64,000 nucleotides of DNA. Origin: Octopus vulgaris. Its lineage: Eukaryota. The notes beneath the pieces are model-generated. The model ran no database searches. It saw only the letters and a program-made list of their open reading frames with translations, and was not told the origin of the DNA. Location: contig OX597819.1 in NCBI GenBank assembly GCA_951406725.2, positions 34,472,001 through 34,536,000 on the forward strand. The letters run 5' to 3'. The position numbers and the translations under genes are program-made. Of this stretch, positions 1 to 64,000 are shown piece by piece. How positions within the stretch are numbered: the stretch's first letter is position 1; each line of letters starts with the position of its first letter.

Positions 1-316
1 CGAGATTCTCTCAGATGATTAGTATTAGTGACTAATTAGATTGGATAACAAATAGGACTGGAATCTAGTTGAATGAGGATATCAAAGATATGGATTTGGT
101 AAGGGTGATAAATAGCATATAAAAAAAGCAAAAGATGGGCTAATTGGTAATTTCAACAAAGATAAAAGAATTTCACTGGAAGATAATATTAATATCAGAA
201 GAACATGGTTGGGTTAATTTAAAATACCACAGTTAGAATAATATTGACTAAAGGGCACAGGCGTGGCTATGTGGTAAGAAGTTGGTTTCCAAACTACATG
301 GTTCCTTTGGTAAGTG

Positions 317-610
317 ATCATCATCATCATCATCATCGTTTAACGTCTGCTTTCCATGCTGGCATGGGTTGGACGGTTTGACTGAGGACTGGCGAGCCAG
401 ATGGCTGCACCAGGCTCCAATCTTGATCTGACAGAGTTTCTACAGCTGGATGCCCTTCCTAACACCAACCACTCCGAGAGTGTAGTGGGTGCTATTAAAT
501 GCCACCGGCACAAGGGCCAGTCAGGCGGTACTTGCGATGGCCACACTCAAATGGTGTTTTTTTATGTGCCACCTGCACAGGAGCCAGTCCAGCAGCATTG
601 GCAACGACCT
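317..610 (-). mobile_element. Family B retro-element 3' end ((GAT)n tail, 5'-truncated)
   Basis: (CAT)n-GTTTAACGTC..CCATGCTGGCATGGGTTGGACGG..GGATGCCCTTCCTAACACCAACCAC; same sequence occurs in about 19 places in the window. Confidence 0.85.
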
Positions 611-744
611 CGTAGACAACAAATTTCCAGCAATTTAATTTTTAGTAATTAAAAGAAATCAGAAGCAATGTTCTAAGCAAAAAGGTACAAAGCACATCTG
701 AGAAGCAATTATATTGTGTACTCAAATCTTCAGTGTCTTCATTA

Positions 745-1005
745 ATAGCCCTGTGTTGACCAAATCCTTGTGAGCAGAATTGGGAGATGAAAACTAAATG
801 AAGCCTATCTTAAGTGTGTGTGTGTGTGTGTATTTATGTATGTATATGTGTATGTGTGTGTGTGTGTGTGTGTGTGCATGTGTGTGTGTGTATATCTATT
901 ACTGTGTTTATCCCCTACCACTGCTTGACAACCGGTGTTGGTGTGTTTGCATCTCTAACTTTGCAGTTCAGCAAAAGAGACTGAAACAAGTAAAAGATAA
1001 AAGTT
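745..1005 (+). mobile_element. SINE family A, partial and diverged
   Basis: Matches the middle of the full copy at 9744-10157, including the internal (TG)n tract. Confidence 0.7.
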
Positions 1006-1032
1006 ATATATAAATATATATATATATATATA

Positions 1033-1235
1033 TTTATTATATAGAAGGAGTTTACAGGACTTCTACAGGACTAGAACTGTTTCATTCAAGAGAAATCTTC
1101 AGAAATCTTCCTGAAGATTTCTCTTGAATGAAACAGTTCTAGTCCTGTAAAGCTCCTTCTATATAATAAATTAATTTTACTCTGCTATGTATTGAGTACC
1201 TTATTTACTGTGGTTAACCCCGAATCAACCCGGGA

Positions 1236-1240
<5 letters not shown>
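1033..1240 (+). mobile_element. Penelope-like fold-back insertion in (TA)n with decayed hammerhead
   Basis: Inverted arms 1033-1102 and 1111-1170; CTGAAGA-TTTCTCTTGAAT-GAAACAGTTCTA at 1111-1141; (TA)n on both flanks. Confidence 0.6.
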
Positions 1241-1280
<40 letters not shown>

Positions 1281-1687
1281 TAGTGATTTGGCTGTAGCAC
1301 TTGCAATTGCTGGATCATGAGTTTGATTCCTGGACTGAGTGGTGTGTTGTGTCCTTGAGCGAAGCACTTCATTCCATGCTGCTATGCGCTTATTTCAATA
1401 TCTGATGAGTGGCACACTTGTCCACCTGCACAGGTAGTGTCAATTTGATGGAAGGAGTGAGCTAATGTACGGCACAAACTTTTGATCATTATAAACAAAT
1501 CATTTGTGCAGCTTGTTCAGCAAAAGCTGAACACTCATATGTCATCTTCAATGGGAGAGTCCATCATGTTTATACACACACACACATATATATATGTATA
1601 CACAAATATATATACATATATATATATACATATATATACACACACATATATATACATATATATACATATATATATACATACATATAT

Positions 1688-2100
1688 ATCATCATCATCA
1701 TCATCATCGTTTAACGTCCGTTCTCCATGCTAGCATGGGTTGGACGGTTCGACCGGGGATCTGGGAAGCCAGAAGGCTGCCCCAGGCTCCAGTCTTATCT
1801 GGCAATGTTTCTACAGCTGGATGCCCTTCCTAATGCCAACCACTCCGTGAGTGTAGTGGGTGCTTTTTACGTGCCACCTGCACAGATGCTAGGCGAGGCT
1901 GGCAACGGCCACAGTCGGATTGGTGGATTTTACGTGCCACCGGCCCGGAAGCCAGTCGAGGCGACGCTGGCATCGGCCACGAGTCGGATAGTGCTTTTTA
2001 CGTACCACCAGTCCAAGGGTCCTGGCTGGTTCAATTCGATTTCGATTTCGATTTCACTTGCCCCAACATGTCTTTGCAAGCAAAGGGGGTTGGCATGGGT
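1688..2100 (-). mobile_element. Family B copy with hairpin monomers and (GAAATC)n segment
   Basis: (CAT)n tail, conserved 3' domain, monomers, then TTCGATTTCGATTTCACTTGCCCCAACA, which resembles the unit in 7006-8635. Confidence 0.85.
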
Positions 2101-2116
2101 ATACATATTTACATAT

Positions 2117-2235
<119 letters not shown>

Positions 2236-2249
2236 TATGTATACACATT

Positions 2250-2565
2250 TGTGGAAGCACAATGGCCCAGTGGTTAAGGCAGCGGACTCGCAGTCGTAGG
2301 ATTGTGGTTTCGCTTCCCAGACCAAGCGTTGTAAGTGTTTATTGAACGAAAACACCTAAATCTCCACGAGGCTCCAGCAGGGGGGGGGGGGTGATCGCTG
2401 CTGTACTCTTTTGCCACAACTTTCTCCCACTTTTTCTTCTGTTGGCCTGCTTGCTTAGCCAGCAGGGTGGCATCATTTGAAGGGTAAAACAACACGAAGC
2501 TCATCGTGACCAGCGATGTGTAGCAACATCTGATAGCCTGTTCAGTCACGGTGGTCACGGTGAGA
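2250..2565 (+). mobile_element. tRNA-derived SINE family C, tail type 1
   Basis: A-box TGGCCCAGTGG and B-box GGTTTCGCTTCC head; near-identical copy at 62373-62676. Confidence 0.85.
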
Positions 2566-2566
2566 T

Positions 2567-2618
<52 letters not shown>

Positions 2619-2742
2619 GTATATATGTATATAGATATATATATAGGAGAAGAAAATAGATATAATAACATATATATATATATATACACACATATATGTA
2701 TACACATTTGTGGACGCGCAATGGCCCAGTCATAGGATCATG

Positions 2743-3362
<620 letters not shown>

Positions 3363-3519
3363 GGGCGTTAGAAACACCTACATTGCTAGAAATAAGAGCT
3401 AAAATGTCATAATGCTGTAGTCAATGCACATGACTGTATAGCTATGTACTGACAGGGATTGTAATCATCTGAAAATACTGTTTGAAATTGCCGAAGCTGA
3501 TCAGTCAGTATAAGACTCT

Positions 3520-3805
3520 TTGACCAAACTGCTATGTTACGGGAATATAAACACACCAACATTGGTTGTCAAGCAACAGTGATGGGGACAAACACAGAAA
3601 CATGCACACAAATATATACATACACACACACACACACATATATATATATAAACATTCACGATGAGATACTTTCAGTTTCCATCTATCAAATCCACTCATA
3701 AGGCTTTAATAGAAGAGACTTGCCCAAGGTGCCATGCAATGGGGGCTGAACCCAGAACCATATGGTTGGGAAGCAAGCTTCTTACCACACAGCCACGCCT
3801 GCACC
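3520..3805 (-). mobile_element. SINE family A
   Basis: Reverse complement of A head (..CTTACCACACAGCCACGCCTGCACC) and body. Confidence 0.8.
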
Positions 3806-3967
3806 TAGACTAATGTGAAGAAGAGCAACAGATTTTACTTTGAGGTTTCTTTGAAGAATTAAGTATTATCAAGAGCTTTATGTAGCACGACATTGGTCCA
3901 TAGGAAGATAACATTAATAATATGAAGTAAATATCAACAATGCTCGATAATACAAACCTGACATTGT

Positions 3968-4007
<40 letters not shown>

Positions 4008-5160
4008 CTGAGTTTATAGCATAAAACCTGAATATATAATGTAAACCTGTAAAACGAAGTCTGGCAAATATATCAGATCAAAATACTTCACTGTTTGAAG
4101 TCCGAAGTAACTGGAGGCAACAGAAATTGCCGTCACAATAAATTCATCAGATAATAACTAGTTGTAAACCACTGGCATTCTATATTTTATTCTCCTACTT
4201 TAACAACAACACTTAGAGTAAGAACGGTTATTGGTAATAGCCATTGGTGCAGCTTCTGGCAGGCACTGATGGACTACAGTTTAAAAGAGGAAGCCTAGAA
4301 CAAAGAAATTATAAGTAATGTGGATATTTTAAAAGAATGAGAGAAAGAGAGAGAGAGGAGGGGAGTAAGTAGTGGAGAAGGTCTTAGAGAAGAGCTGCAG
4401 TTAATATGGTAGCTAAAAGAGGAGAGAGAATAAGCTACAAGAAAAATAACCATTTAATCCATGCCAACATGTAAGAGCAGACATTAAAGCAATGATGGCT
4501 TTAATTGTATTGGTGCTGTTGCTCGGCTTGTTGACTGTAATAATAATAACAATAATGAATAATGATGAATGAAAATGAATATCCAAACTGACAGCTTCAC
4601 AAGACCACATTCCTATGCATAAATACATACTGATATACACATGCACACATATACACACACACACATATACACATACATATATGTATATATATATATGCAT
4701 ACACACATGAATATATGGGTGAAAGTTTTAAGTGGTACAAAAAGGGGAAATATATACACAATAGCCTATAGATACATACACAATTTTTGCCAATAAACTA
4801 ATTAGATAATGGCATTTTAGTAATTCAGAAAAAAAAGTGGGTGGGTTGGGTAGAAAAAAAATTGAGAGTCTTTGAAGTGAAAATCCATTGAATATTAATA
4901 CTTTGTATGGTTCCAGTTCTGTTTATTAGGATTCAACATTTTGGTAAGCTTCACTTTTGTTTGGAATTGAAAGAAAAAAAAATGTTGTGAAAACATAAAA
5001 TTCAATATTACCATCTTGAAGCAACAGATTTTTAACAATATTATTTATCAAGCGAAGAAGTATAAATGGACTAAGAGCAATATTGATTGTTTCCTATGCC
5101 CACACATATTATAATATAATATAATATAGACATATGTATGTGTGTGTGTGTGTGTGTATA

Positions 5161-5302
5161 CCGGAGTAAACACATAAATGTGAAACAAGGTGGAAAAAAG
5201 AGTACTCAAATACCAGTGGTAGAGTAATATGTTTTATTTAAAGCAGCAGAAAATTCAACAAAACCTGTTACTCGTGAGTTTCCCGTTGCCGTTCATCGGA
5301 CA
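5161..5302 (-). mobile_element. Penelope-like short insertion (hammerhead plus 3' tail)
   Basis: Hammerhead at its 5' end, then AATAAA and GTATTTGAGTAC motif; abuts (TG/TA)n. Confidence 0.65.
5266..5302 (-). ncRNA. Minimal hammerhead ribozyme motif, CCGAUGA core variant
   Basis: Minus strand UGU-CCGAUGA-ACGGCAACGG-GAA-ACUC(AC)GAGU-A-ACA: stems I, II and III all present; GUA triplet. Confidence 0.65.
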
Positions 5303-5396
5303 TATATGGTGTGTTATGTGAATTTATGAAAAGGAATCCCATAAAACTCAACAAATTTGTTAAAGGACGAAATATAATTCAACCTTTTCAATCTTT

Positions 5397-5444
<48 letters not shown>

Positions 5445-5477
5445 TCATAAAAATACGTATATTATTATATATTCTAT

Positions 5478-5830
5478 TTTTAGTTGCTTCAGTCTTTAGA
5501 CAGTTGGCCATGCTGGGGCACTGTCTTGAAGAAATTTTAGTTCACTAATTCAACCCCAGTAATTATTTCTTTTAAGCCTTGTACTTATTCTGTCAGTCTC
5601 TTTTTACCAAACCACTAAGTTGCAGGGACATAAACAAACCAACACCGGTTGTCAAGTGATGATGGGAGACAAACACAGACACAAACACACTCACACACTC
5701 ACATATATACGACAAGCTTCTTTCAGTTTCAATCAACCAAATCCACTCACAAGGCCTTGATCAGCACCAAGCAATAGTAGAAGACACCTACCCGAGTTGC
5801 CATGCAGTGGCAAGATTCTTACCATGAGGC
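5478..5830 (-). mobile_element. SINE family A, diverged
   Basis: Similarity to A copies. Confidence 0.75.
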
Positions 5831-6500
5831 CATCATCATTTAACGTCTTTCTTCCATGCTAATATGGGTAGGACAATTCAACATGAACTGACAAGCCAGT
5901 AGATTGTATTAAGCTCCAATGTCTGCTTTGGCATGATTTCTGCAGCTGGATATCCCCCTACTGACACAGACCACTTCACAAAGTGCGATAGATGCTTTTA
6001 TTGCAGCACCTGCAGTGTTCAGGTCCCCAAATACTTACAAGATAAGATCTCTCAACTGAGCAGAGTATAGTATTGAGGAAAAAGCACCATCCATTCGTGT
6101 CCGTTGCCAGCCTCGCCTGGCCCTCGTGCCGGTGGCACATAAAAAGCACCATCCGTTCATGGCCGTTTGCCAGCTCTGTCTGGCACCTGTGTGGGTGGCA
6201 CGTAAAAAGCACCCACTACACTCACGGAGTGGTTGGCGTTAGGAAGGGAATCCAGCCGTAGAAACACTGCCAGATTTGACTGGGCCTGATGAAGCCTTCC
6301 AGCTTCACAGACCCCAGTAGAACTGTCCAACCCATGCTAGCATGGAAAACGGACGCTAAACGATGATGATGATGATGATAGGATAGGAGCAGGTGTCTTA
6401 CTGAAAAGGTGAATACGTGGCTTCCCTATCTGGAAAGAGAGACAGAGCTATGTGAGATTAAGGAACAAAGTGAATATGGAGAGAGAGAGAGAGAGAGAGA
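5830..6500 (-). mobile_element. Old B-related element interrupted by a young B copy
   Basis: 5830-6078 plus 6379-6500 align with the uninterrupted relative at 15840-15990. Confidence 0.7.
6079..6378 (+). mobile_element. Family B copy (young)
   Basis: Two monomers, conserved 3' domain, (GAT)n tail. Confidence 0.9.
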
Positions 6501-6813
6501 GAGTGGACAGAAAAGCAGAAAAGATAGGTAGTTTAGCCAAGTGGTCACCAATTTAGTAGTCTGGCTAAATTAAATCTTCTTCCAATACGGTTGATTGATT
6601 GGTTGCTCCAAAAGGAACCAATATGAAGGCAATGGCAGTGCTAGCAGTGTGCGCGAGAATGCCTCCGAGAAGGCAACATTGTTTTGTTTCTTTTTAAGCC
6701 TGGTACTTATTCTATCAGTCTCTTTTGCTGAACTGCTAAGTAACTGGGACATAAACAAACCAACACCAGTTATCAATCACTGGTTGGGTGGGGAGACAAA
6801 TGCAGATGCAGAG

Positions 6814-6853
<40 letters not shown>

Positions 6854-6968
6854 AAGGTGGTGCTCCAGCATGGCCACAGTCAAATGACTGAAACAAGTAA
6901 AAGAATATAAAAGAATATATATATATATGGCCACAGTCAAATGACTGAAACAAGTAAAAGAATAAAAG

Positions 6969-7005
<37 letters not shown>

Positions 7006-7008
<3 letters not shown>

Positions 7009-8635
7009 TCATCATCATCATCATCATCATTTAACGTCCGCTTTCCATGCTAGCATGGGTTGGACGGTTCAACTGGGGTCTGGGGAGCCCGAAGGCTGCA
7101 CCAGGCCAGTCAGATCTGGCAGTGTTTCTACAGCTGGATGCCCTTCCTAACGCCAACCACTCCGAGAGTGTAGTGGGTGATTTTATGTGCCACCAACACA
7201 GGTGCCAGACGAGGCTGGCGAACGGCCACGCTCGGATGGTGTTTTTATGTGCCACCGACACAGGTGCCAGACGAAGCTGGCGAATGGCCACGCTCAGATG
7301 GTGTTTTTATGTGCCACCGACACAGGTGCCAGACGAGGCTGGCGAACGGCCACGCTCGGATGGTGTTGCTCGGATGGTGTTTTTATGTGCCACTGACACA
7401 GGTGCCAGACGAGGCTGGCGAACGGCCACGCTCGGATGGTGTTTTTATGTGCCACCGACACAGGTGCCAGATGAGGCTGACGAACGGCCACGATCGGATG
7501 GTGTTTCTTACGTGCCCACAGCACAGAGGCCAGTCGATGCGGTACTGGCTACGGCCACGTTCGGATGGTTTTCTTGTGTGCCACCGGCACTGGTACCACA
7601 AAGATACAAATTCCATTGATGTTCATCTATTTTGATTTGATTTGATTTGATTTGATTTTCACTTGCCTCAACAGGTCTTCACAAGTGTCACAAGAAGGAA
7701 GGAAGGTATGCACAGGTGAACTGACAACGTCCCAGGTAGGGGCCACGGGTTATGGCCTGACTAATCTTGCCGGGTCTTCGGATGATGTTTTTATGTGCCT
7801 CCGACACAGGTGCCAGATGGATGGTGTTTGTTACATGCCCACAGTACGGAAGCCAGTCGATGCGGTACTGGCTACGGCCACGTTCGGATGGTTTTCTTGT
7901 GTGCCACCGGCACTGGTACCACAAAGATACAAATTCCATTGATGTTCATCTATTTTGATTTGATTTGATTTGATTTGATCACTTGTCTCAACAGGACTTC
8001 ACAAGTGTCACAAGAAGGAAGGTATGCACAGGTGGACTGACTACGTCCCAGGTAGAGGCCACGGGTTATGGCCTGACTAGTCTTGCCGGTTCTTCGGATG
8101 GTGTTTTTATGTGCCACCGACACAGGTGCCAGATGAGGCTGGCGAACGGCCACGATCGGATGGTGTTTGTTATGAGCCCACAGCACAGAGGCCAGTCGAT
8201 GCGGTACTGGCTACGGCCATGTTCGGATGGTTATCTTGTGTGCCACCGGCCCTGGTACCACAAAGATACAAATTCCATTGATGTTCATCTATTTTGATTT
8301 GTTTTGATTTGATCACTTGCCTCAACAGGTCTTCACAAGTGTCACAAGAAGGAAGGTATGCACAGGCGGACTGACTACGTCCCAGGTAGGGGCCACGGGT
8401 TATGGCCTGACTAGTCTTGCCGGGTCTTCAGATGGTGTTTTTATGTGCCACCGACACAGGTGCCTGATGAGGCTGGCGAACGGACATGATCGGATGGTGT
8501 TTGTTACATGCCCACAGCATGGAGGTCAGTCGATGCGGTACTGGCTACGGCCACGTTCGGATGGTTTTCTTGTGTGCCACCGGCACTGGTACCATAAAGA
8601 TACAAATTCCATTGATGTTCATCTATTTTATTTTG
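7006..8635 (-). mobile_element. Long family B copy with ~60-bp monomer array and ~335-bp higher-order repeat (about 3.3 units)
   Basis: Block CAAAGATACAAATTCCATTGATGTTCATCTATTTT ends near 7633, 7956, 8295 and 8629; about five 60-bp monomers at 7180-7500. Confidence 0.9.
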
Positions 8636-8862
8636 ATATATTCTTTTATTCTTTTACTTGTTTCAGTCATTTGACTGTGGCCATGCTGGAGCACCACCTT
8701 AAAGGGTTTTATTAGTCAAAGAAATCGCCCCCAGCATCTACTCTTTGTAAGCCTAGTACTTATTTTATCAGTTTCTTTTACCAAATTGCTAAGTTACAGG
8801 GACGTAAACACACCAACATTCATTGTCAAACAATGGCGAGGGGCAAATACAAACACACACAC

Positions 8863-8926
<64 letters not shown>

Positions 8927-9235
8927 GCCTGTGTGTGTGAAGGGTTTTTTTCAGTTTCCATCAAACAAATCCACTCAGAAAGCTTTAGTTGGTTTGAGGC
9001 TATAGTAAAAGATACTTGCCCAAGGTTCCACACTGTGGGACTGAACCTGGAATCCTATGGTTGGGAAGCAAGCTTCTTATCACACAACCACATCTGCTCA
9101 CAAACATATATATACATGGTCAGCCTGCCTGAGGCTATAGAAGAAGGTGCTTGCCCGAGGTAGCATGCAGTGGGACTGAACCTGGAATCATGTGGTTGAG
9201 AAGCAAGCATCTTACCACATAGCCATGCCTTCACT
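8636..9235 (-). mobile_element. SINE family A with duplicated head
   Basis: Tail, body, internal (TA)n and two head segments (about 8940-9100 and 9117-9235). Confidence 0.8.
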
Positions 9236-9743
9236 TATTCAATATTCTGATATTTAATATCCAAACAGAAAACATTATTAATTGTCCTTTTGTTGCTATC
9301 ATTAACTAATTAAACTTTGTTGATTTACTAATATTATCTTCTATTTCATTGATGTTGGCTTTTAGTGTACTTTCTTTCAATTCACAGAATAGCTGTGTGT
9401 GTGTGTGTGTGTGTGTGTGTGCTTGCACGCATGCACACGCACACACACACACACAGCCACATTGGAACATTCCCACTTATATTTGTTATTCTAAATATCT
9501 TTTGAACTTTTAAAATATTAACCAAAGTGTCTAAAATCTGCTTTATAAAAGAACTTTTGAAAAATAGCTTTTCAAAAAAGATTTTGGAAGGAAACAATTT
9601 ATTAAAATTTTGGCAGACCAACACTAAATTTCCTTATTTGCAATGTTCCAACAAGGAATCACCATCATCATCATCATCATCATCATCTTTTTGCATCCAT
9701 CTTTCATAATGGCACTGGTTGAACAGTTTAACAGAATCAACTA

Positions 9744-10157
9744 GGCGCAGGAGTGGCTGTGTGGTAAGTAGCTTGCTAACCAACCACATGGTTCCAGGTT
9801 CAATCCCACTGTGTGGCATCTTGGGCAAGTGTCTTCTGCTATAGCCCCAGGCCGACCAATGCCTTGTGAGTGGATTTGGTAGACGGAAACTGAAAGAAGC
9901 CTGTCGTATATATGTATATATATATAAGTGTGTGTGTGTGTGTGTTTGTGTGTCTGTGTTTGTCCCTCTAGCATTGCTTGACAACCGATGCTGGTGTGTT
10001 TATGTCCCCGTCACTTAGCGGTTTGGCAAAAGAGACCGATAGAATAAGTACTGGGCTTACAAAGAATAAGTCCCAGAGTCGATTTGCTCGACTAAAGGCG
10101 GTGCTCCAGCATGGCCGCAGTCAAATGATTGAAACAAGTAAAAGAGTAAAAGAGAGT
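9744..10157 (+). mobile_element. Full-length tRNA-derived SINE family A (CORE-like motif, internal microsatellite)
   Basis: A-box TGGCTGTGTGG, B-box GGTTCAATCCC, CORE-like GGCATCTTGGGCAAGTG, (GTAAAAGA)n tail. Confidence 0.9.
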
Positions 10158-10655
10158 AACTGGTCTGAGACCATCATATGCTTCAATGTATTCTTTGGCA
10201 TGGCTTCTGACCGTTTGCCCTTCCTAACACCAGCCACTTTACAGAGTGTACTTTTTGCATACCACCAGCACTACTGAGACTGTCATGCAGCATATGTGTA
10301 ACAGGATGAAAGGTCTTTAACACTGGAGGACTTTAAATCATCATCCCTTACATTAAATTATTTGTCGAAGGAAAAGCCAAGACTTCGAATATCTTCAACA
10401 ACATAAATATTTTTATTTCCTGCATTTGCAATAATATATATATATATATATATATTTCCTTCAGGGAAAATCGGTAGCCATGGAGCTAGTTGCTGTAGTT
10501 AAATGGTGTGAACCAAATGCTGTCTCATTCCAGCATAGTGTATCTTCGCCACGTGGTGGCAGCTTGGTAGAGCTGTGAGAACACGTCTGTTCAATTCGGC
10601 TGTCAGCTTCGAGAGAGAGTTCGATACACGGAAAGTTTTGTTGCTGCTAGTTCTC

Positions 10656-10740
10656 TGCGCATGCACATGAGGGAACTTCCGGCAGACCTCCTGGAAGAAT
10701 CCAACTCTGCTCATGCGTGCTGAAGACTTCCAAAATGGCG
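10656..10740 (+). promoter_or_regulatory. Putative transposon promoter (NRF1-, ETS- and YY1-like motifs)
   Basis: TGCGCATGCA 10656, ACTTCCGG 10675, TGCTCATGCG 10708, AAAATGGCG 10732, directly upstream of the transposase remnant. Confidence 0.4.
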
Positions 10741-12718
10741 TCACTACAAATGTATTAGACATTTTAAAATTTATTTATATAAAAGAAAAAAAATTAGCTA
10801 ACTGGAAGTACTGAACTAAAGAAGTTATTTTACTGACCATGTTTGTCATTTAGTTGAGAAAAAAACTGTTTGGAATGATAAAGATTATTATGATTTAATC
10901 TACATAATCTACATGTGGTTATACTAAAACATGAACATTTTCAAAGACACATAAAATCCCTGACTGATCTTAAAATATTTATATATGTCTACATAGACTT
11001 ACAATTAGATGTGCATAAAAGACCGAGCACACAGCAGCATAATGAAGTTAATGCAACAGAGCTTTTCTCCAAAGATTGATGCATAGTTTGTCTTTTTTAG
11101 GTCACCAGGAATTCATTTTGTTGGCATTCTGAATCCAAAGCATCCAAAGATCACAGGAATTATAAAACACAACTTTTATATTTAATTAGCAAGTATGACG
11201 AAAAATTGGCAAGCCATCTAGATTCAGTTTCTGTTATCTCAAGTCCCTCAAACAGAATTCAAAATGACTTGATTGATGTGATTCAAAAGCTTATTTGTTG
11301 CTATTCTTGTAGGTGAAACATCCAATTTTTCAAACTATTCACAACTGTCAACTGTTTTAAGTTACGTTACAAAAGATAATGTTGCTAATGAACGGTTTAT
11401 CAGTGTTTTAACCATGTTAGTGCAGATCACTCAGCGAACACTTTAGCTAAACATGCCTTTAAATGCATTGAAACATGGAAGCGTGAAAACAAATTAATTG
11501 CTCAAACCTATAGTGGTTTCACAAAAATGGTAGGACAATTAAATAGCTTGCAATCAAAGGTAAGAGGGAAATGTAAGTCTGTGATCTTCATTCATTATTG
11601 TGCTCATATACTAAATTTAGTTCTTTTACAAACATGTTCTGTTATAAAAAAGGATACAAAGTTTGTTTTTTTCTGCAATAAATGGACTGGGTATGTTTTT
11701 TACAAAATCTCCTAAAAGATCCAATGCATAAGACAATATTGTTAAAAAAGATTTCCAAAAGCAGCAGCACAACTAGATAAAATTACTTGTTACATCTCAT
11801 TAATAACATAAAAGAAAAATGTGGTTTCCTTTATGAAGACTTCATTTGAAAACAAGTATGGGATAAGGCCACTATAAATTCAGCAATTGGATTCTTCCAT
11901 AATTTAATTTGGATTTATTTGTTTCTATTAGAAGTATTTAGTGATATATTTTCCTTTGCTGATGTCTTATTTGACATCCTTCAGGCTAAAAGACTTGACA
12001 TTGTGTATTGCAATGAACAAATTGACAAAAGTAGAACTGTGTTCAAAAATAAACTGAATGACTTTTCAGCCTTTTTATAAAATGTTGGAGAAAAAATATG
12101 ATATAGATGCAGCAATCTAAATTAAGTGATCCAGGAATAAATCTATTGACCCACAACAACATTATTGAATGTTCTGCAACAGAATTATTGGTACAGTAGT
12201 TGATCAATTAAAAATAAGACATTCATTATTAGAAGAGCTTAAATTCATGGAACAAAATCAATTTAAGCAAAGCTGAAGAATATTGCAAAAAAATTTCCAG
12301 TGGATGCTTTAAATTCTTTGAAAACCACTTATGGTAGTTTTGTTGATATAATTCGTTTGCAGAGTGAACTAAATGTTGTATATTCAATGGAAGATTTTAA
12401 ATAGCAAATTTAATGCATCACATTTATATCAATGATTTTTATTGATGCTAAGCCAGAACTCTTCAATCTTTGCAATTTGATTTTGACAATTCTTTCTACA
12501 AATGCCTCTGTAGAGACGTCATTTTCTGCACTGAACAGAATTAAAACCTACCAGAATTACAAGAGGAGAAAAAGACTTTCAGGCTTAGTTCTTATGTCAT
12601 TTGAAAAAGATTTGCTCCAAGAATTAATTAAAACAGCAGATTTCTATGAAAATGTATGAAATATATTTACTCCTAAAAATAAAAGGAGTGCATTATATTA
12701 TAATCGGGGTAAGTAAAT
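10735..12718 (+). pseudogene. Decayed hAT transposase (ZMYM1/DUF4371-type with hATC dimerisation domain)
   Basis: Motifs SNRIQNDLID, ILVGETS..SQLSTVL.YV, AQTY.G..MVG, FIHYCAHILNLVL, TNASVETSFSALNRIKTY..RLSGL in collinear order with stops and frameshifts. Confidence 0.9.
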
Positions 12719-12727
12719 AGCTATTTG

Positions 12728-13632
12728 GTTGCTAACCACTTTACAGTGTGAACTGGGTGCTTTTAAGTGGCACCTGCACTGACAGGGTTACCAAGTACTT
12801 GCAAAACAAAAAAAATCTCTTTTGAGAGAGGAGGGAGCATTGGAGGAGGTGATCTTATGTCAGATGATGAAAGTTATAGTGAGACAGAGAGACAGAAACA
12901 GGTGTCTTACTGTAGAGGAGGTACAAAGTTACCCAGTCAGAGAGAGAGAGATCAGGAATAAAGACAGAAACAGGTGCACTGCCACAAAGGAGATACATGG
13001 TTACCCAACCTGAGGGAAGTGCCGGAGAAGGAGAGAGAGAGAGGGGGGGGAGAGAAAGACAGTGGGATAGAGATGGTAGCAAAGTGCCAAGCATACTCAC
13101 AAGGGACAGGGATCAGAATATCAGTATGATGGTTGAGTAAAGGAAGTGAGAAATATAGATGGTGGCAAGTGCCAGGGCATACCCTTGAGGTTCAAATACC
13201 ATAATATAAGTGGCAAGATATTGCGAAGGAAGCGTGATTAAAGTGTGCAGAGGGGGAGAGGTGAGTGGCAAAAATCTGGGTATATATAGATTTGGGGTGG
13301 CTACTAGATAGCAATGATACAGAGGAACAGGGCCTTGAGGACAGGATTGGGGAGTGAGAGCTAGGCATAGTATATGAAGGAGGAAATGTGAGGAAGAGAA
13401 AAGATGTAGATTGGTTTGTTGGGGTAGGGTGTGTGAAAAGTTTTCTTGTTACATGTGGGTGGAATAGTGAAGAGCAATGACACAGTGACACAGGGCCAAG
13501 AGGACAGGACTAGGGATTGAGAGGTAAACATAGAGCATGAAGTGGAAATGTGAGGAAGAAAAGAGATGTAGAGATGTAGTTTGGTTTTTGTGGTAGAGTG
13601 TGTGAGTTTTCTTGTTAAGTGTGGGTGGGACC
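12728..13632 (-). mobile_element. Long old B-related element with purine-rich body and internal ~165-bp tandem duplication
   Basis: GCTAACCACTTTACAGTGTG..GGTGCTTTT shared with B relatives; 13317-13462 resembles 13479-13630. Confidence 0.55.
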
Positions 13633-13774
13633 CCTCAAAGCTTCTAGAACTCAGTTTCACTGATGTGGGCGAGTCTTCTCAAGTACTTCATATGAAGTTC
13701 TCAAGAACTCTCTGAGAGAGAGTACTTTTGTTAAATAGATAGATTGATAGATAGATAGATAGATAGATACATAC

Positions 13775-13827
<53 letters not shown>

Positions 13828-13831
13828 TACA

Positions 13832-13900
<69 letters not shown>

Positions 13901-14694
13901 TCCACCCAACTTATGAACATGGAAGAGTGGATAAATAGAAAGAATGAGATGTAAATTTAATCATTTTTGTAAATCTTTACTGACAAATTACTTTACAGTG
14001 CATATATGAGTCCATGTATGTGTGTGTGCATGTGTGTGTATGTGTGTGAGTGAGAGTGCATGTGTTCATGGATACAAGTTTGTGAAGATGCATAAGAATG
14101 TATAAGGGTCTGTCCACATGTTTGTTTATGGATGAGAGAACAAGGTTGCATGTGTATGTGAGAACGTGGTCAATAGCTGGGAAAATGAGAATGATAGATG
14201 TATTTTAGATGCAGGAGGGAAGATGAAGGGAATATAGTTTGGATTGTTACCAAGGGAAAAAAGCAACAAATGTAATACAACTACAACATTGGCTCAAGGC
14301 CACACACATCTGTTTGGGGAAGGTACATAGCAGGGAATCAATCAACTTCACCATGTGTTTGTAATTGTTTTTAAAAGCCACCATATATCTCTATGCCCAC
14401 CAGAAATCTATAAAGAGAAGATGTACATGGGTGACTGGACCAGCTCCACTAATATGATTGTTATTGTTTTCAGAGGCCACCATATATCTCAGTGACAAAG
14501 GGAGAACTGCCTGAATGACTGAGGCACACTATATCACTGGGATTGTTGTAGCAGCATTAACCCAACTTTTAAGGCAACTAGCAGGCAACAGAATTTTTTG
14601 CAAGTTAGACAAATGATTAGTAGCATTTCTTCTAGCTCTCTATATTCTGAGTTCAAACCCCATGGCGATCAACTTTGCCTTCAGTCCCTATCTA

Positions 14695-15078
14695 TCATCA
14701 TCATCATCGTTTAACGTCCGTTTTCCGCGCTAGCACGGGTTGGACGGTTCGACCGGGGTCTGGGAAGCCAGGGGCTGCTCCAGGCTCCAGTCTGATCTGG
14801 CAGAGTTTCTACGGCTGGATGCCCTTCCTAACGCCAACCACTCCGCGAGTGTAGGGGGTGCTTTTTATACACCACCTGCACAGGTGCCAGGGGGGGGTCT
14901 GGCATCGGCCACGATCGGTTGGAGCTTTTAACGTGCCAGCGGCACAAAAGCCAGCCAAGGCGGCGCTGGCAACGGCCACATTCGGATGGTGCTTTTTATG
15001 TGCCACCGGCACAGAAGCCAGTCGGGGTGGCGCTGGCATCGGCCACGTTTGGATGGTGCTTTTTATGTGCCACCAGCA
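14695..15078 (-). mobile_element. Family B copy
   Basis: Same subfamily as 60497-60872. Confidence 0.9.
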
Positions 15079-15269
15079 ATAAAGTAAAATACCAATCAAT
15101 TGTTACTTTCCTTCTCCCAAACTGATATTCACTGCATCCTGCTCAATCTCCATCTCTTATCATCTATCACATTATTTTCATTCTAGTACACTTGCCTTCC
15201 TACCTATCTTTTCTGTACCTGCCTTCAAACCTGTCGTTTTTGCTTCCTATTCTCTCTTTCTCTCTCTGT

Positions 15270-15766
15270 AATTAAGATCGTTCCGCTGACCTCCCTGAAT
15301 AGGGAGGGCGAGCCTGTTTTCTCTCGGTAGTTGCTATGGCGAAAGAAGTAGTATGGAAGACGAGAGTGAAAGGAATTGCAACAGGCATGTTCATTTCCAG
15401 TCTCAAGCTAATCAACTTTTACGTTTTCCACATGAAACGGAAAATAAGGGTGGAGAAGAAATGCCTGTCGCAAAGTGTGATTCGTAAAAGATGGAAGTCT
15501 ATAGTAAGTATGTTGTGAGTGAAAGAACCTGTTTAAATGAGAATATAAAAAGGAGAAAGCAAAGTCTTCAGTGTGAGTATGTGGTTTGTGGCATCGACCG
15601 CATCCTCCGCTTCATTTTTTGTAAATCACTCATTCTCATTTAATTGTATATATTTTAATTGTTTGTTTATTCATACGTTTCATCTCATTTGATACCCTAA
15701 CCCCAATGTATGTTTTGTCTGTCCTCATATCGTCCCCTCTTTTTCTCAACCTTATGGTTAATAAAG

Positions 15767-15771
<5 letters not shown>
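15270..15771 (+). mobile_element. 5'-truncated Tx1/L1-clade LINE (ORF2 C-terminus plus 3' UTR) in (TC)n
   Basis: VAMAKEVVWKTR..LINFYVFHMKRKIRVEKK..KRW resembles Tx1/L1 ORF2 ends; T-rich UTR, AATAAA, (TC)n on both sides. Confidence 0.7.
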
Positions 15772-15842
<71 letters not shown>

Positions 15843-16140
15843 CAGATAGGGAAGCCAAGTATTCACCTTTTCAGTAAGACACCCATTCTTGTCCTGTCAT
15901 AATTTCATTTTCCTCAATACTATACCCTGCTCAGTTGAGAGAGCTTATCTTGTAAGTACTTGGGGACCTTCAACAATGCTGGAACCACAATAAATGCATC
16001 CAGCACACTCTGTGTCAATAGGGGCCTCCAGCTGCAGAAATCATGTCAAAGCAGGCATTGGAGCTCAGCACAACCTGCTGGCTTGCCAGGTGTGTGCATG
16101 TGTACTGTTCAGTGATGGCAAGATTGACAAAAAAAGTACT

Positions 16141-16757
16141 CCATCTGTAAATCAAGGGGGTTGCATTCTTGGGAGTTAGGCTGCAGTCTGGGGAGTTAGG
16201 TTGCAGTCTGAGGACTTAGGTGGAGAGTTAGGAGTGATCTGGTTGCAGAAATTGTCTGACAGCCATGACTGGATTCTCCTACTTGTGTGACATGGTGCAG
16301 ATCCTGTTACCAAACAAAGGGTCTTCCAGCAGCCAGCCTCTTGACCTAGGGCAGCACTACCTCCTCCAGGTACTTGATGTATGTGTCCATGTTGAGTTTG
16401 AGACCATGTGGGAAGATGGAACGAGGCATAATGTCATCATCACTAGTGATCACTCCAAACACCATGATGTTGACTGGATGTTTGATTTTTATCACTCTTG
16501 GTATATGCACTGTCCTCAGATTGATACATAAACAGTCTGAAATGTTTATATTGGAGCTTCTGGCATGAATACCAAGCAGTATAGCATGTCATTTCCAAAT
16601 TTCTGGCAGAGTGAATTGTGTCATGGTGCAGTTTTTGTCACAGAAGGTGCCCAATTGACCCTACTATACTGTGTAGTCAACAAAATCAAAAACAAACAAT
16701 GCGTATGCACAAAATTAAAAATATAAAACAGCAACAATTTACCCATCGCACCCTGTA
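16141..16757 (-). mobile_element. Internally deleted Tc1/mariner (maT/DD37D-like) element
   Basis: Minus-strand KHPVNIMVFGVITSD..IMP..IFPHGLKLN..Y..YLEEVVLP..RPFVW..D.APCHTSR..PNSQECNPLD; terminus TA-CAGGGTGCG. Confidence 0.85.
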
Positions 16758-17654
16758 TGGTAGTTCACAAATATAATGCTAATCTACTCTCATTCATGAA
16801 TAGCATTCGTCACCTCACTGAAATGTGGAATCTTTGAGCAATATTTACTTGTATATTATGATTAGCTGTATGCTGTCCTTGCAACTATCCTCAGATTCTC
16901 ATAAACTTTCTATTAACTTAGCTTTAATAGCTATGTGAGAAACAAATCCATTTACACGTAATTCTTATTCCCAAGTATGTAAATCTTTCTATAGTTCCTC
17001 ATATGAGGTAACAGTTTAGCACATTTTCTATTTGAATTTTCTTCAGAGTGTGTATGTGTACACACACACACACACACATTATATATATATATATATATAT
17101 ATTGGAGCATGATCTAATCTTCAGACATGTTGGGATATTATCAAACCATCCAGCCCATGTCAGCATGGAAGATGGAATTGATGATAATATTTCTTGAATC
17201 TATTTAACTATCTATTTCTCTCTTTCTCTCTCTCCCCCCCTCTCTCTCTCTCTCTGCTATGACCATCCTCTCCCTATGATCCATCATCCATGTCTTCTCT
17301 TATGCTCACTTTCTTGTTCCTTGTGAGTTTGCTCTGGCACTCCATCACTACCTTCCTCTTATCTCCAGCCATGTATCTCCTCTATAGCTTATCCCTCTTT
17401 AATAATCCAGCCTTTCAACACCTGGCATACAGCCACCCACCTCCATCTTCCACTGGGAGCTTTTTCTATTTCCTTTTTCTTTGTTCTTTTTCGTAACACC
17501 ATACCTTCTTCCCTTTAAATTTTGGTGCCCTCTGTACTCTGCATAAGTTTGCTCTGTTAATATATAAATATCTATATATTTGTACTTGAATATTCATTGT
17601 GTAACATTTTTTAGTCTTTGCTTTCTTTCTGTTTACATGGATATATGTATATAT

Positions 17655-17884
17655 GGAGATCCAGTTTTCTTTTGAAGACACCTACATCCACACCATGCAG
17701 ACACTCAGGCATTTTGGAATGATTTTGAAGGGCTATGGGGCCTTGAAACCCAAGCTGTTGCAGTATCTGGTCCTGTATTTTGATGGCAAAGCTGGGATCT
17801 TTGGCACTATGCAATGGTGCCCCATTCTGTTGTTTGTGGAATTTTGGTTCAAGGCCTTCCAGGATTTTCCAGATGTCTTTCATT
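17655..17884 (-). mobile_element. CR1-group LINE ORF2 3' fragment
   Basis: IWKILEGLEP..GFQGP..HGVDVGVFKRKLD. Confidence 0.65.
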
Positions 17885-18207
17885 ATTCTTTTACTCTTTT
17901 ACTCTTTTACTTGTTTCAGTCATTTGACTGCGGCCATGCTGGAGCACCGCCTTTAGTCAAGCAAATCGACCCAGAACTTATTCTATCGGTCTCTGTTGCC
18001 GAACCGCTAAGTAACGGGGACGTAAACACACCAGCATTGGTTGTCAAGCAATGCTAGGGGGACAAACACAGACACACATACATATATACGACAGGGTTCT
18101 TTCAGTTTCTGTCTACCAAATCCACTCACAAGGCATTGGTCGGCCCGGGGCTATAGCAGAAGACACTTGCCCAAGATGCCACGCAGTGGGACTGAACCCG
18201 GAACCAT
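17885..18207 (-). mobile_element. SINE family A (head truncated)
   Basis: High identity to 51414-51838. Confidence 0.9.
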
Positions 18208-18850
18208 ATCTTTCCTGCTTTCATTCTAGGGAGAAGAGTCTTAGCTCCTTCAGCTTTTCCCAGTAGCTGGGAACATATATTATATGCACACAAGGATATA
18301 TATATTCAGGTTATATTATATATATATACACATGCAGAAATCTAAGACCTTCAAATATAAACTAGACAGGAATATTTAAATCTCAGTTAAACCTAGTAGG
18401 GATGGAAGGCATGAATGTCATTTAGGCACACTTGAAGCTATACAAATCTTACTAGTAAATGGCTATTTAACAAAAGCAATGAGATTTTACTTCATGTCAT
18501 CAAAAGAAACTAAAACTTTTTAATTATTATTTACATATATAGAAACCCTGATAAATCACCATTTAAATATATATAAAACTGTCTGCATTAGATAATCAAT
18601 AAATATTTCAGAATGATAACCTTGCGCTTAAATTATTTACATCAAAGTTTTCTAGCAGTGACAACTTTAATAGCATAATTGTTGTAAACAACAAAATTCT
18701 ATTTAATATTACAACCAAATTCATGTGGGGGAAATGATAATATTTTATCAGTACATCTCTTCTTTATTCTAAGTAGGTAGGACCATACATTTATAATTTG
18801 TTTTTACTTATATATTGTTCTGGGTATTTATATATATATGTGTGTCTGCT

Positions 18851-18886
<36 letters not shown>

Positions 18887-20856
18887 ATAAAAAGCTAGGA
18901 AGCATGAGAAGAGAATATATTTATTTAACCACTTGTCATCCTTAGGGTTACAGCTGTTTCACAGCCTTAATCTTGTAATAATAATAATTTCAATGAATAA
19001 TAAATTCTGTTTCCATGTCTGCACTAATATACATGCTATGCATTACACAATACTTTAAATATTTACAAATCAGTGCAGATGACGAAAGCTAGCTCATCAG
19101 ATCACCAGAACATCATGGTTACATCAATGCTTCAACAATGAGTTGAAGCATTGGTGTAATCCTGATGCTCTGGTGAGTGTTAGCATCAGGAAGGGCATCC
19201 AGCTGTAGAATAACCTGCCACACACACACACTCACACATACACATATTTATAGATGCAAGCATGGCTATGTGTGTATGGAGCTTACTTCCCAACCACATG
19301 GTTTCAGGTTCAGTCTCACTGTGCGGTACCTTAGTCTTCTACTATAGCTTTGAGCCAAGTGAAGTCTTGTGAATGGATTTGGTAAGCAGAGGTTCCATGT
19401 GTGTGGAAATGCTTGTGCCTCCTCTGATAGATGGATTGATGGATAATATAAAATACAAGGGTGGAACACTCGTATCCAGTACTCAGTTAAATTTATCTTA
19501 TAACATCATAAATGACATAAGCTTTATTCCTATTTCTCTGGTGTATACTCCTATGTCATGCAGCTACATAGGTGACTGCATAATCACCATAGAATGTTTA
19601 CTCTATAGTAATTCAATCCATTGTTGATTACCATCTCAGCTAGTAGGCAAAAATGGTTCTGGCATTCTAACTGGCAACAGATGATTGGGACAAATTTTCA
19701 TCTCACTCTAATATTTATAGTGTTTTTAACACTGCATGTCCATAAGAGGTGTTACATCAAGATAGATAGCACAGCAACTAGCCTATCAACACTGTATATG
19801 CATTAAGTATGATACGTCGATGGTTATTTTGATTTAATGCTACCTCATCTACATATACTGCATATTTATGGAGAAGTGACTGAGACTTCTGGCAATTTGC
19901 TGTGCTTAGGAAGACACAACAAGTTAAGTTGTGGTCAGTGCCGGTGACATGTAAAAGGCACCTTTGCCAGTGACATATAAAAGATACCCAGTACACTCTG
20001 TAGAATGGTTGGCATTAAGAAAGGTATCCAGCCATAGAAACTAAGCCGAAACAGACTGGAGACTGGTGCAACTCTCTAGCTTACCAGTCAAACTATCTAA
20101 CCCATACCAGCACGAGGAATATACATAAAGTTTTTGTCATTTATGATGTTATAATATAAAGTTAACTGAGTACTGGATGTTGAGTGTTCCCCTCTTGTAT
20201 TTTAACACCCGTTTTGGGTGTCAAATGATGATGATAGTGATTATGATGTATATATATATATATATATGTGTGTATACTCCAGTTCAATTGGCAACAAGAG
20301 AAAATGGAACAAAACCAGGAGCTGTTGTAGCAGGGATTAAAGATGAATTCTATAAAACCCTTACAACTTCTGTTAAGAGCAGTTTGTAAGAGATTGACAA
20401 GTTGCCAGAGACCAAGGTTGGCTGACTGAGAAGATGGCTGAACTTCATATCTTTTGGCAAGGAATTTTTTTTTTTAGAGTCTAAAGTTAACAAACAACCC
20501 ATTGGAATTAGTGGAATTAATGTAGCATTTTAACACCTGGAGATTAACCTTTCTATTACCCTATTTCTGTTGAAATATACACTACCTTTATTTCAATTTA
20601 TTTTCAAAATTATCCCAACTTTATTATCTCTTTAGCATTTTGGATTACTCTTTCACATGTAAGGCTTATTTATAATGTTTTGAATTACTCATGCATTATC
20701 TCATAGCTTTGGGATTTCAATGATGTGATTTGCACAAGTCAAAGAAGACAAGAGTATTCTAGAAAATGTAGATGTGACTAAGAGTAGTGCATGTTTGGGA
20801 AATCCATCTTCTACTTTCAAAGATAACCAGAATCTTCATTTATAATGTATTCATAC

Positions 20857-21242
20857 TCGGAAACACTCCGTCGGTTACGACGACGAGGGTTCCGATTGAT
20901 CCGAATCAACGGAACAGCCTGCTCATGAAATTAACGTGTAAGTGGCTGAGCACTCCACAGACACGTGTACCCTTAACGTAATTCTCAGGGATATTCAGCG
21001 TGACACAGAGAGTGACAAGGCCAGCCCTTTGAAATACAGGTACAACAGAAACAGGAAGAAAGAGTGAGAGAAAGTTGTGGTGAAAGAGTACAGGAGGGAT
21101 CACCACCACCCCCTGCAGGAGCATCGTGGAGCTTTAGGTGTTTTCGCTCAATAAACACTCACAACGCTCGGTCTGGGAATCGAAACCGCGATCCTATGAC
21201 CGCGAGTCCGCTGCCCTAACCACTGGGCCATTGCACCTCCAC
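20857..21242 (-). mobile_element. tRNA SINE family C, tail type 2, 13-bp TSD
   Basis: C head; TSD AATGTATTCATAC at 20844-20856 and 21243-21255. Confidence 0.9.
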
Positions 21243-21835
21243 AATGTATTCATACATGACATTCCTCAATAGAATGCAGTCAAACATAATTTCATATCAG
21301 AAGAATTAGACCACTGCAATTTAAACTGGGAGAAAATGTCAGTTGGTTTGTGATTATATTACTAAATAATTTGTCTCTTACTTTATAATTTCAGTTCAAT
21401 AAAATGAAATCTGAGGAGCTGAAGGCTTGATTTGTTGACAACAACTCAGTTCTATGGCAGAATGCCAAGAGATTGATACTGTGTTTAATATGTTAAGCCT
21501 TTGCAACATTTTCTAGTTTGAATCTGTGCTGAACTAACAACAAGTTGCTGAAATAAAGAAACAAAGAAGATTAACTTTGAAATCCAATGTTCTTGCTGTG
21601 GTTAAGGGATGTAGTCTACCACCTTTGTGAATCTAAAACTGGTCACATTACTTATTTCTGCACATTATTGCAACCTTATACACAAAGACTAAATAAAACC
21701 TGCCCCCTCACTAAACTCAAGTACATTTCCTCTAAGTGCTTTCACACACACACTTCCTCATATACAGAAATATTCACACATATATGGAAATATTCACACA
21801 TGTAGTTTCTCCCTTCTTCTTCTTCTTCTTCTTCT

Positions 21836-21899
<64 letters not shown>

Positions 21900-22479
21900 C
21901 AGAGTATCAAGTCCAACACAGCTATCCCATTCACTTAAGAAACTGTATAAAAAAAACAAACATAACAGAAACATGAATGACAATCAACAATTCTTACTTT
22001 GCTGGAAACTCTGTATCGGGGAGAGACAAAAGTGAAATAATCCTCACAGTCTCTCTCTCTCTCTCTAGTAATTAATTACTCTTCATCTGGTAATTAGCCT
22101 TGATCAGGTGAACCATCATGTCAATCTGGAAAATAAAGTAAAATTGACATATATAGATGACATAAATAGAACAATGGTAGATTATATTACACAAACAGAA
22201 CATTAGAGGAAATCTGTAAAAAAAGACAAGGTCAACTATGTTATGTAATAATATACATGTGACAGTCATGGGGTATTTGAACAAATACTGAGAAACAAGA
22301 GAAAGACTGTTTTAAAAATAAATTCACATCAGGTGCAGGCATGGCTTGGTAAGAAGCTTGCTTCCCAACCACATGATTCCAGGATCAGTCGTACCTTTGG
22401 CAAGAATCTTTCATTATAGCCTTAAGCTGACCAAGACCTTGTGGGTGGATTTCGTAGATGGAAACTGAAAGAAACCCAT

Positions 22480-22526
<47 letters not shown>

Positions 22527-22682
22527 GTAAATATAAGAGAGTTACCGTTAAGTGGTTAACTCTAGTGCTAGAAATAGCTCCTTATAAATTTGTATTGTCT
22601 CCCCAGTTTTTTATGTGCTAGGCCACTTGGTGTTAAACTGATGGTATTATTAAATTAATATCTAATTTTTCACCCTCATTTA

Positions 22683-22721
<39 letters not shown>

Positions 22722-23109
22722 ACATACACAATGTATGGTAATATAAGTTCAGCAAAATTTAGATTCAGAAGAATATGGTACTTAAGTTAAAGGCACCAGG
22801 ATTTTGTATGGTATTATCCATATAAATCAAATGGGGTGATTATAATCAAAATAAGCAACAAGTATATCCGAGGTAGAGTAGTACAATTGTTTCATGCTAC
22901 TTCATTTTATTAAACACTGTAAGTATTACATCAGTTTTAAAATGTCGAGCAATCTTCAGCCACTTATAAAATTTTCCAATTAAACGGACAATGCACATTC
23001 TTATCCCTATTTCATTTGCCAACATTATAAAGAGGGTAGATATATATAGACAGAGAGGTTGATTTCATTCTTAAGAACACATATATATATATATACACAT
23101 ATATATATA

Positions 23110-23350
23110 ATCATCATCATCATCGTTTAATGTCCACCTTCTATGCTGGCATGGGTTGCACAGTTTGACTTGAACCAGCCAGGCTGGAGCCTGCACCAGA
23201 CTTCTGTGTCTGTGTTGGCAGGGTTTTTGACAGGGCTGGATGTGCTTCCTAACACCAACCACCCAGCAAAGTGGACTGAGTTATTTTTATGTACTACCAG
23301 CACAGGTGAGGTCAGTTTTGACAAGATTTTTTCAGCTGGATGCCCTTCCA
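23110..23350 (-). mobile_element. Old family B copy
   Basis: (CAT)n-GTTTAATGTCC.. plus diverged 3' domain. Confidence 0.7.
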
Positions 23351-23557
23351 AACACCATGGACTGTGGCCATGCTGGGGCTCAGCCTTGAAAGGTTTCATT
23401 GAACAAATCGCTCAAGCCCTGTAGCTTATTTTTATGTCTGCTACTTATTATATTGATCTTCTTGCTGAACTTCTAAGTTATAAGGACATAAACAAACTAA
23501 CACCAGTTGTCAAGTTGTGATGGACATGCACACATATATATTGCTATTTGTGTATGT

Positions 23558-23866
23558 ATTGTTTTGTTTGTTCCTTCTCGAGCTACGCCTGGCCCATAAG
23601 GGCCAGTTTCCCAGTTTCCTTGGCGTATAGGTTCCCCACCTGGATGGGACGCCATTCCGTCGCAGGTGAGCTACAAGATGCAGGAGAAAAGAGTGACAGA
23701 AAGTTGTGCGAAAGAGTCGGCAGAAGTTCACCTTTACCTTCTGCCAGAGCCACATGGAGCTTAGGTGTTTCGCTCATAAACACACACATCGCTCGGTCTG
23801 AGATTCGAACCCACGATCCCTCGACCGTGAGTCTGCTGCTCTAACCACTAGGCTATGTGCCTCCAC
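23558..23866 (-). mobile_element. tRNA SINE family C, tail type 3, 10-bp TSD
   Basis: TSD TTGTGTATGT; related copy at 46186-46497. Confidence 0.9.
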
Positions 23867-23875
23867 TTGTGTATG

Positions 23876-23911
<36 letters not shown>

Positions 23912-24120
23912 GTACACACAAGTGGAGGCAGTTTAGCAATAAAAACTAATAGAATAAGTACCAGGCTTATAAAGAATAAGTCCTGGAGTTGATTTCTTCA
24001 ACTAATAAAAACCCTTTAAGGTGGTGTTCTAGCATGGACACAGTCAGATTACTGAAACAAGTAAAAGAATAAAAGAGTAGAATATATATATATACACACA
24101 CACACATACACACACATATA

Positions 24121-24121
<1 letters not shown>

Positions 24122-24151
<30 letters not shown>

Positions 24152-24245
24152 AAGAAGAAGAAGAAGAAGAAGAAGAAGAAGAAGAAGAAGAAGAAGAAGA
24201 AGAAGAAGAAGAAGAAGAAGAAGAAGAAGAAGAAGAAGAAGAAGA
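24122..24245. repeat. Pure (GAA)n tract, about 40 units
   Basis: Direct read. Confidence 0.99.
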
Positions 24246-25045
24246 TTAACCAAGCACAGCAAATACACAAAATGTGGTGAGAGGAGTGAAACAACATGGC
24301 ATGTTGTTAGTGAATGTGTAAAACTGGTAGAACGTGAATACAAAAGGTAATATGATAATGTGGCAAGAATGATCCATTGGGAGCTTTTGTGGAAATTATG
24401 GCCTAGAAAGATCAAAGACATGGTATGACTCAGAAGGAGTTACTGAGAATGATGATTGCAGAATCGTGTGGGATGCCTTGATTCAGTGTGACCATCAGAC
24501 TTAACATTGAAAACCTGACAATGTTGTAGGGAACAGAAAAGAAAAGACTTGCTGGGTAATTGATATGGCACGTCCTGGTAACAACAGGCTTGAAGAGAAA
24601 GAAGAAGGAGGAAAAGCGAAGAATTCTGATGAATTGAAGTGGGAAATATACAGGTTGTAGACAATGAAGAGAGTGGACATGATATCAATAGTGACCGGCA
24701 CACTTGGAAGTATCAGTACCCAACTACCAGCATGGCTCAAAAAGACTGGAATGAATATGAAGATAGAAGTGGTCAGCGTTAGGAAGGGCATCCAGCTGTA
24801 GAAACACTGCCAGATCAGACTGGAGCCTGGTGCAGCCTCCTGGCTTCCCAGACCCTGGTCAAACCGTCCAACCCATGCTAGCATGGAAAACAGGCGATAA
24901 ACAATGATGATGATGAAGTCCTAGAAAACAAATCATCATTGCTTGGATCTGCAAGAGAACTGTACGGGATTCTTGGAGTATGATCAGTAAACATGTGTCA
25001 CCTTAGTCTGCTGACTATAGACAGCTGACACTTTCCATTATACCC
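24246..25045 (+). mobile_element. R4/Dong-like non-LTR retrotransposon 3' end (CCHC plus restriction-like endonuclease), copy 1, interrupted by B
   Basis: KCGERSETTWHVVSEC..EYKR.YDNVARMIHWEL..PD..IDMA.P..KSSLLGSAR; B copy at 24770-24915 with GAAGT on both sides. Confidence 0.85.
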
Positions 25046-25049
25046 GGTG

Positions 25050-25765
25050 CAACAAACCTCTGCAGAATGTGTGGGAAGACGGTTGGAAGTGTGACTCACA
25101 TTGTTAGTGTTTGTGAAAGTCGTGCGCAGAAAGAGTACAAGAGCAGACACGATGAGGCAGCCTGAAACCTTCATTGGCTACTATGCTGGAAGTATGGATA
25201 TGAGGTAACAGGTACTTGGTACCAACATACACTGGAAAAAGTAATGGACAAAAGAGGAAGGCAAAAAAAACCTCTGGGACTTTTACTTCCAGATAAACAA
25301 GGTGCTAGAGTACCGAAGGCTGGATACAGTAACCTCTTGGAGGGACAAACAAGAGCGCCTAATAAGTTACATGGCAGTGCCAGGAGATCAACATATTATC
25401 ATGAAAGAAAGAGAAAAAGATAGATAAATATGGAGAGCTGAGAATTGAGATCATCAAAATGTGGCTACAAGAAGAGTCAAAAATTAAGGTTGTCTCTATT
25501 ATCATTGGAGCATTGGGTTTAAGACCACCCAACCTGAAAAAATATCTGGAAATTTTAGAAATACCCTACAATCTAGGAGTATTGCAAAAATCAGCATTAC
25601 TTGGAACTGCACACATATTATGTAAAGTACTATCTGTCTGAGGTCCTAGCTGTGACTTGACAGACAATACAAACCCCTGGTAGGCAATATCTTCAATCAA
25701 CAACATCACAATATTGGATACTGCATGATGTCTTAAATAATGATGATGATGATGATGATGATGAT
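25050..25765 (+). mobile_element. R4/Dong-like RLE non-LTR retrotransposon 3' end, copy 2
   Basis: CRMCGK..HIVSVC..EYKSRHD..LHW..LWDF..DKYGELRIEI..W..IIIGALG..LQKSALLGTAHILCKVL*, short UTR, TAATGATGAT tail. Confidence 0.9.
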
Positions 25766-25769
25766 TGTT

Positions 25770-26261
25770 ATCATGTACATTGTTTTGTCTTGGTATAAAA
25801 GATGGGCTACAGCAAATATTCTGCTCAATATCACAGATTTGCTTGTTATTTGCTTGACCGTAACCAGTTGAGCATGTCCCTTATTGGCTGACGATATGTG
25901 CATCTCTGATCATGAGCAGAAGTAGTTGTGGAGCATCATAGCCATGTGTTGAGAGGGATTATTTAGGGTTTGGATAATTCACCTCTGGAAACATGGGCGT
26001 TTCGTTCAACATCCTTAAACAACCCTTATTCAGGGACCTATTGAGCAGGATGGGTTACTCAACCAGAAGAAAATTCTAGCTGGGCCCCACCTGCAAGGTC
26101 ATGCACTGTTTATCTTGATATATAAACACCATGTCGCGCACATATGGTTGTGATGCATATGGCTGGTGTACCCTTATCAGACGGGTAGTCATGATGGGTA
26201 TACTGGGCTTTGTATATTTTACCCCAGTGTCAATTTGATGGCATGCACTGCTCTCTCACTC

Positions 26262-26318
<57 letters not shown>
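25770..26318 (+). mobile_element. Unclassified non-coding repeat ending in (TAA)n
   Basis: Second diverged partial copy at 27824-27988; (TAA)n tail. Confidence 0.65.
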
Positions 26319-26319
<1 letters not shown>

Positions 26320-26525
26320 TACAGGTAGGGACAGTGGAGAAGTGGCAAAGAAGTGTCCAAGTTGATGTAATCTGGAGAAGAAAAACTGAGAAAAACATGG
26401 ACACTGAACTGGAAGATATAAAAAGAAGTGGCAAAGACTGAACTCAGGACGCTGAACCTCTTGAAGGGCTCAACAAAGCTCTGTAACATGTGAGAGATTC
26501 TGAACAGAAGACTTATTTAAACAGT
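26320..26525 (+). mobile_element. Possible RTE LINE ORF2 C-terminal remnant
   Basis: Frameshifted ..KLRKTW..EVAKTELRTLNL.. resembles RTE RGRPRKTW ends. Confidence 0.4.
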
Positions 26526-26816
26526 GTATGGAAAATAATGAACAGGTAATAGTGATGGTGGTTGTGGTGGGGATGGATCAGAAGAGCATCAGAAGAAATA
26601 CCTTGTGGTATTTCTTCCAACCGGCTACATTTTGAGCTCAAATTTTGCTGAGGTTAACTTTGCAATTCATGCCTTCAGAGTCAATAAAATGTACCAACTA
26701 AGTAATGGGACCGATGGTATTGACTAACTCTCTACCCCCAAAATTGCTGGTCTTGTACCAAAATTTGAAACCATTATTATCTCCAACATCAAAACCATGC
26801 ACAGTTTGTAGCGGCA

Positions 26817-27135
26817 CATCATCATTTAGTGTCCATTTTCCATGCTGGTTTAGATTAGGTGGCTTGACTTGCACCAAGCTCCAATCTGTTTTGGCTTGGT
26901 TTCTATGGCTAGGTGCCCTTCTTTATGCCAACCACTCCATAGAGTGTACTCAGTGCCATTTGTGTGTCATCAGTATGGGTGCTTCTTGTGTGTCACCAGC
27001 ACAGGTGCCTCTTGTGCATCACTGGCTCAAGTACCTTTGGCATGTCACCAGCATGGGTGCCTTTGACATGTCACCAGCATGGCTGCCTCTTGTGTACGAG
27101 TGGTACAGGTATCTCGCAAGGTGCCACTGGCACTG
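26817..27135 (-). mobile_element. Old B-related copy with ~22-bp monomer array
   Basis: Repeats of GTGTCACCAGCA(C/T)(A/G)GGTGCCTCTT. Confidence 0.7.
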
Positions 27136-27279
27136 ACCATTTCAGTTTTGTTCCTCAACATTCAGAGTTCAAATCTCATTAGACTTTACTTTTATTTTAG
27201 TCTTAATCCATCCCACCAGAGGTTTACTTTTTAATCCATTTCATTGGAGGTGCAATGAAATAAACATCAGGCATGATAC

Positions 27280-27447
27280 TCTATAAGGCTTAAGTGAGAC
27301 CCACAATAGAGTATTACTCTTACATCAGGGCTGGTACTGCTGTTACACATGATGACATCCTGGACTGCATCCAGAGAAGAGCCTCTCAAGTAATAGGCAC
27401 TAAATCACTAACAGACACACTCCAACCTCAAACTCACAGTCATGTTG

Positions 27448-27509
<62 letters not shown>

Positions 27510-27820
27510 GTCTTCTCTATCACTGCTTTAAATGTCTCTGTTTTTTGGTGCCGGTTGATCTCATACCATTTCTGTTCAGGTGCCTTCAACCCATTCATGT
27601 CTTCACTTCTCATCACCTTTGTATCATCCATCCTTGCCCTCCATTCCTGCACTAATCCCTATGCCCAGCACTTCATCTCCAAAACAGAAGTTCTGTGGAA
27701 TGTTCTCTTTGCAAACAGTTTAAACAAAACATGAACGTCATCAAGCTCGCTGGTCTCAGAGGGCCTGTAAAAACTATGGGTACTGCCCCTTCCTCCATAT
27801 TCAACAAGTACAAAAAAGTT
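27280..27820 (+). mobile_element. CR1-group (Zenon-like) LINE 3' remnant
   Basis: VRPTIEYYSYI.AG..LDCIQRRA..I..LQP..FISKTEVLWNVL. Confidence 0.7.
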
Positions 27821-29636
27821 TAGTAAATATTATGCTCAATACTACAGATTTGCTTGTCAGTTATTTGACCGTAACTACTTGAGCATGTCCCTTAGTGGCT
27901 GACACTATGTGCATCTCTGTTGATGAGCAAGAGTAGTGGGATATCGTTATAGCCATGAGTTGAGAGGAATTCTCTGGGTTTTGTATAAATGCAAGAAAAG
28001 CAAAGTCTGAAGGAAATATTAGCTATTTTACATGCTTTCCAGGGGTAAGCAAATAGAAAATAATCAGTTGCTACCCAAGGACAAAATCATGTTATACAGT
28101 GTTACTATCACTAACATCAATATCGGTAATTGGGACTATAAACAGCTCTGAAGTTAACTATGTCATATGGTGAGAGCCAATTCAATCAAATATACCACAC
28201 TCTGCCATTCTTACAGATTGATAGTGTGAGGTGTTATGACCTAGTACTTGCATCAATTCCACCAGTGCCAACATTAAAATAAAAACCTTTTGAATACTCT
28301 CTCTCTCTCTTTCTCTTTGTCTCTCTCCCTCACCTCAAAACATTGATCTTATTGGTTTTCTTAATGAAGAGTTTTTTCTTGTTTTTTTTTTTGTTGTTGT
28401 TTCTTTTAACGTAAAATGCTGATGGTTGGTGAGATGGTGTGGAACAACAGTTGTGCATAACTGCAAAATTATTCATTAAACAAGTAAAATTAGATTGAAG
28501 TATTCTTCACTAAAATTTCAATCAAGAAATTACAGAGAAAAATAATAACAATAACAATAACTTTAAAGAATAGGTGAGGAAAAATTGATTTCAATTTTTA
28601 TTTTTATTCTTTTTATATGTATTATTTTATTATTTTTTCATTTTATTTTCACCTAATTTTAACTATGGCTTAATTTGTTTTCTCCTCATTCTATAGACTG
28701 CTTTTCAGTTCTGTTCTCTATTCCGGACCAAGATAAAATGGTTTACAAATTCAGAAGAAACCCCCAAAAGGTTTTTTGTTGATGCTGGTTGTTGTTTTTT
28801 TGTTTTTGTCTTTTTCTTTTTCTTTTGCTTTTAATTTATTATTTTCACAAAAGAATGAAGAGAAAGAAAAAATTATTTTAGCTTCTTTAAGTGTATTCAA
28901 AATATTGTCTTTGAAATTAAAATGTACATTATAAAGTATTCTCTACATCAGAATAAAGATTTATGCTAATCCACTAGGGCCAATTTAAACCATTCTTATT
29001 GTTGATGTTGTTGTTGTTGTTATTGCTCTCCTTCTCACTCTTTTAGCTTATTATTTTAAATTTTCCCTCCTGCAACTCTTGAAGAGAAAAGGAATGAAGT
29101 GCTGTAGAGAATACCGAATGAGTGTCACATTTTGTAGGTTCATGAAAAATTCATCATTTCAAAAGTCATTTACACTTCACAGTTTTTGAGGAATTTTTTT
29201 TTTTTTACTATTTTGCTTATTTAATTTATTGCTTATTTCCTATTTACAAAAAAAATCTACATACATAGAATGCGAATCTAAAGACACAATTATTTAATCT
29301 TTTTTATTTTTCTCCCAAATGTTGGAAGGAGAAAGAAATGAAGTAAGCATGATCACTTGGACATGAAATGCTAACCAGTATGAAAAGATAAACTCAATTG
29401 TGTGTGTTTATATATCATCATCATCATTTAACATCTGCTTTCCATGCTGGCATGGGTTGGACAGTCTGACATGGAGCTGGCCAGCAGGGAGCTGTCCAAA
29501 CTCCAAATGTCTGTTGTGGCATGGTTTCTACTGCTGGATGCCCTTCCTAATGCCATCAGCATATATATATGGGGGGGGTATGTACGTGTGTGTGTGTGTA
29601 TCATACGCAATGTTATTTAATATATACATACTGTAG

Positions 29637-29870
29637 GGCGGCGAGCTGGCAGAATCATTAGCACACCAGGTGAAATGCATAACAATATTTCATCTGAAAT
29701 TACGTTCTGAGTTCAAATTCCGCCAGGGTTGACTTTGCCTTTCATCCTTTCAGGGTCAATTAAATAAGTACCAGTCAAGCACTGGGATCAATGTAATCAA
29801 CTTAGTCCCTTTCTGTCCTTGTTTGTCCTCTCTATGTTTAGCCTCCTGTGGGCAATAAAGAAATAAATAT
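29637..29870 (+). mobile_element. SINE family D
   Basis: GGCGGCGAGCTGGCAGAATC head, GAGTTCAAATTCC B-box, GACTTTGCCTTTCATCC core; about 10 copies in the window. Confidence 0.9.
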
Positions 29871-29877
29871 AAACATA

Positions 29878-30292
29878 GGCGCAGGAGTGGCTGTGTGGTA
29901 AGTAGCTTGTTTACCAACCACATGGTTCCGGGTTCAGTCCCACTGCGTGGCACCTTGGGTAAGTGTCTTCTACTATAGCCTCGGGCCGACCAAAGCCTTG
30001 TGAGTGGATTTGGTAGACGGAAACTGAAAGAAGCCCGTTGTATATATGTATATATATATATATATATATGCGTGTGTGTGTTTGTGTGTCTGTGTTTGTC
30101 CCCCTAGCATTGCTTGACAACCAATGCTGGTGTGTTTATGTCTCCGTTACTTAGCGGTTCGGCAAAAGAGTCCGATAGAATAAGTACTGGGCTTACAAAA
30201 GAATAAGTCCCGGGGTCGAGTTGCTCGACTAAAGGCGGTGCTCCAGCATGGCCACAGTCAAATGACTGAAACAAGTAAAAGAGTAAAAGAGT
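29878..30292 (+). mobile_element. Full-length SINE family A
   Basis: As 9744-10157. Confidence 0.92.
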
Positions 30293-30935
30293 ATACTGTT
30301 AATAGACAAATTTCTGAAGTATTTGTTCTAAGATTATGTCACTTATTGGTGTGGTGTCACTACACAATATCAGAGGGAGACAAAATATTGTCCCTGCAGC
30401 AGCAGTGAGAACACCAGTTACATTTCAGTCTTAGGGTGATTGCTTTTACTCTCTCTGTTTCTCATGATTACGTATTGTTTTCCATACAGTATGTCCATAA
30501 AACATATTTTCTAAGGAGAAATACTGTTATGACTGATCAATCAATATTCAAGGGTAGGCTGACAACGAAAGAGCGATGCTAGAGTTGTGATACTTTGCAT
30601 GCATTAAAAGCAACGAAAATATTTCGGCAAATTAAATTTAAATGTTGAAGTGAATCTAATGGTTTTTGTGTTTTTTTTAAATGGCTTATAAACATCTTCC
30701 ACACTGCAAAAAAAAATTATCATCCTGAAATATAACAATATCTGTTTCAACACACGATTTCATATCAGGAATCTTGCAAAAAAAATTTGTAAATGTATGT
30801 TTACACTTCAGGAGATGGTGGCATAGCTGGAAGTTGATAGCAAATAGCGAAGGGAGATAACCCCATTGTTACCTTTGAGTAGTGAGACATCTCCCCCCTC
30901 CATATTTTTAAGAGGTCATATGCCAACAGGTTTTT

Positions 30936-30999
30936 TGGGATCTGATGATATGCCATAAAGCTAAACCCTTTATGGATGGAAAACCTTAAGGTAATCCTA
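30936..30999 (+). ncRNA. Type I hammerhead ribozyme motif
   Basis: Stem I UGGGAU/AUCCUA; CUGAUGA; stem II CCAUAAAG/CUUUAUGG; GAAA; palindromic stem III ACCUUAAGGU; GUA triplet; one extra A; followed by (TA)n. Confidence 0.8.
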
Positions 31000-31034
31000 T
31001 AAACCAGCCTTCCCATTTTTAATTTATATATATA

Positions 31035-31077
<43 letters not shown>

Positions 31078-31123
31078 ATTTATATATATAATTTACAGAT
31101 ATATATATATATATATATATTAT

Positions 31124-31297
31124 AGGTGCAGGAGTGGCTGTGTAGTAAGTAGCATGCTTACCAACCACATGGTTCCGGGTTCAGTCCCACTGCGTGGCAT
31201 CTTGGGCAAGTGTCTTCTACTATAGCCTCGGGCCAACCAAAGCCTTGTGAGTGGATTTGATTGACAGAAACTCAAAGAAGCCCGTCATAAATATATG

Positions 31298-31345
<48 letters not shown>

Positions 31346-31545
31346 TGTGTCTGTGTTTGTCCCCCTAGCATAGCTTGACAACCGATGCTGGTGTGTTTAC
31401 ATCCCCGTCACTTAGCAAATTGGCAAAAGGGACCAATAGAATAAGTACTGGGCTTACAAAGAATAAATCCCGGGGACGATTTGCTTGACTGAAGGCGGTG
31501 CTCCAGCATGGTCGCAGTAAAATGACTGAAACAAGTAAAAGAGTA
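31124..31545 (+). mobile_element. Full-length SINE family A
   Basis: As 9744-10157. Confidence 0.92.
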
Positions 31546-31828
31546 TAATAAAACAAGCTTCTTTCAGCTTCAGTCTACCAAAGTCACTAACATTGGCCCG
31601 AGGCTGCAGAAAAGGACACTAACCCAAGGCACCATGCTGTGAGATTGAACCCAAAACTACATTGTTGGGAAGCAAGCTTCTTAATCACATAGTAATGTCA
31701 GGGGATGAAATACCTTTGATGATAGGTCTTCTTGATCAAGGCTAACATGGGTCTACACAACTACACAAGAACTAATCAACTCTAATTTAAAGACAGTGAA
31801 ATTTTACCCCTAAATGATATTGAAATAA

Positions 31829-32077
31829 CCACGTAAAAGTACCATCCGTTCGTGGCCGTTTGCCAGCTCCATCTGGTACCTGTGCGGGTGGCACGTAAAA
31901 AGCACCCACTACACTCACGGAGTGGTTGGCGTTAGGAAGGGCATCCAGCCGTAGAAACATTGCCAGATCTGACTGGGCCTGATGCAGCCTTCCGGCTTCA
32001 CAGACCCCAGTTGAACCGTCCAACCTATGCTAGCATGGAAAACGGACGCTAAATGATGATGATGATGATGATGATGA
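31829..32077 (+). mobile_element. Family B copy
   Basis: One monomer, 3' domain, (GAT)n. Confidence 0.9.
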
Positions 32078-33676
32078 TTTATTTAGGACTTCATCAAGAA
32101 TTCCAGCTCATGAAGTATATATAACAAAACATATCTCAAATCAATAACTGATAAAAATCACCTGAACTGGAAGTGACAAGTGGTTATCGTCAGCAAGAAT
32201 CAATTCATTATAAAGCTTCAAGGGATGTATATGTAAGTGTGTGTGTGTGTGTATGAGTGTATGTGAGTATATGAGTGTATGTGTGGGGGGGGGGGGGAGG
32301 GGTGATGGTATCGCATGAGAAGGAAAAATACATAATGTTTCAGAGAAGAAGTCTACGACAGAGAATAATATTTGAGAAATATCAATAAAAGATGTTATCG
32401 TCAATGTCAATAAAGCATGAGATTTTAATTACCTTAAGCTCCCCTTCCCTCCACCCTCTTTGCACACACACATACACACACATCACAGTTTGTGAACAGT
32501 TGTGTTGTTAGTGACAGGCTTCCCAATATTTCTTGGCATTTCTAAGGGTGAAAATGACAAGGGAGTGACTGGTAACTTGGGCAGAAAAAATGCTACAAGG
32601 GACTTGTTTAAAAGCACTGCTTTGTCAGTTTTCTTGAACCATTGTTTACATCTTTAACAACAGGTATACACATAGGTGCAGACTTGGCTGTATGGTAAGA
32701 AGTTTGCTTCTCAACCACATGGATCTGGGTTCAGTCCCTGCTATAGCCTCTGGTCTACCAAAGCCTTGTAATTGAATTTGGTAGGCAGAAGTTACCGCCA
32801 TGTGTATACATGTGTAAGTGCTTGTGCCTCCTAATGCACACACACACACACACACACACACGCACGCACACACACACACGCGCACGCACACACACACGTG
32901 CGCACACACACACACATATATATATACATATATATATATGACAGGCTTCTTTCAGTTTCTGCGTACCAAGTCAACTCACAAGGTTTTGGGCGGCCTAAGG
33001 CTATAGTGGAAGACACTTGCCCAAGGTGCTACATGGTGGGACTGAACCTGGAACCATTTGATTAGGAAGCAAGCTTCTTACCACACAGCCATGCTGTGAC
33101 TACATGTGTGTGTGAGTGTGTGTGCGGACATGCACACTCACACACACACACACACACACACATGCATGCACACACACCATGGCCTACATCAGTTCTGATA
33201 GAACAGTCATTCCGACTAAGGAGATTCCATCTTTTCTTTAGACATAGTATATCTAGGATTACAAAGATATATGAATGGAATGCCTCCAGTTAAAATGCCT
33301 TTGATCATAAGACTGCTGTATCAAAGCTGACCGAAGATCAAACAGCAACAACAACAGACAGGTACATACAACAAATGCAGGAGTTATCTCTCGGTTAATA
33401 TAACATGATTTGTGTTAGTGTAATGTCAAAAATAGATAAAAGCAGGCTTAATATGAAATTCATCACATGGGATCAGAACAAGAAATGGTTCTTATACATG
33501 ATAGTTGCAGTCACAACAGAAATTCCATAGAGATAGCTCCATAGTAAACTGGGCTTTTTGCCAAAATTCAAAATTTCTTTTGAATTTTGGTAAAACTTTT
33601 AGATATCATTTTAGACATCATTGTCTTGCAAAATGATTTTACATATAAAATTTATGTATGAAGGGCAATGGGATGA

Positions 33677-33780
33677 CAGAATTGGTAGTGTTCAGGTGGT
33701 GAAATAGCAGAATTGGTAGAGTGTTATGATGGTGGAATAACAGAATTGGTAGAGGATTAGGGTAATGGAATAGCAGAATA
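33677..33780 (+). repeat. ~31-bp tandem repeat resembling a SINE A-box head
   Basis: CAGAATTGGTAG(A)G..GGTG(G)AATAG three times, followed by a decayed D body. Confidence 0.7.
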
Positions 33781-33990
33781 AAAAGTTGGATAAAAGGTTT
33801 TGTTGGATTTGATCATGATTCTTTAAGTTGAAATACCAGCCTGGTCAACTTTGTTTTTAATCCTTCCAAACTTCTGATCACCTCAACATTAAGTAATTGG
33901 TTTTTTACTATAATAGGATGTAGGATTAATAAGTAGTAAGAGTCATGTAGTTGTGTATGAATTCACATATCTTAAAAAAGATATACATAT

Positions 33991-34049
<59 letters not shown>

Positions 34050-34185
34050 CACATACGCACACGTGTGTGTGAAGTCACATACCTTCCTTAAGATTTATAA
34101 ATATGTACCTATACAAAAGTGTGTATTTATGTACTGTATTCAGATACTTTGAAATATCTTCCTATTATTGGCTAAATGTGTGTTG

Positions 34186-34228
<43 letters not shown>

Positions 34229-34718
34229 TGCGTGTGTGTGTGTGTGTGTGTGTATACATGCATACATATATGTTTATGTATGTATGCGAGAGAGAGGGAG
34301 AGAGAGATAGAGAAAAAGTGAGAAAGATGGTGGGACAGATAACATGTATGTATTGATGTGTGTGTATATAGTACAAGTAATATGTCTATGTGTAAAGTAT
34401 TCCAGTAATAATGTTTATGCAGCTACGGCTACCAATTTCCATATATTTTTCTCTAAAAACACTTTCATTACAAAAACATAACTCAGTGAAAATATCCTGG
34501 AGCTTTAATACCTGTTTTTAAACATCAACAGAAACCAGTAAATTCCAACAGATGGAAAAATTCTCTTCAATTTCAAAAACTCATTTAATTTCGCTCTAGT
34601 ATATTTTTGTAGTTTGAAAATTTCAGAAATATATATATATATCTAATAATTAGCAGGAACATGCACATATCTATATACACACACATTCTGAAATGTGTGT
34701 GTGAGTGTCTTTCTCATT

Positions 34719-34822
<104 letters not shown>

Positions 34823-34853
34823 AACATATATATATATATATATATACATAAAC

Positions 34854-34884
<31 letters not shown>

Positions 34885-35558
34885 CGTATATACGTATATA
34901 CATACATATGTATATACGTATATACATATATATATATATAAACTTGGGTGCACATATCATCTCTTTTCACATACAGTAGACTATATAAAACACTCACATA
35001 TAATCACTATCATCATTTAATATCCATTTTCCATGCTGACATTGGTTGGACGGTTTGACAACACAGAGAATTGTATTGAACTCCAAAGTCTGCCTAGATG
35101 CCCTCCATAATGCTAACTACTTCATCGAGTCTATTGGGTGCTTTTTTGCAACTAAGAAAAAATTTTTAAGCCCTTTCATAGCAGATGGGTAGGTGGCATA
35201 GAAGAAGGGCAGGTGGCATAGAAAAGATACATGGCTACTCAGGTATTAAATAAGAGTGGGTGACAGTAGCTGAAAAGAAGGTAGATTGGTGTTGAGGCGC
35301 CAGAGCATGCTATCAAGGTAATAGAAAGTAAGTATAAGAGAGATTACAGATCAGATTAAAGATCAGGAAGGGTGGGGAGATAAGTTCATAAGAGTGTGTG
35401 AGGAGAGTGACAGATGTTTCGAGATGAGGGTAGATGTGAATGCAGTGAATGATATACAAGGGTAGAGATGTGATCAGTTGTAAGCATCAGTGTAGAGGGA
35501 GGTATAAGAAATAACCTAAGAAGGGTGGAGAGCAGTAATATAATAAACCTGTAGATAT

Positions 35559-36219
35559 ATTGATTTCAAATTTTGGCACAAAGTCAGCAATGTTAGTGGA
35601 AAGGGGGATGCGGTGAGCTGGCAGAAATGTTAGCATGCTGGGTGAAATGCTTAGCATCTGTCTTTACGTTTGAGTTCAAATTCCACCGAGGTCGATTTTG
35701 CCTTTCATCCTTTCAAGGTTGATAAATTAAGTACCAGTTGCATACTGGGGTCGATCTAATTGACTGGCCCCCTCCCACAAAATATTTTGGCCTTGTGCCT
35801 AGAGTAGAAAAGAATGTCATGGGAAAGGGGTTAAGTTGACCCCAAAATTCAACTAGTACAAATTTTATTGTTCCCAAAAAGATGAAAGGCCAAGTCAACC
35901 TTGGCAGAATTTTAACTCAAGATTTTAAAATAGACAAAATGTTGCTAAGCATTTTGCCCAGTGTGCTAACGGTTCTGCCAACTCACTGTCTTAACCTGTA
36001 GATATATTTATTTCTTTATTGCCCACAGGGGAGCAAAACATAGAGGGGACAAACAAAAGGATTAAGTCGATTGTATCAACCCCAGTGTGTAACTGGTACT
36101 TATTTAATCGACCCCGAAAGGATGAAAGGCAAAGTTGACCTTGGCGGAATTTGAACTTAGAATGTAACAGCAGACAAAATACCGTCAGCATGCTAATGAT
36201 TCTGCCAGCTCACTGCCTT
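35559..36219. mobile_element. Nest of three family D SINEs
   Basis: D(-) 35560-35990 interrupted by D(+) 35609-35815, then D(-) 36006-36219; AACCTGTAGATAT at 35546, 35993 and 36220. Confidence 0.85.
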
Positions 36220-36448
36220 AAACCTGTAGATATTTTGATCAGAAAATGAGATGAGCCATGTAAGAGTAAAGAGAGAAAGAGAGAGACCTGTACAGTTGAT
36301 ATGAAAAAAATAAAGTTGAAATATAGTAATCATACACTGTAGTTTAAACATGATAAATTTATGGTCTCATATTTTACTCTAACATTCTGTCACAGCATTG
36401 TATTAACATACACAGAATCAAGCATTTCCCCATACAAAATTACTTTAA

Positions 36449-36665
36449 GCCTATAGCATTCAGATTACTCTGTCAAATGTAATGCTTATTTATTCACATT
36501 GTTTTGAAAATAACATAATTTATCTTGTAGCTTTGCGTTTTCAATGATATGATTGTTTATTTTTAGAATGACATTGTAGGTAGGTGTGAGAGGCCTGATC
36601 TGGCAAGTTTGAACATAAAATGGGTGGAATATTTGGGTTTTATAATGGCCAGTTTGAATGCTAAA
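36449..36665 (-). mobile_element. piggyBac-type MITE copy
   Basis: Reverse of 46915-47124. Confidence 0.75.
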
Positions 36666-36985
36666 TATTTTTCAGTAAATATATGATGGAACAGTAAATT
36701 TTGTTTTTCCCACAAAACATACTTGTAAAATAGGGATGAGTCTAATGTGAATGTGCATTTCAGACACCGGCAAATACTGTACTTACTTGACCATGAAGAT
36801 TACACCAATTTATTCAAGTGAGCATGGTACAAATTTTCAAAAGCCAGGTGATCTGAAGATCATAGAACTGAGTTTGTTCAAATATATAATAAATTCTTTG
36901 TGATAGATTATTTTTCTGGAAATGATTAAATATAAATATTTGTTGTGCAAGATTTTTTATGTGTAGTCGTGTATTGAAACAGATA

Positions 36986-37324
36986 TTGTTGTATTTAGGA
37001 ATGGTCATTTTGCCAGTTTAGCCAATAAAAACACACGCACTATATATTTGGTGTTACTTTGCTTCAGTGTTATTTATTTTTTACATTAATCTTAATCTTA
37101 TTTCGGCCAGAGTTCTTTCGGTTAGTAAGGAGAGACACAAATAAGTAAGAAGAAAACAAAGGACCACTGATGTGGTCACAGGAGTGTGACGAAAGAACTT
37201 TGGCCGAAATAAGATTAAGATTAATGTAAAAAATAAATAACACTGAAGCAAAGTAACACCAAATATATAGTGCGTGTGTTTTTATTGGCTAAACTGGCAA
37301 AATGACCATTCCTAAATACAACAA
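36986..37324 (+). mobile_element. Penelope-like fold-back insertion with 135-bp near-perfect inverted arms
   Basis: 36986-37120 is the reverse complement of 37190-37324; hammerhead-like motif at the junction. Confidence 0.8.
37161..37205 (+). ncRNA. Hammerhead-like motif with CUGAUGUG core
   Basis: Stem I CCA/UGG; stem II GUCAC/GUGAC; GAA; minimal stem III AGAACU; triplet CUU (CUC in the mirror arm). Confidence 0.55.
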
Positions 37325-38350
37325 GATTAAATATAAGCCAACTGTCAACAGGTAATACGTTTAAATGTATTATGACTGTTCATGTCAGATTTCACATAAA
37401 ACATAATGGTTAGCAATGTTCTTGGCACTAATTTTCCAACATACCCCAACCCTCATCACACACAAAACAAAACTACCAGGAAACATTGAAATGCTTCTAT
37501 TAAATCCATTCTTCCAATTACCACATTGTTTACAATAACCCAAACACACAAAGACTAGATACCATTTAGATACAAAGAACACAGAATATCTGTTGTTCTA
37601 TAGCCAAAAATCCTTATTATAGAATCCTCTAGCCTTGGAACATCAATGAATTGGGTTTCGGGAATATGTATAGATACAATAAAACTACACTAACAAAGAA
37701 ACTAGGATGGTCATACAAAAAGACAAAAAGACAAAAAAAAAATTTAGTACTGCAAAATGGAACGGTCATATTTTTAATGCAATAAACTTGAACAAAAAGA
37801 TGTTCCCATTTTAAAGTATAGAAGAATGTGTGTAGAGAAGGGGAGTTAGAGGGGACATACTTCAGCCAATTAACTTGGAACTAATGAATAAGTAGAACCA
37901 ATTCAATCCCCAATTTTAATTATACTTCACTTTATTGATCCATCTGGGAATTAAGATGTGAAAGATGTACATAAATTTCTGAATCATTATTTTACGCTCC
38001 ATTTCTACTATATACCATCACCTCCCACCATAAAACAATGATCTGCTACCACTATCACCACCTCAGACAGAAGCTCTTTGTAGATATACTAATATTGAAA
38101 TGCACTATAAAACAGTTTTTCCCCCACAATATTTTACAAACAAATTTTTTTTTTTAAATCAACATATTTACTGATATATTCTATAAATTAAGAACTAGTA
38201 TGTCATTTTTGACTTCTGTGACTAAAAATATATAAATCATATACAGAGAGAGAGAGAGAGAGAGATTAGCAATATTTCAGTCTCTGTATGTGAACTGGCT
38301 AACGGAAGAACTAACCAATTCATCAGAACTTCTAACATATATTGCTTTAA

Positions 38351-38535
38351 CCTGTTAGCATTTAAACCAGCCATATCTGACCCAAATATTCTGTCTGTTC
38401 TATGTTCAAACTAGCTAGATCCAGCCTCTCACACATACCCTACAATATCTTTCTAAGATAAATAATCATGTCAAAATCTTGAAGCTATGAATAATTCAAA
38501 ACAATGTGAATAAATAAGGATTATATTTGACAATT
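38351..38535 (+). mobile_element. piggyBac-type MITE copy
   Basis: TTAA-CCTGTTAGCATTTAAACCAGCC start. Confidence 0.75.
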
Positions 38536-39098
38536 GACCTTGGGCTTCTTTCAGTTTCCATCTGCCAAATCCACTCAGAAGGCTTTGGTCAGCCCAAGGC
38601 TATTTTAGAAGACATTTGCCCAAGGTGCCACATAGTGGAACTGAACCTGGAACCATGTGGTTGGTAAGCAAGCTATTTACCACACAGCCACTCTCTTTTT
38701 TCTGTTACTTGTTTCAGTCATTAGACTGCAGCCATGCTGGGGCACTGCCTTGAAGAATTTTTTTAGTTGAATGAATCAACCCCAGTATTTTGTCTTTTAA
38801 AGCTTGGTACTTATTCTATCAGTCTCTTTAGCTGAACCACTAGATTAACACACCAGTGCCAGTCATCAAGCAGTGGGGGAGGGGGCAAAAAAAAACACAC
38901 ACACACACTCACATATATATATCTATATAATATATATATATATATACATACACAATAGGCTTCTTTCAGTTTCTGTCTATTAAATCCCCTCACAAGGCTT
39001 TGGTTAGCTGAAGGATACAGAAGATATTTGTGCAAAGTACCACACAGTGGGACTGAACCTAGAACAATGTGGTTGCCTAGCAAGCTTCTAACCACAAA

Positions 39099-39306
39099 GC
39101 TCCATGCAACTTAAAGTTTTGCAGGCCTCTAACAGAAGTCTGTCTCTTTCAGGCTTTAGATTACTGGTTCTGTAATCTAAAATCCAAAAGAGACAGAGGC
39201 CTACAAAACTTTAAGTCATGTGGAGCAAAATCAAACTTTTAAATACTACATGTAACTCCTACTAAATGTATTTGAGTGTCCTTTTCTTCCATTTGCCCAT
39301 TCACTT

Positions 39307-39310
<4 letters not shown>
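39099..39310 (+). mobile_element. Fold-back insertion (128-bp palindrome plus tail) ending in (TA)n
   Basis: Imperfect palindrome 39099-39226; tail has GTATTTGAGTG motif like 5161-5302. Confidence 0.6.
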
Positions 39311-39355
<45 letters not shown>

Positions 39356-39390
39356 CGTATGTATATGTGTATATATATATATATACATAC

Positions 39391-39421
<31 letters not shown>

Positions 39422-39428
39422 TATATAT

Positions 39429-39473
<45 letters not shown>

Positions 39474-39480
39474 TATATAT

Positions 39481-39525
<45 letters not shown>

Positions 39526-39580
39526 TATACACACACACATATATATACATACATACATATATATATATATACATACACAC

Positions 39581-39660
<80 letters not shown>
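39310..39660. repeat. (TA)/(CA) compound microsatellite
   Basis: Direct read. Confidence 0.99.
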
Positions 39661-39664
<4 letters not shown>

Positions 39665-39772
39665 CAAAATAAGAAAATGGAGAAGCACATCTTAATCAAT
39701 GATCAACTACCAGATAATACCCAATCACATAATTTATTAAACCACTATCTCAATTTGTATATATATATATAT

Positions 39773-40083
39773 GGCACGTAAAAAGCACCATCCGATCATG
39801 ACCATTGCCAGCCTCGCCTGGCCCCCGTGCCAGTGGCACATAAAAAGCACCATCCGTCCGTGGCCGTTTGCCAGCTCCGTCTGGCACCTGTGCGGGTGGC
39901 ACGTAAAAAGCACCCACTACACTCATGGAGTGGTTGGCGTTAGGAAGGGCATCCGGCTGTAGAAACGCTGCCAGATCAGACTGGGCCTGATGCAGCCTTC
40001 TGGCTTCACAGACCCCAGTTGAACCGTCCAACCCATGCTAGTATGGAAAGCGGACGCTAAATGATGATGATGATGATGATGAT
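39773..40083 (+). mobile_element. Family B copy
   Basis: Two monomers, 3' domain, (GAT)n. Confidence 0.9.
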
Positions 40084-40101
40084 ATATATATATATATATA
40101 T

Positions 40102-40353
40102 ATACTAATCAATGAAATTCCAACTTAGTCTGATCTTTACATTTTATTGTTTGCAGTTTTTACAATTTTACCATATTGAAATAAACTAGTACTTTCATGC
40201 ATTACACAATCATCAGGCTTATGTAGTGACAGTCGTGTTCTACAGTTTTGAAAAGCATAAAAGGGCTACTTTATTTCAATACTGTAAAATTGTAAAAATT
40301 GCAAATAATAAAACGTGAAAATCAGACTTAGTTGGGCTTCCACTGATTAATAT
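40102..40353 (-). mobile_element. Penelope-like fold-back insertion with ~99-bp diverged inverted arms
   Basis: 40102-40200 versus 40255-40353; abuts (TA)n. Confidence 0.75.
40182..40221 (-). ncRNA. Minimal type I hammerhead ribozyme motif with canonical core
   Basis: Minus strand UAAGC-CUGAUGA-UUGUGUAAUGCAU-GAA-AGUACU-A-GUUUA: 5-bp stem I, palindromic stem III, CUA triplet. Confidence 0.78.
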
Positions 40354-40371
40354 ATTCTTCCATACACAATG

Positions 40372-40708
40372 CCATGCAATCCCACTGCATAGCACCTTGG
40401 GCAAGTGTCTTCTACTATAGCCTCGGGCCGACCAAAGCCTTGTGAGTGGATTTGGTAGACGGAAACTGAAAGAAGCCCGTCGTATATATGTATATGTATG
40501 TGTGTGTATGTGTTTGTGTGTCTGTGTTTGTCCCCCCCCCCCAACATCGCTTGACAACCGTAACTTAGTGATTCAGCAAAAGAGACTGATAGAATAAGTA
40601 CTAGGCTTACACAGAATAAGTCCTGGGGTCATTTTGTTTGACTAAAAGCGATGCTCCAGCATGGCCACAGTTAAATGACTGAAACAAGTAAATGAGAGTA
40701 AAAGAGAG
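40372..40708 (+). mobile_element. SINE family A (5'-truncated)
   Basis: Similarity to A copies. Confidence 0.85.
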
Positions 40709-40764
40709 AATCATATAAACTCAGATATGTGTGTATCTGTGTGTGTGTTTGTGTGTGTGTTTGT

Positions 40765-40802
<38 letters not shown>

Positions 40803-40999
40803 GTGCGTGCGGGTATGCATGTGTGAGTGAGTGATTTCTCAGTCATGTAGGTTACTGCAGTGATAAGAACCATGCACGTGAGAAACTAAACTTTCATTCA
40901 ATAAAGGCAACTAGTCTAATAACTTTACCTTTCAACAACTTGTACAACACATTTTACACAGAACTTGAATTTGCTACTTTATGTTATACATCTGGTACG

Positions 41000-41130
41000 G
41001 CATCTATACATCTATACATCTAGACATCTATAACTACATCTTTACATCTAACAATACATCTACATATCTGGCATAATATCTATACATCTGGTAGTATGTC
41101 TTTATGTCTACTACTACATTTATACATCTA
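41000..41130. repeat. Degenerate (TACATCTA)-type minisatellite
   Basis: Repeated ACATCT units. Confidence 0.8.
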
Positions 41131-42691
41131 GCGCTACCTATGTTTAAAACACTCCATTGCTAAGTAACTAAAGGAATTAAAAATAAAACAAGAAAGAAAG
41201 GAAAAAAGTAGCCAGAATCTTAAATGTAGCTTCTTTAGTCAATGGACCATAAAATACTCGGAGATTTATTTATTTGCATGGAATGGTATCTACTTTCAGT
41301 GTAAATTCATATTTTAACATTTCACTAGCCTCATAGCTTCACACACTACACACACACACACATACACACACACACACACACACACAGGTTTGCATTCCCT
41401 CCATGAATACAAATGTAATGTGTGTGATATACAAACAGACACACACACACACATCATATACACAGACATGTACACAGTGAAAACACTGCTGCTATAGTTA
41501 GCTTCTCTGAATATATTCTGTATTCAAAGAAAGGAAAGCAAAGGAACATTTTCCAGTTGCCCTTCAGCTACAATTTCTGCCAAATCATAGATACTCTATC
41601 ATTAAAACATTCAAAGCCAGTCAATTAGAAGATCTTAATTGAATTCTAAGCCACAAATACTGTTTCTTGTGACGATTATGGTTAGTTTCCATTATCTTTT
41701 AAGTAGTATTTCTAATAAAACACCATTTAAGATTCATCTAAACATTTATCAAAAAGCTGGTCTCACAGTGAGATATTTATTATATTCAGTTACAGTGTGA
41801 AATTAGGATGGTCTGACTTCAGCTGGATTAGAAACAGGAGCCCCAAGGGTTGGTTCACACTTATGTATATTGGTTTACTGATATCCATGAGGTCTTTCAT
41901 GTCATGACAATTATTGAGGTTTTGTTAAAGATTACCATTAATTCTGTATGAGCCGTGTTGGATTCCTGGTAATACTCCTTATTAACATTGACATGTATGA
42001 TAGTACTCCTTGGAAATATTGATAAGAGTTGACTGCTGCTAGCACTCCTTGGAAACATTGATGAGGATGTGCTGGTGAGACTCCTTGTGAATAAGCATTC
42101 ACATGAGTGGATACCTGGTAATAGCCCTTGTGCATGTTGATGATACTCGATTATTGGTAATTAAATGTTCATCCTTCATGTCCCTGAAGATGACCAGAGG
42201 AGCAGCTTTAATCTTTGTGGTTCTGGGGGTGGCTTATTTGTCCAACATCAGCATAAAATTCATGGCTACAGTGGGAGCATGTAATAACAGAAACAGGACC
42301 TGGAGCAACTTTTGCTTTCCATGCAACCCTCCTCCCTTTAATTTCTCTGGTTTCTCTGATCATTTCTAAGTACACCTTGCTAATGTTAATGAAGGTAAAT
42401 ATTGGTAGTACTTCTGGTCAGGTGTAATCTGTGATGCAGACAAAAGCTAAAACCATTTACCCAAGTTGTGGCTGCATAATAAAATGTACTTTTGCTATAA
42501 GCATTTATTTTTATTAATAATTTATATTTTAATTAATTTTGAAAGGAAATGGTTGCATGCATTCTTTCGTTATTCATTAAGGGCTTGGAATGAACTGGCC
42601 CTAAATAGATATATTTTAATCGATGTGCTAATGAATTTCTATGATTAGAAATAGTGTTCTGGAATGATTTTGATTAGCCACTGAAGAATTC

Positions 42692-42807
<116 letters not shown>

Positions 42808-43019
42808 GGTGCCATGTCAAAAGCACATAGTACACTATAAAGTGGATGGTGTTAGGAATGGTATCCAACTGTAGAAACTAAGGCAAAGCAGACAACACAG
42901 AGTGATGCAGTTCTTGCCAGCTCCTGTCAAACCGTCCAATTCATGCCAACATGGAAAGATGGACATTCAATGATGATGATGATACACACACAAATCAAAC
43001 AAAGGAGTGACTGGCTTCC

Positions 43020-43261
43020 ATAAAATGCACCAATCCGACCGTGGCCGATGCCAGCCTCACCTGGCACCAGTGCAGGTGGCATGTAAAATGCACCCACTAC
43101 ACTCACAGAGTGGTTGGCGTTAGGAAGGGCATCCAGCTGTAGAAACGTTGCCAGATAAGACCAGAGCCTGGTGCAGCCTTCTGGCTTCCCAGATCCCCGG
43201 TCGAACCGTTCAACCCATGCTAGTATGGAGAACGGACGTTAAACGATGATGATGATGATGA
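43020..43261 (+). mobile_element. Family B copy
   Basis: Monomer, 3' domain, (GAT)n; an older relative lies just upstream at 42807-42982. Confidence 0.88.
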
Positions 43262-45772
43262 GATTCTACTGAAACACATATTCCACTCCCATCCATCTCG
43301 TTCAAACACATACTCCTACTCCCACCCATTTTCTTCAAACACATACGCCCAATACAATTGATTCATTCAAGAACCAATGAAGGAGTTACTCTAAGTCTCT
43401 TGATAAGCTAGAAATAGCAGCCAAATCTCTCCTGAATTTTATCCTCTTATAAAATAATGCATGGAATAATGTTGTCCTGGGAAGACAGTGCAGTCATAGA
43501 TAGAGTGATAATCACTCATCAGTCAGTCTTCTCTATCACCAATCAATTTCTCCCCAACATCTCTGAAAAGTTATTTTACACAACAATATACATTTCTCAG
43601 CTAAAACTGTTAATGATTCATAAATAACATTTCATAATTAACATCTTTTAACGTATTTCAATCACTGAACTGCAGCCATGTTGGGGCACTGCCTTGAAGG
43701 GTTTTGTCAAACAAATCAACCCCAGTATTTATAACTTTGATACTTATTCAATCAGTCTGTTTTTGCCAAACAATGAGGATATAAACAAACCAACACTGGT
43801 TGTCAAGCGGTAGTGGGTAGCAAACACAAAGACACACATACAAGGAGCACACACAGACACACATACAAGGAGCACACACACACACACACACATAAAGGCA
43901 TGGTTGTCCTTGCATTCAAGTTCATCTCCTACAACCCTAATCTCGCAGGCTCGTAGGTGCTGGTGCCACATAAAAAGCACCCATTCCAGTGTTACCTAAA
44001 AGCACCCAGTGCACCCTGTAAAGTGTTTGGCATTAGGAAAGGCATCCAGCTGTTGAAACCATGCCAAAAACAGACAGGGAGTCTGAACAGTCCTTCAGCT
44101 GGTCAGTTCCTGTCATACTGTACAACCCATGCCAGCATTGAAAACAAATGCTAAATGATGATGATTATGATATATATATATATACATGCATACAATAGGC
44201 TTTCATTTCAGTTTCTGGCTACCAAATCCATTCACAAGATTTTGGATGGCCCAGAGCTACAGTAGAAGACACTCGTCCAAGGTGTCACACAATGTGACTG
44301 AACCCAGAACCATATGGTTGGGAAGCAAGCTTCTTACCACACACCCACATCAATATTTGTAGAAAATCTTCCTCAACTTTTATTCCACCATCTTCCCATG
44401 GCATAAGTAGCCAGAGATATCTTATTAATGATGCAAAAACCAAACTACCATATTCAATAATCTCCTCCTGTGTGCATTCATGTGTAACACAGTTTTTAAC
44501 CAATCAAAGGTTACTTTTAAATTAGTCTTCTAAATTACTGAAGAAAATTTATCCAACCATATACCACTGGTTCACAGAATTGATCCCTAAGTCTATTTTC
44601 TGAAATGTCCCAATGTTTAGGTAGATATATTGATTCCAGCACCACTTTTCAACTAGACTACATTAACAGTTTCGTCATTATTCCAATGAAATCATTATTA
44701 TTTAAAAATAAAGAAATCTTTATAATTCCTAACCCACAATTTTTAAACTATACCACTGAATTCATCATTCCCTAATCAAAATTAATATTGATCAAGTAAT
44801 TTTAGTTTTCCATTAAGTAGATACTTTTTTTGTTTTTGTTTTGTTGTTATTTTTCTATAAATATATTTTATTGCAGAGACTCTGGCCCTTAGGAAGCTAA
44901 CATAGATTTCTTCAGAAAACTTCACACACTGCAAAAAAATATTATGGCCCTCATAAAATTAGTGTAATTACTGTGTAAGTAGGTTAGCTGTTACAATTTA
45001 TTCAATTCCTTTTACTGGAGAAGGAACTTGAAAAAACATTTTATGAGGAATGGAAACAGAGCTGAATATCGATATTGATTTGACAATAACAAAATAAATA
45101 AATAAACTAAATAAAATACAAATGTTATTAAAGAAAAAAAACATCATCAATTAATTGACTAGAAGTCTTTTGTTTTGTTTGTTCTTTAATTTTATGCTTT
45201 GATTTTTTTTGTGATTTTTTTTAAATGTATTTTTGTTTTGTTTTTTTTGTTGTTTTGGGTTTTATTTTTTGACATAATTTAGAGGAACTTGAAACTATAT
45301 TAAAGATCTCATTTATTTTCCCTGTCAGCTGATGCCATGAGAAAGTTTCCTTCTTCATTTGTGTGTGTGTGTGTGTGTGTGAGTTAATTAATGAGAGGAT
45401 AAGGATAATAACTGTAAAATTTTAAGCAGACCCTTTCCCCCAAGAGAGAGAGAGAGACACAGCCAGACAGACAGACAGACGGAGACACAGAGAGAGACAG
45501 AGACTGATATTGTTGATGTTTAACATTTGTGAGTCAATGTTTCCATAAGGAGTATAAGTGAATTTCAGAGGGTTTCAGTCCAGAGGCAGAAATACTGGAC
45601 TCAATCTCAAGGTGGCAGTTATAAAAAGGCACTAGAGAGACGTGTATAAAGACATGGGATGAGGAGAGGGTACATAATTAATTCAAGCAAATAGAAGTGA
45701 CTGAATTGGCAGGAAAGGAAGCAAATTAAGGACATTTCATGTCTAGTGCAATGCTAACAACTTCCTCTAGTT

Positions 45773-46006
45773 CAGTGGTTCCCAACCTTTTCACTACCAA
45801 GGACCCCTTTTATTTAAATGAGTTTTCCCACAGTTCCTTTCAATTTGCTTATCCTTATATATATATATATATGTAAAAGTAAAAAAATATACAAACTGGG
45901 ACAAGAACGTGAAACATGTAGAAGACGACACAAAAAACACGGACGGGACATTCGAAGCCCTCAATCATCAGTCAAGAACCAGATCATCTTCGCAATTTCG
46001 GCTGAT

Positions 46007-46038
<32 letters not shown>

Positions 46039-46082
46039 TGAACTTTTACTTTTGTGGACCACCAGGGGTACTCGAACCACTG
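45773..46082. mobile_element. hAT (Charlie/MER5-like) MITE with 8-bp TSD
   Basis: TIR CAGTGGTTC/GAACCACTG; TSD CTCTAGTT and CTCTGGTT; contains a (TA)-flanked insert at about 45872-46006. Confidence 0.85.
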
Positions 46083-46185
46083 CTCTGGTTCTATTAACAC
46101 TTTAGCATTTAATCCAGCCAAATCCAGCCCAAATATTATACCTGTTTTAAGTCAAAACTGACCAAATCCAACCTCTCACACCTAT

Positions 46186-46497
46186 GTGGAGGCACATGGC
46201 CTAGTGGTTAGAGCAGCGGACTCGCGGTCGAGGGATCGCAGGTTTGAATCTCAGACCGAGTGATGTGTGTGTTTATGAGCAAAAACACCTAAGCTCCACA
46301 CGGCTCTGGCAGAAGGTAATGGCGAACTTCTGCTGACTCTCTCACCACAACTTTCTCTCACTCTTTCCTCCTGCATCTCGCATATCACCTGCGACGGACC
46401 GGTGTCCCGTCCAGGTGGAGAACCTATACGCCAAGAAACCAGGAAACCGGCCCTTATGAGCAAGGCATGGTTCAAGAAGGAACGAACAACAAAAAAC
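46186..46497 (+). mobile_element. SINE family C tail type 3 nested in a piggyBac MITE (about 46098-46641)
   Basis: TSD CTCACACCTAT; the flanks join into the MITE sequence. Confidence 0.9.
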
Positions 46498-46914
46498 CTC
46501 ACACCTATCCTACAATGTCATTCTAAATATATACAAACATGCTATTGAAATTTTGAAGCTACAAAATAATGGTAGGATTAATTCAAAACAATGTGAATAA
46601 ATAAGCAATACATTTGACAAAGGAACCTGAATGCTTTGGGGTTAAAGTCAGACAAAGTAGCAATCATTTACAAACTTCATCTTGAGTAACAATTTCTCTA
46701 CATCTCTGCTAATATTCACTACAAGGTCCAGCCTTGTTGACTGAATTGTGGTGGCTCAGGTGCCTCAGTGACCCTGAGAGCAATGCCACTGGAAGGCATC
46801 AGCCAGAGATACCTTACTAGCGATGCTAAAACCAAACTACCATATTCAATTAATCTTCAGCTGTGTGGATTCCTGTGTAACACAGTTTTTAACCAATCAA
46901 AGGTTAATTTTTAA

Positions 46915-47124
46915 CCCCTTAGCATTTAAACCAGCCATATCCAGCCCAAAAATGCCTCCTGTTTTATGTTCAAACTGGCCAGATCTAGTCTGTCTCACCT
47001 ACCCTAAAAATGTCATTATAAATAAAGACAATAGCATCGTCAAAATCTCAAATCTGTGAGATAATTCAAAAGGATATGAATAAATAAGCTTTACATTCAT
47101 CAGAGTAATTTGGATGCTACAAGG
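46915..47124 (+). mobile_element. piggyBac-type MITE with TTAA TSD
   Basis: TTAA-CCCCTTAGCAT..ATGCTACAAGG-TTAA; paralogous empty site with a single TTAA at 44517-44520. Confidence 0.9.
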
Positions 47125-47541
47125 TTAAATTAGTCTTCTAAATTACAGAAGAAAATTTGTCCAACCATATGCCACTGATTCCCACAATTGATCCTGAAGT
47201 CCATTTGCTGAAATGCTAGACAGGTCAAAGGATAGAGGCCAGACTAATATAGACCATCTGTTCCCAGAGGTAAAAATGGGTTTGCATAGGGCCAAAATCC
47301 CCACCTAAAAAAAGAGCAAAGTTACAAAAGCATCGATGGCAATTCAAAACCAAATAAAACTCAGGAAAGGAAAAGCCTTCACTCAGAGAAACATACATGA
47401 AACGCACAAGGGGGAAGGAAAAGAGAGCACTCTACAAACAGCTGGGGGCACAGCTGAAAAAGCAAGGTTCTAGCTGGGGTGAAGCAGAAAAGACAGCTTG
47501 GAGTTGAGAAGAGTGGAGAAAATTCATTGATGATCTATAAT

Positions 47542-47973
47542 CAGTGGTTCTCAACCAGAATCCATATGATCCTTGAGGAGGGAGGCCCGTTTAAGATTTT
47601 GCTGTTAAAAATTACGTGCATTAAATTTGTTATATTTCTACAATACAAAAAACATTTTAACAGTTTTTTCATACAATTTCCAATAATATTTAATCATAAA
47701 AATATAATGAGATTTTTTTTAAAGAAATCTTTTTTTGTTTTTTAAATAAAGGAATCTTTATAACTCCTAACCCACAATTTTTAAACTATACTGCTGAATT
47801 TATATTTCCTTAATCAAAATTAATATTGATCAAGTAATTTTAGTTTTCCATTAAATTGATACTTCTTTTTTTCTGTAAATATATTTCAATACGGAGATGC
47901 CATATGGGGATCCAACTAAGTAAAATTGGAATCAAAGGGATCCACAGACAAAATAAGTAGTTGAGAACTACTC
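47542..47973. mobile_element. hAT-type MITE
   Basis: TIR CAGTGGTTCTCAAC / GTTGAGAACTACTC. Confidence 0.7.
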
Positions 47974-48654
47974 GTCTATGCTTCGCGGGGAATAAAGAAC
48001 ACAAGAAGGAGATAAAAGAGTTTCTATTAACATGCACACTAATCCTTAACCCCAAGAACTAAGCAAACATATTCTTACATTTGTACAGGATTTGGTAAGT
48101 TCTTTCGGTGATATTCACTTCTCCATTCTTTTTACCATCACATCAACAATGTGAGAAAGTTATGAAGTGTGAAACAGAACAGTAACCACCACCTGACCAA
48201 TTCCACCTCTATCATCCACTGTATTTATAGAAACAACACAGAACAAACTATAACACAAAACTTACATGTCTTGTTAGCTGGTTGTCCTATAATAGCTTTA
48301 CATCTCCTTTTTTTTTTTTGTAGTTGTTCTTGTTATATTTATCTTAGATCTCATGTAGGACAAAAGTGGCAAGCTAAATTACATGCAGATTATCAAAGTG
48401 TCATTTCAGTCAATGTATCTAATGTAATTAGATTTGACTTCTAAACACAGCTCTCAGCACACTCTTTTATATGTTCAGCGTTCCTCTCAGTTAATTTGGC
48501 CTTGACAAACTTTTGATCTCGAGCTAAACTATCAGATTAACCAAATATTATGGATCTTGTAATATCTGCAATACGACTGTTAACATCTATTGGCTACACT
48601 GTTACAAAAGCATTGGAAATATTGGTGATATTATTATTACTACGACAACTACTA

Positions 48655-48688
<34 letters not shown>

Positions 48689-49055
48689 TTGCAGAATCCT
48701 TCTGTACGTTCAATAAAAACAACATAAGATCCAATAACAAATCAGAAGGGAAATACCATTAAATGCCAGTTTGAAGTAGCAAAACCATGAGTTCCTACAT
48801 CAATGTAACCTCCAGTGGAGAGAGAATTGTGGAGGGGGGGGGGGCATGGAGGGCAACATAAAAGGCAGCTAATGCAGGACCACTTCTAAATCTCTGTATA
48901 AACGGTAGTGGGGCAGGGCAGTTTTTATAAGAGACTCACCTTTTGGTGAAAATATCAGACCAAAATAAATATAAAAAAGGAGATCACACTAGGACATGAC
49001 AAACGAACATCTCATAAAATCAAGAAGAATACCACATTAAAAGGATCACACATAC

Positions 49056-49149
<94 letters not shown>

Positions 49150-50362
49150 GCTGTTGTTGTTGTTGTTGTCGTTGTTGTTGTTATATGAAAGAAACACAGA
49201 ATCTTAATTCATATTGCATAGAATGTAGACTACATCTTTTGCAGGATGCAGTTATAAAGAAATACATATTTCCTTTTTTTATATCGTTGAGCTGTGATGA
49301 GCTGCAATGATCTAGCATATCGCAATGGTAAAAGAAAAGAAAAGAAAATGCAACAAAAGATATTACAGTAAAAATAAAAAGTAAAAAAACAGAAAATAAA
49401 ACTGTTGGAATATTTATGTATTTTTACATATAAATGTGAGGGTGGGGAGGGCATATGCATGTGGGTGTAAGAGTTCATATATGCAGTTGTGAAGAGATGC
49501 AATGTGATGCAATGCAGAAACGTGCATCTGTGTAAGGATGAAATATTAAAGCATTTGCATTCATTATGAACCGTTTCTACACATAACTCTTAATTTTCTA
49601 TGAATGTGTATATATGTGTATACATACATGCACGTGTACATGTGTATAAGCTGTAACAGTGTGAGCACATATATGTGAGACAGCATGAGTAAATATGTAT
49701 GTATGTATGTATGTGTACATATACATGTGTGTGTGTGAGTATGTGAGTATGTGTGTGAGTGTGTGTGTGCATGTGTGTGTGTGTGTGGATGCAGCAGCAT
49801 ACATCACTTTCCATACTGACATATATACACACATATGCACACACATGCATATATATGACCTGGAACATGCAAGTGCATCTAAGCAAAGTGTTAAAGAATT
49901 TATATAATCATTAAGCATCGCTAATCATATCAGGATATAACTAATTTATCTCAATGTGTGAGCATATACATCATTATATACAGGTGCGTATGGGTTTGTG
50001 TTTAACTGCATACATAGACATCATTGTGTGTACGTATGTATATGTATATAAACACATATGCACATACATTCAGTAAACATGTGTGTATAAATCTGCGTAT
50101 GAGTGAGAATACATAAATATATCATAACTTCATAAAATGTAGCACAAAAGGAGACGTGTCCTTCCTTTAATGCAATGTTTTAAATGTCCCGACAGAAAGA
50201 AAATATAGTTTCATGAAAAATTAAATATAGATAAAAACTGAAGACAAACAAAAAAAAATCTCACATAGATGAACTGTTGTTTAGTTTTGGGGTGGGGTAC
50301 TAGCATTGAGGAAAATAATAGGATGACAAACAGGACATATATATATATATACATGTGTTTGA

Positions 50363-50394
<32 letters not shown>

Positions 50395-50740
50395 GTATAC
50401 ACATATACACATACATACATAAACACACATATATACACATTAGGAACAGGCATTGTTCAATGTAGCTCTTCATGGGGATCTGTGTGCTGTATGAGTGAAG
50501 TCAATGGTATTAATTAAAGTTTTGGATTTAATAAAATGCAAAGAATCTGCACATTCAGACTATAATAATAAAACTGTCTAAAATTTGAAACCAGGATAAT
50601 TTGCTATTTCTACTTAGAGAATTTTCTTCAAGCCATCAGATTCATCAAATTGATTGATGACATCATCAAGAAACTGATCACTAATTTTGCTTTGGGAGAG
50701 ATATCAAAATTGACTGACTGATGTCAGCAAAGATAATTAA

Positions 50741-51133
50741 TCCTTAATCTTTGGACATTTAAACTGGGTTTTATGTTCAAACTGGTTAGATCTGGCCTCT
50801 CACACCTTCCCTACAATGTCATTATTAAAAGTAAACAATCACATCATTACATAAGGGACATTAGCCATTTGAATGTGGCTAGGGACAGGGCAGGGCGGTG
50901 GGGGTGTTACTGATGCATTTAGCCCCAGGCGATCATCAACGTCACCAGATAGGCTGACACCATCACGTTGTCCTCTATCCTGCAAAGGGAGATCATTCCC
51001 CGAAGAAGCGGATGCCACATACGGACCCAGGTTTCAAGGTGTTTGCCTTGAAATCTTGAAACTACAAGATAATGCATGATTAGTTCAAAACAATATGAAG
51101 AAATAAGCTTTACATTTTGACAGAATAGAGTTA
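50741..51133 (+). mobile_element. piggyBac-type MITE interrupted by a GC-rich ~200-bp insert
   Basis: MITE sequence at 50741-50848 resumes at 51048. Confidence 0.7.
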
Positions 51134-51413
51134 ATGTAACGTTTTTTCAAGAAGACAGAGAGAGACAATGAGCAGAGGAAACAAGAGAACAGAAAGAACA
51201 CAGCCTAGCATCGCATCAGCTGCTTTTCAGCAATCATCCGTGTTTGAGTGACAGCTAGCCTTGTCAACATGAGAGCCTGCAACACAAATGTTCTGAACGA
51301 AACTTACTAACTTAGAAACTACATTGTGGAAGATGTCACTTACATTCTTCCCCCTCTCCCCTCTGCCCCTCTCCCCTCTCTCATGTTCACACAACTATGG
51401 AAACAGTCCAAGT

Positions 51414-51838
51414 ATACTCTTTTACTCTCTCTCTTTTACTCTTTTACTTGTTTCAGTCATTTGACTGCGGCCATGCTGGAGCACCGCCTTCAGTCGAGCA
51501 AATCGACCCCGGGACTTATTCTTTGTAAGCCCAGTACTTATTCTATCGGTCTCTTTTGCCGAACCGCTATGTGACAGGGACGCAAACACACCAGCATCGG
51601 TTGTCAAGCAATGCTAGGGGGACAGACACAGACACACAAACACACACACATACACATATATATATACATATATACGACAGGCTTCTTTCAGTTTCCGTCT
51701 ACCAAATCCACTCACAAGGCATTGGTCGGCCCGGGGCTATAGCAGAAGACACTTGCCCAAGATGCCATGCAGTGGGACTGAACCCGGAACCATATGGTTG
51801 GTTAGCAAGCTACTTACCACACAGCCACTCCTGCACCT
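51414..51838 (-). mobile_element. Full-length SINE family A
   Basis: As 9744-10157. Confidence 0.92.
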
Positions 51839-52249
51839 ATATCATTGTAAAGAAAATCAACTTTCCTTTGCCTTACCCATAGATCTTATCCGACCATTGT
51901 GTTTAACTTTTTTTTTTTCACCTTTCCTGTAGTTCCCTCTCGGACCATCATGTCCAACTAAAACTTCTAACAATAAACAATATGTGATGAACGAAAACTA
52001 TCGCTTCATCTTCGTCCAACCAGTTATTCATCAACTTCTCCATCCATTTCTTTGTTAAATGGCCATGAAATTATAGAAAACACTCTGCTGTGACCACATT
52101 GGACAGTCAAACTGATAACATCCTTCCCTTCTCCATTTCTTTACCTGGGAGGTGGTGGTGGTGGTGGTGGTGGTGGTGACGACAGTGATTGTCATTGTCA
52201 ATGTGGTGGTAATGGTTGTGAAAGTATGGTAGGTTGTGATGGTGTTGTC

Positions 52250-53170
52250 AATGAAAGACAGGAAAGTGAGAATTGGGGAACAAAAACGAGAAAAAACAAA
52301 ATGTGTAAGAAAAAAAATAAAAGGAAGAAAAGGAGAGATAACTAGAGACAGTAAATGTGAAATTGTTTGACAGAAAAGGAAAAAAGAAAAATAAAGGAAC
52401 TGAAAGAATGAAAAAATAAACAAAAAAGAGTGAAGTAGGAGAGAAAAGGGGAGACTGAGAGACACAAGGGAAGATAGGATGAGAATGGAGAAGATTAGGT
52501 AAGAATGGGGGAGATTGGGAGAGGAAAAAGCAGATTAGAAGGATAAGAAGATTAGGTTGGTAAGGGAAAGAGGAAAGATGAGAAAATTGAATGAGAAGGG
52601 GGGACTTTGGTGAGAAAGGGCAAGATTCACAGAGAAATGGTGAGACTGATAGAGAAAAAAGGAGACTGGGAGAAGGGGAAATTAGGAGAGGACATGGAAG
52701 ATTGGGAGAAGAAAGGGAGACTGGGTCAGAAATGTGGTATGGGGAGATTAAGAGAAGACTGAAGAGAGAGTTTGGGATTGGGAGAAGAAGGAGATTGATG
52801 AGTAAGGGGAGATTGGAAGGAATATGAGAGATTGAGAGATAAAAGGAAAGGAAAGGGGATGCTAGGACAGAAAGGACAGAATGGGTGAGAAAGTGGGAAT
52901 CGCAAAAGGAGATTGGGAGAGAAATGGGAATATCGAAGAGAAAGGCAGTTAGGAGAGAAAGGAGAGGTTGGGACAGGAAAGGCAGGATTGGGAGAGAAAG
53001 GAAGAAATTAAAAGAGTAGATTGGAGAGGAAGAAGGAAAAGAAGCAGAAGGGAGGCAGAAGAGGAAAGAAAAAATATGATTTAAAAAAACAAAGAATAAA
53101 AAAAAAGATGGAAATGTAGACAATAAAGGATGAGGAGTAGCAGGAGGATGATGTTAAGAGGAAGATGTGG
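52250..53170 (+). repeat. Purine-rich low-complexity tract with decayed GGAGATTGGGAGA units
   Basis: Direct read. Confidence 0.85.
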
Positions 53171-53364
53171 TTGAATCAGTTGGAAACAAAATACAAGATT
53201 AAAGAATCATTTACTATAACTGATGTAAAAATCCTTGAAGCATAAAGTGTTATAAGGCAAGATTTGATGCAATTGCCATGGAAACAAGAAAACTGCTTCC
53301 CAGAACACAGCCTGCTTAAAGATGAGTTTTCATGGATAATGTTTACTCTGGGTTTTAGAAAAGG

Positions 53365-54445
<1,081 letters not shown>

Positions 54446-54739
54446 TGTACACCACCACTTTGTCAGACCCAATACTGCCACGATCTGAGACTTAAACTAC
54501 CACAACTTGAGACTTATCATCATCCCAATGACAATTGTCTACCACTAACCCAATGTTGTGGGTTTGTGCCATTCCAATGCCAATACCTTAATGCCAGTCC
54601 TACACCAGGCATGTCTTTCACCTCAAATACAAGACCGTCCACTACTCCAATCTGAGACATGCCACCATTTTAATACTAAACATGCCACCACTACAGTGTT
54701 TATTACCTGCCCTCCACACCAGGGCTAGCACAATACCAC

Positions 54740-55172
54740 AAAATCGATGAACATCAATGGAATTTGTATTTTTGTGGTACCAGTGCCGGTGGCACATAAG
54801 AAAACCATCCGAACGTGGCCGTAGCCAGTACCACATCGACTGGCCTCTGTGCTGTGGGCACATAACAAACACCATCCGATCGTAGCCGTGCCAGCCTCGC
54901 CTGGCACTTGTGTCGGTGGCACAAAAAAACACCATCCGAGCATGGCCGTTCGCCAGCCTCGTCTGGCACCTGTGTCAGTGGCACATCACATAAAAAGCGC
55001 CCACTACACTCACGGAGTGGTTGGCGTTAGGAAGGGCATCCAGCTGTAGAAACTCTGCCAGATCTGACTGGCCTGGTGCAGCCTTCGGGCTCCCCAGACC
55101 CCAGTTGAACCGTCCAACCCATGCTAGCATGGAAAGCGGACGTTAATCGATGATGATGATGATGATGATGAT
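54740..55172 (+). mobile_element. Family B copy, same subfamily as 7006-8635
   Basis: GATGAACATCAATGGAATTTG start, monomers, (GAT)n. Confidence 0.9.
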
Positions 55173-55490
55173 GACACCTACGCTCCACCACCAATGTTAT
55201 ACCTACCACTCTAATAACAGATCTACCACTGCTGCAAAATCTGAAATGTCAGAGGACCACATCTTGCACCAGTATCTCAGTTTTTTGGTTCAGTTTCTGC
55301 AACTTGGTGTCCTTCTTAACACCAACCACTTTACACAGTGTACTGCATGCATTTTTTCATTATAGCAGTGTTTTAGGTGCCTGTGAGGCTAAATAGTTTC
55401 ACAAACTCCTGCGTTGTTAGCTCAACCCTCTGGCTTGCTAGATCCTGTCAAACTATCCAAGCCATGCAAGCATGGAAAATAGATGCTAAA

Positions 55491-55840
55491 TCATCATCAT
55501 CATCATCATCATCGTTTAGCATCCGCTTTCCATGCTAGCATGGGTTGGACGGTTCAACTGGGGTCTGGGAAGCCAGAAGGCTGCACCAGGCCCAGTTTGA
55601 TCTGGCAATGTTTCTACGGCTGGCTGCCCTTCCTAACGCCAACCACTCCATGAGTGTAGTGGGTGCTTTTTACGTGCCACCGGCACAGGTGCCAGGTGAG
55701 TCTGGCAAACGGCCACGATTGGACGGTACTTTTTATGTGCCACCGGCACGGGGGCCAGGCGAGGCTGGCAATGGCCACAAACAGATGGTGCTTTTTACGT
55801 GCCACTGGCACGGGGGCCAGGCGAGGCTGGCAACAGCCAC
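55491..55840 (-). mobile_element. Family B copy
   Basis: (CAT)n, 3' domain, three monomers. Confidence 0.9.
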
Positions 55841-55996
55841 ATATATTAAGTTAGTTGCATGTTAGCATTGATATATATATACATGCACACACACACACGT
55901 GTGTGTACATATACGTGTGTGCAACAGAACTGAAAAGATAGATTAGTAGCAACAATGTTGTCAGCAACAACAATAATGGTAGTGATGTGATATGAC

Positions 55997-56032
<36 letters not shown>

Positions 56033-56419
56033 ATGATATGATGATGATGATGATGATGATGACAATGGCCAAATTTCTGTAATATTCGATATTTCTAAAT
56101 TGAGAAGAAGTGAAAACAAACATAATGGTGATATACATTCAGAATTGAAGTCTTTGGTCCTGAGAACATCAAAGAGACAACATTTGTCACAAATTTAAAT
56201 AGAATGCGATAAAATGCAATAAAAGCAACATAAAAAAAAAAAAAACATCTAAATTCCACAAGGAATGGTAAAGATGAAAGCAATCCAAGCAGAAAGAAGT
56301 TCTATTAACTAGTCCAGCACACGCTGACCATTTCTATAGATAAAAACTAATAAAGAAAAAACTTATCAACTCAGCTCAATAATTATTTTTGTCATCAATA
56401 TCTCTACTTTAATATCATT

Positions 56420-57115
56420 CTTTGTCATTGGAACTGTCATCTATCATCATTAGAACAATTATCAACACTTTTATTTCACTCATCATCACTGATATCATCA
56501 TCATCATCATGTCATCAACATCATCAGTCATCGTCATCATCATCAGTCATCGTCATCAGTTGTTTTTATTGTCAACTTTAGTCATCATCATCATCATCAT
56601 CATCATTGTTGTCATCATGGCAAATAAAAGAAATCATTATCACTGTTATCATTGCCATCATTGTCACTATAACACCAATATTTTATTGTAAATCATTGTT
56701 ACTATCATCATCATCATCATTATTACCAGCAACATTATCATCACAGTAATCATCATTATTATAATCATCATTGTCATGATCAACATCATCACCAGCAATA
56801 CCATTTTATTTATTTATTGTTCAACTCTTATTATTATTATTATTGTCGTCATTGTCATCGTCATCATCTTCATCACAACTAGTATTGCTATCATCAGAAT
56901 TATTCTGCTTATTGTTATCATTGCTGTGTAGTTATCAATATTGGATTATCATCATAACTGTCATCACCATTGTCATAATCCAAGTTCATTACCATCAGCA
57001 TCAACATCATCATAATCATTATCAGTATTGTGAATAATGTCATTATCACCAACAGTGCTATACATGCCATCACCACCTTCACCACCACCACCACCACCAC
57101 CACCACCACCACAAA
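56420..57115. repeat. Degenerate (ATC)/(ATT)/(ACC) trinucleotide region
   Basis: Direct read. Confidence 0.9.
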
Positions 57116-57727
57116 TAACTGGCATATATATAAAAAAAACATTTTATCTTATGCTTCAGCAATAACAAGACGGATATTCTCAAGAAGATTTGAAAACAAA
57201 ATGGAAGCAGGGAGGAAAAAAAGATAACAGAGAGTGCTTAAGCAACAAGGGGATAATCCTTCTTAAACCAAAAGGAAGAGAATGACAATGATGACGACAC
57301 AACAATGATGACAGCCAAAACATTTCTGTGATGTAACTAGCGAGAAAGAACGCTGAAAGTTTATCAGAGTGTTTGCCAGTGTCAAGAGGCAAGAAGTTTC
57401 ACACAAGCAAAATGAACTGGTTTTAAGCTGGTCTGAAAATTGATTTTGTAGTTTATTATATGGAGAAACTAGAAGAATAAATAGATGGAGGTGAAGATCT
57501 GGAATCAGATTACCAGGAGTGAATGGTGGGAGAGCTTAAATGAAAAATGAAGGAATATGAAGCAAAGTAAATATACAGAAAAAGTGTGAAGGGCCAGTTG
57601 AGGTGGAGGTAAAGATAGAGACAGATGGAGATACATATCTCACATATATGCATTAATATATGCTCATACATTCATACACATGTATATATACAGGCTTATA
57701 CATATTCATACATACATATATATATAT

Positions 57728-57945
57728 ATGCAACCACCATGTTGAATCGCTAGCTTCTGCATGCAGTTTTTTTCTCTCTTTGTTTCTCTCCGTGTTTCTT
57801 TTCTGTGTATCTTTCTGTTGAAGAGCGTAGGCTCGAAACATAAAAGACTTGTTTTATTTATATTCCTGAGCGCCATACTAATACAATTGTTTGTTTGTAC
57901 TCCACCTGCCTTCGTTTTTTGTTTATTTTCATAAAGCTTCCCGTT
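57728..57945 (+). mobile_element. Penelope-like short insertion in (TA)n
   Basis: T-rich insert between TA tracts with a central hammerhead motif. Confidence 0.7.
57810..57847 (+). ncRNA. Minimal hammerhead motif, CUGUUGAA core variant
   Basis: Stem I UCUUU/AAAGA; stem II GAGC-GUAG-GCUC; GAA-ACAU-A (probably ACGU ancestrally). Confidence 0.7.
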
Positions 57946-57993
57946 ATATATATGCATATATACTCATACATAAACATATATATATATATATAT

Positions 57994-58306
57994 ATATCAT
58001 ATATTAGCGCTTTCTCCCATTCTAGTGGGGTTTTCAAATCGAACTAAGTTTCTGTGAAAAATTTTGACCATTTTATAGTCAATAACACTATAAAATGGTC
58101 AAAAACTTTTCACAGGAACTTAGTTCAATTTGAAAACCCCACTAGAATGGGAGAAAGCGCTAATATATGATATATGATATAAGTTATATGATGTATAAAA
58201 ACATGTAATATACAAATAAATATCTGTAAATATAAAACCATCTGAATTTCTGAGTACCTCATTTTTTCTAATATAAAATACCTGTACATCATCTCCAAAC
58301 CTTCTA
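57994..58306 (+). mobile_element. Fold-back insertion with decayed hammerhead
   Basis: Arms 57994-58079 and 58087-58173; UUGAAAA-CCCCA..UGGGA-GAA-AGCGCU-A at 58130-58162; TA flanks. Confidence 0.65.
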
Positions 58307-58329
58307 ATATATATATATCATATATACAC

Positions 58330-59920
58330 AGGTCAGATTACTAATGATCCCAAAGAGTATCAGAACATACTGCAGAATGCTGTGCTTGCATTTTTAGTGT
58401 TGAAAATTCAAATGTGCCATCTTTACTGCTACTGACACTCAATTCCATAACATCTGTTGAGTTTATTCCTGCAGTTTTGTAATGTCATTTCAAGCGTATG
58501 TGCAACAACAATTCTCTTGGTTGTGATGATGTTATTTCTCTGTTTCTCAAACATAACAGCCTCTATTTATTGCACAAACTTTCACTCCTCTTCCAATTCT
58601 GCTTTAATAACTGTCTTACTCTGGAACAGTGAAAATTTCCCAGTTTTATTTCCCAATTCAGAAAAAAAATGACCTCACATCACCTGTCAATTATCAATTA
58701 GTCAATCTCATTAGCTATATTGCCAAATTGATGAAGTCCTCTGCTAGAAATTCCGGGACTCTCATAACCTTATTCAAGCTTACTCCAGCAGATGTGACCA
58801 ATTCATGGAGTTTCTGTGAGACATCACTTGAATCACAGATAGCAACACTTGCTTGGATGTTATCTATCTCAGCTTCACCAAAGCCTTTAATTCTGTTCTA
58901 TACAAACAACTTATGGCAAGGTTGTCTGCAATGGACATGAAGACTTATCTTTATAACTGATCGAAACACTTCATTCTCAGTCAAAAAGAGACAGTTATTG
59001 TACTAGGACAACGTCCTGCACTCTATGCAATGATATCTAGAGTTTTGCAGGGATCTGTTCTTGATGCCCTGTTATTTGCAGTATATTAACAAACTAAATT
59101 CAAACATAAAAGCATGTTGCTGTGTTAAAATATGCAGACAAAACTAAGCTCTACCCTGAGATAAAAATATTTTTAAAAAACCCCAGATCTATCTGTTATA
59201 AATCTGTCCCACAAACTGATCCAGATACAATATAGCAATGGACTGCTGATTGGCAGCTGAAGCTGCCTTTAAACAAGTGCACCACTATAATTTTTTAGGA
59301 AGGAAACACCCAGAATTTACCTACTACCTCCACGACACCTGTGGTGTATGCAGGAGATTTGAAGTAAAGACACCTACCTTCTCTTCATAGATGCAGACCT
59401 CACCAGTGATAATGCACCCTTCCACGTGGCCCGACCCAAACGCTAATAATAGCAGCTGCTTTACCCTTACCTTGTCAAAGCGCTCACACGTCCAGCACTG
59501 TCGGTTACCCCAATTGAAAAGGCCCAATCGTCCCCTGCCTGCACGTGCATCACTCCTGCGGCCTTCCTCTTCCAGTCAGCTCCCAAGTTCCAGTCTGCTC
59601 CCAGCTGCTGACGTCATCCCACAACATCAACCTTAAAAAGTCTGCTGGTGAACATGACCTAAGCATTATAATCAACAATGATCTGGGCAGACAAACCTTC
59701 TAAAATCATCAAGAAGGCTAAAGCTATTTCAGCAGCATCCAGATAACCCTTTAAGCTGATTACCAGCTGTCTATTTAACATTACATATGTCTATGACATG
59801 TTCACACTTCCAGTTTGCATCTCCAGTCATCGAATTTCCATGTTGTCCAGAATATCATTTTACTAGATGCTGTCCAGAGATGTGCAACAGACAAATACCT
59901 TTCATCAGTCACTTACCATC
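58330..59920 (+). pseudogene. Decayed CR1-group LINE reverse transcriptase, interrupted by a solo LTR
   Basis: PVNYQLVNLISYIAKLM, FTKAFNSV, VLQGSVL..LLF, KYADKTKLY, DWQLKL..NKC, YYLHDT/NLKKS..EHDL.III. Confidence 0.85.
59340..59623. mobile_element. Solo LTR (284 bp)
   Basis: TGTGG..CCACA termini; 5-bp TSD ACACC and ACATC; removing it restores the LINE reading frame. Confidence 0.85.
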
Positions 59921-60064
59921 ATAGGTGTTGGTGGCAGTGGCATTAACTTGTATCCACGTAGTTAATCTGTAGCAAATGATAGAGCCTCTTCATCTTGATG
60001 GGTGCAAAGGGTGCCAATGCTTGAGGTGGCTGTTCAGGCCAAAGACAGTATAGAAGAGCTATTA

Positions 60065-60215
60065 TTCTGAGTTCAAATTCCGCTGAGGTCAAATTTGCCT
60101 TTCATCCTTTCGGGGTCAATAAATTAAGTACCAGCAAAAACACAGGGGTTCACGTAATCGACTAATCCCCACCCACAAATTTCAGGCCTTGTGCCTTCAG
60201 TAGAAAGGATTATTA
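60065..60215 (+). mobile_element. SINE family D (5'-truncated)
   Basis: Similarity to D copies. Confidence 0.85.
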
Positions 60216-60231
60216 TTATTATCATTATTAA

Positions 60232-60492
60232 AGTGGAGGCACATAGCTTAGTGGTTAGGATGTCAGCACCATGATCATAAGATTGTGTTTTCGATTCCAG
60301 GACTGGGTGATGCGTTGTGTTCTTGAGCAAAACACTTCATTTCACGTTGCTCCAGTCCACTCAGCTGGCAAAAATGAGTAACGCTGTGATGGACTGGCGT
60401 CCCATCCAGCTGGGGAATACATATGCCATAGAAACTGGGAAACTGGGCCCATGAGCCTGGCTAGGCTTTAAAACGGTGCATTTATTTATTTT
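60232..60492 (+). mobile_element. tRNA SINE, C-related, sharing the tail-3 domain
   Basis: tRNA head, GTGTTCTTGAGCAAAACACTT CORE-like block, GATGGACTGGCGTCCCATCCAG domain. Confidence 0.8.
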
Positions 60493-60496
60493 TTTG

Positions 60497-60872
60497 CACT
60501 ATCCGAATGTGGCCGATGCCAGCACCGCCCCGACTGGCTTCTGTGCCGGTGGCACATAAAAAGCACCATCCGAACGTGGCCGTTGCCAGCGCCGCCTTGG
60601 CTGGCTCCCATGCCGGTTGCACGTTAAAAGCTCCAACCGATTGTGGCCGATGCCGGACCCCCCTGGCACCTGTGCAGGTGGCACGTAAAAAGCACCCACT
60701 ACACTCGCGGAGTGGTTGGCGTTAGGAAGGGCATCCAGCTGTAGAAACTCTGCCAGATCAGACTGGAACCTGATGCAGCCACCTGGCTTCCCAGACCCCG
60801 GTTGAACCGTCCAACCCGTGCTAGTGCGGAAAACAGACGTTAAACGATAATGATGATGATGATGATGATGAT
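60497..60872 (+). mobile_element. Family B copy
   Basis: Three monomers, 3' domain, (GAT)n. Confidence 0.9.
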
Positions 60873-60874
60873 GA

Positions 60875-61080
60875 AGGCGGTGTGCTGACAGAATCATTAG
60901 CAGACTGGGCAAAATGCTTAGTGACATTTTGTCCATCTTGGTGTTTTAACTTCAAGTACTGCCAAGGTTGACTTTGCCTTTCATCTTCTTAAGGTCAATA
61001 AAATAAGTACCAGTTGATGTAATTGACTTTTCCCCTCCCCCCCAAAAAATTGGTGGCCTTGTGCCAAAATTTGAAATCAA
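60875..61080 (+). mobile_element. SINE family D
   Basis: Similarity to D copies. Confidence 0.85.
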
Positions 61081-61445
61081 TGCCGCTTGGGTGAAGAAGT
61101 AATGTTAAATAGAATTATGGAAATGACTGAAAATAGGTAAAAATTGATGAATAAAGAAATAGATGAAAATGTGCGAGAAATTTCTTGTTCATTGAGAAGA
61201 GAGAGAAAAGAAGAAAAAAAGAGATAAATAAATATAAAAGACGATATTCTGATCTATTCCAATGTCATTCACTGTTAGAGAAATATTAAGTAATCCAAAG
61301 AATAAAGCTAGCCAATCGTTTTGTATGGTCTTTCTCCTCTTTTCCAGAACTTTCTATCCATTATGTCATTCCAATAATGCTTAATAAGTAAATTCTACAA
61401 CCATTTACAGAATCACAATTTTATCTTTTTTCTCCATTTTCTTTC

Positions 61446-61495
<50 letters not shown>

Positions 61496-62141
61496 CTATC
61501 TCTTTGCCTCACACACACACACATACACACATGCACACACACACACATACACACATGCACACACACTAAACATACCAATGATAAAGCCTCTAATGGTCAT
61601 CCAACCTGCTAGAAATAGCAGTCAATCTCCTTCAGATAACTTAAATAAAGAAATATTGTAAAATATAGTCCACAGTACATTATTCCTAAATAAATCAGAA
61701 AGATGGTCATGACCGAAATGTCTTTTATTATAGGTCTGCTCAACCAGTACCTGCCTATGGCTAAACAACAACAACAAAACACATATCAGAAATCAAGAAT
61801 TGAACCTAAACATCCCACAGTTATAGTACCATATTCAGACTCATTTGAATATGTACTCACACACCTATGCAGTCCTTTGGAGGGTGGGGGTGAAGTATTT
61901 TTTTTATTTTCAGTCATTAGACTGTGGCCATGCTGGGGCATCACTTTGGATTTTTTTTTTTTTTAGTTGAATGAATCAACCCCAGTACATCGTTTTTTTT
62001 TAAGTTAATACTTATTCTATTGATCTCTTTTGCAGAACCATTAGGTTACAAGGATACAAACACACCAACACCGGTTGTCAAGTGGAGGTGGGGGAACAAA
62101 CATAGACACAAAAACACACACACACGCACATACACAAACAT

Positions 62142-62180
<39 letters not shown>

Positions 62181-62249
62181 GCCTCAAGCCAACCAAAACC
62201 TTGTCAGAGAATTTGGTTGATGGAAACTGAAAGAAGCCTGTCATGTGTG

Positions 62250-62716
<467 letters not shown>

Positions 62717-63687
62717 CTGTGTGTGTGTCTTTGTGTCTGTTTGTCCCCCACCACTGCTTGACACCTGATGTTGGTGTGTTTACATCTCCATAACTTTGCA
62801 GTTCAGCAAAAGAGAACAATAGAACAAGTACCAAGCTTTAAAAAAAAAATTAGTACTGGGGTTGATACATTCGACTAAAAAAATTTCTTCAGGGCAGCGC
62901 TCCAGCATAGCCACAGTCTAATAATTGAAACTAGTAAAAGACAAAACATACATACATAACAACTATGAACAGAACTTTCCTTTTCTAATTTTCCTTTTGT
63001 TTTACCAAACCATCACACCTAGTATTATCTTGGCAGCAATGAATAATTTACAAAGATTTAATAAACATTGATTCATCTTCATTCCATCAACATCAGTATT
63101 CATTCTATTGTTACAATCTATTTTTCCCAAACATCACACCAGTCAATATAGTAAACTTTAGAAGGGTTAAAAAGCGATAACAAACCAAAGTATTAAAATC
63201 ATATTGGTATATATATATATATTTATTTAGAGACCTTGTCTATCCAAGCTAATTGTAAAAGATGTTAAGGTAAAATTGTAATAAGGGAAATAGGTCAAAG
63301 GTGAATACAGAAACAAAAATGAAAATTGATGTTGAGAATTATTTATTATTCACAAGCGCCTCAATGAGTTTCCCTCCCAACTCCAGATCGACTTTAGGTG
63401 TATGTGTCTTAGTTTTAGGTTCAATATTGTACAAATATTCTCAATCACATCCATGCAGCTGCATAAATGTTGAACCTTAAAGTAAATGACAGGCAGTCAG
63501 ACCTGAAGCTGATCAAGAGTAAAGCCATGTCATTGAAGAGGTCACAAACGGTGACAAAAGGACTTTGACAAACACAACTGATTGGGTGATTAACTGAGAG
63601 ATTAATCAATCAATCGGTAAGTTGGTTAAATAGCTAAGCAATTTATGAATAATAAAGAAGTAAAATTGAATCAATGCGTGTGTATAT

Positions 63688-63908
63688 TGATTTCAAACTT
63701 TGGCACAAGACCAGCAAATTTTCGGGTGCGGGGAGGTAAGATAATTACATCAATCCCAGTGTGCAACTGGTACTTATTTTAGTAATCCTGAAATGATGAA
63801 AGGCAAAGACAACCTCAGCAGAATTTGAACTCAGAATGTAAAGACAGACAAAATGCTGCTAAGCATTTTGCTAAGCATTTTGCTAACAGTTCTGCCAGGT
63901 CACTGCCT
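63688..63908 (-). mobile_element. SINE family D
   Basis: Reverse complement of D. Confidence 0.85.
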
Positions 63909-64000
63909 TTCAGTGCAAGTGTTTATTATAGGCACATGGCCTCCTTATGAAGGTGCATGGCTCAGTGGTTAGAGTGTCAGGCTCACAATTATGAGGTAGT

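Follow-up and report, generated by a model that had tools for sequence, protein, structure and literature searches.

A type I hammerhead motif in a Hydra-clade Penelope-like element remnant of Octopus vulgaris, probably inactive, with A in place of the catalytic G12

The window, i.e. the whole stretch of DNA that was analyzed, comprises 64,000 nucleotides of the Octopus vulgaris genome. A sequence-only reading had pointed to a hammerhead motif at 30936-30999. The motif is embedded in a short retroelement copy that is followed by a microsatellite, and the features of the locus are listed below.

30797..31028, + strand: 5'-truncated copy of a putative Hydra-clade Penelope-like element (PLE), short-end type (no tail), with the last ORF codons and the 3' pseudo-LTR; from similarity matches and alignment to L010
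30797..30840, + strand: ORF-end remnant with the CxH motif of the GIY-YIG endonuclease and the family stop codon (30838-30840); from sister translations and alignment
30929..30941, + strand: stem I, 5' strand, with 6 bp at the core and, if continued past a U-U mismatch, about 11 bp
30942..30948, + strand: core C3-U4-G5-A6-N7-G8-A9 (CUGAUGA), intact in the window copy; from the sequence and column counts
30949..30979, + strand: stem II, with U10.1 opposite G11.1 (30979), two basal CpG-derived pairs, an 8-bp helix and a 7-nt loop
30980..30983, + strand: G12-A13-A14-A15.1 of the family, position 12 being A in the window copy
30983..30992, + strand: stem III, in the family 4 bp around 1 nt, in the window copy a perfect 10-nt palindrome via T30986
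30993, + strand: H17, the A of GUA, with the predicted cut on its 3' side, from the hammerhead consensus position
30994..31005, + strand: stem I, 3' strand, with T30998 in place of the family C
31025..31124, no strand: (TA)n microsatellite, of the type into which the family inserts

The letters of the motif were as the sequence-only reading had described them, namely a 6-bp stem I, CUGAUGA, a 10-nt palindrome and GUA. Stem I is formed by 30936-30941 and 30994-30999 and includes one G-U pair; it is longer than had been stated, because 30929-30935 are able to pair with 31000-31005 around the mismatch. The triplet GUA (30991-30993) has the NUH form of a hammerhead cut site. The parts of the motif follow one another in the usual sequence for type I. 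The 8-bp helix (30953-30960/30968-30975) is indeed perfect, but it does not adjoin the core, to which it is linked, in the register of that reading, through U-G, A-U and U-A pairs and a bulged G. Both basal CpG-derived pairs of stem II have decayed to TpG in the window copy. In the 3' half four A's follow a G. In hammerheads G12 A13 A14 stand directly before the A15.1-U16.1 pair, and here the homologous position 12 is A. The same 5-nt word is present in loop 2 (30963-30967) and in the distal 3' strand of stem I (31001-31005), and either copy can pair with 30929-30934. It is possible that these alternatives, an extended stem I or a loop-2 pseudoknot, constitute a candidate switch, between which covariation does not decide.

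A relaxed scan for type I hammerheads gave the motif a score of 19, compared to 13 and 10 for two other matches in the window. In the same scan 19 was not attained by any of 100 dinucleotide-shuffled versions of the window, whose best matches scored at most 15. The hammerhead motif at 30936-30999 is real and beyond chance. A search with Rfam did not reveal a hammerhead in the whole window at the gathering score, nor in 30500-31400 at E-values up to 10. This result, and the fact that the window copy has almost no coding sequence, would be in line with a chance match, or with a non-autonomous retrozyme instead of a PLE remnant. Either was regarded as extremely improbable, because the shuffles argue against a chance match, while the sister copies continue into an endonuclease and a reverse transcriptase, no tandem repeat spans the motif and the window contains a single hammerhead of the family. 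Elsewhere in the window (1045-1180) two hammerhead-like halves that belong to another family form an inverted pair, with cores at 1111 on the + strand and 1102 on the - strand; in these U faces U at 10.1-11.1, stem III is longer, and stem I is broken by the inversion.

The limits of the window copy and a deletion of 29 nt after 30812 were taken from the pairwise alignment to L010. At the place of the ORF-end remnant, translations of sister copies end with C-L-H-F-R-R...G-S-R-stop. The end of the family ORF (window 30813-30850) holds words like YY1, ETS and CCAAT-box sites, which we take to be possibly the promoter of the pseudo-LTR; in the window copy these words have decayed at CpGs. On the 5' side an unrelated repeat of very high copy number, as seen from read depth, adjoins the copy (30708-30796). 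When the 2.8-Gb genome was searched with 30760-31025, at least 45 matches were found (40 scored of 1723 candidates), which had 81-88% identity if the window copy itself is disregarded, and the window copy was shown to be one of a dispersed family with hundreds of copies.

Longer sister copies run unbroken upstream into a GIY-YIG endonuclease and then into a reverse transcriptase (RT). The order RT, linker, GVVY...YIG and pseudo-LTR was found in five broken long copies (L031, L033, L038, L041, L050). RWK was found in L041, and DKT in L033 and L041. In the sister translations the linker CxCX5C reads CSCRDGNRC, and of the two motifs that surround the E and N residues CxxC reads CKLC and CxH reads CLH or CSH; a CCHH motif was absent as judged by eye. 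According to the available part of the published description, the Hydra clade is defined by RWK, DKT, CxCX5C, CxxC/CxH and a C-terminal endonuclease (PMC8557442). The window family shares these motifs, the C-terminal GIY-YIG domain and the (TA)n targets with Hydra-1_Obim as described there, and in one hand-counted RT stretch 55 of 79 residues were the same (about 70%). With Pfam nothing significant was obtained for five broken protein pieces of the family. On the motifs and the published alignment the family was placed in the Hydra clade as a probable member. Further likenesses to Hydra-1_Obim, within the same source, are the location of the type I hammerhead, some 30-40 nt upstream of the 3' end, and the 4 bp around 1 nt that make up stem III. 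In contrast, the hammerhead stems of the window family differ in sequence, stem II is longer and bulged, and the window copy has A at position 12. Because the 3' UTR and the hammerhead stems differ, the window family was kept separate from Hydra-1_Obim. Hammerheads in Hydra-clade elements, including an octopus member, have already been published, and the window family is another member of a known clade. A description of this family was not found in the literature, the search of which did not extend to the repeat databases Repbase and Dfam, which may hold one.

In the endonuclease of the family (L033:1326-2156 and sisters) the GIY strand is separated from the YIG strand by an insert rich in Asn, Ser and Thr. 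The length of this insert is 526-602 nt in 10 of 13 copies and 207 nt in one, and it is longer in two with secondary insertions; its reading frame is not kept in decayed copies. These about 175-200 codons are unlike the spacing of 27 residues in Hydra-1_Obim and of 13 in Hydra-1_Amil (PMC8557442, in the part available).

Almost every sister copy is terminated by a microsatellite, either (TA)n or one related to it. Two types of 3' ends, about 58 nt apart, were discerned among 101 copies, of which 57 are short, like the window copy, and 44 are tailed. The family shows hallmarks of PLEs, i.e. 5'-truncated copies, close inverted pairs, and a tail that runs into a 5' UTR at 13 loci. An intact ORF was not seen: all five long copies that were translated are broken, and among RT matches of at least 56% identity (150 scored of 6011 candidates) the open frames did not exceed 388 aa. 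From these sequences the family appears to be extinct.

The sequence-only reading had noted one extra A after GAA. The motif was compared with 55 de-duplicated sister copies (loci L002-L060), which had been found by similarity and for which the core was not a selection criterion. It was revealed that nothing is inserted at this site, as column 30980 is G in 51 of the 55 sisters and A in four, while T30986 is absent from all 55. Because the sister copies carry G at the homologous column, A30980 replaces the catalytic G12, and G30979 is position 11.1. The 20-nt 3' half of the window motif had one match in the genome, the 19-nt form of the family had 166, and reversed controls had none. The T insertion had two exact matches, the window copy and L131, which keeps G12. 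Both changes, A30980 and T30986, were shown in these sequence comparisons to be private to the window copy. Deletion of one A from the window copy does not restore the family form, and an extra-A subfamily was rejected for the window copy, with one and two genome matches only. Besides the four sisters, A at position 12 recurs at one triplicated older locus, as is expected from decay.

G12 is the general base of the hammerhead, and its replacement by A slows cleavage more than 500-fold in the minimal and about 10^6-fold in the full-length ribozyme (PMC2553840, available in part). The window copy is likely inactive because position 12 is A where the sisters carry the catalytic G12. The perfect 10-nt palindrome is a consequence of the private T30986 insertion; the 4 bp around 1 nt of the family are the commonest stem III layout in the published table of Hydra hammerheads (PMC8557442, in part). 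Pair 15.4-16.4 is U-A in 52, U-G in seven and C-G in two of 65 aligned rows. The suggestion that the window copy is the likeliest active one was thus not borne out, in view of the G12-to-A change, a stem III length that stems from a private insertion, and 20 of 55 sisters with the full core. It does have the top score in the window, but seven of the 55 sisters keep the core and the stems, so that it is not the best-formed copy of its family. The motif is, with good probability, a type I hammerhead in the 3' pseudo-LTR of a 5'-truncated Hydra-clade PLE that has A for the catalytic G12 and is likely inactive.

In structure predictions all three helices can form, yet the predicted dominant fold is a different one. 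The hammerhead is not the minimum-energy fold, and the z-scores were -1.17 for the 64 nt and -0.49 for 30900-31020. Of the three stems, all of which had been called strong, the 8-bp helix (probability 0.99) and the stem III hairpin (about 0.9) are predicted to form, but the probability of stem I was 0.35 in the 64-mer and 0.005 in 30900-31020. The latter transcript, which had been proposed for a cleavage assay, is therefore predicted to misfold stem I. For the linking basal pairs of stem II the probability was 0.19 when the 64-nt piece was folded and 0.015 for 30900-31020. Folding probability is, however, a poor discriminator, since stem I exceeded 0.5 in just 4 of 16 intact sister copies. As the sequence-only reading had stated, stem III is a palindrome and lends itself to dimer formation.

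The predictions also bear on a different register of the window copy, in which G30979 would serve as G12, one extra A (13a) would be tolerated in the core and stem II would be based on U-G, A-U and U-A, resulting in a weakly active ribozyme. This fold is feasible, at -11.6 kcal/mol compared to -13.3 kcal/mol for the best fold of the 64-mer. The T insertion would close stem III as a monomer hairpin, at the probability given above, or as a stronger dimer, for which -15.2 kcal/mol was calculated compared to -10.2 kcal/mol for a family copy. In addition, natural U13a and U10.1-U11.1 variants have been reported, and U13a is likely tolerated (PMC3088659, available in part). However, an insertion of A at 13a is not among the variants in the available part of that source, and a description of an A13a variant was not found in the literature, the supplementary figures of PMC3088659 and PMC4209133 lying outside the search. 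Moreover, stem II would be closed by a U-G pair, the predicted probabilities were 0.02-0.19 for the basal pairs of stem II and 0.005-0.35 for stem I, and there is no sign of selection on the window copy. As far as the available parts of the sources report, the hammerheads of animal PLEs show poor cleavage even in their intact form (PMC4209133), and in one case the protein of the element was required (PMC11167929). The re-registered ribozyme, with its stem III closed through the T insertion, was judged unlikely. Slightly less likely still is the complete scenario, namely that four chance mutations turned a dead-on-arrival, dimer-type hammerhead into a working monomer with G11.1 as the general base, A13a, a stem II on a new base and a stem III that closes. 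If re-registration were true, this would be a natural ribozyme core rebuilt by drift, and A13a would be a new tolerated core variant.

The preferred reading, an inactive remnant with A12, was further evaluated by comparing the change rates across the family. All core letters are kept in 20 of the 55 sisters; 12 of the 55 differ at G8, which is part of a CpG. Changed positions amounted to 6.4% in the core (35/547), 6.5% in the rest of the hammerhead (167/2561) and 9.5% in the flanks (583/6115). The core rate was lower than that of the flanks (Fisher p 0.014), which was tentatively put down to search bias and subfamily sites. Selection on the core was not shown, as the core is changed no less than the non-core hammerhead positions. 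The window copy diverges by 6.7% from the family majority, compared to 9.4% for the median sister, whereby the window copy had served as query. For covariation 65 rows were used, i.e. 64 of 102 other hammerhead matches, chosen for near-standard length, and the window copy. In total 89.8% of the cells of the family stem pairs are paired. Covariation was weak: two-sided changes occurred in 7 of 20 pairs, 81 of 500 shuffles were as high, and much of it is CpG decay. RNAalifold did not return a structure for 74 copies.

RNA reads were taken from three runs, of which about 6% each was read; the match of their species to the window is unproven and their strandedness is unclear. They were aligned to the window and to L081. 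Of the 105 reads that aligned at 82% likeness, 103 have G at 30980 and two have A; the latter may come from the window locus. Family reads were found on both strands. On L081 the depth falls smoothly across the cut site, while on the window it drops at 30986 because the reads clip at the private insertion, leaving a depth of about one read per run over 30986-31023. It may be that about one read per run comes from the window locus. A pile-up of read starts or ends at the cut site was not observed on the window or L081, and such libraries would rarely show one.

That depth over 30986-31023, and the well-kept stems I and II and CUGAUGA, could be seen as indications that the host has retained a functional ribozyme at this locus. 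Such an exaptation is very improbable, because G12 has been lost, the divergence of the window copy is inside the family range, no RNA read ends at the cut site, and by eye no host exon was recognized among 90 long frames of the window.

The 5' ends of the copies were compared with the predicted cut site. That cleavage sets the 5' end of the element was not supported, as none of the 13 loci at which the tail runs into a 5' UTR begins at the cut site (three of these loci are duplicates). Seven of them, five of which are independent, reach past the cut site, and six begin 85-120 nt after it. In L095, L105, L106 and L113 a partial 5' pseudo-LTR starts within the 3' strand of stem II, about 17-23 nt ahead of the cut site; these copies represent two independent events, perhaps of RT stalling at the hairpin.

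The following course of events is proposed for the inactive remnant. The RNA of the source element would have carried the hammerhead in its pseudo-LTR, with a predicted cut after GUA. A stem III of 4 bp with a 1-nt loop would fold best when two copies pair, and the source hammerhead would thus be expected to work best as a dimer of two copies, or with help from a protein. For metazoan PLE hammerheads it has been proposed that the palindromic helix III lets them act as dimers, and their in vitro activity is low (Cervera and De la Pena 2014, PMC4209133, available in part). The RNA template was presumably copied into DNA while uncut at the hammerhead site, because sequence from either side of the site, including about 30 nt beyond it, is present in the DNA copy. 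After insertion the copy would have decayed, as we infer neutrally, by CpG changes, the 29-nt deletion, G12A and the additional T.

The family was compared with other systems, as far as the sources are available in part. Like the metazoan PLE hammerheads (PMC4209133), that of the window family is of type I with a long helix II and a short, palindromic, dimer-suited helix III, and it occurs mostly as single decayed copies, with some close inverted pairs. While 10.1-11.1 is usually G-C in these, the window family has U facing G. A real helix III is kept, and hence it is not a minimal hammerhead. Like the Poseidon PAc hammerhead (Frangieh et al. 2024, PMC11167929), it has two alternative 3' ends (tail), an apparently uncut RNA template and no RNA-seq ends at the cut site. 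However, PAc of Anolis has been assayed and is active with its protein, whereas the window family is known from sequence, and none of its copies seen has an intact ORF. With the animal non-LTR retrozymes (bioRxiv 10.64898/2026.07.22.740005) it shares a type I hammerhead related to PLE pseudo-LTRs, but the window has no tandem units and the sisters carry an RT-EN ORF.

During the genome searches a young Hydra-type family was observed (L132, L133, L134; C1:57208000-57224500 and C4:46713500-46723000), which is about 50% identical to the window family in the RT. Its open frames of 717 residues are intact and lie in tandem arrays of 2.6 kb and in inverted pairs, and both types of 3' ends of the window family occur in it. 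In the hammerhead of its pseudo-LTR core position 4 is C rather than U, stem I has 6 bp, stem III has 4 bp around 1 nt and the cut site is GUU. Three further hammerhead-like motifs with unrelated stems were found in L006 (1291-1374, + strand), L115 (minus strand, near 455) and L125 (near 1185, + strand).

Taken together, the window copy alone is of little significance, as hammerheads in Hydra-clade pseudo-LTRs have already been published. A single copy of a repeat may look the best on account of mutations that are private to it, and the window copy is a warning in this respect. The contribution of the family is modest: it is an additional Hydra family in which two types of 3' ends occur, and its endonuclease harbors a long insert of low complexity. 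Its 5' ends do not map to the cut site, which is consistent with an uncut RNA template. A better target for unraveling the role of PLE hammerheads would be the young, intact, tandem Hydra family L132-L134.
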